DNA of 32,000 nucleotides from Candidatus Micrarchaeum sp. (GTDB lineage Archaea > Micrarchaeota > Micrarchaeia > Micrarchaeales > Micrarchaeaceae). The position numbers were made by a program, and so were the translations under genes. Location: positions 330,001-362,000 of the forward strand of contig NZ_CP060530.1 in the NCBI RefSeq assembly GCF_016806735.1. The letters run 5' to 3'. Below the pieces are notes generated by a model. It was not told where the DNA came from, ran no database searches, and was given only the letters and a program-made list of their open reading frames with translations. Shown in pieces: positions 1 through 32,000 of this stretch (positions within the stretch are counted from its first letter, which is position 1; the number at the start of each line of letters is the position of its first letter).

Positions 1-523
1 CGCTTACAACCCCTTGCGCTATCACCGAGTTGTTAGTTATGCTCTTTGGCCTTACCATCTGTATGAAAGGTGTTTCAAGGCTCAGGTTTGAGCCGTAAAA
101 CTCCATAGATACGTTAAGCGTTGAATTGGTGAACGGGTCCCTGTACGGAACTATTACAGACCAAGTGTTTGTCGATGGTTGATATGATACTTTTGATCTG
201 TTCAGGTAGGAATAATACGTAAGTATCGAAAGGCTTGAATTTATGTATTGGTAGTTGGCCAGTACCTTGCCTGCTGCATCGAGTACCTGGGACTGGTTAT
301 ATTTGGGCGTTATGCAGGTGCTGTTGCTTGAAACCCCGTATTGGCACACTATGACGGATTTGAAATTGGCCAGAGAAAATGACAACGCTATCAGCACTAT
401 TACCAGTGCTATTAGCCCTATGTGCAGGTAGTCCAAGCCCCCGTGCTTTGAGGCGCTTTTGACTAGGAATACTGGCTCCTTTGCGCCCTTTTGCTTTGCC
501 TTCTTTCCATCCATTCTTGCCAT
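1..523 (-). CDS. Partial CDS (3' end beyond the left edge): N-terminally membrane-anchored, sequon-rich extracytoplasmic protein of unknown function
   Basis: Absent from the ORF track because it runs off the window. Hand translation of the minus strand from ATG at 523-521 gives an open frame to position 1: MARMDGKKAKQKGAKEPVFLVKSASKHGGLDYLHIGLIALVIVLIALSFSLANFKSVIVCQYGVSSNSTCITPKYNQSQ... It has a basic N-terminus, one TM helix, then about eight N-x-S/T sequons in roughly 110 aa. The reverse complement was checked block by block. Confidence 0.55.
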   Translation of the reverse strand, partial: MARMDGKKAKQKGAKEPVFLVKSASKHGGLDYLHIGLIALVIVLIALSFSLANFKSVIVCQYGVSSNSTCITPKYNQSQVLDAAGKVLANYQYINSSLSILTYYSYLNRSKVSYQPSTNTWSVIVPYRDPFTNSTLNVSMEFYGSNLSLETPFIQMVRPKSITNNSVIAQGVVS

Positions 524-539
524 AAAACCACTTTACAGG

Positions 540-635
540 CGGGCCCGGCGGGATTTTCACCGGATCAAACCGAATTTGAACCCGCGACCTTCACCTTAGG
601 AGGGTGCCGCTCTATCCAAGCTGAGCTACGGGCCC
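540..635 (-). tRNA. tRNA-Arg (anticodon CCT) with a 21-nt intron in the T-loop (about 554..574)
   Basis: Minus-strand cloverleaf: acceptor GGGCCCG/CGGGCCC, D-stem GCTC/GAGC, anticodon stem GCACC/GGTGA with loop CTCCTAA, T-stem GCGGG/CCCGC, discriminator G. The T-loop TTCAAAT is interrupted by a 21-nt insert. Removing it leaves a 75-nt tRNA. Confidence 0.8.
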
Positions 636-707
636 GCATATATCACATATATCTTAGCAGGAAAAATTTATAATGAACTGATTTATACCTTTGTCTTTTT
701 TCCACCT

Positions 708-2600
708 TTACATGCGCTTTACCGGTGTCATGCCCAAAGAAAGCAGGAGTTCCGCCATCAGCTTCTCGAAAGCCTGCGTTATCGCCAGCCTTGCGCTTTT
801 GTCGCCTTCTTCCTGCGCCTTCAATATCGGCGTTGTCTCGTAGAATTTGCTGAATTCGCTTGCCAGAAGCGTCATGTACTCTATGACTATGTTTGGCTTG
901 CACTCCCTGACTGCCTTTTCAAGCACTGTCCGTGCGTAGGATATCCTTTTTATAAGGTCGAATTCCTGCTGGGAAACTGCATAATTCTCTCCCATCTCCT
1001 TATTGGTCTCTGCTCCGGGGCTTTCGAGTATTCTTTCCGCCCTTGCATGCGTATACTCGCAATACGGCCCGGAATTGCCCTCGAAGTTAAGCGCCCTGCT
1101 CCAAGAGAAAACCAGATTCTTCTCATTGGAAAGCTTGAGGAATTCGTATTTTATGGCCGACATGGCTATCTGGCTCGCGACTTCTGCCTTTTCTGCATCG
1201 CTGAGCTCGAACCTGTCGGTTATTAGCCTCGAAGCCTTCTCTTCTGCTTCCCTTATAAGGTCATCGCACGTATATCCGACCCATGTGCCCTTCCTTCCGG
1301 AAAGCGATATTCCCTCGAGCTCAACCACTCCATACGCTATATGCTTGATCTTTTCAGAATAGTCGCTACCTCCAAGCAGTGCTATCGCGAGCCTTACAAC
1401 CGCCTGCTCGTAGCTCTGCCTGGTGTCTATTGTATTTATTGCAACGTCGGCTGCTCCAAAATCCATCTGTGAGCCCTCAGCTCCTGTAGAGTAAAGCGGC
1501 TTCTTCTGGGATCCCTGCTCCATGAACATGTGATACGAGAAGCTGTTCGGCAGCAACCCAAGCTTCCACATATGGAAGGCGATGTCCTTGGCTACGTAAT
1601 TCGGAGCACCATTGCTCCTTACAAGAACCTTTACACCCTCCTTCAGTCCGCCGAAATCACTGGCAAGGTCTCCAAGCTTCGAATGCTCTATTACTATGCA
1701 GTTTGCATATTCTCCCTCTGATGGTTTTGTTATGATTCCCTTGCCTTGCATTTTATCCAGCGCCTCGTCAAGGAGCTTCTTCCTTACTATGTCGCTTTCC
1801 CATACAAGTACGTCGTGATATATGCCCATCTTTGCCAGTGTTTCGTATTCTGCCTTGACGAAGTTTTCAGCCATTTCCCTGGCTGTCTTTGATTCGTATG
1901 TCCCGTCCTGCTCCATGTTTACAAGTATCTGCGAAATCTCGTCCTTTATATTTTTGTCTTCGAGCAGCTTGTTCACAGCGACGTAGACCTCCCCTATCAT
2001 GCTGTCGAATTTCTTATTGCTGTCGAACGTTATGCCTATTTTCTCCATGTGCGACAGGCCCCAAATGACCTCAGCGACCTGCAGCCCCAAATCGTCTATA
2101 TAATCTTCACGCTCTACTTTGTATCCTGCCCTTTCGTGTAGATTTGCAATTCCATCGCCCAAAAGGACGTTCCTAACCTGGCCCATGTGCATCGGGTGTG
2201 CGGGGTTTATGCTAGGGTATTCTATTATGGCCTTCTTCCCGCTCCATGCCTTCGAGGAGAATATTTTTTCTTCGCTTACGGCGAAATCAACGACGTCCCT
2301 TGAATACGTATTGCGCTCTATGGTAAAATTTACAAAGCCGTTCTTCTGTGATACCTCCGCCACATATTTCGGCTTCGAGATGAGTTCTACTATATTCTTT
2401 GCCAGCTCTCCCGCATTCAGAGACTTTGCCTTCGCTATCCTCAAAACAACGCTAGAGGAGATGTCGCCGAACATCTTTGATGTGTCTATGCTCTTTGCTA
2501 TCTCCTCGTCGAATTCGCCATATCCCGCCCTGTCAAGGGCATCTTTCATTGAAGACCTTATCCCTTCAATCAATTCTCCATACGGTCCGTATTCATGCAT
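708..2600 (-). CDS. argS: Arginyl-tRNA synthetase
   Basis: Class I HIGH-like motif (NPAHPMHMGQVRN), ArgRS-type MSTRxG-like motif (LSGRKG) and a DALR-type C-terminal anticodon-binding region ending ...GMTPVKRM. The first ATG is at 2600 (MHEYGPYG...). The ORF track begins at a TTG at 2642, which would overlap the upstream gene by 20 nt. Confidence 0.9.
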   Translation of the reverse strand: MHEYGPYGELIEGIRSSMKDALDRAGYGEFDEEIAKSIDTSKMFGDISSSVVLRIAKAKSLNAGELAKNIVELISKPKYVAEVSQKNGFVNFTIERNTYSRDVVDFAVSEEKIFSSKAWSGKKAIIEYPSINPAHPMHMGQVRNVLLGDGIANLHERAGYKVEREDYIDDLGLQVAEVIWGLSHMEKIGITFDSNKKFDSMIGEVYVAVNKLLEDKNIKDEISQILVNMEQDGTYESKTAREMAENFVKAEYETLAKMGIYHDVLVWESDIVRKKLLDEALDKMQGKGIITKPSEGEYANCIVIEHSKLGDLASDFGGLKEGVKVLVRSNGAPNYVAKDIAFHMWKLGLLPNSFSYHMFMEQGSQKKPLYSTGAEGSQMDFGAADVAINTIDTRQSYEQAVVRLAIALLGGSDYSEKIKHIAYGVVELEGISLSGRKGTWVGYTCDDLIREAEEKASRLITDRFELSDAEKAEVASQIAMSAIKYEFLKLSNEKNLVFSWSRALNFEGNSGPYCEYTHARAERILESPGAETNKEMGENYAVSQQEFDLIKRISYARTVLEKAVRECKPNIVIEYMTLLASEFSKFYETTPILKAQEEGDKSARLAITQAFEKLMAELLLSLGMTPVKRM

Positions 2601-2622
2601 ATTATCATTCCGCAAAATCAAA

Positions 2623-4191
2623 TCAATAGCTAATCCTGTCAAACTCCTTTATAATTCTAGGTATGGAGACGGCCACGTCATATGCAGTTGCGTGAAGCCC
2701 CATCTCTTCATTCAGCATTTCTCCTATCTGGGTGTGAACATAAACGCCTGCGGCAGCAGACTCGAAAAGCGATCCTTTGTTTATCGATATGTAGCTGGCT
2801 ATTATGCCGGCAAGCACGTCTCCTGTTCCCATTGTAGAAAGCGTCGGGCTCTCGGCCTTGTTTATCTTTAGCCTGGTGCCGTCAGTTATTATGGTGTCGT
2901 TGCCTTTGAGCACAAGCGTGCATCCGTACGTTTTCGCGAAATCTATTGCGGTATATATCTTGGAATTGAGGTCGCGCTTTGAAAGGTCGATCCCGCACAA
3001 ATGCTTGAATTCTCCGGTGTGGGGAGTCAGCACCATGTTGCTTCCTATCAGGTTCTTGTACCTGGAAAGCATTTTGAGAGCAGCGGCATCTGCAACTATC
3101 CATTTGGATGCACTTTTCTCGTAAGCGAGAAGCTCGGAGAATCCTTTGTAGTCGAAGTAGTCTTCTTTTATTCCGGGCCCTATGACCATTGCTTCGTGTC
3201 TCACTGATTTTATTTCTGCTATGTCCTCTGCAGAAAATCTTTTTTTGGATATGGTCTTGAGTATGAGCTCAGGCATCGGCCTCTGCTCGTTTACCAAAGA
3301 ATCCTCTGGCGATATTACCGTTACATAACCAGAACCGGTTTTAAGCGCGGCCAGCGCATGCTCTGCCGCCATGCCTGACAACATTGGAGCTCCCCTGTAA
3401 TCCGAGCTGCCTCCAAGAACTGCAACAGTCCCGTGCTCGTACTTGTTCGCATTTATAAACCTCGGTTTTGTCGCGAGCATTACGTCCCCTGGTCCTGTCA
3501 TAAGCTCTACAGAGGTAGGTATGCCAGTGTTCAATATGTTTACTGAATAATCGGACTTGCCTTTTTCGAGAAAGCTCTTCATTTTGTGTATTGCAAAAAG
3601 CATGTCTGGGGCCACGGCGTTTATGTTTTTCGAGCCGGTGTCGCCGTTTACACCTGAAGGCACATCTATTGATATCACATATTTATTGGAGTCGTTTATC
3701 GCCCTGATTGCGCGTGACATCGTTTCGCCGAGTCGCCCATGCATGCCTATGCCTATTATGGCATCTACAACGTCGTCGGATTTTTTCAGCATGGACCTGA
3801 GCTTTCCGATGCCTTCGGAGTCTATAACCTCTATGTCGACTATGCTTTCCGCTATCCTGTAATTGAATTTCAGGCTGTCGCTGTGTATGTCATCCGGGTT
3901 TCCCAAGAAGGCAAGCTGCACGTCCGCGATGTCCATCAGGTGCCTTGCAGCGGCCATGCCTATGGCGCCCTTGCCGCCGGGCCCGCACACGAACGTTATC
4001 CTGTCATTCCTGTGCTTCCTGCTAAGGTTTTCAGCTATCGCTGCACCGGCAGTTTCGACCATGGACCTTTCGTTTATGCCCATCGCTTTGGCGTTTGCCA
4101 TTACCGCGTAAGCGTCGTCTATACTGAGGTACTTTTTTGTGTAAAGGACAAACTCTTTTAGCTTTTGCATCTTATTAATTCCGTAATTCAT
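2623..4191 (-). CDS. nnr: Bifunctional NAD(P)H-hydrate repair enzyme (YjeF_N epimerase fused to ADP-dependent dehydratase)
   Basis: N-terminal half has a glycine-rich loop in the YjeF_N position (FVCGPGGKGAIGMAAARHL). C-terminal half has carbohydrate-kinase-like motifs KYEHGTVAVLGGSSDYRGAPMLSGMAA and GTGDVLAGIIAS. 522 aa is typical for the fusion. Confidence 0.85.
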   Translation of the reverse strand: MNYGINKMQKLKEFVLYTKKYLSIDDAYAVMANAKAMGINERSMVETAGAAIAENLSRKHRNDRITFVCGPGGKGAIGMAAARHLMDIADVQLAFLGNPDDIHSDSLKFNYRIAESIVDIEVIDSEGIGKLRSMLKKSDDVVDAIIGIGMHGRLGETMSRAIRAINDSNKYVISIDVPSGVNGDTGSKNINAVAPDMLFAIHKMKSFLEKGKSDYSVNILNTGIPTSVELMTGPGDVMLATKPRFINANKYEHGTVAVLGGSSDYRGAPMLSGMAAEHALAALKTGSGYVTVISPEDSLVNEQRPMPELILKTISKKRFSAEDIAEIKSVRHEAMVIGPGIKEDYFDYKGFSELLAYEKSASKWIVADAAALKMLSRYKNLIGSNMVLTPHTGEFKHLCGIDLSKRDLNSKIYTAIDFAKTYGCTLVLKGNDTIITDGTRLKINKAESPTLSTMGTGDVLAGIIASYISINKGSLFESAAAGVYVHTQIGEMLNEEMGLHATAYDVAVSIPRIIKEFDRISY

Positions 4192-4230
4192 AAATAAAAA
4201 TGTGGTGTTTCAATAGCGAAGGTCTATAGG

Positions 4231-5088
4231 GTGAAGGACGGTCTCGCGATAAGCATGCCGAGGGAAGTAGTGAAGACGCTTGGCATAAGGGAAGGGGATG
4301 ACATAGACTTCATACAATACAAGGACTCATACTACATAATAGCAAAGAGGAGCGACATAGCCAAGCTCATAACCGGCTCGGCCGCACAGGCGGCAGTTTC
4401 ACAGCAGCAGGAAAATCCTGCAGCCAACGTTCCCAAGCTGTCCGAAGCGGAGATAAGCGTCCTCAAGAAGCTTGATACCCTAAGGTACAGCATGCGCACC
4501 ACTCCAGAAGTAGCAAAGATACTAGGGAAAGAAGAGAGAATAACATTCAAGCAGCTCGAGAAGAAGCACGTGATAGTCCCGTTCAAGGACGAGCAGCAGA
4601 AGACCCACTACAGCATACAGAAGATGTTCTACGACAGCTACCTCATGCGGAAGAGGCCAGCCGAGCAGCCAAAGCAGGAATACAAGCTGAGCCTAAGCAA
4701 GGGCAAGGTGGCAGAAGCGGCAAAGTCTAGTACGGCACCCATAAGCGCCATAGAGAAGTACATGGACGCACTTCAGAATGCCGGATACATAGTCGTGCCA
4801 ACAGAAGCGGAAGCATCGGCCATATCTGCTGCATTGGAAGACAGCATCAGGCGAGGGCTGGTGGTTGGCACCAGGGCCTTCAACAAGAAATTTTACATCG
4901 TAATGCGCTCGTTCATAAATGCTAACACTCCTGCAATAACCGCACAGATTTCCGATAAGAGCTCGTCAGTTCCAGTTATAGCGAAGGCATGCAAACTGGA
5001 CGAAGAAGCGATAAGGGCAGTGCTTTACATACTGGCAGAGAGCGGAGAGGTAACTGAAGTCCGAAAAGACATATTCAGGCTTGCGTAA
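4231..5088 (+). CDS. Hypothetical DNA-binding protein: N-terminal SpoVT/AbrB-like swapped-hairpin domain plus C-terminal winged-helix-like segment
   Basis: GTG start. The N-terminus GLAISMPREVVKTLGIREGDDIDFIQYKDSYYIIA fits the AbrB/SpoVT pattern (xIPkexxxxLGixxGD). The C-terminus VPVIAKACKLDEEAIRAVLYILAESGEVTEVRKDIFRLA looks like a wHTH. Uninterrupted 285-aa frame. Confidence 0.6.
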   Translation: MKDGLAISMPREVVKTLGIREGDDIDFIQYKDSYYIIAKRSDIAKLITGSAAQAAVSQQQENPAANVPKLSEAEISVLKKLDTLRYSMRTTPEVAKILGKEERITFKQLEKKHVIVPFKDEQQKTHYSIQKMFYDSYLMRKRPAEQPKQEYKLSLSKGKVAEAAKSSTAPISAIEKYMDALQNAGYIVVPTEAEASAISAALEDSIRRGLVVGTRAFNKKFYIVMRSFINANTPAITAQISDKSSSVPVIAKACKLDEEAIRAVLYILAESGEVTEVRKDIFRLA

Positions 5089-5129
5089 CGCTTAGGCTCT
5101 GTTTATAACAAGCGCAAAAGCCGCAGACT

Positions 5130-5285
5130 TCATACGTATATGAAGTGGTCCAGCAGTATTACTGCAAGAGCGAATACAATAACCACAATAAGCACTATCT
5201 TCGGGTTAAGCTTTGGCCCTTTTGCGGGTGCATCGTAGAAGCTAAGCACGCCTGCCTGCGATTGCGGTGAATATAATGATGCCAT
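5130..5285 (-). CDS. secG: Preprotein translocase subunit Sec61-beta (archaeal SecG), 51 aa
   Basis: Below the ORF-track size cut-off. Hand translation gives MASLYSPQSQAGVLSFYDAPAKGPKLNPKIVLIVVIVFALAVILLDHFIYV*. This has the Sec61-beta pattern (G-x-x-x-FYD...GPK-x-x-PK followed by a C-terminal tail-anchor TM). ATG at 5285-5283, TGA at 5132-5130. Confidence 0.75.
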   Translation of the reverse strand: MASLYSPQSQAGVLSFYDAPAKGPKLNPKIVLIVVIVFALAVILLDHFIYV

Positions 5286-5385
5286 CTATAAGCACTTTGT
5301 TACGCGGTTTATATGCTTCTGAATATTAATAAAGCTTTTGCACGTCCAAAAGCAAACGCTTTATATCTCTTGCCAGATAGTATAT

Positions 5386-5943
5386 ATGTATGGTGATCTC
5401 CTGGCAGCGCAAAAAGATTCGAAAACCAGCATAAACGGAGAGGAGCCCTGGATAAAAAATCCAATCCCTGTACAAAGCCAAAACAATCGGGAGAGCAATG
5501 ACAATGCCAAGACAAGCCTTTTTGGGCCCCTGTTCCTTTGGGCTTTGGTCATAATAATCGGAATAGTCCTCGAGGTCGTGATTCCTGCATTGCTTGGCAA
5601 GAGCTATGCATCAAGTGCAGCATCGTACAAAGCCATTGGCAATTACATACTGGCGTTGCCAGGGGTTATAATATTGCCGCTCATAATATCCGTGTGGATA
5701 GGCCACAGGGTCGGAGAAAAGTCATCAAGCGTGGCCAACGCGCTCAAGAGCGGCCTGCTGAACGGGGTCTACGCCTCAATAGTTTACGGCGTCATAATAT
5801 TTGTCGCCCAGCTGATGCTTAAATATACAACTTCGTACGCCCTGACAACCTCATTTCTGCTAAGATATGTGGTTGCAATACCAATGGCCATAGTTATAGT
5901 TTTCACGATAATAATAGCAGTGCTGAACGAGATGCGCCACTGA
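5386..5943 (+). CDS. Hypothetical integral membrane protein (about 4 TM helices)
   Basis: Long frame with four hydrophobic spans (LFGPLFLWALVIIIGIVLEVVIPALLG, ILALPGVIILPLIISVWIG, VYASIVYGVIIFVAQLML, VVAIPMAIVIVFTIIIAVL). The first ATG is at 5386, about 25 nt after a TATA-like ctttatat box. The track start at 5338 is a TTG. Confidence 0.5.
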   Translation: MYGDLLAAQKDSKTSINGEEPWIKNPIPVQSQNNRESNDNAKTSLFGPLFLWALVIIIGIVLEVVIPALLGKSYASSAASYKAIGNYILALPGVIILPLIISVWIGHRVGEKSSSVANALKSGLLNGVYASIVYGVIIFVAQLMLKYTTSYALTTSFLLRYVVAIPMAIVIVFTIIIAVLNEMRH

Positions 5944-5944
5944 A

Positions 5945-7117
5945 CTATTTTGCAGTGCTGACTATTTTTATTATGTCTCCGTCCTTTAGCACGTAATTCT
6001 TGGCCAGCCTCATCTTGCTAATTGCGTCGATCGCATACAGCATTCCCTTGCCTATGTCCGTATGTATTTTCATCGCCAGGTCGTATGCTGTCGACCCTCT
6101 TTCCATAAGGATCGCATCCGGCAGCACGTTGCCGGAATGGTCGGAAAACTTGTTTTCATCCTCGACCGGGTAAACGACTATATTGCCCATCGCTTTGAAT
6201 ACAAGCTCGTTGAGCACCTTCTGGACCCCTGTCCCTCTGGATTCGACAAAGCCTTTCATGTAATCAAGGGCCTTTTTCTGCTCTGCATTCGGATTTCCCA
6301 ATATCTCTATTTTGCCCTTGAGCGGGTCATAGCTTATCATTCCGGAATCCTTCGCTTTCTTCAGCGCCAGCTCAAGAGCTGCAGAGCACATTACGGTTTC
6401 CATTCCGCGTTCGGAAGCCTTTTCACGTATCGCGTTTTCATTGGCTTTCGCGCCTTCTGCGTCGGCCTTGTTCGCCGCAACTATAAAGTGCTTCGAGCCC
6501 AGTATTGCAGCCGATGAGAATTTCCTTATCTCTTCGTCGCTCCACGCTATGCGCTTAGACTGCAGCCCAAGCCTTTCAACGGCAGTTTCTATGCTTGCCC
6601 TTGTAACATTGAATACTGTAAGCACGTCAGCAAGAGCATCCACCCCAGATTCTTTCTTGGACATCTGCGGCATGTGCTTTTTTATTATGGCAGAAATCCA
6701 TTCGACAAGCTCTGACATTATCATCTCGAGGTCGTCAGCCGGATTGCCTGCTCCCTCATTCCCATATGCATCGGTTCTGCCGCTTGCGTCAACCACTATT
6801 ATGAAGCCATCAGCTCCTGCGAGGTCATTTAGAAACTGGTTTCCCATTCCCTTTCCCTCGTGCGCTCCAGGGACCAATCCTGCCACGTCTATTATGTTTA
6901 CCGGAACCAATCGCATTCCGTTTTCGCAAAGGGAGTTTCTGGGCTCGCATTTTTTCCCTATCTTCTTCTCTGCGCATTCTTCTGACACGTAGGCAACGCC
7001 CTTGTTCGGGTCTATGGTGGTGAACGGGTAATTGGCAATTTTAGCCTCGCCAGATGTCAGCGCCGAAAATAATGTGCTCTTGCCCTTGTTCGGTGCGCCT
7101 ATTATTCCTACTATCAT
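5945..7117 (-). CDS. Obg-like GTPase/ATPase of the YchF/Ygr210 type with C-terminal TGS-like domain
   Basis: G1 P-loop GAPNKGKSTLFSALT and G2 region NYPFTTIDPNKG, typical of the YchF/OLA1 family. G3 DVAGLV. G4-like NKAD. C-terminal LKDGDIIKIV is TGS-like. Confidence 0.85.
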   Translation of the reverse strand: MIVGIIGAPNKGKSTLFSALTSGEAKIANYPFTTIDPNKGVAYVSEECAEKKIGKKCEPRNSLCENGMRLVPVNIIDVAGLVPGAHEGKGMGNQFLNDLAGADGFIIVVDASGRTDAYGNEGAGNPADDLEMIMSELVEWISAIIKKHMPQMSKKESGVDALADVLTVFNVTRASIETAVERLGLQSKRIAWSDEEIRKFSSAAILGSKHFIVAANKADAEGAKANENAIREKASERGMETVMCSAALELALKKAKDSGMISYDPLKGKIEILGNPNAEQKKALDYMKGFVESRGTGVQKVLNELVFKAMGNIVVYPVEDENKFSDHSGNVLPDAILMERGSTAYDLAMKIHTDIGKGMLYAIDAISKMRLAKNYVLKDGDIIKIVSTAK

Positions 7118-7121
7118 GGTA

Positions 7122-8438
7122 TCATTTGAAAAGTTTTTCCTTTACGGGGCGTTTTTCGTCAATTTCGATTATCGCGTAATAAATGACAATCAGCGATATT
7201 ATAATCATGACGCCTATCACGAGCGCCTCTTTAGGCATCCCTATCATGAACGCCATTACTGCTACTATGGATATTATTGGCACATACGGGTAAAACGGGG
7301 TTTTGAAGCTTCCGGATCTTTTTATGCGCCTGAAATGTATCACGGCAAAGCTTGAAAGCATATAAGAGAAAAGCAGACCGAAATTGCTTATTGCTGCTAT
7401 GACATATATGTTTCCGGCGAAGAGCATTACTACGCCTATTGCAGAAGATATTATTACCCCGTTTAGCGCAACGTCTCTTTTCCTGTTAAATCTCGTAACT
7501 ATTTTTGGCAAAAGCTTGTCTTCTCCTATCTGGTAAAGTATCCTGGAAGACGTAAGTATCATAGCGAGCGTTGCTGATGTCGTCGCAATCATCGCGCCTA
7601 TATCCACTATAATGGAGATATAGCCTGGAGCATGTACGTAGCTGAGCGCAAAAGCCAAAGGATCTGCAGAAACTGTATACTTTGCAACAGGGACAAGCAG
7701 CATAAGGGCTAGAACTACGAGAACATAAACTACGATGCTTATGATTACGGAATAAATTATTGCCCTGGCGGCCTTGTTGGCTCCGCCTTCAACTTCGGAA
7801 GTAAACGTACTTATTGCCTGGAATCCGGAATATGCAAAGAATATGGCCACGCTTGCGGCAAAGATAGCAGCCAATCCTGCTTTGCTTGCCGGTGTTGTAA
7901 GGTACGAAAAGCTGAAATGTCCTCCTCCTGAAAAGGCGAATACTGCCGCGAAAGCCACGAATATTGCCAGTATGCTTATCTTCACTACGACAAGCCCGAA
8001 ATCCATCTTTGCCGCTTTCTTTATGCCGTAAATGTTGACCAAAGAGAGCACGAATATGAGCACCATGGCTATGTATATGGAATATCCGCTCCCAAGCCCT
8101 AGAAAGCTGGCCGCGTATGAACCGAATCCGAGCGCTACAGCCGCTATGGCAGTAGCGAAGCTGAAATAAAGCAGTATTCCGGTTATGAAACCGAGCTGGC
8201 TGCCAAAAGCCTCGTATACAAACGAATATGCTGCACCCTTTGCCTTCGGCATTATCGAGCCCAATTCTCCGAGCTGGAAGGCGATAAGCGCAGCAACTAT
8301 CCCGACAAATACAAACGCTATAAGCGCGTATGCTCCTGCGAGAGCTATTGCAGTCCCGCTAAGCACAAATATGCCTGCGCCTATTATCGCGCCTAGAGCT
8401 ACTGCCGTTGCAACAGGTACGCTTATCTTTTTTGACAC
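7122..8438 (-). CDS. Amino acid/polyamine/organocation (APC) superfamily permease
   Basis: 438 aa, about 12 hydrophobic spans. The N-terminal signature ALGAIIGAGIFVLSG is characteristic of APC-family amino-acid transporters. Confidence 0.85.
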   Translation of the reverse strand: MSKKISVPVATAVALGAIIGAGIFVLSGTAIALAGAYALIAFVFVGIVAALIAFQLGELGSIMPKAKGAAYSFVYEAFGSQLGFITGILLYFSFATAIAAVALGFGSYAASFLGLGSGYSIYIAMVLIFVLSLVNIYGIKKAAKMDFGLVVVKISILAIFVAFAAVFAFSGGGHFSFSYLTTPASKAGLAAIFAASVAIFFAYSGFQAISTFTSEVEGGANKAARAIIYSVIISIVVYVLVVLALMLLVPVAKYTVSADPLAFALSYVHAPGYISIIVDIGAMIATTSATLAMILTSSRILYQIGEDKLLPKIVTRFNRKRDVALNGVIISSAIGVVMLFAGNIYVIAAISNFGLLFSYMLSSFAVIHFRRIKRSGSFKTPFYPYVPIISIVAVMAFMIGMPKEALVIGVMIIISLIVIYYAIIEIDEKRPVKEKLFK

Positions 8439-8525
8439 TAAAAAACCTGATCCGAGCGATGTAAGATTGAACGATGCTATATTTATTAAAAGGTAAATAA
8501 AATAAAGCTATACACATAGAGCAGT

Positions 8526-8611
8526 GCAGGGATGGCAGAGCCTGGCCAAATGCGACGGGTTTAGGGCCCGTTCCCGTAGAGGGTTCGAGAGTTCAAATCT
8601 CTCTCCCTGCA
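8526..8611 (+). tRNA. tRNA-Leu (anticodon TAG), class II with long variable arm, no intron
   Basis: Acceptor GCAGGGA/TCCCTGC, anticodon stem ACGGG/CCCGT with loop TTTAGGG, variable arm CCC-GTAGA-GGG, T-arm GAGAG-TTCAAAT-CTCTC, discriminator A. Confidence 0.9.
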
Positions 8612-8652
8612 ATAATAAATTTATTAATATCTAAATAAATCTACCTGGTTGA

Positions 8653-10311
8653 ATGGGAAAAACCACTTCGCACAAAGCACAAAGTGCAATGGAATACCTT
8701 ATGACATACGGCTGGGCAATATTGATAATAGCTATTGTTCTTGCAGCTTTGTTCTCTCTTGGTATTTTCAGTTCTGGTTCTCTCATAGGGACCACGTGCA
8801 TTGCAAATTCCGGCTTCTTATGCAGCTCGCCGATAGCGTATGGAACTACCTTTACTGCTACGATAGGCGAGGCCACAGGTGTGCCATGGACAAACGTTGT
8901 CCTTTGCTTTGTTCCTGACGGAGTGTCAGAGCCTTCTTCCTGCTCTGGATATCCTTCGGTTGCTGCAGGAAACATACGAAGCGGCGCACCCAAAACCTAT
9001 TCATTTACCATACTGTCTTCCAGTTCAACAACCAGCGGATATATATGGGCACAGTACGACGAAGCAAGCTATTCTGGCCTAATGTCCGAACTCGCAACCG
9101 TGACGATGAAGGGATTGAAACCAAGTTCAGCCACTACGTCAATTTCTTCTACCAGCACTTCAACAAAAACTACAACTTCCACATCTACAACTACATTAAC
9201 AACCACTTCCACAACCTCCACATCTACAACAACTACAATTTTGCCTTCGGGAGTAACGGATTATGCAAATGTCGTAATAACAAACTCGCAGAGCACAGCC
9301 ACTCCAGCACCCTTCCAGCAGGAAGTGCAGATCCCTGAATCAGACTATTCAAACTATATCTCATACAACGGCGTCTCTGCAAATTTCGAATTCTTCGCCA
9401 GCGGAGGTTCCGTTATACCTGCGTGGATAGAGAGCAACAGCAGTGGCACATTGACAGTTTGGCTGAATCTCGCGAACGGGATTCCTGCCTCAAACAGCAT
9501 AACCGTATACCTTGGCTTTGCTCCGAAGACCACAAACCTGCTCTCAAGCAGTGGCACAACAGGCATCGGTGAAGCTCCTCAGCTTTCGCCATCATACGCC
9601 GAATACGACGATGGGGCGAGTGTGTTCAACTTTTACAGCGACTTCAAAGGAACGAGCTTAAATACAAACAAATGGACAAGTGGAACGTCAAATGGGGGGA
9701 CTATAACAGTAAACAATGGTATTACTTTAACATATTCAAGCTCATCTGCAGGAGGGGCTTGGATTGTCGGTAATCAATATTTCTCTCAATCATCCAATGT
9801 TGTTTTTGAAGCACTGTTTAATATGTATGGAACTTCAAACTTTGATGATACCAGAGGAAGAATGTATTGGTGGGAACAAGGACAGACAAGTATTGCAGAC
9901 GATAATGACGGCGCTATTACTGAAATTTTAGGGGAAGGCGATTACGGGTATTATACCTTATCATCTATAGGCGCAAACATAGCAAACATAATGTTACCTG
10001 CTGAAACTATCTCTATCTTAGGGACACTTCCGGCTCCTTCATCTTCTTCTGATTATAATGTAATGTCACAACAGATACTTGCTTCAGGGACTTTTATATT
10101 TAATACGCTTAATTATCCTTCATATTCTTTAATTGCCAGTAAAACAGTTACAGGCTCAACTACCAATTCTTTCTCTCCATTAATTCAAGCTTCTGATGAT
10201 GGCTCTAGTGGAAATACTGTAACTTTTAATGTTCAGTGGGTTCGTGTCCGTGCCTATCCACCCAGCGGAGTAATGCCAAGCGTCAGCTTGGGATCTGTGA
10301 TAATTGGCTGA
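8653..10311 (+). CDS. Secreted or surface protein: class III (type IV pilin-like) signal peptide, Ser/Thr-rich linker, DUF2341-like plus concanavalin/LamG-like C-terminal region
   Basis: N-terminus MGKTTSHKAQSAMEYLMTYGWAILIIAIVLAAL matches the archaeal prepilin motif ([KR][GA]Q-S-x-x-E-[YL]L followed by a hydrophobic helix). Residues 157-196 are almost entirely S/T. Residues about 200-300 (VITNSQ...IPAWIESNSSGTLTVWLNLANGIPASNSITVYLGF) resemble DUF2341. The following YDDGASVFNFYSDFKGTSLNTNKWT resembles LamG/glucanase-fold lectin domains. Confidence 0.75.
   Translation: MGKTTSHKAQSAMEYLMTYGWAILIIAIVLAALFSLGIFSSGSLIGTTCIANSGFLCSSPIAYGTTFTATIGEATGVPWTNVVLCFVPDGVSEPSSCSGYPSVAAGNIRSGAPKTYSFTILSSSSTTSGYIWAQYDEASYSGLMSELATVTMKGLKPSSATTSISSTSTSTKTTTSTSTTTLTTTSTTSTSTTTTILPSGVTDYANVVITNSQSTATPAPFQQEVQIPESDYSNYISYNGVSANFEFFASGGSVIPAWIESNSSGTLTVWLNLANGIPASNSITVYLGFAPKTTNLLSSSGTTGIGEAPQLSPSYAEYDDGASVFNFYSDFKGTSLNTNKWTSGTSNGGTITVNNGITLTYSSSSAGGAWIVGNQYFSQSSNVVFEALFNMYGTSNFDDTRGRMYWWEQGQTSIADDNDGAITEILGEGDYGYYTLSSIGANIANIMLPAETISILGTLPAPSSSSDYNVMSQQILASGTFIFNTLNYPSYSLIASKTVTGSTTNSFSPLIQASDDGSSGNTVTFNVQWVRVRAYPPSGVMPSVSLGSVIIG
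9121..9240 (+). repeat. Low-complexity Thr/Ser codon tract (linker inside the pilin-like gene)
   Basis: Codons act/aca/acc/tcc/tct reiterated, encoding SSATTSISSTSTSTKTTTSTSTTTLTTTSTTSTSTTTT. No fixed repeat unit. Confidence 0.6.
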
Positions 10312-10342
10312 TTCACTTTATACGAAGGCATACGCGCAAAAA

Positions 10343-11128
10343 TCAATCCTTTCCAATCTCTATGCTGAAAGGCCCCGCAGGTATCTGCTGCATTATGTAG
10401 TCGAGGTCGTCGTAATCGTCTAGTTCATGCGCAATCTTCTTTGCTGCGTCGCTCTTCTTATCCTTGCCCTGCGATATAACAACGTATTTTTTGGGCTTTA
10501 GCCGTTCCATTGCCTTTTCAGGTACCACATATAGCTTATCATCTTCTACAAATGCTGTCAAACCCAATTGCGTGTTGCGGAACCACTCGCGCTCGCCGCT
10601 CAGCAAAAAGCTCCCGGTCCCTATTGAGCCCTTGGAAGTCGCCTTGCTTACCTGCTCCCTTTTCATGCAGTATACGTCTACGCTCCTCTGCATGTTGTCC
10701 CATGCGCTCGAATAGCTTGCTGCAAACTGTGCCGCTTCCTCCTTGGCTTTCTGCGCAGCTGAAGATCCGTTTTTGAGTATGACAACAGAAGCACCGAATA
10801 TGTCTGCGTGGAAAAACAGGTCTTCTTCCTCAAAGTAATCAGAATTAAGCTTCTCGTTCTGCTTCGCATCGCGCCCTCCTATTGCAAGCAATCCTTCATC
10901 GGTATTGAACCAGTGGAATTTCTCGTACCATTCTCGTTTCCTTACCTTTTTCACTGCTGCCTTGCTGCTGCGTTCTTTGAAGGAGTCCTTTTCAGATTTG
11001 AGCCTTTTTTCCAGTTCTTCAATGCTGCGCTTTGCGCCCTCTGCCTTGTGCGCCAGCCTTTTGGACCTCACATAGTAATCGTTGGCGTTGTCCTGCGCGC
11101 TTTTGGTGAAGTCTATCTTTACTTCCAT
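10343..11128 (-). CDS. NFACT-R (DUF814) domain protein: C-terminal-half homolog of Rqc2/NEMF/FbpA-type ribosome quality-control factors
   Basis: WYEKFHWFNTDEGLLAIGGRDAKQNEKLNSDYFEEEDLFFHADIFGASVVILKNG ... SYSSAWDNM ... VSKATSKGSIGTGSFLLSG closely follows the conserved NFACT-R block of NEMF/Rqc2 (WFEKFxWFxSSe..GGRDxxQNE...HAdxhGA...aWd...G.f...G). It is preceded by a charged coiled-coil segment. Confidence 0.8.
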   Translation of the reverse strand: MEVKIDFTKSAQDNANDYYVRSKRLAHKAEGAKRSIEELEKRLKSEKDSFKERSSKAAVKKVRKREWYEKFHWFNTDEGLLAIGGRDAKQNEKLNSDYFEEEDLFFHADIFGASVVILKNGSSAAQKAKEEAAQFAASYSSAWDNMQRSVDVYCMKREQVSKATSKGSIGTGSFLLSGEREWFRNTQLGLTAFVEDDKLYVVPEKAMERLKPKKYVVISQGKDKKSDAAKKIAHELDDYDDLDYIMQQIPAGPFSIEIGKD

Positions 11129-11132
11129 GAAA

Positions 11133-11336
11133 TCATATTAGGGAAAGGTTTCCCGCTATGGCAAGGGATATTATTATTCCGAGAATAAGACCAAGCACTC
11201 CCACTATAAGTATGCCTATTATTATGACCTTGGCAGTCTTCTTGAATTCATCGTTCTTGGGCCTGTAGCTTATGTTGATGATATGCCTCGAATTCGTCCA
11301 AAAGCTGCGAAGCCTTTTAACTACGTTCATGTCCAT
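11133..11336 (-). CDS. secE: Preprotein translocase subunit SecE (Sec61-gamma), 67 aa
   Basis: The C-terminal 67 aa of track ORF 11133..11891 read MDMNVVKRLRSFWTNSRHIINISYRPKNDEFKKTAKVIIIGILIVGVLGLILGIIISLAIAG... This is the archaeal SecE pattern (amphipathic helix, KP-x-x-x-EF-x-x-x-AKV, one TM). ATG at 11336, with TATA-like ttataaat/tatattta boxes just upstream. The remainder of the 252-aa ORF is antisense to thiI. Confidence 0.75.
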   Translation of the reverse strand: MDMNVVKRLRSFWTNSRHIINISYRPKNDEFKKTAKVIIIGILIVGVLGLILGIIISLAIAGNLSLI

Positions 11337-11463
11337 GCAAATACCGATAATGCTATAACTGCGCTTATAAATAGCACGCTGTATATTTATTTTTAGCTGC
11401 GCAGTATTAAAAACATGCTGCACCAATGCCATTGCATTCGCCTTAAATATTTTCAATGCAAAA

Positions 11464-12666
11464 ATGTTCTCCTGTGTAACCATGCCCGAAATGCAAAGAT
11501 ATGAAGGAATAGTCATACACTTCGGCGAGCTGTGGCTAAAGGGCAGGAACAGGCACGATTTCATAAGCGCGCTGCTGCGCAACATAAAGCTTGCCCTTCC
11601 TGATGAATACAAATCAAAGCTTGTCAAGATGCGCGACAGGCTCATGCTTGAAGTCCAATCCAACGAGGATATCGTCATATGCATGGGTGTGCTCTCTAAC
11701 GTTTTCGGCATATCGTGGTTCGCGCCCTTCATGAAATCTGGAACTGATATGGATTCAATGATCTCCGTAGCCAACTCATTTTTCAATGCGGGCGAGAATG
11801 TAAAGATAGAGCCGCACAGGTCCAGCAAAAAGGGGCCAATGACATCAAAGGACATAGTCTCAAATTTCATAAAAAGGCAGGCAGAGCTCAAGTTCGTTCC
11901 AGAGAAACTCGGGGAAAAAAGGCTTTATATAGACGTTCTGGAGGATTTCTGCATAGTGCACAGCAAGAAGCGAAAGGGCCTCGGTGGTCTTCCAGTGGGC
12001 ACATCCGGCAGGGCCGTAGTCCTGCTATCCGGAGGCATAGACTCACCAGTAGCTGCGTACTATGCGCTCAAGCGAGGATTGGAACCAATATACATTCACT
12101 TCTATGCCTATGGCAGCATCAAAGAGTTTTACGATACGAAGATGCCAAAGATTCTGAATTTATTGCTGAAATATTATCCAAGGGCAAAGGTGTATGCAGT
12201 TCCAGTGCATCTTTTCCAGATATCTGCCATGAAAGAGCAGCAGAAATACGAAGTGGTACTATTCAAAAAATTCATATACGAAACCGCGCAGATCATATCC
12301 GAAATGGAGAAAGCCAAGGTCATAGTTACGGGAGAGAGCCTTGGGCAGGTATCATCTCAGACAGCTGAAAACCTTGCTGCTACGTCGCAGAACATACACT
12401 ATCTTATTTTCAGGCCGCTGCTGGGCTTTGACAAGCAGGAGATAATAACAAAGTCAAAGGAGCTTGGCATATATGACCTTTCTATAATGCCATACAAGGA
12501 TGCTTGCTCGCTCAGGTCAAGGAATCCTGTAACGCGCATAAGCTCTACGGCGCTGGAATCCATATATTCAAGGGCTGGGCTCGAACAGATGCCATCACAG
12601 AGCATAGAAAAGGCACGCATTGGATTCTGGAACGGCAAATCAATAGAACACTATCCAAAGGATTAA
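11464..12666 (+). CDS. thiI: tRNA 4-thiouridine synthase / sulfur carrier ThiI (THUMP plus PP-loop ATPase, no rhodanese domain)
   Basis: N-terminal GELWLKGRNRHDFISALLRNIK (ThiI ferredoxin-like/THUMP start). PP-loop AVVLLSGGIDSPVAAY. Downstream TGESLGQVSSQT motif. The true start may be the ATG at 11482 or 11494. Confidence 0.85.
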   Translation: MFSCVTMPEMQRYEGIVIHFGELWLKGRNRHDFISALLRNIKLALPDEYKSKLVKMRDRLMLEVQSNEDIVICMGVLSNVFGISWFAPFMKSGTDMDSMISVANSFFNAGENVKIEPHRSSKKGPMTSKDIVSNFIKRQAELKFVPEKLGEKRLYIDVLEDFCIVHSKKRKGLGGLPVGTSGRAVVLLSGGIDSPVAAYYALKRGLEPIYIHFYAYGSIKEFYDTKMPKILNLLLKYYPRAKVYAVPVHLFQISAMKEQQKYEVVLFKKFIYETAQIISEMEKAKVIVTGESLGQVSSQTAENLAATSQNIHYLIFRPLLGFDKQEIITKSKELGIYDLSIMPYKDACSLRSRNPVTRISSTALESIYSRAGLEQMPSQSIEKARIGFWNGKSIEHYPKD

Positions 12667-12837
12667 CCATAATTATGCGGTTTTCAGCGCTGCCAGTTTC
12701 AAAGGCACCACAAACCCCAAAACCCTAAGCTGAAAAACCCAAAAGAGAGATTTTGCAAGCCTTAAGCATAAATATAAAACTGCGTCATCTTTTTAAATAT
12801 TCGCTCAATATATTTATTGACAATTCAAGGTGTAAAA

Positions 12838-13122
12838 ATGGCTGAGAAAAAACAGGAAAAAATTATAGTGACGCTGGACCCAAGCATGGAGTACGCCAGG
12901 CGCTTGCACTATAACGAGAAACATTCGGGCTGGTCGATATTCAGGGCAATATATTGGAGCATATACATATTCGTTTTCGGGGTACTGCTGTACACGCTGG
13001 TCCCTGCGGGCATGCCAGTATCAGCATTCTTCGGGCTTGCAATAATGGTGCTTGCTATATTTGTGATAGTATACGGATTCAGCACATCACTTCACCTGAA
13101 GCTAATGAAGAGATACGCATAA
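12838..13122 (+). CDS. Small hypothetical membrane protein (2 TM helices)
   Basis: ATG at 12838 (MAEKKQEKIIV...) preceded by aggtg 8 nt upstream. Two hydrophobic spans (IYWSIYIFVFGVLLYTLV, FFGLAIMVLAIFVIVYGF). Followed by a hairpin plus T-tract. Confidence 0.45.
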   Translation: MAEKKQEKIIVTLDPSMEYARRLHYNEKHSGWSIFRAIYWSIYIFVFGVLLYTLVPAGMPVSAFFGLAIMVLAIFVIVYGFSTSLHLKLMKRYA

Positions 13123-13165
13123 GGCCATAATGGCCTTGTGCCTTTTTGTTTTTTCTTTTCCTTTA
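13121..13165 (+). terminator. Hairpin plus oligo-T tract downstream of the small membrane protein gene
   Basis: Perfect palindrome AAGGCCAT-A-ATGGCCTT (13121..13137) overlaps the stop codon. It is followed by cctttttgttttttcttttcc, matching archaeal oligo-T termination signals. Confidence 0.4.
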
Positions 13166-13316
13166 TATTTCCATTTATAATTGCATCTTAATGAAAAAGC
13201 TGTGTAGAACCGCTAGCACTACCAATCGTGTAGTATTTATAATATTTGCCAATAAATAAATCTGTCAATTGAAACAACTACTAAAAATTACTGTATAAAC
13301 TTTAAAACTGATTTGC

Positions 13317-14480
13317 TTGAACTTTAATTTCTACGAGGCCAAACGATACAAGCTATTCATACTCATACCTATAGCTTTGCTTTTGATAAGCCTAGTGTTC
13401 ATACCTCACATAAGATACGATTCGTCACTGGCCGGGGGCATAACCGTACAGTTCTCTACGACCAATGCCATAACCACCAGGGGGCTTACCTCGTCTATGG
13501 CATCCGTAATACCCGGTGCTACTGCTTCGGTGTCTAGGGTGGGTGCAGTGTATACTGCTTCAGTAACAATACCTGAAAATTCCAGCATAGTTGACGCAAA
13601 CGACAAGCTGTTGGCCTTATACTCTGACTATAATGCATACTCATCTGCAGAGCTCAATCTGGTCTCGGCTTCTACTGGGCTAAAGTCCGATCCCAGCAAC
13701 TCCACGCTAAAGTCAGAGCTTGCATCTGCGCAGGCAAATGTCACTGCATCACTGTCAAAAATGAGCACGGACCTTGGTGCCGAGCTGGCTCTGCTTTCGC
13801 CATTCATAAGTGCAAATTCATCTGCATACTCATATAATTCCAGCAATGCTGCCGGAATGCTCGCTGTTGGCAAGGATGCCTATTCCGCTTCTTCAAGCGC
13901 TTACAAATCCAAAGTAATATCTGGTATGAGGTTAGTAGTGCCATTCACTTCATATTCATATGAAGAGGTTACTCCAACTCTCGGAGCCTTCTTCCTGAAC
14001 CATATGATACAGATAATAATTGCGTCATTCGTAATCATAGCGATCGCGGTCTTTGCGGTGTTCAGGATACCGATACCGTCACTTGCGGTGGTATTTGGCG
14101 CAGGCAACGACATATTGATAGCCCTGGGAGCCATGGGTGCCTTCGGCATACCGATGGGCCTGGCATCAGTCGGTGGCTTGCTAATGCTCATAGGATATTC
14201 AATAGACACGGAAATGCTGTCTTCCATAAGGATACTTAAAAGGAGCGAGGACACAGTCACGCACAGGGCATTCTCAACAATGAAAACCGGAACCACAATG
14301 ACTGCAGCGGCGATAATATCTTTCGCTACGCTGTTTATCATAGCTTATGTGTTCTACATACCTACATACATAGAAATAGCAGGAGTCGCGCTCTTCGGCC
14401 TGATAGGCGACATATTCACGACTTGGTTCGGGAACACAGTGATGATAGTGTGGTATAAATCAAGCAGGGAGCCAAAATGA
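13317..14480 (+). CDS. secF: Protein-export membrane protein SecF
   Basis: The C-terminal 6-TM block with ...LIGYSIDTEMLSSIRILKR... matches the SecF GYS-x-x-D-x-I-V-x-x-D-R pattern. There is a large Ser/Ala-rich sequon-rich extracytoplasmic loop after TM1. TTG start (no in-frame ATG before TM1). The 4-nt overlap (ATGA) with secD suggests translational coupling. Confidence 0.8.
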   Translation: MNFNFYEAKRYKLFILIPIALLLISLVFIPHIRYDSSLAGGITVQFSTTNAITTRGLTSSMASVIPGATASVSRVGAVYTASVTIPENSSIVDANDKLLALYSDYNAYSSAELNLVSASTGLKSDPSNSTLKSELASAQANVTASLSKMSTDLGAELALLSPFISANSSAYSYNSSNAAGMLAVGKDAYSASSSAYKSKVISGMRLVVPFTSYSYEEVTPTLGAFFLNHMIQIIIASFVIIAIAVFAVFRIPIPSLAVVFGAGNDILIALGAMGAFGIPMGLASVGGLLMLIGYSIDTEMLSSIRILKRSEDTVTHRAFSTMKTGTTMTAAAIISFATLFIIAYVFYIPTYIEIAGVALFGLIGDIFTTWFGNTVMIVWYKSSREPK

Positions 14481-16057
14481 ACGTCAAGAATAGCTACATA
14501 ACGGACAAGCGCATAATAGTGCTAGTAATAGTTTTTCTAGCCCTGGCGTTGCTTGACGTACATTACGGATTGCATTTTGGAATAGAATTCATCGGCGGTA
14601 CGCAAATACCTGTGACGCTTGAGCAGAGCGTGAACGCAACGGAAATGAGCAGCATAATATCCACAATACAGCAGAGGGTATCGACGTTCGGACTTAAGCA
14701 GGTGACCGTAGAGGGAGTAGGCAGCGACGAAGTATACGTGACTTTGCCAAGCGTATCAAGCACTGAAATAAACAAGACGGCATCGATAATCGACAGCCAG
14801 GGCCACTTTCTTGGGATAGTCAACGGCATACAGGCGATAAACGGCAGCAGCATACTTCCAGGAAGCATAGGCATAGTGCCTCCCACTACAATAAATAATA
14901 CGGTAGGATGGCAGGTTTCGTTCTTCATAACACAAACCGCAGCCACGTCGTTTGCGAAGGCGGTTTTCGGCCAGGCAAACAAGCCGCTTTACATGTTTTT
15001 GGACAGGCCATCAGGTACAATCATACTTCTAAACAGTTCAATGCTGGGCAACGCCTCGGCAGGGGTTTCGGCATCAGAAGCAGAAGCCGCAATGAAGAAC
15101 GCTTTGGCGTACAACAAGCAGCCGATTCCGCTTATAGTCGTCTACAACAACAATGCTAGCATAAGCGCAGCGGAAAGCTACATAAACGTGAGCAAGAGAT
15201 CGTACACGCAGATTTTCGCCAGCGACAATCTCCCATCATCGCTGATAAGCTACGCAAAGTCGTTGAATTACACTGTCAAGCTGGAAAGCAAGGCCAATAT
15301 GACGCCATCATTCACTGAAGTATCTGTAGGGAATTTCTCGCTCAATACATGGCCCCTGATAGGGCTGCTTTCATCTCCTGAGCTTAATCCGTCAATAACC
15401 AACGGTAGCGTCGGAGACAGCTACGAGATATCCGGTGCGGCGCCAACCACGCTCGCATATGCGCAGAAGCTAAACTACGCGACCAACACTTCGAAGACAA
15501 TAGCGAGCATACTTACCGGCGGAGCTCTTCCTGTTCAGGTAATAGTCGGAACGCCGACTTCAATACCGCCAACGCTTGGAAAGAGCTCGCTCGACATAAG
15601 CATAATAGCCCTAATAACCGCTATAGTCTTGGTATCAATATTCATAGTCATAAGGTACAGGAGGGTTTTCCTTGTAGGCCCGATCCTGATTACAACGCTG
15701 CTCGAGCTGTTCATAATAATATCAGTGATAGGCCTGGTCGGAACGATAGACCTTTCGGCATTCGCCGGAATGATAGCCGTCGTAGGAACAGGAGTAGACG
15801 CACAGATAATAATAACCGACGAAATACTCTCAAGGAAAAACACAAGCGAAAGCTCGAAGAGCATATTGGGCAACGCGTTCTATATAGTGTGGGCCGATGC
15901 GCTCTTGCTGATAATAGCAATGCTGCCGCTGTTCTTCTCAACATCGCTTGTCGAAGTAATAGGATTTTCCGAGTCCACGATAATAGGTGCCCTGATGGGT
16001 GTTCTAGTGACAAGGCCGGCTTACGGCGCCATAGTCAGCAGGCACTATGCGAACTAA
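14477..16057 (+). CDS. secD: Protein-export membrane protein SecD
   Basis: N-terminal TM, then GIEFIGGTQIPV (SecD G-x-D-L-x-GG-like), a large extracytoplasmic domain, and a C-terminal 6-TM block with VVGTGVDAQIIITDEIL (SecD G-x-x-VDA-x-V-x-I-x-E pattern). The secF-secD gene order is typical of archaea. Confidence 0.8.
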   Translation: MNVKNSYITDKRIIVLVIVFLALALLDVHYGLHFGIEFIGGTQIPVTLEQSVNATEMSSIISTIQQRVSTFGLKQVTVEGVGSDEVYVTLPSVSSTEINKTASIIDSQGHFLGIVNGIQAINGSSILPGSIGIVPPTTINNTVGWQVSFFITQTAATSFAKAVFGQANKPLYMFLDRPSGTIILLNSSMLGNASAGVSASEAEAAMKNALAYNKQPIPLIVVYNNNASISAAESYINVSKRSYTQIFASDNLPSSLISYAKSLNYTVKLESKANMTPSFTEVSVGNFSLNTWPLIGLLSSPELNPSITNGSVGDSYEISGAAPTTLAYAQKLNYATNTSKTIASILTGGALPVQVIVGTPTSIPPTLGKSSLDISIIALITAIVLVSIFIVIRYRRVFLVGPILITTLLELFIIISVIGLVGTIDLSAFAGMIAVVGTGVDAQIIITDEILSRKNTSESSKSILGNAFYIVWADALLLIIAMLPLFFSTSLVEVIGFSESTIIGALMGVLVTRPAYGAIVSRHYAN

Positions 16058-16068
16058 AATTGGTATAA

Positions 16069-16719
16069 ATGATAAAATACTGCCCGACCTGCAACAGGTC
16101 AAGCGAAGAAGCGCGCTTCATAGGCGAGTTCTGCGAGTTCTGCGTTGCGGACAAGATAAAAGCCACGCTGCCTAAAGTGGTCAAGGTGCGCCGCTGCAGA
16201 GTCTGTGGATCGATAAGGGACAGCAAGGGCTTTACGCAATACACCGATGAAGCCATGGCTGACGCAATAGCGCAGCAGATGCATGCTCCAAATTGCAAGA
16301 TAAAGCTCAAGGAGTTCGACGAAATGAGAAGGATTGCTCTTCTTCGCATCGAATGCGAGCTAAACGAGGGCACAGTAAGGTTCAACTATGAAGTCGACGT
16401 AAGGTTCACCAAAGAGATGTGCCCGAGCTGCTACAGGAAAAGCGCCGGCTACTACGAGGCAATAGTGCAGGTGCGCGGTTCAGAGCATAAGGTTGCAGGC
16501 TTCCTGGACAGCTTTTCGCGATTTCTAGAAAAGGGCAACGCCTTCGTAAGCAAAACAGCAGAGATGGGAAACGGCATAGACATGTACGTCAGCGACAAGA
16601 AGCTGGTCACAGGATACTTCATGCTGCACAAGACGATAAAGCCCAAGGTATCGTACAAGCTGTACGGAGTGAAAAAAGGGAAAAAGCTCTACAGGCACAT
16701 ATATTCGGTAAGCCTCTGA
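16069..16719 (+). CDS. NMD3-family protein (ribosomal large-subunit biogenesis/export factor homolog), short archaeal form
   Basis: N-terminal Cys pairs CPTC...CEFC...CRVCGS, then CPSCYRKSAGYYEAIVQVRG, matching the NMD3 C-x2-C...ggyyeAilQlR block. Confidence 0.6.
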   Translation: MIKYCPTCNRSSEEARFIGEFCEFCVADKIKATLPKVVKVRRCRVCGSIRDSKGFTQYTDEAMADAIAQQMHAPNCKIKLKEFDEMRRIALLRIECELNEGTVRFNYEVDVRFTKEMCPSCYRKSAGYYEAIVQVRGSEHKVAGFLDSFSRFLEKGNAFVSKTAEMGNGIDMYVSDKKLVTGYFMLHKTIKPKVSYKLYGVKKGKKLYRHIYSVSL

Positions 16720-16722
16720 AGC

Positions 16723-18405
16723 TTATTCGTTTCTCCTTTGCTCCACTTCCTTCTTCATAGAATCTATGACTGCCTCCAGCGCAAGTCCGTTTTCCTGCTT
16801 TCCGCTGCGCATCCTAATCGACACGGTGTTCTTCTCCTGCTCCTTTGGCCCAACTATTACCATGTAAGGGGTGCGCGCCAGCTGTGCTTCGCGTATCTTC
16901 TTTTCCAGTTTCTTGTCCGATATGTCAATTTCCGCCCTTAGCTTCGATTCTTTTAGCCTCTTGTAAACGCTCTCAGCGTAGGCATTGCTTGATTCGGATA
17001 GGGATATCACACGCACCTGCACGGGAGAGAGCCACAGCGGCAGCTTGCCTCCATAGTGCTCAACCATTATCGCAGTGAACCTCTCTATGCTTCCCAGCAC
17101 TGCCCTGTGTATTATCACTGGGGTGTGCTCTTTTCCATCTTCTCCGGTATAAGTTATCCCGAACCTCATGGGCAGCTGGTAATCCACCTGTATGGTGGCG
17201 CACTGCCAGAGCCTTCCCTGCGAATCTTCTATGTCGAAGTCTATCTTCGGCCCGTAGAATGCGCCCTCCTTCTCCTTTACTTCGTATTCAAGGCTGTTCT
17301 TTTCGAGTGCGCTTCTTATGGCGTTCTGGGCATCCTCCCAAAGCGCTACGTCGCCAAGGTGCTCGTCTGGCATGGTCGAGAGTTTTGCGTGATACTTAAG
17401 CCCGAATACCCCGTAAACCTTTTTGACAAACTCAAGCATGGTGGATATTTCGCTGCCCACTTTTTCTTTGCTGACAAATATGTGGCCGTCATCCTGGGTA
17501 AGCTCCTGGACCCTGAAAAGCCCGCTAAGCGCTCCGCTTACCTCCCTTCTGTACAGCTTGTCGAATATCGCGGTCCTGAACGGCAGCTCCTTGTAGCTCC
17601 ATCTCCTCGACTTGTATATAAGTATCGTAGACGGGCAATTCATCGGCTTGAGCCCGAGCTCTTCGCCGTTTTCATCCACTATAAACATGTTTTCCCTATA
17701 ATAGTCTATGTGGCCGCTTACGTGCCACAGGGCCACGTTGGCCAATGCGGGGGTGCTTATCTCATTGTAGTCGTAAAGCGCCTCTATCTCGCGTATGAAA
17801 TTCTTTAGCTCCCTGTATATTATGAGCCCATGGGGGTGCCAGTAGACCATCGACGGAGAAACTTCCTGATAGCTGTATAGGTCCATCGATTCCCCTATGC
17901 TCCTGTGGTCTGCTTCAGGAAGCCCTACCCAGTCGCTCTTCTTGACTATCGAAAGATCAAGTTTCCTGCGCTTTTCTCCTTTGTGCTCTTCTCCTTTCAT
18001 GCCGTAATGCTTTGACTGTTCAGCCAGCGGATGCCCCTTTATCTCTATGCGCCATTTCTTGTTCCAGCCGAATGGGGCATAAACTCCTTCTACTCCAGAG
18101 CCGTCTATGATTGCTCGCATGTCTTTGAATATCTCCATTGCCTTTTTTGGCTCTTCAAGATTGTCTCCAAGGTGTGCGAACGGGTACAGCACCAGCTTTT
18201 CGAGCTTCTGCTTCTTGGCGAATGCCAGTGCATCTTCGATCGCTTTCTTTGCCACTTCGCTGTTGTCTCCCTTTTCTATGGTCGTAAGGAGCACCAGCGC
18301 ATTGTCTATGTGCGCCGACTTCTCATCGCTTTTCTCGTATTCCGACGCTTCTGGAGCTATCAGCTCGTAATCGATGCTTTTCACGTCTAGCTGTAATATT
18401 CTCAT
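16723..18405 (-). CDS. thrS: Threonyl-tRNA synthetase with archaea-specific N-terminal editing domain
   Basis: The N-terminus MRILQLDVKSIDYELI... fits the archaeal ThrRS editing (DTD-like) domain. Class II core motifs are present: HRSIGESMDLY, FRTAIFDKLYRREVSGALSGLFRVQELTQDDGHIF, GAFYGPKIDF, HRAVLGSIERF. A C-terminal anticodon-binding domain follows. Confidence 0.9.
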   Translation of the reverse strand: MRILQLDVKSIDYELIAPEASEYEKSDEKSAHIDNALVLLTTIEKGDNSEVAKKAIEDALAFAKKQKLEKLVLYPFAHLGDNLEEPKKAMEIFKDMRAIIDGSGVEGVYAPFGWNKKWRIEIKGHPLAEQSKHYGMKGEEHKGEKRRKLDLSIVKKSDWVGLPEADHRSIGESMDLYSYQEVSPSMVYWHPHGLIIYRELKNFIREIEALYDYNEISTPALANVALWHVSGHIDYYRENMFIVDENGEELGLKPMNCPSTILIYKSRRWSYKELPFRTAIFDKLYRREVSGALSGLFRVQELTQDDGHIFVSKEKVGSEISTMLEFVKKVYGVFGLKYHAKLSTMPDEHLGDVALWEDAQNAIRSALEKNSLEYEVKEKEGAFYGPKIDFDIEDSQGRLWQCATIQVDYQLPMRFGITYTGEDGKEHTPVIIHRAVLGSIERFTAIMVEHYGGKLPLWLSPVQVRVISLSESSNAYAESVYKRLKESKLRAEIDISDKKLEKKIREAQLARTPYMVIVGPKEQEKNTVSIRMRSGKQENGLALEAVIDSMKKEVEQRRNE

Positions 18406-18438
18406 TAAAACACCTTGAAATCGTGACGAGTCATATCC

Positions 18439-18468
18439 AGCGCAATAAAAACTGCGCTCTTATAAAAA
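18439..18468 (-). promoter_or_regulatory. Putative thrS promoter: TATA-like box followed by a 6-bp inverted repeat
   Basis: Minus strand reads TTTTTATAAG AGCGCA-GTTTTTAT-TGCGCT about 35-65 nt upstream of the thrS ATG (18405). The palindrome lies between the TATA box and the expected start site. Confidence 0.3.
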
Positions 18469-18604
18469 CCTGAAAAATCAGATGCATGCCAAATGCCTTC
18501 GGCTGGTCCTGCGATTATGCTGTTTGGAAATAACCACCGGCTACCATAGCACCAACTTACATCTCATTATGAAAAAATAACTTATTTAAGTTTTATGTAT
18601 AGCT

Positions 18605-19081
18605 TCACGAAGGCTGCATCTCCACGCACGGAACGAATCTGTCGCTGGGGCATGAATTATACGAAGTTACGTTTACCAGATAAGTCCCCTGGGAAGTGAG
18701 GCTTCCAAGATATCCCGTAACGTTGACCGGGCTATATGCCGTTACGTAGCTGGCTCCCGCTGTAGTACGCACTACGAACACGACTTCATGCCCTATTCCT
18801 CCGCTCTCGGTACCTACATATATATCTGCCACGTCCGGAGGAACCTGCAGCAATGTAAGCTGTTTTGCCGGGAATCCCTGTGCACCAACTACCGCTGCCA
18901 CGCTTGCCAGCTTGCTGGCAGCTTCCTGCGCCTCTGTTGTGGCTAGTGTGGAAGTGGATGTCGCTATCTGTATGAATGCAAGCACGACTATTGGAAGCAG
19001 TATGATGAGCCCAAAGGACAGCGTTATGAGCAGTTCTAGGCTCGATTGACCCTTCTTGCTTTTTCTGCGCTCCTTTCCCAT
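18605..19081 (-). CDS. Small secreted protein with class III (prepilin-like) signal peptide
   Basis: MGKERRKSKKGQSSLELLITLSFGLIILLPIVVLAFI: a basic stretch, the G-Q-S-S-L-E-L-L motif, then a hydrophobic helix, followed by a beta-rich, Thr/Ser-rich domain. The start ATG abuts the stop of the upstream gene (TAAATG). Confidence 0.65.
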   Translation of the reverse strand: MGKERRKSKKGQSSLELLITLSFGLIILLPIVVLAFIQIATSTSTLATTEAQEAASKLASVAAVVGAQGFPAKQLTLLQVPPDVADIYVGTESGGIGHEVVFVVRTTAGASYVTAYSPVNVTGYLGSLTSQGTYLVNVTSYNSCPSDRFVPCVEMQPS

Positions 19082-20215
19082 TTATACACTTTCTACTCTT
19101 TCGTACTTCTTCTTTTCTAATTTGTCCTTTTTCTTCTTTATCGCTTCCATCAGCGTTTCCAGAACCTTTGCAAACGTCCTGTCAAGCATGAAATCGGTAA
19201 GCCTGACTTCCACCATTCCGTACCTTTCTATGCTTGCCCTTGCGTTTATCTCATACCTGCTGTTCTTGAGCTTCTTAACATTTATGGCTATATAATTGAT
19301 ATTAACCTTTCTGAACTTTTCAACTTTTTCTATGAATGCGTTAGACTGCTCCTTTATTTCATATTCGTATTCGTAGGTATCCCTGTCTATTCCGGATATT
19401 ATTATCCTGTTCTCGAAGGTCTTGCGCTTCGCTATCAGCGCGGCAAGTACGTCAGATATCGTAAGTATGCCGGACGGCACACCGTTGCTCGTCACCACCA
19501 ATGAAGATATGGAGCGGTTCACGAAATTCCTGACGGCATTTCTGACATCGTCCTTTGCGTCTATGCTCACCGGAGACTTTTCCATTATGCTTTCTATGGT
19601 TATGTTCGAAGGGCTGTAACGCCTTGATTTCATGTCGGGATACCTTTCATCTATGACTGTCATCTTCGATATGAGATCGTGCCTTGTTATTAGCCCTGCA
19701 AGCTTTCCATTGTCCAGAACCAGAAGCCTGTTCACATTTCTGTCTGCCATGGCGCTGCTCGCCTGTGCTATGCTCGCCTTTGAGTCGATTCCGAGCGCGG
19801 GAGATGTCATTATATCGCTGCACTTCATGTCCTTGATCGAGTCGGTGGAAAGCAGCATCTTCATAAGCGTGAATCTGTCCAGAACCCCTACTACCTTGTC
19901 TTCGTCCAGATAAGGAAGCGCGTTTCTCCTGCTTCTGTAAAAATAAAATACTGCATCGTCCAATGATGTAGTGTGCATTATCTTAGGCACTTTAACGGCA
20001 TATTTTAGGACTGGAGTATTCTTGTTCATTTTCAGGCTTTTTGACTCCCTGTGCACGCTCCTGAAATCCACAATGCCATAGAATTCACCCTTGTTGTTTA
20101 TCAACACGGCAGGATTCTTGTGAACTGCTGGCAGAACCTTGGTCATTGCAGTATCTGCTTCGAAAATCGGCACCTGCGTAATTACGCTTTTTGGTATCCT
20201 GTCTAATGTCGCCAT
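19082..20215 (-). CDS. Four-CBS-domain (two Bateman modules) protein with C-terminal HPF/RaiA-like (S30AE-like) domain
   Basis: Four CBS repeats end in the hydrophobic-x-G-hydrophobic-hydrophobic-D/T pattern (FYGIVDFRSV, VVGVLDRFTL, LAGLITRHDL, PSGILTISDV). Residues 270-377 show a beta-alpha-beta-beta-beta-alpha pattern and a KKKKDKLEKKK tail (see findings). Confidence 0.75.
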   Translation of the reverse strand: MATLDRIPKSVITQVPIFEADTAMTKVLPAVHKNPAVLINNKGEFYGIVDFRSVHRESKSLKMNKNTPVLKYAVKVPKIMHTTSLDDAVFYFYRSRRNALPYLDEDKVVGVLDRFTLMKMLLSTDSIKDMKCSDIMTSPALGIDSKASIAQASSAMADRNVNRLLVLDNGKLAGLITRHDLISKMTVIDERYPDMKSRRYSPSNITIESIMEKSPVSIDAKDDVRNAVRNFVNRSISSLVVTSNGVPSGILTISDVLAALIAKRKTFENRIIISGIDRDTYEYEYEIKEQSNAFIEKVEKFRKVNINYIAINVKKLKNSRYEINARASIERYGMVEVRLTDFMLDRTFAKVLETLMEAIKKKKDKLEKKKYERVESV

Positions 20216-20312
20216 CTAAACACCATAAACATTATTAATTTGCTAAGGAAAGAATATTAAGCATAAGGTAGCAACCTTACCTGTGCTTTTGAAAAGGGGC
20301 GCGATATAAATT

Positions 20313-20396
20313 GCCAGGATGGCAGATAGGCTATGCAGCCGCCTGCAGAGCGGCGAAGACGGGTTCGAAACCTACGCGAAAATCCCGTTCCTGGCT
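20313..20396 (+). tRNA. tRNA-Cys (anticodon GCA) with a 13-nt intron in the T-loop (about 20370..20382)
   Basis: Acceptor GCCAGGA/TCCTGGC, D-stem GCAG/ATGC (13:22 mismatch), anticodon stem GCCGC/GCGGC with loop CTGCAGA, 4-nt variable region, T-stem ACGGG/CCCGT, discriminator T. The T-loop is interrupted by 13 nt. Removing them leaves TTCGAAT and a 71-nt tRNA. Confidence 0.75.
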
Positions 20397-20444
20397 TATC
20401 TATAACCTTGGGCAAATCGCGCTTCTTTCATTGCACACGCGAAT

Positions 20445-20891
20445 TCATATGTCTATCACGACACTCGACCTGTAGTGGCCTCCGATTTTTTTGACTTCTA
20501 GCGTATATCCGGAGACTCCTTTTACATATATCCTCGAATACTTTACCTCCTCGTCGACATATAAAATATTTGCAGAAACGCCGAATCTATCTCCCGATTT
20601 CGTTACCTTTATCTTCTCAACTCCATAGCCGTATGCACTAATTGCATCCAGTTCCGACAAGACCCTTTGCAGTATATACCAAAGCAGGTCCCTCTCGCTG
20701 CTAGCGCTTTCGCTTACTTCAATGGTTTTTGATACCAATTTTCCCGCCCTTACGTCCCTGCCTATGGCACGTATGTCGGCTTGCGTATCGAGCATTGCCA
20801 GCATTGAGTTCTCAAGCATTTGGGCTATGTCGTCGCCATATGCCAGGAACCTTACGTCTGCCGTGTGTGGCATAAACCTGTACCTTATCAT
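20445..20891 (-). CDS. Archease (RtcB tRNA-ligase cofactor family)
   Basis: From ATG at 20891: MIRYRFMPHTADVRFLAYGDDIAQMLENSMLAML... This has the archease N-terminal signature (f-x-x-x-HTAD-hydrophobic-x-hydrophobic-x-x-x-G). 148 aa is the typical size. The track's longer 205-aa version would overlap the divergent neighbour. Confidence 0.8.
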   Translation of the reverse strand: MIRYRFMPHTADVRFLAYGDDIAQMLENSMLAMLDTQADIRAIGRDVRAGKLVSKTIEVSESASSERDLLWYILQRVLSELDAISAYGYGVEKIKVTKSGDRFGVSANILYVDEEVKYSRIYVKGVSGYTLEVKKIGGHYRSSVVIDI

Positions 20892-21002
20892 AAAAGCGCC
20901 TGCGCAAGCTAAAAATTGCTGATAATTCAACGGAACGAAATTATTTAGTATGTGTTTGCCAAAAGCTATACGTCCTATGAAGAAAAGAGTAACTGCTGAA
21001 CA

Positions 21003-22622
21003 ATGATGAAGCCCATTTCGGCTGAGGACTTTTACGGTGTTTTGATGGCAATAAGCAGCCATAAAGTAAGTGCTCGTGTGGCAGCCACGGCAATACTATT
21101 TATAGCATTCCTGGTAGCAGCGTACAACTCAATCGCCGTTACCGGATTCTCGATATCGGATTCCAACCCTGCCGGGTACATAATAGTCCCGATGCTCATG
21201 ACGCTGGTATTCATAATATTCTCGCTGAAGGAGAATCTCGTCATCATCTACAGAAAACGAAACCTCGCATACGGGGCAATCCTGGCATTGATATACTTTG
21301 CAATATATGCCTATTCAAAAGTGTCCTTGTCTTTCCTCTTCCAGACCTACAGGATAGATGCGCTGCTCTTTCCCATACTGCTATCGTCATTTGCCCTCAT
21401 TCTCTTTGGTCCGTCGGGCCTAAACAAGCTCAAGCCTGCTGTTGTGTTCTCCATATTCGCATCTCCTTTGATACTGATGCCATTGCTTAACCTGTCGGGT
21501 GCGTGGACGAGCTTCAACGCATATTCCGTTGTCTCTGTATTGAAGCTTTTCGGCGTTCCGGTCCTTAGCCACGGCCTTGAAATAACCGGTGCATCTGGCT
21601 CGTCGATATCCATAGCTTCAACATGCGCAGACATCGCAGCCTTTGTGGCGATGCTGCTCTTTCTGATACCGATAGCATACCTTTATGAAGGGAATCCTGG
21701 CAAGAGGGCCATATGGGTCGCTTCAGGAATGGTTCTTCTCTTCGTGCTTAACATAATCAGGATGTCGCTCATAGCAGCAGTATGGGCTTATTATGGGCTC
21801 AGCTCTGCGCTAAACACTGTGCATCTTTTTATAGGCCAGCTGCTCTTCGACATAACCCTGGTCGTCATGATACTTCTGGCGCCAAAATTCTCAATGCGCC
21901 TGGGTGTGCAGAGAACGGGGCAAAAGTACAGTCGCAGCACAAATTCAGGGGCATCCAATGGCGCAATCTTTGACAAGTCGTTCGCGGTTCCCGCACTTTC
22001 CGTAATAATTGTCGCATTCCTGGTATTCGCATTCACCTTGCCACAGGCAAGCTATCAATACATTAGCCCATTCTCATTCGCGGATAATTTCTCATACGTT
22101 TCCAATTCGAGCGTTATATCATCTTACGATGCCGTCGCCCTGGGATCTGGGTACAGCATGAAATCAGTGACCTTCGGGGGCAGGTCAGAGCTTTTCGGCA
22201 TATTCAGCACAAATGACATAAATACTACTACCAACAGCTTCCTTTACATCAACTCCAGCGCGAGACCTACAATGCCACGCATAAACCTGCATCAGCTCGG
22301 CACAATACTTATGCACAGGGAGGAATCAACAATTTCTGGAATAACTATAAATGCTTATGAAATATCATCAAATGGCAAGCTTTTCCAGGTGAACTACATA
22401 TCAATGCCAAATAAAATCTATGGCAATTACACTGTCGCTAACATGGAATTCGTAACCCTAATGAATTCTACCTCGGATTTACAATCCTGCAGAACAGAAT
22501 ACGGTGCAATACAAAGCGTTTATTCGTACATATACAACGCACTGCACTTTAGCTTCGAAGGAAACAACTACGGAATATTCTGCGCGGCGTTCAACGAAGC
22601 CAAATTGGCGCAGCAGAGGTAA
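21003..22622 (+). CDS. Exosortase/archaeosortase-family membrane protein with extra TM and about 190-aa C-terminal extracytoplasmic domain
   Basis: About 8 TM helices. Family-like blocks: VLKLFGVPVLSHGLEITGASGSSISIASTCADIAAF (conserved Cys, residue 208), FVLNIIRMSLIA (N-x-x-R, Arg253), NTVHLFIGQLLF (His274). A further TM (ALSVIIVAFLVFAFTL) is followed by a sequon-rich soluble domain. Confidence 0.65.
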   Translation: MMKPISAEDFYGVLMAISSHKVSARVAATAILFIAFLVAAYNSIAVTGFSISDSNPAGYIIVPMLMTLVFIIFSLKENLVIIYRKRNLAYGAILALIYFAIYAYSKVSLSFLFQTYRIDALLFPILLSSFALILFGPSGLNKLKPAVVFSIFASPLILMPLLNLSGAWTSFNAYSVVSVLKLFGVPVLSHGLEITGASGSSISIASTCADIAAFVAMLLFLIPIAYLYEGNPGKRAIWVASGMVLLFVLNIIRMSLIAAVWAYYGLSSALNTVHLFIGQLLFDITLVVMILLAPKFSMRLGVQRTGQKYSRSTNSGASNGAIFDKSFAVPALSVIIVAFLVFAFTLPQASYQYISPFSFADNFSYVSNSSVISSYDAVALGSGYSMKSVTFGGRSELFGIFSTNDINTTTNSFLYINSSARPTMPRINLHQLGTILMHREESTISGITINAYEISSNGKLFQVNYISMPNKIYGNYTVANMEFVTLMNSTSDLQSCRTEYGAIQSVYSYIYNALHFSFEGNNYGIFCAAFNEAKLAQQR

Positions 22623-22626
22623 TGCA

Positions 22627-23634
22627 ATGCACATAGAATACAGCTCCGGATTCATAATATACCGTGAAAATACATCCGGAAAGCAGGAGTTCCTTTTCCT
22701 CAGGAAGAAAAATGGCGACATAGACATACCTAAGGGCCATATAGAAAAGGGCGAAAATGCCCTCCGCGCAGCAATACGCGAAACCAAGGAGGAAACTAAT
22801 CTGAGCGTAAAGCCCGACAAATTCTTTAACATAAGAAGGTACTACTGGTTCAGGTTCGGAAAGGAAACGATCAAAAAATACCTGACAGTTTTTCTTTCGG
22901 AATATGTAGGCGGAGAGGTAAAGGTGTCAAGCGAGCACGAAGGCTACGAATGGATAGAACCAGCAAAGGCCGTAGCGGAATATTCCAAAAAGCACTATAA
23001 CCATGACCATATAGACGCTGCGGTAGACTATCTTGAGAAGCGCCGCCTGCTTCAAGAGCTGAACGGTGCGTATTCAAGGCTGCCCGATACGTTCGGCAGA
23101 TGGGAATTGAGCAGAAAGTTCGTTCCAGGCGAAGGCCCTGCTAATGCAGAAATAATGGTAATAGGCCAGGCTCCAGGGGCAAACGAAGACGATTCCGGGA
23201 GGCCTTTCGTAGGAAGAGCGGGAAAGCTTCTGGATTCGCTTCTTAAAAGCGCAGGCATACTCCGCAAAAAGGCCTACATAACCAGTGTAGTGCAGTTCTT
23301 CCCCTATGGCAACCGCATGCCTACTGAAGAAGAAATTGAAGCATGCAAGCCCTTTCTGTTCAACCAGATATCGATAATAAGGCCAAAGCTCGTTATAGCG
23401 CTCGGATCGCTTGCATCCGCTACGGTGTGTGGCATAGGGGCGATAAAGTCAAACCATGGTACGGTAATCAAGAAGGACGGCGTCAACTACTTCTGTACTC
23501 TGCACCCTGCAGCGGCAGTGCGCATAAAGAGCAACATGCCCATAATAAAGGAAGATTTCCTGAAACTTAAGCCCCTGGCTAAGGAAGCGCTTTCAGCCAA
23601 AAAAGAAAAGGTTAATAAAAACCCGGCAAGTTAG
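22627..23634 (+). CDS. Fusion protein: N-terminal Nudix hydrolase (Ap4A-hydrolase-like) plus C-terminal family-4-like uracil-DNA glycosylase domain
   Basis: Nudix box GHIEKGENALRAAIRETKEETNL (residues 37-59). UDG-superfamily motifs GEGPANAEIMVIGQAPGANEDDSGRPFVGRAGKLL and LHPAAAV. ATG at 22627 lies 4 nt after the archaeosortase stop. The track's longer version overlaps the upstream gene. Confidence 0.8.
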   Translation: MHIEYSSGFIIYRENTSGKQEFLFLRKKNGDIDIPKGHIEKGENALRAAIRETKEETNLSVKPDKFFNIRRYYWFRFGKETIKKYLTVFLSEYVGGEVKVSSEHEGYEWIEPAKAVAEYSKKHYNHDHIDAAVDYLEKRRLLQELNGAYSRLPDTFGRWELSRKFVPGEGPANAEIMVIGQAPGANEDDSGRPFVGRAGKLLDSLLKSAGILRKKAYITSVVQFFPYGNRMPTEEEIEACKPFLFNQISIIRPKLVIALGSLASATVCGIGAIKSNHGTVIKKDGVNYFCTLHPAAAVRIKSNMPIIKEDFLKLKPLAKEALSAKKEKVNKNPAS

Positions 23635-23646
23635 AAATAGGGGGTA

Positions 23647-23671
23647 GAGCCTGCTGTAGGAAAGCAGGCTC
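23647..23671. terminator. Perfect 9-bp hairpin between convergent genes
   Basis: GAGCCTGCT-GTAGGAA-AGCAGGCTC lies in the 41-nt gap between the Nudix-UDG stop (23634) and the wHTH gene stop (23676). There is no long T-run, so a terminator role is tentative. Confidence 0.3.
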
Positions 23672-23675
23672 CGCT

Positions 23676-24260
23676 TTACTGTGGGGGTGATATAATAAGT
23701 ACAGTGGTCGCCTTGCCAGCATCATATTTGTAATAAACTTTGTGACCAAGCTGGAACCTTTCTATGAGTCCCATCTTGTAGAGCCTGTTGAGCCTCGCGC
23801 ACGCGGCGTTCTTGCCCCTGTATCCCATGCCCTTTCTTATGTCTTCGGCACATGCCATGCTGTGCTCGGAAAGCTGTATGAACTGCATTATCTTTGCATC
23901 TATTGAAGATATCGCGAGCTGCTTTTGCGATTTTTCTATAGGATCATTAGCCTTTTCTTCTACGATTTCCTCTTCAACAGGCTCGTTGAGCTCCTGTTCG
24001 AGGTTGTTTATCTTGTCAAGCATCTGGCGAAGAACGAGCGTGGTCTTTTTGTTTTCGTCTATCATGTATTTGAGCAGAGAAAACAGCTGCGAGCTCGTCT
24101 CTGCTTCAGCGTTCCTGCCCTGGCTTTCGATTGTAGTTTTCTCCGAAGCCTTGGCCTCGGATATCTCGTTGAGCTGTTTCCTTAGGGATACGAGCTCATT
24201 TTCTATTTCCCTTTTTGTTCGCATCAGAACCAAAGCCCCATCACAACCAAAATCTTTCAT
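23676..24260 (-). CDS. Hypothetical coiled-coil protein with C-terminal winged-helix DNA-binding domain
   Basis: The N-terminal two thirds are charged heptad-like sequence (REIENELVSLRKQLNEISEAK..., LRQMLDKINNLEQELNE). The C-terminus DAKIMQFIQLSEHSMACAEDIRKGMGYRGKNAACARLNRLYKMGLIERFQLGHKVYYKY fits a MarR/ArsR-like wHTH. Confidence 0.55.
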   Translation of the reverse strand: MKDFGCDGALVLMRTKREIENELVSLRKQLNEISEAKASEKTTIESQGRNAEAETSSQLFSLLKYMIDENKKTTLVLRQMLDKINNLEQELNEPVEEEIVEEKANDPIEKSQKQLAISSIDAKIMQFIQLSEHSMACAEDIRKGMGYRGKNAACARLNRLYKMGLIERFQLGHKVYYKYDAGKATTVLIISPPQ

Positions 24261-24276
24261 GAACCTTGCATAACCG

Positions 24277-24330
24277 AATCACAAATGTTTCATGCAACAA
24301 TCATGATTCAATCACAAATATTGTGAATCA
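24277..24330 (-). promoter_or_regulatory. Repeated ATTTGTGATT motif and palindrome between a TATA-like box and the wHTH gene
   Basis: Minus strand: CTTTAAATATATTTTT (TATA-like), then TGATTCACAATATTTGTGATTGAATCA (contains the TCACAA-TAT-TTGTGA palindrome, plus-strand 24312..24326), and a second ATTTGTGATT copy 34 nt downstream (plus-strand 24277..24286). Confidence 0.3.
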
Positions 24331-24389
24331 AAAATATATTTAAAGCTTTGCCAAAAAAGGAGCAGATCAGTTATTATCGGAAGTGAGCT

Positions 24390-25289
24390 TCAGCGCCTCC
24401 TGTTGAAGCGCTTCTTGCCGTCGAATTTCCTCCCGTGTCCATGCCCCTGCCTGTTGCTGTCATACTGCCTGGTGGGCTTTTCCTTGACCGGCGAGCTTGT
24501 TATGCGCTTTATGCCGTTGTCTATGTCTACCTTGAGCTTCTCAGCTATGAAATTCTTTGTATAATAGTCTGCCTTCAACGCCATTGTTATCTTGGTGGCG
24601 TAAAGCCTTGCTATCCTCCCTTTTATGTCCTTTCTTGCATTGGTCACTTCCGGGAGCTTGAATATGACTCCGTACTTCGGTGGCTTGCTTCCGAATTTTA
24701 TGTGCTTGAAAAGAGCCTTCTCTGCGCCTAGCAGCTGCACGGTGCTTGCAGGGAATGTTGCAAGCCTTTCCATGGAGCCGGCCTTGCTGAGAAGCTCTGC
24801 TGCTATTTTGTCGTCAGTAAGATAAGCGGTATTCGGGAGAAGCCTCTGCGACGCTGCGCTTATGTATAATTCAAGCTTGTCTATGGAATCGCTTATCTCG
24901 AGAAGCAGCTTAGCGTACTCTATGACTACGTTCCTTTCCTCGTCGCCCATGCGCCTGCCTATGCTGTCTTTCAGCTTCTTCTCTATAGATTCGGCCTTGC
25001 TCGCATCGCCTATGGCGCTTTCTATGGCTTCCCTGCCTATCTCCCTGTCGGAATTCAATATTAGGACCAGAGAAGCAAGAGCCTTGGGGCTGGATACGTT
25101 TATTTCAGGGAAGTACAAGCCGTACCATTCAGTCAGCCTCTCATAGAACAGGTTCTGCGACTTTACCGCTTCATTGTAGGCATTTATCGCCTGTATAAGT
25201 GCGTATTCCTCACTCTCGTAGTTAAGCTTTATCTTCTCCTTTGCGGTGCTTATCATGCGCTTTCTTAGCTCTTCGAAATCGTTTTCCAA
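24390..25289 (-). CDS. nop5: Nop5 (Nop56/58-family) C/D box sRNP core protein, lacking the N-terminal domain
   Basis: NOSIC/coiled-coil start ERLTEWYGLYFPEI. Nop-domain block LLGAEKALFKHIKFGSKPPKYGVIFKLPEV. Basic C-terminal tail (GHGHGRKFDGKKRFNRRR). Starts at TTG 25289 (first ATG at 25256). An in-frame TAA lies immediately upstream. Confidence 0.8.
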   Translation of the reverse strand: MENDFEELRKRMISTAKEKIKLNYESEEYALIQAINAYNEAVKSQNLFYERLTEWYGLYFPEINVSSPKALASLVLILNSDREIGREAIESAIGDASKAESIEKKLKDSIGRRMGDEERNVVIEYAKLLLEISDSIDKLELYISAASQRLLPNTAYLTDDKIAAELLSKAGSMERLATFPASTVQLLGAEKALFKHIKFGSKPPKYGVIFKLPEVTNARKDIKGRIARLYATKITMALKADYYTKNFIAEKLKVDIDNGIKRITSSPVKEKPTRQYDSNRQGHGHGRKFDGKKRFNRRR

Positions 25290-25433
25290 TTAAACCACTT
25301 GGCACTCAAGTTTTAAATTATATAAGAGCAATAACTTATTGCTTATGCATAGATAATTGTCAAGCAACACTATAAACCTTGCTTTGCCTGGAGCATTGCA
25401 TAAAGCTCAAGATTTCGACACGGTGTCAACAAA

Positions 25434-26936
25434 ATGGAAAAAGCTTCAATGACCGATCTGGAAAATCTGGCATACAGGCGCGGCGTGCTAATACCTGCGT
25501 TCAAGCTGTACGGCGAGCTCGCCGGATTCTACGACTATGGGCCGATAGGCATAGCCATAAGGAACAGGCTCGAAGCGCACTGGCGCAGGACTTTCATAGA
25601 CGGCCTTGGAAACCTAGAAGTGAGCACTACAATAATAGCACCTGAAAAGGTGTTCGAGGCTAGCGGCCACCTATCAAACTTTACTGATCCCGTAGTCAAT
25701 TGCAAAAAATGCCATGCAAGCTACAGGTCCGACAAGCTCGTAGAAGAATTCTACGAAAAGAAAAACGACCAAAAGATGGCCGAAGCGGCAAGGCACATGC
25801 CGTTCAAGGAGATAGACGAGGAAATAAAGAAGAACGGCATTAAATGCCAGAAATGCGGCGGAGAACTTTCTGCATCCGAGCCATTCAACTTGATGATGGC
25901 TACTAAGATAGGGCCCTATGGCGGCGTGCAAGGCTATCTAAGGCCCGAGACTGCCCAGGGCATATTCATGGACTTCAAGCAGGTATTCCGCGACGGAGGC
26001 TACAAGCTGCCCCTTGGCATCGGCCAGGTAGGAAAAGCCTTCAGGAACGAAATATCGCCCAGGCGCATGCTTATACGCATGAGGGAATTTTCGCAGATGG
26101 AGCTAGAGTATTTCTTTGATCCGGATGCAGAGACGCTTGAAATAAACGGCGAGCCTGTTGACGAAAGCGCATTCTCCGAAAAGATAAACATGCTTACTGC
26201 GGAAATGCAGGAAAAAGGCTCTGCAGACAAATACGTGCAAATGACAATAAAAGAGTGCCTCGAGAAGGGCTTCATCCCCAACAAGCTTTTCGCATTCTGC
26301 GTTTACAAGGAGCTAAACTTCATGAGGGAGCTGGGTTTCGAAGACAACAGCATAAGGTTCAGGCAGGTCCTGAAGTCGGAGCTGCCGCATTATTCCAAGG
26401 GCAATTTCGACATGGAAGTTGAATTTTTCGGATCATTCGAAGAAGTATCAGGTATTGCATACAGGACGGATTTCGACCTTATGAACCACCAGAAGCATTC
26501 GGGCGAGGACATGAGCGTAATCAACGCCGACAAGAAGCTTGTGCCCCACGTAGTGGAAGTCAGCTTCGGGCTTGACAGGCTTTTCTGGACGTTGATGGGC
26601 TCAAAGCTCTTCAAGGACGAGGAGCGCGGCTGGAACGTCCTCAAGCTTAACGATTATACTGCGCCCTACGATTATGCAATATTCCCCCTTCAGAAAGATG
26701 AAAAGCTAAGAGATAAGGCAATAGGGCTGAGGAACAGGCTACTTTCCAACGGGATGAGGATATTCTTCATGCAAAGCGGCAGCATAGGCAAAAGGTATGC
26801 AAAGGCAGACGAAACCGGCATACGCTATGCCATAACGGTTGACTACCAGACTCTAGAAGACGGTACTGTGACGATAAGGGATTCCTACGACGCAACCCAG
26901 AAGAGGCTTAAGCTGGAATACCTAGCCAGAAAGTGA
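25434..26936 (+). CDS. glyS: Glycyl-tRNA synthetase (archaeal/eukaryotic alpha2 type)
   Basis: YRRGVLIPAFKLYGELAGFYDYGPIGIAIRNRLEAHWRRTFI is the hallmark GlyRS N-terminus. Class II motifs LRPETAQGIF, IGKAFRNEISPR and EVSFGLDRL are present. A C-terminal anticodon-binding domain follows. Confidence 0.9.
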   Translation: MEKASMTDLENLAYRRGVLIPAFKLYGELAGFYDYGPIGIAIRNRLEAHWRRTFIDGLGNLEVSTTIIAPEKVFEASGHLSNFTDPVVNCKKCHASYRSDKLVEEFYEKKNDQKMAEAARHMPFKEIDEEIKKNGIKCQKCGGELSASEPFNLMMATKIGPYGGVQGYLRPETAQGIFMDFKQVFRDGGYKLPLGIGQVGKAFRNEISPRRMLIRMREFSQMELEYFFDPDAETLEINGEPVDESAFSEKINMLTAEMQEKGSADKYVQMTIKECLEKGFIPNKLFAFCVYKELNFMRELGFEDNSIRFRQVLKSELPHYSKGNFDMEVEFFGSFEEVSGIAYRTDFDLMNHQKHSGEDMSVINADKKLVPHVVEVSFGLDRLFWTLMGSKLFKDEERGWNVLKLNDYTAPYDYAIFPLQKDEKLRDKAIGLRNRLLSNGMRIFFMQSGSIGKRYAKADETGIRYAITVDYQTLEDGTVTIRDSYDATQKRLKLEYLARK

Positions 26937-26940
26937 TGAT

Positions 26941-27876
26941 TTGGCAATTGCGCAATACGGCAATGTTTCTTGCGAATTCAGGCTTGAAGCATTCAGCATG
27001 AAGCACACTTTCGAGAGTGCACAGCCGCTTACGTTCTATGCGGACTACGATCCGAAAGCAAATTTGCTTTCCTATGGCGCAGGAAAGCTCTTCATGAGGC
27101 TTGAATCCAAAGAGCGCAATCCAAAAGCTGTGCTAAAAGTCTATGGGAAGAGGTCAAAGGCTTACTCCTTAGAGGTCTACAAAAGGTTCAGGCTTGACGA
27201 CAACATGGATAAGATATATAAGGCGATAGCCAAGGATTCACACGTATCAGAAGCAATAGCGCGATATTACGGCATGAGATTGACTCTCAACGATCCATGG
27301 GAAACAACGCTCTGCTTCATAATATCGCAGTTCAACAACGTGAAGAGGATAAGGCTCATAGTCAGCAACATTGTAGAGAGGTTCGGCAACGTTGTCTATT
27401 CAGACGGAAAGATTACGGTAAAATCATTTCCTACAAGCGAGGAGCTCAAGAACGCAACTGACAGCGAGCTCAGGGCCTTAGGGACTGGATTCCGCTCCAA
27501 ATACATAACCAGCGCTGCGGCTTTCTGCACCGACAACATAAACCTTTACAAGCTCAATGCAAACAACTACGAAAAGCTGAAATCAAGGCTGATGGAGATA
27601 GACGGCGTAGGGGAAAAGGTCGCTGACTGCATTGCGCTTATGGGCTACGGGAACCTAAGCGCATTTCCAACAGACGTGTGGATAAAGCGCACAATGGAAA
27701 AGCTCTATTTCGATGGCAAGAAGGTAAAGCCAAGGGATATACACGAGTTCGCAAAGGACTACTGGGGCCCTTATGCCGGATACGCGCAGCAATACTTGTT
27801 CCACAACGCCAGGACATACAGGGAAGATAAGCAAAAAGCGGAAAAAGGTAAAAGTTCTGCTGAGCAACAGGCTTAA
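26941..27876 (+). CDS. ogg: 8-oxoguanine DNA glycosylase/AP lyase (Ogg1-like, HhH-GPD superfamily)
   Basis: The HhH-GPD block IDGVGEKVADCIALMGYGNLSAFPTDVWIKR parallels the Ogg1 motif (GVG-x-KVADC...P-x-D-V) with the catalytic Lys and Asp in place. An N-terminal OGG_N-like FESAQPLTF is present. TTG start at 26941, next ATG at 26998. Confidence 0.8.
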   Translation: MAIAQYGNVSCEFRLEAFSMKHTFESAQPLTFYADYDPKANLLSYGAGKLFMRLESKERNPKAVLKVYGKRSKAYSLEVYKRFRLDDNMDKIYKAIAKDSHVSEAIARYYGMRLTLNDPWETTLCFIISQFNNVKRIRLIVSNIVERFGNVVYSDGKITVKSFPTSEELKNATDSELRALGTGFRSKYITSAAAFCTDNINLYKLNANNYEKLKSRLMEIDGVGEKVADCIALMGYGNLSAFPTDVWIKRTMEKLYFDGKKVKPRDIHEFAKDYWGPYAGYAQQYLFHNARTYREDKQKAEKGKSSAEQQA

Positions 27877-27938
27877 ACCTATAAATATATGGAAAAATAA
27901 CAATAAACCTTGAATAATGCTTAAAACGCGGTGCATTC

Positions 27939-29000
27939 GTGAGTGTAAAAAAATTCGTTTCGCTTAGCTCTACTGCATTGAGGAGCAACATAACCCAGCT
28001 CGACAGGCCGTACAAGCTAAATTTTGCAATTACTTACTGGTGCCAGTCGAGGTGCCAGACGTGCAACATATGGCAGCTTAAGCCAAAAGGAGAGCTTACC
28101 CTGGATGAGATAAAGGAGTTTGCCAAAAAGAACACGAGCTTCAAGTGGGTGGAGCTCACCGGAGGGGAGCCGTTCCTTCGCAGCGACATAGTTGACATAG
28201 CCCGTGCGTTCGCAGAGAACTCCAAGGATCTTTATGTCTTGACCATGCCTACGAATTCGCTGTGCGGAAGGCAGATGGTGCTCGACAAGCTTTCAAAGAT
28301 ACTTGAGCTGGGAATACCTAAGGTCTCAATAACAGTGAGCCTTGACGGATACCGCGAGCTACACGACAAGATAAGGGGCATACCTGGGAACTATGACAAG
28401 GCAATCAGCATGTTCCGCGACCTGATGGAGCTGAAGAAGAAATACAAGAACTTATATTTCGTTTTCGGCTATACGATGAGCACATTCAACCAGGGCCAGC
28501 TAATGAAGACAATAGAAGAAGTGAAGAAGGACATACCTGAGGTCCGCTACAACGACTTCCACCTGAATCTTGGCCAGGTATCTTCAAACTACTACGGGAA
28601 CGCCAATATAGAAGTAAAAGGTGCTCCTGAGGTAATTTCCAACGAAATAGCCGAGTTTATAAAGAGAAGGGATTTTGAATTGGGAATAATACCGCAGATA
28701 GAGGGCGTATTCCTAAAGAAGCTGCTTTATTATACAAAAACAGGAGAAATGCCAATGAAGAGCAGAAGCTTGGAAGCCTCGCTCTTCATGGACAGCTATG
28801 GATTCGTGTATCCTTCCATAATGTGGGACAAGAAGATAGGCAACATAAGGGAAACCGGATTCGACCTTTCAACGATATGGTCAAGCGATCTGGCAAAGCA
28901 GACAAGGCAGGAGATAAGGCAGGGAAAAGAGCCAAAGCAATGGACCGCATGCGAGGCATACCAGTCCATAACCGGAAATCTGCTTAGCTTCATACGCTGA
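27939..29000 (+). CDS. Radical SAM domain protein, function unknown
   Basis: CQSRCQTCNIW (C-x3-C-x2-C) about 35 aa from the N-terminus. GGEPFL glycine-rich SAM motif. TIM-barrel-sized core. GTG start with GGTG 8 nt upstream and a TATA-like cctataaatatat box at 27878..27890. Confidence 0.8.
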   Translation: MSVKKFVSLSSTALRSNITQLDRPYKLNFAITYWCQSRCQTCNIWQLKPKGELTLDEIKEFAKKNTSFKWVELTGGEPFLRSDIVDIARAFAENSKDLYVLTMPTNSLCGRQMVLDKLSKILELGIPKVSITVSLDGYRELHDKIRGIPGNYDKAISMFRDLMELKKKYKNLYFVFGYTMSTFNQGQLMKTIEEVKKDIPEVRYNDFHLNLGQVSSNYYGNANIEVKGAPEVISNEIAEFIKRRDFELGIIPQIEGVFLKKLLYYTKTGEMPMKSRSLEASLFMDSYGFVYPSIMWDKKIGNIRETGFDLSTIWSSDLAKQTRQEIRQGKEPKQWTACEAYQSITGNLLSFIR

Positions 29001-29291
29001 CGTAAAGCATCAGCTCAATCTTCAGCTAATCCATGAATAGCCTAGTTGCCATGCACTAATGCATATGCACATATAAACTGCTTTTATCGAGTTATACGCC
29101 TAAACACAAAAACGTATTTAAAGACTGCCATTTCATTTTGCTTTGAAGTATAAAATATTGGGTGATAGTAATGACAGGTGAAGACTCTTACTAAAAAATC
29201 TTGGGACTTTAACCTTATTCTTTCTTCTTGTTAATTATTCCTTTATACTGATAGGTTTCTTCTGGGCTAAAATGGCTTCGACTCTTAACTC

Positions 29292-31697
29292 TTAATCCAT
29301 CTTCAGCTTCTTGAATACAGCCACCTTTACGAAATCGTTTATGAACAGCGCAGCCACGCCCAATCCTATTATTGTCAGCAGCTCGTAAGGGCTGAGCTTT
29401 GGCACGAATATGCCAAAGTAGGAAAGAATAAGGCCCACTGCAATTCCGAACGTTATTGCCAAAGCGAGCGTCTTGCTTGGCCTTGACTTCCAGAAGAAGC
29501 CCTTAGCTCTCATATTGAGCACGCTGAACTCGTTGGTTATGTTGAACATTACGAAAGTGGCGGTCTGGAAAGCGGGTATCGATAGGTTGAAAATTCCCCC
29601 TCTGAATATCGGGACAAGGGCCAGCGTTTCAAGCACAAGGAATATGCCTATTATCGCAGAGGAATACATCAGGCCCCTTACGTTCCATACGTCGGGGCTC
29701 CTAGAATATTCTGCGTTGTCCGTCGATATTGTTATGTTTATTATGTCGTTGGTAAATATCAATATTATCAGCATGAAAGGCAGTATGGTTATGAACCTGA
29801 AAAACAGGTACATTATGGCTATGAAGCCTATTATCTGGAATGTCTTGAGTATCTTTACGTCGGAATAGGTTATCATGCGCTGGAATATTCTCCTGCTCTC
29901 CTTCACCGCGTCAACGAAGACTTCTATTCCGTTTTTTGTAAGCACCAATGCGGCAGAGCTTTTAGCCACATCGGTAGCGCTTTCAACCGCTATGCCTACT
30001 TCTGCCTGCTTGAGCGCCGGTGCATCGTTGACTCCGTCCCCAGTCATTCCTACTATATAACCGTCTTTCTGCAAGGTTTTGACTATTGTGTATTTGTCTT
30101 CTGGGTAAACGTCTGCGAATCCTTCTGCGCTTACTATCTTTCTCTGAAGCTCCTTCTCGTTCTTGCGCTCAGCAGTAATGTCATATATCCTGTTTCCCAT
30201 CCCTACCTCGCTGGCTATCTGTGTCGCAACCTTTATGTTGTCCCCGGTTAGCATTTTTGTCTTGACTCCAAGCCCGTGCAGTTCGTCAACGAGCTCCTTT
30301 GCATCTTCTCTAGGGGCGTCGTATAAAGCCATGAGCCCGCAAAGGCTCCAGCGTTTTCCATCCTTGCTTTTGGCTATTGCTATTGTCCTGAATCCCTTGG
30401 AAGCATATTCTTCTACGGTCTTTAAAACTTCCTTCTTGTTTACCCTGCCTGTAATTCCGAGTGTCATTACCGTGTGTACTGCGCCCTTGGTTACGTAATA
30501 GCTGCCCTTCCCTGAACCTATTATGGCAGATGTCCTCTTTGTGGAAGGGTCGAACGGATAGAATTTTTTCTGCTGGCTCGTTTTTATCTTCTTTATGCCC
30601 GCATATTCTATCACTGCGTTGTCTATCGGGTCGTTGTCTTCTTTGCGCGAAGCCTCTACCGCATATTTTGCAATCTCGTCCTCAGAACTTCCAAAGCTTT
30701 TTATGGCCCTGACTGTTATCTCGTTCTTGGTTATCGTGCCGGTCTTGTCCATGCACAATATCTCCATGTTTGAAGTGTCCTCTATGGCTTCCAATTTGGT
30801 AACCAAAACGCCCTTCTTCGCGAGCTTTTCGGTTCCCAGCGCCATAGAAACTGTAAATGCTGCAGAAAGTGCAACTGGTACTGATGCTATCAAGAGGACG
30901 AGCAGGAACTTTATTATTATCAATATGTTCTGATGCAGCACGAACAGGCCGAACACAAGCATTATGATAAGTATTATCCCGTCGCCAAGGAGCAGGTATT
31001 TCACTATCCCCATTATCGCCTTCTGGAGATGCGACTTTACTCTTGCGTTCTGTACCAGCTTTGCAGTCTTGCCATATACTGTGTTATAACCAGTACCTAT
31101 GACTATGCATAAAGCCTCTCCTCTTTTTGCCGTCGAGCCCTGCCTTAAAAGGTCGCCTTCCTTCTTTCCTTGCGGCATAGATTCTCCTGTAATTATGGAC
31201 TCGTCAACCTGCAGCTCCTCTGGCTCTATTACCTTGCAGTCTGCTGGTATTATGTCCCCGAGCTTTACCTTTATTATGTCCCCAGGTACAAGCATCTTGG
31301 CCTTTATAACCTGCCATCTGTTGTCCCTCAAAACGCGTGCAGAGCTGGAAAGCCTTTCCTTCAGCGCATCTACGGATTCATCGGCCCTGTATTCTTCTAT
31401 GAAGCCTATTATGGCGTTGAAAACGAGAAGGGCAGTTATTATATATACGTCCCTGATGCTGTTGAGTATATATGAGAGTATTATTACTACTATTAGGATT
31501 AGCTGTACTGGGCCTGTGAACTTTCTTAGGAATATGAGCGCGTAGTTGGGCTTCTTTCCAACTATCTCGTTGTAGCCGTATGACCCTATGCGTTTATCCG
31601 CCTCCTTTGATGAGAGCCCTTTCGTGCTCGAACCAAGCGCCTTGTAAGTCTGCTTAAGGTCAAGCTTCTCTATCTTTTCAGACTCTATCTCCTCCAT
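29292..31697 (-). CDS. P-type ATPase, plasma-membrane proton-pump-like (P3A type)
   Basis: CMDKTGTITKNE (DKTGT phosphorylation site), TGES actuator motif, MLTGDN, MTGDGVNDAPALKQAEVGIAV hinge. The segment VLRDNRWQVIKAKMLVPGDIIKVKLGDIIPADCKV...VDESIITGES closely tracks plant/fungal H+-ATPases. About 10 TM helices, 801 aa. Confidence 0.9.
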   Translation of the reverse strand: MEEIESEKIEKLDLKQTYKALGSSTKGLSSKEADKRIGSYGYNEIVGKKPNYALIFLRKFTGPVQLILIVVIILSYILNSIRDVYIITALLVFNAIIGFIEEYRADESVDALKERLSSSARVLRDNRWQVIKAKMLVPGDIIKVKLGDIIPADCKVIEPEELQVDESIITGESMPQGKKEGDLLRQGSTAKRGEALCIVIGTGYNTVYGKTAKLVQNARVKSHLQKAIMGIVKYLLLGDGIILIIMLVFGLFVLHQNILIIIKFLLVLLIASVPVALSAAFTVSMALGTEKLAKKGVLVTKLEAIEDTSNMEILCMDKTGTITKNEITVRAIKSFGSSEDEIAKYAVEASRKEDNDPIDNAVIEYAGIKKIKTSQQKKFYPFDPSTKRTSAIIGSGKGSYYVTKGAVHTVMTLGITGRVNKKEVLKTVEEYASKGFRTIAIAKSKDGKRWSLCGLMALYDAPREDAKELVDELHGLGVKTKMLTGDNIKVATQIASEVGMGNRIYDITAERKNEKELQRKIVSAEGFADVYPEDKYTIVKTLQKDGYIVGMTGDGVNDAPALKQAEVGIAVESATDVAKSSAALVLTKNGIEVFVDAVKESRRIFQRMITYSDVKILKTFQIIGFIAIMYLFFRFITILPFMLIILIFTNDIINITISTDNAEYSRSPDVWNVRGLMYSSAIIGIFLVLETLALVPIFRGGIFNLSIPAFQTATFVMFNITNEFSVLNMRAKGFFWKSRPSKTLALAITFGIAVGLILSYFGIFVPKLSPYELLTIIGLGVAALFINDFVKVAVFKKLKMD

Positions 31698-31758
31698 TCA
31701 AACGTCTATACTCCTTTTCTACTAAACCTATTTATAAATTCAGAGAAACCGCTCAAAA

Positions 31759-31998
31759 TCAGAGAAGAGCGAAGGACTTCATAACAAACGCAAGGACTAC
31801 GAAAAGTGCCTCTATGACCCACATGTAAGCCGATATCTGCCATTCATTTGGCTTTCCAATCTTCATTATTAAGTGCGTCCAGCTGTATACCTTCTTGCCG
31901 TACTTAGATACGAAGCTTCCATCTGGCTGCAGCGTTCCAAGATCGCTGCTGTGGAACTTCTTCTTTGCGTGCAGGAGAAACTCTATTATCCATGGCAT
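31759..31998 (-). CDS. Hypothetical protein, possibly 5'-truncated by the right window edge
   Basis: An open frame of 79 aa reaches within 2 nt of the window end, with a C-terminal hydrophobic helix (AYMWVIEALFVVLAFVMKSFALL). No recognisable motif. Confidence 0.3.
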   Translation of the reverse strand: MPWIIEFLLHAKKKFHSSDLGTLQPDGSFVSKYGKKVYSWTHLIMKIGKPNEWQISAYMWVIEALFVVLAFVMKSFALL

Positions 31999-32000
31999 GA

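Follow-up and report, generated by a model that had tools for sequence, protein, structure and literature searches.

In ARMAN-2 (Ca. Micrarchaeum acidiphilum), 56% of the tRNA genes are interrupted, and introns at position 59/60 occur in tRNA-Cys(GCA) and tRNA-Pro(GGG) (PMC3239211). The ARMAN-2 pre-tRNA-Pro(GGG) carries two introns of the strict hBHBh' form, at 53/54 and 59/60 (Fujishima et al. 2011, PMC3239211). The broad-specificity ε2 splicing endonuclease (EndA) of ARMAN-2 has been published (PMC3239211, PMC3488258, PMC12397907). This three-unit enzyme cleaves both strict and relaxed bulge-helix-bulge (BHB) motifs in vitro (PMC3239211), and its structure has been solved both alone and with BHB RNA (PMC3488258, PMC12397907). 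An ε2 EndA has also been reported for Mancarchaeum (PMC5829648). Noncanonical introns correlate with an endonuclease that bears an extra specificity loop (PMC3239211, PMC5829648). BHB introns outside 37/38 are also found in Thermoproteales and other archaea with an (αβ)2 EndA, and those of Thermoproteales have been described as recent gains by transposition, according to the passage of PMC3239211 that cites this view.

The tRNA-Arg(CCT) gene described here lies in a 32,000-nt stretch of the Candidatus Micrarchaeum contig NZ_CP060530.1 (hereafter the window) and is interrupted in its T-loop. It resembles ARMAN-2 pre-tRNA-Pro(GGG) in the genus-level lineage, in the 59/60 T-loop site, and in the strict 3-4-3 hBHBh' motif built on the T stem, but it specifies Arg(CCT) and contains one intron rather than two. 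The intron shares its position and the presumed enzyme family with the relaxed hBH form; unlike that form, the window copy is by its sequence of the strict hBHBh' type and has an inner helix of 4 bp. The location outside 37/38 is shared with the introns of Thermoproteales and the other archaea with an (αβ)2 EndA. The canonical 37/38 intron of archaea and eukaryotes follows the same BHB recognition logic and presumably depends on the same cleavage and ligation enzymes, but the central helix of the window intron uses T-loop bases 54–57 and not bases of the anticodon loop. The mechanism is not new, as the 59/60 BHB class has already been published for Micrarchaeum (ARMAN-2). We regard the locus, with a probability of roughly 0.93, as a tRNA-Arg(CCT) gene that is functional, belongs to an ultrasmall acid-mine archaeon of the genus Micrarchaeum (DPANN), and has a 21-nt BHB intron between positions 59 and 60 of the T-loop. 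The present analysis shows how the gene is built, that it can form a BHB, that the register is 59/60, that the exons are under purifying selection, and that the structure of the intron is conserved while its sequence turns over.

A protein named Candidatus Micrarchaeum sp. (QRF73849.1 / WP_203134966.1) is identical to the ThrRS that the window encodes, and it also occurs in the assemblies GCA_001889985.1, GCA_002503145.1, and GCA_002503225.1. This agrees with the first-pass annotation, which had named some ultrasmall archaea, next to Thermoproteales, as lineages with introns at such positions. The relatives of the window ArgRS are named Micrarchaeota, Micrarchaeia, or Micrarchaeaceae. The GC content of the window is ~46%, and that of the Ca. 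Micrarchaeum harzensis A_DKE genome (CP060530) is 45.8% (PMC8975820). We infer that the host is most likely this cultivated strain, Ca. Micrarchaeum harzensis A_DKE.

The interrupted gene occupies positions 540..635 on the minus strand, with a precursor of 96 nt, a spliced form of 75 nt, and the discriminator G73 at 540. From 635 to 540 on the minus strand, it consists of GGGCCCG, TA, GCTC, AGCTTGGATA, GAGC, G, GCACC, CTCCTAA, GGTGA, and AGGTC, followed by the T arm and then by CGGGCCC and G. The anticodon loop CTCCTAA is 7 nt long and contains the CCT anticodon, as read from the sequence and as reported by ARAGORN for the spliced form. CCA is not encoded; the bases after G73 are CCT. The T arm (585..548, minus) reads GCGGG, TTCA, AAT, TCGG, TTTGAT, CCGG, TGAA, AAT, and CCCGC, which matches exactly what the first-pass annotation had written. 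The 5' exon (575..635, minus; tRNA positions 1–59) ends with the T-loop bases T54, T55, C56, A57, A58, and A59, and the 3' exon (540..553, minus) comprises T60, the T-stem strand CCCGC, the acceptor strand CGGGCCC, and G73. The predicted 21-nt BHB intron TTCGGTTTGATCCGGTGAAAA (554..574, minus) separates tRNA positions 59 and 60.

The interrupted T arm has BHB geometry. The exon strand TTCA (577..580, minus; positions 54–57) and the intron strand TGAA (556..559, minus) form a central 4-bp helix between two opposite-strand 3-nt bulges, both AAT, at the 5' splice site (574..576, minus) and the 3' splice site (553..555, minus). The outer helix is the 5-bp T stem, which stacks on the acceptor stem. 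The inner helix is the stem TCGG/CCGG (573..570 and 563..560) of the intron hairpin (560..573, minus), closed by the loop TTTGAT (569..564). Thus, the window copy possesses both the outer (h) and the inner (h') helix of the hBHBh' form. The 21-nt insertion, the TTCA/TGAA helix, the two bulges, and the assignment of the T stem and TCGG/CCGG as outer and inner helices had all been proposed from a first reading of the DNA, and all of them hold on the sequence. Deletion of 574..554 in silico left 75 nt, for which ARAGORN drew a tRNA-Arg(cct) cloverleaf free of defects: the 7 bp of the acceptor stem are all intact, the T stem has 5 bp, and the 7-nt T-loop is TTCAAAT. This is the splicing product that the first reading had foreseen. 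At the predicted exon-exon junction, GGGUUCAAA is joined to UCCCGCC in the RNA, that is, GGGTTCAAA to TCCCGCC in DNA letters for the 59/60 junction.

In the proposed precursor, T-loop bases UUCA (54–57) would pair with UGAA of the intron to give the 4-bp central helix, with the T stem as the outer helix and the intron hairpin UCGG/CCGG as the inner helix. One bulge would be formed by A58, A59, and the first intron base, and the opposite bulge by the last two intron bases and U60. As judged from the literature, EndA, which is of the three-unit ε2 type in this genus, would cut after the second base of each bulge. One predicted cut separates A59 (575) from the first base of the intron (574), and the other separates 554 from T60 (553). 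According to published work on the enzyme family, these cuts would leave a 2',3'-cyclic phosphate and a 5'-OH, and an RtcB-type ligase assisted by archease would be expected, also from published work, to join the exons. The outcome would be a 75-nt tRNA with a normal 7-nt T-loop UUCAAAU, to which CCA would be added afterwards.

An archease gene (PF01951; 20445..20891, minus) was located in the window from the gene tables of near-identical loci. Archease is a cofactor of the RtcB tRNA-splicing ligase, and part of the splicing machinery is therefore encoded in the same window. For the endonuclease, fragments of ARMAN-2 EndA (4FZ2) were recovered from PDB alignments and used as the homologue query. 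They retrieved 1415 homologues; the 120 listed are ~385–390 aa long and, where the organism is named, come mostly from Micrarchaeota. None of the 11 homologue clusters inspected contained the EndA of the genome from which the window comes. A strict hBHBh' motif such as that of the window may do without a broad-specificity EndA such as the three-unit ε2 type with its ARMAN-specific loop.

The first-pass annotation had stated that the insertion folds into a textbook BHB. The geometry of the motif stood, and the thermodynamic certainty implied by this wording did not. In the minimum-energy structure calculated by RNAfold, the inner hairpin forms, and the central A/U-rich TTCA/TGAA helix remains open. 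The BHB conformer has −13.3 vs −13.4 kcal/mol for the minimum-energy fold of the T arm, and −38.6 vs −38.9 kcal/mol for the whole precursor. The BHB is thus calculated to be one of two isoenergetic conformers and to be energetically accessible. The folding z-scores were weak (−2.3 and −2.0). With the central helix unformed and such z-scores, thermodynamic folding was dropped as a proof of the BHB.

By itself, the BHB motif is also not statistically special. Both strands of the window were scanned for strict BHB-shaped patterns (outer helix of at least 5 bp, inner helix of at least 4 bp), with dinucleotide-shuffled sequences as the control. Four strict matches were found vs a mean of 6.1 in the shuffles, and looser settings gave 43 vs 48.2. 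The BHB-shaped pattern alone is therefore not rarer than chance and is no proof of an intron. Since the counts were at chance level, the other strict matches, at 24258..24305 and 20219..20287 (both minus) and at 29736..29796 (plus), were taken as chance occurrences, and the case for the intron rests on its tRNA context and on the comparison of orthologues.

For this comparison, a profile search for ArgRS with one genome per species (GTDB representatives) gave 80 Micrarchaeota loci. An ArgRS-linked tRNA-Arg(CCT) gene could be parsed in 41 of the 80 species loci, 36 with a T-loop insertion and 5 without. In three further species loci (L028, L032, and L041), the gene has a canonical 37/38 intron and no T-loop intron; ARAGORN with the -i option gave an anticodon-loop intron of ~30–32 nt in L028 and L041. 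Two truncated loci, L081 and L090, likewise contain an anticodon-loop intron and no T-loop intron. Across all loci, there were 46 distinct pre-tRNA sequences, 41 of which have an insertion of 13–42 nt at the same site as in the window. In relatives whose ArgRS is 89%, 75%, 64%, and 61% identical to that of the window, the insertion is 21 nt with a different loop, 22 nt, 31 nt, and 29 nt, respectively. In close relatives, the loop of the inner hairpin is TCTTAC or TTTAAT instead of TTTGAT. A Mancarchaeum acidiphilum-type genome (ArgRS ~48% identical) has a 15-nt insertion at the same site without an inner helix, and the inner helix is also missing from the short introns of 13–16 nt (e.g., L016, L058, and L077), which resemble the relaxed hBH form.

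Both bulges in the window copy are AAT, and several cuts would give the same product; the cut register therefore cannot be read from the window alone. Five registers were compared across the 41 distinct intron-bearing orthologues, and only 59/60 yields the T-loop TTCAAAT in 41/41. Registers 57/58 and 58/59 yield it in 37/41, and register 60/61 in 11/41. The same T-loop TTCAAAT is present in all five intron-less orthologues. EndA cuts after the second base of each BHB bulge, and the register test agrees with this rule. The position of about 59/60 that had been assigned from the window sequence is thereby borne out.

The splice-site structure varies little among these orthologues. All four pairs of the central helix are kept in 37 of the 41, and three of the four pairs in the other 4. 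TGAA is replaced by TGGA in six orthologues, with pairing kept as a T-G wobble. The 5' bulge is AAN and the 3' bulge is ANT in 41/41. An inner stem is present in most orthologues, with unrelated sequence between lineages. The sum of terminal pairs of the inner stem was 146 vs 29.6 ± 6.7 in shuffles (maximum 58). Its first four pairs were standard in 113/136 cells and of many pair types, compared to 36–42% when the 3' partner was slid by 1–2 positions. The structure of the intron is thus conserved despite turnover of its sequence.

The exons were compared across the 46 orthologues. Pairing is 100% standard in the acceptor, D, and T stems, and likewise in the anticodon stem from 28:42 to 31:39. 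The D stem does not vary; the other three stems all show compensatory changes. In the acceptor and T stems, the two partners of each pair lie on opposite sides of the insertion. At 6:67, 25 sequences have CG and 20 have TA; at 50:64, CG occurs in 30 and TA in 14. The top pair of the anticodon stem, 27:43 (607 and 591 in the window), is a G-A mismatch. This pair is nonstandard in 43/46 orthologues (GA in 33, AA in 6, and AG in 4), and the mismatch is a conserved peculiarity of this tRNA-Arg(CCT).

The surroundings of the gene are conserved as well. The ArgRS gene (708..2600, minus; 630 aa, ATG at 2600) matches PF03485, PF00750, and PF05746, and its homologues are annotated as arginine--tRNA ligase. 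The tRNA-Arg(CCT) gene follows 72 nt downstream on the same strand. This linkage is found in at least 44 of the 80 Micrarchaeota species loci, namely the 41 parsed loci and the 3 with a canonical intron, and the same-strand pairing of ArgRS and tRNA-Arg(CCT) is seen in the window (540..2642, minus) and in loci L007–L097. The conserved gene order is YjeF, ArgRS, tRNA-Arg(CCT), a 347-aa open reading frame (ORF), and DUF460. A TATA-box-like element, TTATAAAT (666..673, minus), is located 31–38 nt upstream of the 5' end of the tRNA. The seven sequences of alignment A1 hardly differ in the block that contains it, whereas the nearby spacer varies, and a TATAAAT-type box is found at a similar distance in L014 and L015. 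TTATAAAT is accordingly a putative archaeal promoter of tRNA-Arg(CCT). On the other side of the gene, the conserved 347-aa ORF, which has no Pfam match, starts 17 nt after the tRNA discriminator (521..539, minus), and the stretch AGTGGTTTTATG ahead of this ORF is conserved. With this spacing, the 3' trailer of the tRNA overlaps the translation start region of the ORF.

The gene could in principle be a decaying pseudogene with an insertion scar, the work being done by an intact tRNA-Arg(CCT) elsewhere in the genome. We consider this very unlikely. The gene at this locus is indeed intron-less in five related species (L030, L035, L047, L069, and L072). Decay is, however, contradicted by the conservation of the exons, stems, BHB, and TATA-like box. 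In the four relatives with ArgRS identities of 89%, 75%, 64%, and 61%, all 75 exon bases are identical to those of the window, even where the ArgRS is only 61% identical, whereas the flanks and the intron interior diverge. The stems are fully standard-paired with compensatory changes, a cleavable BHB is kept in all 41 distinct intron-bearing orthologues, and the TATA-like box upstream of the gene is conserved.

Another explanation is that the insertion is never removed, and that the mature tRNA has an enlarged T-loop or an extra arm. This is highly improbable. An insertion that ranges from 13 to 42 nt with unrelated sequences does not fit a structural module of the mature tRNA, and what is conserved in it is exactly the recognition geometry of the endonuclease, that is, a 4-bp helix and two 3-nt bulges in a fixed register. 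The intron-less orthologues have a standard 7-nt T-loop, and EndA removes an insertion of the same class from the tRNA-Cys of ARMAN-2 in vitro (PMC3239211).

The least credible of these explanations is an ordinary intron-less tRNA-Arg at 560/561..636, with the downstream CCCGCCGGGCCCG as a mere flank. ARAGORN run on the window does report an intron-less tRNA-Arg(CCT) at 560..636, and the Rfam tRNA model gives an intron-less match at 561..635 with 34.1 bits, above the gathering threshold of 29. Both calls, however, take bases of the intron for the 3' half of the T and acceptor stems. In the unspliced tRNA, two mismatches as well as two G-U pairs would fall in the acceptor stem, and the T stem would be defective. 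The ARAGORN call also vanishes in the relatives L011, L012, and L013, in which the intron differs by a few bases and the exons are identical. In contrast, the 3' exon of the interrupted gene co-varies with the 5' exon in the 46 orthologues. The covariance-model check suggested in the first-pass annotation was made by proxy, with intron-less orthologues scored on RF00005 in place of the spliced sequence itself. The intron-less orthologue L047, which is 74/75 identical to the spliced product (C30 to T), scored 61.9 bits vs 34.1 for the unspliced call, and the four other intron-less orthologues scored 59.4–66 bits. The proxy result therefore sides with the spliced tRNA-Arg. A group I or II intron or the scar of a mobile element was set aside in view of the short length of 21 nt and the BHB structure.

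Standard tRNA finders thus go wrong on this gene: the 3' half is misassigned by both ARAGORN and Rfam, and in close relatives ARAGORN overlooks the gene altogether. Annotation errors are expected across Micrarchaeota as a result, and tRNA-Arg(CCT) will be misreported or missing in many of these genomes unless the search mode allows noncanonical introns. Another tRNA gene in the window, tRNA-Leu(TAG) at 8525..8612 (plus), was found by ARAGORN. The Rfam tRNA model gave no match to it even at E ≤ 5. By eye, this tRNA-Leu is normal, with a long variable arm, a 3-bp D stem, and no intron.

The window also contains a C/D-box sRNA-like element at 20973..21027 (plus). It matches Rfam sR14 below the threshold (34.1 bits, threshold 38, E = 1.2e-5), and also sR9, sR22, sR2, and sR10. 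Inspection by eye reveals a C box (ATGAAGA), a D' box (CTGA), a C' box (ATGATGA), a D box (CTGA), and a terminal stem GTCC/GGAC. Because this element overlaps the predicted ATG at 21003 of a 539-aa exosortase-like ORF (21003..22622), that start may be mis-called. Near the C/D-box-like element lies a gene for Nop5 (24390..25289, minus).

Some of the loci with Micrarchaeota-type ArgRS and tRNA-Arg come from metagenome-assembled genome (MAG) records that carry other taxon names. These include L019 (JAVYSI010000004.1), L034 (DATJLP010000003.1), L020, and others, and the labels on such records are 'Methanothrix sp.', 'Candidatus Acidoferrum sp.', and 'Candidatus Marsarchaeota'. The odd labels probably reflect binning contamination or mislabelling.

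The comparison also bears on the history of the intron. Species with the insertion at this site extend down to an ArgRS identity of ~41% with the window, and closer relatives have more similar introns. JGI metagenome contigs were searched for these exons in spliced form or in an allele that lacks the intron, and neither was found; the three matches obtained all carry an intron (22 or 30 nt). With one site in one tRNA of dozens of species, and with intron similarity that tracks kinship, the pattern resembles that of an old intron that was inherited vertically and lost now and then. The species with a canonical intron and those without an intron indicate that the intron has changed position or been lost within the phylum. 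This single-site distribution in dozens of Micrarchaeota species differs from the situation in Thermoproteales.

Apart from what the supplementary table of tRNAs in Fujishima et al. (2011) may list for ARMAN-2, the tRNA-Arg(CCT) gene of the window has probably not been described individually. The phylum-wide picture may be new: one synthetase-linked tRNA site is kept across deep divergence, the interior of the intron turns over fully, the intron is lost now and then, and a canonical intron takes its place in a few lineages. It is a modest addition to a known mechanism and provides a comparative set of 41 distinct same-site introns, 5 intron-less genes, and 3 genes with a canonical intron.

It is conceivable, as a conjecture that we hold to be rather doubtful, that the T-loop intron is an ancient feature kept by selection across Micrarchaeota and goes beyond a tolerated insertion. 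If so, the intron could sequester bases 54–57, such that modification and folding of the T-loop would occur only after splicing, which would act as a maturation checkpoint. Another possible role is to deprive integrating elements of a target by disrupting the 3' half of the gene. The arrangement of ArgRS followed by tRNA-Arg might add coupled expression.

For the splicing machinery of this group, the orthologous introns of 13–42 nt include strict as well as relaxed BHB motifs and offer a natural series of substrates for a structurally characterized ε2 endonuclease. For the evolution of tRNA introns, the tRNA-Arg(CCT) genes of Micrarchaeota suggest that a noncanonical intron can be old and vertically inherited, in contrast to the picture of recent transposition in Thermoproteales.

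Follow-up and report, generated by a model that had tools for sequence, protein, structure and literature searches.

The gene at 19082..20215 on the reverse strand of the window (the 32,000-nucleotide stretch of Candidatus Micrarchaeum sp. DNA that was analysed) encodes a tetrad of CBS repeats fused to a C-terminal HPF/RaiA-like domain. With a probability of about 0.85, we identify it as the orthologue, in a member of the Micrarchaeota (DPANN), of the archaeal ribosome hibernation factor known as HibA or AHA. The CBS tetrad-HPF family has already been described in 2025-2026, with ribosome structures and with Micrarchaeota included, and the identification is therefore a correct call rather than a discovery. 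The preliminary description of this DNA, made from the letters only, had proposed a CBS-HPF hibernation factor, and that proposal is supported by the fold match, the profile matches and the architecture of HibA and AHA; the role on the ribosome would follow by analogy with these homologues.

The open reading frame exists as first described. It encodes 377 amino acids, with the stop codon at 19082-19084, and its start at M1 is invariant across 28 homologues. Upstream of the ATG, the first ~55 nucleotides are nearly identical in loci L001-L006, where the proteins are 69-96% identical. This conserved region (20216..20270, reverse strand), putatively the promoter together with the translation start, contains two AT-rich, TATA-like boxes and a Shine-Dalgarno-like GGTG element. 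Pfam assigned only CBS to the whole protein (E 8.7e-30, three stretches above threshold), NCBIfam gave only sub-threshold, CBS-driven matches, and neither collection detected a DNA-binding or catalytic domain. An AlphaFold2 model of the full-length protein, built from a 28-sequence alignment, reached a pLDDT of 82.9. Both modules of the protein are basic, with a pI of about 9.5 family-wide and of 9.7 for the CBS module encoded in the window.

The CBS module occupies residues 1-265 (19421..20215, reverse strand) and consists of four CBS repeats, that is, two Bateman modules. In the AlphaFold2 model the repeats appear as four beta-alpha-beta-beta-alpha units at about residues 10-57, 70-122, 131-185 and 206-264. 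A Foldseek search with the full model returned CBS tetrads (SriA/B, SriD, SriC/D, Dri, MJ1225 and AMPK-gamma) at E-values of 1e-16 to 1e-13, and several of these (SriA/B, SriD, SriC/D and Dri) are themselves ribosome hibernation factors. The two Bateman modules of the first reading are thus borne out by the Pfam CBS matches, the modelled units and the Foldseek tetrads. CBS3 and CBS4 both retain the ribose/phosphate motif G-h-h-T/S-x-x-D, whose counterparts in CBS1 and CBS2 are degenerate. The motif reads G-L-I-T-R-H-D-L in CBS3 (residues about 131-185; 19661..19825, reverse strand), where most family members keep it, and G-I-L-T-I-S-D-V in CBS4 (residues 206-264; 19424..19600, reverse strand), where G249, T252 and D255 are invariant. 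This pattern predicts nucleotide sites at CBS3 and CBS4 and is consistent with the location of those sites in HibA and AHA.

Between CBS3 and CBS4 lies an extended loop (residues 186-205; 19601..19660, reverse strand) with a conserved (D/E)-R-x-P ... Y-S-P-S-N motif, in which R191 and P193 are invariant. The model is poorly defined here, with a pLDDT below 50 at residues 187-199. The loop is positionally equivalent to the 'PTC loop' of HibA (residues 190-207) and to 'loop 3' of AHA. HMMER and BLASTP both give a colinear alignment of it with the HibA loop, although its sequence is dissimilar to that of the HibA PTC loop.

The matches to the full-length model were dominated by CBS tetrads and were uninformative on the C-terminus, and the C-terminal domain was therefore modelled separately. 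This domain spans residues 270-377 (19085..19408, reverse strand), with AlphaFold2 elements at 271-375. The residue string quoted for it in the preliminary description does begin at residue 270, but it ends at residue 370 and not at 377, because seven further residues (YERVESV) come after it. Within the C-terminal region S274, G275, D277, T280, Y321 and G333 are invariant across the family, and this family-wide conservation argues for a genuine domain rather than a tail of low complexity. Modelled by itself, the domain gave a pLDDT of 84.9 and the same topology as in the full model.

The structure search of residues 270-377 that had been suggested as a check gave a significant match to HPF/RaiA. 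In a Foldseek comparison of the isolated domain with the PDB, the best 19 matches were all HPF, RaiA/YfiA or plastid pY, with E-values from 4e-5, TM-scores of 0.55-0.78 and rmsd values of 2.5-4.2 A over about 100 columns. The organisms represented are Vibrio, Listeria, Borrelia, E. coli, Thermus, Coxiella, Staphylococcus, Acinetobacter, Bacillus, spinach and Chlamydomonas, and unrelated folds appear solely below this block. For residues 270-375, superposition on HPF/YfiA of V. cholerae, E. coli and T. thermophilus and on spinach pY, with 4hei, 6h4n, 4y4o, 4v8i, 5x8r and others as the entries, gave TM-scores of 0.62-0.78 and rmsd values of 2.5-3.5 A.

At the level of sequence, the likeness emerges from the family rather than from the single protein. 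Searches with residues 266-377 (112 residues) as a single sequence gave no Pfam S30AE match at E up to 10 and no PDB match, and what they did return (DUF4420, IFT20 and FlgJ) was at chance level; this simplest test therefore cannot confirm the HPF resemblance that had been noticed. When 17 family C-termini were submitted one by one, 13 matched PF02482 Ribosomal_S30AE at E up to 10 (best 3.3e-5), with none of the 13 shown at or above the gathering score of 23.7 bits, and no other Pfam family was matched by more than two of the 17. A profile check of the C-terminus against S30AE/HPF had also been proposed; its outcome is negative for the protein's own sequence, which stays below the PF02482 threshold, and positive for family-level matches. 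A profile of the 17 C-termini, run against PDB sequences, placed HPFs at the head of the list. The E-values are all marginal: 0.008 for 8fmw_W, 0.03 for E. coli HPF and below 0.6 for five further HPF entries.

The overlay on E. coli HPF from which the idea had started could be reproduced. In hhalign, residues 21-102 of the domain align with HPF residues 11-93 at E 0.0026, with the KDKL tails of the two proteins aligned; the E. coli sequence used was confirmed as a PF02482 match. Moreover, an exhaustive HMMER search of 1.84 billion representatives with the C-terminal profile found 72 clusters. Nearly all consist of proteins 353-399 amino acids long that carry the domain at about 265-375; a few others, of 108-131 amino acids, are standalone. 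One standalone relative (P0099), which the C-terminal profile detects at E 1.7e-6, scores above the PF02482 gathering threshold (24.5 vs 23.7 bits). Fused relatives score 22-23 bits against PF02482, and three of them show four CBS repeats plus S30AE at E about 1e-4. Precomputed PF02482 annotation exists for two family members, and one of the two carries the JGI name 'CBS domain-containing protein/ribosome-associated translation inhibitor RaiA'. The resemblance of the C-terminal domain to HPF is more than chance. The window holds only one such domain, that of 19082..20215.

Relative to the bacterial and plastid factors (HPF, RaiA or YfiA, and pY), the window protein shares the fold of residues 270-375, and the similarity in sequence is weak but specific. 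It differs from them in its fusion to a CBS tetrad and in its longer C-terminal helix, and it is without the dimerisation domain of long HPFs. The premise that HPF/RaiA proteins are only bacterial or plastid, which accompanied the first reading, is out of date, since HibA has been reported in 47% of archaeal genomes, usually under the annotation 'CBS domain-containing protein' (Madru et al., Nat Commun 2026, PMC13324472).

HibA was found by cryo-EM of ribosomes from stressed Pyrococcus abyssi, where it is PAB0961 (TK1186 in Thermococcus), and its structures are deposited as PDB 9SR9-9SRF and 9T7H (PMC13324472). On the ribosome its C-terminal domain fills a place in the mRNA/tRNA channel of the 30S subunit, its CBS module sits on the 50S subunit in three positions, and the long loop 190-207 is able to enter the peptidyl-transferase centre (PTC) (PMC13324472). 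AHA, from Haloferax volcanii (HVO_2384), belongs to the same family (Souza et al., bioRxiv 2026, PMC12934967). Ribosome-bound AHA carries two AMP molecules at CBS3/CBS4 and has its extended CBS3 loop in the PTC, and deletion of the gene leads to a stationary-phase survival defect (PMC12934967). Strains deleted for HibA or AHA recover poorly from stationary phase (PMC13324472; PMC12934967). The supplements of the HibA paper include Micrarchaeota genomes (PMC13324472). The AHA survey drew its HPF-domain seeds from nine lineages, among them the Micrarchaeota member Fermentimicrarchaeum limneticum (PMC12934967), which places the phylum inside the described family.

How closely does the window protein follow HibA? 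The profile of the family aligns with chain 9sr9_H (P. abyssi HibA, 392 amino acids) in one stretch, residues 15-371 against 14-380, at E 5e-31; the identity of 9SR9 as HibA is taken from the data-availability statement of PMC13324472. In this profile alignment P. abyssi HibA has only insertions of 1-3 residues relative to the Micrarchaeota family. BLASTP gave 27% identity at E 3e-15 from CBS2 to CBS4, colinear through the loop. The boundary between the CBS and HPF parts is also the same (HibA 1-269 and from 270; here 1-265 and 270-377), and both proteins have a long loop after CBS3 and adenylate motifs at CBS3/CBS4. They differ in length (392 vs 377 amino acids, the C-terminal domain in the window being about 15 residues shorter) and in loop sequence, the (D/E)RxP...YSPSN motif being on the Micrarchaeota side. 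The window protein also differs from HibA in coming from a DPANN symbiont, and it is known here from its sequence and a model.

A direct comparison of the two C-termini is less telling. The C-terminal profile matched the C-terminus of P. abyssi HibA, reconstructed from HMMER output, at an hhalign E of 0.12, which is not significant, and the HibA C-terminus was absent from the PDB profile search with the 17 C-termini. HibA entries were likewise not among the 50 matches listed in either Foldseek search, whether with the full model or with the isolated domain. Because the C-terminal sequences are not directly similar, what connects the domain to the HPF part of HibA is its fold, the colinearity of the proteins and the CBS module. 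By its colinearity with HibA, the CBS module may belong to the monophyletic HibA-CM clade, which is sister to CM-5/SriA-like modules.

Compared by description, AHA shares with the window protein the 4xCBS-HPF architecture, the extended loop in or after CBS3 and a terminal helix longer than that of E. coli HPF (H344-375 here). AHA has been seen with two AMP molecules; the window protein was read for motifs only. Other archaeal hibernation factors share the CBS tetrad and have no HPF-like domain: SriA-D of M. acetivorans (PDB 9ZNF/9ZNG/9ZNI), Dri of P. calidifontis (9E7F) and ARC-A/P. Two tetrads are present in Dri; the Sri and ARC factors are separate proteins, each of which binds a single subunit. 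Tetrads of the Sri/Dri/ARC type are the best Foldseek and HMMER matches of the N-terminal module. A further match was a 406-amino-acid CBS protein, PDB code 9L96, for which a literature search found nothing. The statement in the preliminary description that CBS-domain proteins occur on hibernating archaeal ribosomes was right, as Dri, SriA-D, ARC and HibA/AHA all attest.

If the window protein acts as its characterised homologues do, its ribosome binding, binding sites and physiological role can be sketched from the complexes of P. abyssi and H. volcanii. The basic HPF/RaiA-like domain would occupy the small subunit's mRNA/tRNA channel, at the decoding centre. On the large subunit, the N-terminal CBS tetrad would cover the tRNA sites, and the extended loop after CBS3 may extend toward the peptidyl-transferase centre. 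A single polypeptide would in this way keep the idle 70S ribosome together, block translation and protect the rRNA against nucleases. The probable ligands of the CBS3/CBS4 pair are adenine nucleotides, AMP being preferred in HibA.

A first search found 40 full-length relatives, and a profile search over a set of 5.8 billion proteins found 111; almost all are 370-390 amino acids long. Their labels are nearly all Micrarchaeota or Micrarchaeia, with some 'Marsarchaeota', and the closest loci, on one-genome-per-species contigs, belong to Micrarchaeota MAGs, Ca. Mancarchaeum among them. The 'Marsarchaeota' and 'Methanothrix' loci are syntenic and 89-90% identical, and these two labels look like labelling or binning errors. 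A single-protein scan of related loci yielded close relatives only, and the profile search, its reach limited by the word index, found nothing beyond Micrarchaeota. JGI labels several homologues as transcription regulators, and the database names met on homologues include 'predicted transcriptional regulator', 'acetoin utilization protein AcuB' and 'Inosine-5'-monophosphate dehydrogenase'. Assignments as a transcription regulator, a membrane protein, AcuB or IMPDH were rejected, the names coming from CBS matches and no such domains being present.

Could the protein nevertheless be a generic CBS-tetrad regulator (a transcription regulator, an HhpR-like CM-3 protein, or an AcuB- or IMPDH-like protein) with an incidental likeness to HPF and no tie to the ribosome? 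Non-ribosomal regulators with CBS tetrads do exist, and the names attached to the homologues would fit, but these are automatic labels derived from CBS matches alone. Considering that no DNA-binding or catalytic domain was detected, that the C-terminal domain is specifically HPF-like in fold and in family-level Pfam matches, and that the whole protein is colinear with HibA, we regard such a regulator as very improbable. Scarcely credible, in our estimate, is another proposal, in which the C-terminal domain would be a dsRNA-binding-like module for non-ribosomal RNA (tRNA or small RNA) and the CBS tetrad an adenylate-controlled switch. The protein is indeed basic throughout, and the isolated domain has weak Foldseek matches to DCL4, Staufen, PACT and DRB at ranks 20-46. 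These lie beneath the HPF block, however, and cover 67-77 columns at E 0.04 or worse, as against about 100 columns at E 4e-5 to 2e-2 for HPF; an N-terminal beta strand, which sets HPF apart from dsRBD, is present in the domain, and its matches at the sequence level are to S30AE and not to dsRBD families.

A different kind of question is whether a HibA-type factor would bind ribosomes under strict control of energy charge, with AMP switching binding on and ATP switching it off. The conserved nucleotide motifs of CBS3 and CBS4 point in this direction, as do the affinity of HibA-CM for AMP (Kd 12 uM), tighter than for ADP or ATP and located at the CBS3/CBS4 interface (PMC13324472), the two AMP molecules on ribosome-bound AHA (PMC12934967), and a preprint on ARC that claims energy sensing in a related CBS system. 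Against it, neither AMP nor ATP had a clear effect on the binding of HibA to ribosomes in vitro; in reconstituted complexes AMP left the classes unchanged and ATP added one weakly populated extra state (PMC13324472). Because of this result the 'energy-charge-gated' silencing of the preliminary description is not established, and we consider strict gating possible but rather unlikely. The HibA authors suggest other roles, such as one that involves a sequestering partner (PMC13324472).

The neighbours of the HibA gene encode SecD/F, NMD3, ThrRS, a pilin-like ORF, archease, an exosortase-family protein, a NUDIX-UDG fusion and Nop56/58, in an order common to close relatives. Just upstream of the HibA gene there is also a previously undetected tRNA-Cys (20313-20395) with a predicted intron of 13 nucleotides. 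At six more divergent Micrarchaeota loci the flanks differ, and there the HibA gene is always followed by an abutting or overlapping ORF of about 151-163 amino acids, orthologous to the pilin-like ORF. In the window the junction between the two genes is TAA ATG, with no spacer. The pilin-like gene encodes a class III signal peptide and is more strongly conserved than HibA; searches of Pfam, NCBIfam and PDB sequences gave no match to it, and a literature search turned up nothing specific. Perhaps host-dependent DPANN cells co-express hibernation and a surface filament, making dormancy and host attachment one regulated unit, or, as a variant of this reading, the 'pilin-like' protein might have a HibA-connected role; we judge such co-regulation improbable. 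A simpler reading is that the two genes are co-located under one strong promoter.

An inference from raw sequence has thus reproduced a published finding, namely that ribosome hibernation in archaea makes use of an HPF domain of bacterial type, joined in one protein to a CBS tetrad like that of AMPK-gamma. For annotation, 'HibA/AHA-type hibernation factor' could become the new name of the window protein and of more than 100 Micrarchaeota relatives, which at present go under 'CBS domain-containing protein', 'transcriptional regulator', 'AcuB' or 'IMP dehydrogenase'. As regards DPANN biology, the analogy with HibA and AHA suggests that a genome-reduced, host-dependent archaeon retains a dedicated ribosome-preservation factor, and the invariant pairing of HibA with a pilin-like gene offers a small lead for studies of dormancy and host contact in symbionts.

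Directly past the stop codon of HibA, the CBS-domain protein of the archaeal ribosome hibernation factor family (HibA/AHA), lies an ORF of 158 aa (window 18605-19081, minus strand), the junction between the two reading TAA ATG. Its product carries a class III (type IV pilin-like) archaeal signal peptide, KKG|QSSLELLITLSFGLIILLPIVV, and two cysteines in its C-terminal part, both of them conserved; searches against Pfam, NCBIfam and PDB sequences returned no match for it. In all Micrarchaeota loci examined, HibA is followed by this pilin-like ORF, abutting or overlapping, and the pair is kept even where all other neighbours are different. Counterparts in the six more divergent loci occupy L008:6131-6586, L009:6140-6619, L011:6137-6628, L012:5127-5597, L013:5139-5612 and L014:5127-5609. 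By sequence identity the pilin-like ORF is the better conserved member of the pair, at 42-66% in loci where HibA is 28-42% identical and at 89-98% in those where HibA is 69-96% identical. A giant Laminin_G_3 surface protein comes directly after it in three loci. One distant Micrarchaeota locus, L013, also contains a gene matching the Pfam family Fsx1 (fusexin-like; L013:652-2466), about 1.5 kb upstream of the pair.

Three contigs (L003, L004 and L006) are syntenic with this Micrarchaeota locus and encode HibA proteins of 72-90% identity, yet they come from MAGs deposited under the names 'Candidatus Marsarchaeota archaeon' and 'Methanothrix sp.'; one partial homologue is labelled 'Candidatus Parvarchaeum sp.' These names are likely to be taxonomic mislabels or the result of bin contamination.

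On the other side of HibA, the archease ORF (window 20445-21062, minus strand) is listed at 205 aa, with the Pfam domain at residues 61-205. The N-terminal ~60 aa fall outside the domain, and this extension aligns to relatives in two frames or pieces. Since the lengths called for homologues are 143-150 aa, translation probably begins at the internal Met near residue 55-60. The annotated 5' end is overlapped, on the opposite strand, by the start of a gene for an exosortase/archaeosortase-family membrane protein of 539 aa (window 21003-22622, plus strand), whose C-terminal extension of ~240 aa has no family match. The placement of this gene beside archease is conserved across Micrarchaeota loci. 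Further along, a single ORF (window 22504-23634, plus strand) joins an N-terminal NUDIX hydrolase domain to a family-4 uracil-DNA glycosylase (UDG). The same fusion is called in the distant loci L008 and L011; L009 has UDG by itself, and in L014 NUDIX is found nearby by itself.

The archease-HibA intergenic region holds an unannotated tRNA-Cys(GCA) gene (window 20313-20395, plus strand), its T-loop interrupted by an insert of ~13 nt, a predicted non-canonical intron. ARAGORN and Rfam both miss the gene with its insert in place; once 11-16 nt are removed, ARAGORN calls tRNA-Cys. The orthologous region of L006 contains the same tRNA without the insert, and the T-stem covaries across loci (ACGGG/CCCGT, GAGGG/CCCTC, GCGGG/CCCGC). 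When the precursor is folded, the acceptor and anticodon stems are present, the T-arm is lengthened through the insert and the D-stem is absent. The tRNA gene adjoins that for archease, which acts as cofactor to the tRNA ligase RtcB.

Two ribosome-biogenesis genes also lie near HibA, encoding an archaeal NMD3 homologue (window 16069-16719, plus strand) and Nop56/58 (window 24390-25289, minus strand). The order NMD3-ThrRS-pilin-HibA-archease is retained in L011, where HibA identity is 42%, and not in loci more distant than that, a distribution that makes the arrangement look like synteny of the lineage and not a functional cluster.

Follow-up and report, generated by a model that had tools for sequence, protein, structure and literature searches.

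The window, by which we mean the whole 32,000-nt stretch of DNA analyzed here, carries a tRNA-Cys(GCA) gene on its plus strand, with a divergent gene for a CBS-domain protein on one side and a convergent archease gene on the other. Proteins encoded in the window include an archaeal ThrRS with an archaea-specific editing domain, ArgRS, Nop5, NMD3, SecDF and archease. A near-identical contig was found in GCA_027336595.1 (DAHXHU010000001.1), and the best homologs of the CBS-domain protein beside tRNA-Cys come from MAGs labelled Micrarchaeota, Micrarchaeia or 'Marsarchaeota'. The features that matter for what follows are these:

20313 to 20396, plus strand: precursor of tRNA-Cys(GCA), 84 nt, made up of a 71-nt mature body and a predicted 13-nt intron; discriminator U at 20396; CCA not encoded
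20313 to 20369, plus strand: 5' exon, tRNA positions 1–59 (acceptor 5' strand, D-arm, anticodon arm, 4-nt variable region, start of the T-arm)
20345 to 20347, plus strand: anticodon GCA
20359 to 20363, plus strand: T-stem 5' strand, ACGGG
20364 to 20369, plus strand: T-loop U54–A59, TTCGAA
20364 to 20367, plus strand: exonic strand of the central helix H (T54 T55 C56 G57), partner of CGAA at 20377–20380
20368 to 20370, plus strand: 5' bulge, A58 and A59 plus A (intron nucleotide 1); predicted 5' cut between 20369 and 20370
20370 to 20382, plus strand: predicted 13-nt intron, A-CCTACG-CGAA-AA, between T-loop positions 59 and 60
20371 to 20376, plus strand: middle part of the intron, CCTACG, whose outer C and G pair around the tetraloop CTAC
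20377 to 20380, plus strand: intronic strand of the central helix H, CGAA, pairing with T54–G57
20381 to 20383, plus strand: 3' bulge, A and A plus U60; predicted 3' cut between 20382 and 20383
20383 to 20396, plus strand: 3' exon, positions 60–73 (U60, T-stem 3' strand CCCGT, acceptor 3' strand TCCTGGC, discriminator U)
20445 to 20891, minus strand: archease gene (cofactor family of the RtcB tRNA ligase; PF01951, E = 1.9e-15)
540 to 635, minus strand: precursor of tRNA-Arg(CCT), 96 nt; mature tRNA 75 nt; 21-nt intron at 554–574, position 59/60

Read 5' to 3' on the plus strand, the precursor at 20313–20396 has the layout GCCAGGA TG GCA G ATAGGCT A TGC A GCCGC CTGCAGA GCGGC GAAG ACGGG TTCGAA / ACCTACGCGAAAA / T CCCGT TCCTGGC T, with the slashes enclosing the predicted intron. 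Between the T-stem strands ACGGG and CCCGT, the interrupted T-loop is thus 20 nt long (TTCGAAACCTACGCGAAAAT). ARAGORN missed this precursor and returned only tRNA-Arg and tRNA-Leu when run on the whole window; the Rfam tRNA model had no match at the Cys locus, either at the gathering score or at E ≤ 10. After excision of the 13 nt, ARAGORN called a 71-nt tRNA-Cys(GCA). The spliced sequence is a complete canonical tRNA: seven Watson-Crick pairs make up its acceptor stem, its anticodon stem and T-stem are each of 5 bp, the T-loop is TTCGAAT and the discriminator is U; both its length and its T-loop are those that the first-pass annotation of this DNA had foreseen. Excision at offsets 4, 5 or 6 yielded an identical spliced product, because CGAAA is present at both junctions and makes the three registers equivalent. 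We also performed a brute-force scan in which each 10–120 nt segment fitting a 4-bp central helix was excised, on both strands, and the product passed to ARAGORN (81,804 candidates). The Leu, Cys and Arg loci alone were recovered, Cys through excision of 20370–20382. The scan detected no further hidden single-intron tRNA in the window (two-intron or split tRNAs lie outside its reach).

Archaeal bulge-helix-bulge (BHB) introns are cleaved after the second base of each 3-nt bulge, and this rule places the intron at 20370–20382, that is, at position 59/60. At its minimum energy (–34 kcal/mol, z = –2.27), the 84-nt precursor folds into the cloverleaf, a TTCG:CGAA helix, an AAU bulge and the T-stem, and so matches exactly the order of helix, bulge and stem that had been proposed from inspection of the letters. 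By itself, the 30-nt T-arm hairpin is statistically not unusual (z = –1.17). In the fold, the AAU 3' bulge (20381–20383) is flanked by the 5-bp T-stem as outer helix, and the 5' bulge is closed by the single possible pair C20371–G20376. A strict hBHBh' motif has an inner helix of at least 2 bp; with one closing pair only, the motif is therefore relaxed (hBH/BHL). The first-pass annotation had stated that there is no inner helix, which was slightly too strong in view of this one closing pair, itself covarying among orthologs, but is right in that an inner helix of 2 bp or more is absent. Its wording 'a BHL or HBh'-type variant' likewise needs trimming: relaxed BHL is apt, but Fujishima et al. 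name this shape hBH (equivalent to BHL), not HBh'. Judged from its sequence and predicted fold, the segment at 20370–20382 is a putative protein-spliced intron whose BHB motif is relaxed and belongs to the hBH/BHL class.

On the upstream side, between the divergent CBS gene and tRNA-Cys, a block of roughly 45 nt (AAACATTATTAAT..GCTAAGGAAAGAATATTAAGCATAAGGTAG) within 20225–20280 is highly conserved in relatives and probably acts as a promoter region, shared or bidirectional. Immediately before tRNA-Cys, the TATA-like 'GATATAAATT' is not conserved.

A comparison with orthologous tRNA-Cys genes, which had been suggested as a check on the intron, revealed inserts at the same site and a motif kept in 29 distinct sequences. 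The gene order archease, tRNA-Cys, CBS-domain gene, ThrRS is maintained in relatives whose CBS-protein identity ranges from 90% to 43%. Syntenic relatives carry tRNA-Cys inserts of 13, 16, 13, 16 and 19 nt, all at the same site and accompanied by compensatory T-stem changes; two others (L007 and L012) have an intron-less tRNA-Cys with the T-loop TTCGACT. When one genome of each species was scanned with a tRNA-Cys pattern, 53 loci came out, all but a few of them in records titled Micrarchaeota, Micrarchaeia, Micrarchaeaceae or Mancarchaeum. Among these species-representative genomes, an insert of 13–29 nt at 59/60 is present in 31 of the 53 loci and absent from 22, and the carriers include Micrarchaeaceae-labelled MAGs with 13-nt and 16-nt inserts. 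Of the 52 related genomes covered by the scan, none had both an intron-bearing and an intron-less tRNA-Cys that fit the pattern.

Helix H is 100% paired throughout the 29 distinct sequences that carry the intron, its intronic strand reading CGAA in 27 and CGGA in two, and the 3' bulge is A-N-U in all 29. The invariant T-loop supplies the exonic strand of the 4-bp helix and leaves that helix no room to covary. The closing pair does vary (alignment columns 59 and 80): it is C-G in 17 sequences, U-A in 12 and unpaired in none, a pattern that may reflect few evolutionary events, the sequences being related. Both the sequence and the length of the intron's middle part drift freely; the inner helix, 1 bp long in the window, extends to as many as 8 bp among orthologs, with 2–8 bp in the longer inserts, and on the predicted structures the ortholog family spans strict to relaxed motifs. 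Taken as a whole, 96.7% of cells in the structure are paired, versus about 40–49% when the partners are slid, and none of 500 shuffles reached the observed covariation score. Since the architecture of the insert is kept, with covariation, in 29 distinct orthologous sequences, the structure is not a product of chance. Moreover, splicing the orthologs at 59/60 produces the T-loops UUCGACU, UUCGAUU or UUCGAAU, the first two of which are the T-loops of intron-less relatives; this match lends independent support to the 59/60 register. Collectively, the ARAGORN call after excision, the fold, the brute-force scan and the orthologs bear out the 13-nt T-loop intron that had been proposed for this tRNA-Cys(GCA).

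We noted that the intron-less tRNA-Cys of L007 (about 3840–3990, minus strand; 72% CBS-protein identity) is nested among intron-bearing lineages. It is identical over its full sequence to that of L062, and its T-arm (GAGGG/TTCGACT/CCCTC) and D-loop are unlike those of its neighbors. From the sequences, this case points to a putative precise intron loss or gene replacement. We also noted that four entries titled 'Candidatus Marsarchaeota archaeon' (FK_Sedi bins; L019, L056, L062 and L064) have the same tRNA-Cys, synteny and epsilon-type splicing endonuclease (EndA) as Micrarchaeota-labelled MAGs, and that one match (L041) is titled Methanothrix sp. Because 'Marsarchaeota'-labelled and Micrarchaeota-labelled MAGs have an identical tRNA-Cys in common, the 'Marsarchaeota' label is probably a naming artefact; the FK_Sedi bins and the Methanothrix-titled match probably reflect mislabelling or contamination.

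Two of the three tRNAs in the window are interrupted at the identical position, as had been observed at the outset: the intron of tRNA-Arg(CCT), at 554–574, also lies at 59/60. Its motif is complete and of the strict hBHBh' type, with a TTCA/TGAA helix, AAU/AAU bulges and a UCGG/CCGG inner helix. Both ARAGORN (560–636) and Rfam (561–635) mis-called this tRNA: intron bases served as a false T-arm and acceptor strand, and the acceptor stem came out broken. Relatives of tRNA-Arg(CCT) from metagenomes include two with a 22-nt intron at 59/60 (L068 and L069) and one without (L067). We also noted that tRNA-Arg(CCT) lies directly downstream of the ArgRS gene (708–2642, minus strand).

Next, we considered the splicing enzymes. 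Neither an EndA nor an RtcB gene was found in the 32-kb window or in the fetched loci close to it. EndA was searched for with Pfam and by tblastn, using M. jannaschii EndA and a partial ARMAN-2 EndA (PDB 4fz2 fragments from an alignment) as queries. In the profile search, homologs of the catalytic alpha and betaC units of ARMAN-2 EndA proved widespread in Micrarchaeota MAGs, 'Marsarchaeota'-labelled ones included. A 125-aa EndA fragment as query gave mostly 180–220-aa C-terminal pieces, and the profile search gave full-length forms, one of which (P0139) is colinear with PDB 4fz2 residues 5–325 (E = 1.3e-132). None of these homologs could be traced to GCA_027336595.1; from the clade, we infer that an epsilon2 enzyme is also encoded in this genome. 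We noted an EndA homolog present as two overlapping ORFs (L070, 2414–3582) of 197 and 193 aa, together 390 aa, the length of the ARMAN-2 epsilon protomer, and many EndA database matches are such C-terminal pieces on long contigs. The two-ORF layout could stem from a frameshift, an assembly error or a genuinely split gene.

The archease gene is convergent with tRNA-Cys, 48 nt from the 3' end of the tRNA, and this adjacency is kept in relatives; a functional link between archease and the intron is conceivable. An EndA gene lies beside the archease-exosortase pair in two MAGs (L071, 1–1416; L074, 1501–3342), whose archease is only 34–38% identical to that of the window, which marks them as distant relatives. 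In these more distant Micrarchaeota MAGs, it is the epsilon-type splicing endonuclease gene that occupies the side of archease on which tRNA-Cys lies in the window. The adjacency of archease, tRNA-Cys and EndA may represent a loose tRNA-splicing neighborhood or a coincidence.

A separate observation concerns a candidate C/D-box sRNA at 20970–21030 (plus strand), between the archease and exosortase genes. It has a terminal stem GUCC...GGAC and the boxes C AUGAAGA, D' CUGA, C' UGAUGA and D CUGA, and in Rfam it comes closest to sR14, which it matches with 34.1 bits, short of the gathering score of 38. In relatives as distant as 56% CBS-protein identity the candidate hardly changes, guides AAAGAGUAACUG and AGCCCAUUUCGG included, and its flanks diverge; upstream lies a conserved A/T-rich promoter-like block. 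No target of the guides was found in the window, tRNAs included. A Nop5 gene is near the candidate, at 24390–25289 (minus strand).

The explanation that we favor, with high confidence, is that the locus is a functional and probably the sole tRNA-Cys(GCA) gene of a Micrarchaeota-type (DPANN) archaeon, interrupted at 59/60 by a 13-nt protein-spliced intron of the BHB type. It draws on the gene itself, the motif, its conservation and covariation, and the epsilon-type EndA in related MAGs. In the precursor, presumed to be expressed, U54-U55-C56-G57 would pair with the intron bases CGAA to form the 4-bp central helix, with the T-stem serving as outer helix. A-A-U60 would then form the 3' bulge, and A58-A59-A the 5' bulge, closed by one C-G pair and its tetraloop. 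A broad-specificity endonuclease, which in this lineage would be of the three-unit epsilon2 type known from ARMAN-2, would cut between 20369 and 20370 and between 20382 and 20383, these being the predicted phosphodiesters. By analogy, the cleavage of the ARMAN-2 ortholog in vitro, known from the literature, suggests that the precursor would be a substrate. The genome's own RtcB-type ligase, aided by archease, would presumably join the halves into a 71-nt tRNA with the T-loop UUCGAAU, and the freed 7-nt loop could then make its normal tertiary contacts.

Two other fates of the insert deserve consideration. Standard tRNA finders fail at the Cys locus and the CGAAA repeat at the junctions resembles the scar of a small tandem duplication, as would be expected of a pseudogene, that is, of a formerly intact gene that a 13-nt insertion or duplication in its T-loop had put out of action, with another copy decoding cysteine. 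Nevertheless, the exons are perfectly tRNA-like, and a same-site insert is kept in 31 species-level genomes with compensatory T-stem changes and with strict conservation of the motif-forming bases only, which differs from what decay would leave behind. Nor did any scanned relative hold intron-bearing and intron-less copies together, and the ARMAN-2 counterpart is a proven endonuclease substrate; we therefore regard a pseudogene as very improbable. The insert might instead be retained, so that the mature tRNA-Cys keeps an enlarged 20-nt T-loop or an extra mini-hairpin as a lineage-specific structural variant. Sequence alone does not prove excision, and DPANN tRNAs are odd in other respects: ARMAN-2 has a tRNA whose D-arm contains one Watson-Crick pair (PMC3239211). 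However, the insert varies in length from 13 to 29 nt with a free middle, and its conserved part is the geometry that an endonuclease recognizes, a 4-bp helix with flanking 3-nt bulges. Pairing of U54–G57 with the insert would moreover abolish the contact between T-loop and D-loop on which the L-shape depends, close relatives work with an ordinary 7-nt loop that equals the one predicted after splicing, and the ARMAN-2 insert is cleaved by EndA. Retention is accordingly as hard to credit as a pseudogene, and a spliced intron accounts for the locus far better.

A further alternative bears on the origin of the introns. The last five intron bases and the first five exon bases are common to the Arg and Cys introns (the GAAAAT-CCCG junction), and the first-pass annotation had read this junction as a sign of intron spread or shared origin. 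Both introns also sit at 59/60, and transposition of introns between tRNA genes was inferred in Thermoproteales (Fujishima 2010, as cited in PMC4090602), so the two could descend from a single mobile intron that was copied from one tRNA gene to another. The argument from the junction does not hold, however, since GAA pairs with U54-U55-C56, the following AA and U60 form the bulge, and CCCG is the near-universal 3' strand of the T-stem; every base common to the two introns is dictated by the T-arm (U54-U55-C56 pairing, U60, C61–C63) and by bulge geometry. Beyond these forced bases, the introns ACCTACGC and TTCGGTTTGATCCGGT share nothing, and their unconstrained parts are unlike in sequence and length. 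Each, moreover, has its own same-site orthologs in distant relatives, which fits old, vertically inherited and independent introns. The two introns offer too little sequence for their homology to be tested statistically; on the evidence above, we consider a common mobile source unlikely.

The intron of tRNA-Cys is, then, a feature already known for the lineage: a genuine and ordinary ortholog of a published, biochemically tested intron. That T-loop introns are systematic in this lineage is borne out by the 31 of 53 tRNA-Cys loci, by the Arg orthologs and by the published ARMAN-2 case, and relaxed-motif introns at T-loop position 59/60 thus characterize Micrarchaeota as a lineage rather than ARMAN-2 in particular. 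To the work of Fujishima et al., our results add the breadth across Micrarchaeota, the 13–29 nt series, the lineages with precise loss and the covarying single closing pair. They also matter for annotation: ARAGORN and the Rfam tRNA model miss tRNA-Cys and mis-call tRNA-Arg(CCT), and DPANN MAGs would seem to be without tRNA-Cys unless a BHB-aware finder is used. The comparative series, which runs from 13 to 29 nt and from strict to minimal motifs and includes intron-less relatives, could help to define the smallest substrate that the epsilon2 endonuclease accepts. Tentatively, we suggest that the tRNA-Cys 59/60 intron is ancient, vertically inherited in Micrarchaeota and precisely lost in several lineages, and that its 'relaxed' form might be a minimal strict motif, in which one covarying pair delimits the 5' bulge; this is a possibility on which we would not yet rely. 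If true, the closing pair would be a recognition determinant of the epsilon2 endonuclease and would mark the minimum that an archaeal EndA requires from the intron.

Among known systems, the closest is the pre-tRNA-Cys(GCA) of ARMAN-2 (Candidatus Micrarchaeum acidiphilum), which has a 13-nt intron at 59/60 with a relaxed hBH motif (Fujishima et al. 2011, NAR 39:9695, PMC3239211) and is cut at the expected sites in vitro by the recombinant three-unit epsilon2 EndA (PMC3239211). The two share the tRNA and its anticodon, the 59/60 site, the 13-nt length, the phylum-level lineage and the motif class, namely an outer helix, a 3' bulge and a 4-bp helix with the 5' side open to the loop. They differ in organism, the present one belonging to an uncultured MAG lineage with some 'Marsarchaeota'-labelled relatives, and Micrarchaeaceae-labelled genomes have the T-stem AGGGG/CCCCT where the window has ACGGG/CCCGT. 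The intron of the window is an ortholog of the published one, an assignment made on tRNA, position, length, motif class and phylum and not on a sequence alignment. No ARMAN-2 record was among the 53 loci of the tRNA-Cys pattern scan; continuity between the two is provided by the same tRNA and site in 31 of those loci, Micrarchaeaceae-labelled MAGs included.

Position 59/60 is among the known non-canonical intron positions (PMC4090602), and relaxed motifs are cut only by (alpha-beta)2 and epsilon2 EndAs (PMC6379350). Non-canonical BHB introns of Crenarchaeota/Thermoproteales (Marck & Grosjean 2003; Sugahara 2007, 2008, as summarized in the review PMC4090602) resemble the present one in being protein-spliced, in lying at sites other than 37/38, 59/60 included, in their relaxed hBH/HBh' motifs and in their dependence on a broad-specificity endonuclease. 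There, the enzyme is a heterotetrameric (alpha-beta)2 EndA with the crenarchaeal loop, whereas that of Micrarchaeota is a single-chain, three-unit epsilon2 enzyme. Many introns of Thermoproteales, in addition, look recently transposed; the Cys intron, by contrast, is orthologous across many species. With the canonical strict hBHBh' intron at 37/38, the window intron has in common two 3-nt bulges 4 bp apart, 2',3'-cyclic phosphate and 5'-OH ends, and ligation by RtcB, the last two on the predicted pathway. Unlike the canonical intron, it lies in the T-loop, uses U54–G57 as the exonic strand of its central helix and has an inner helix of a single pair.
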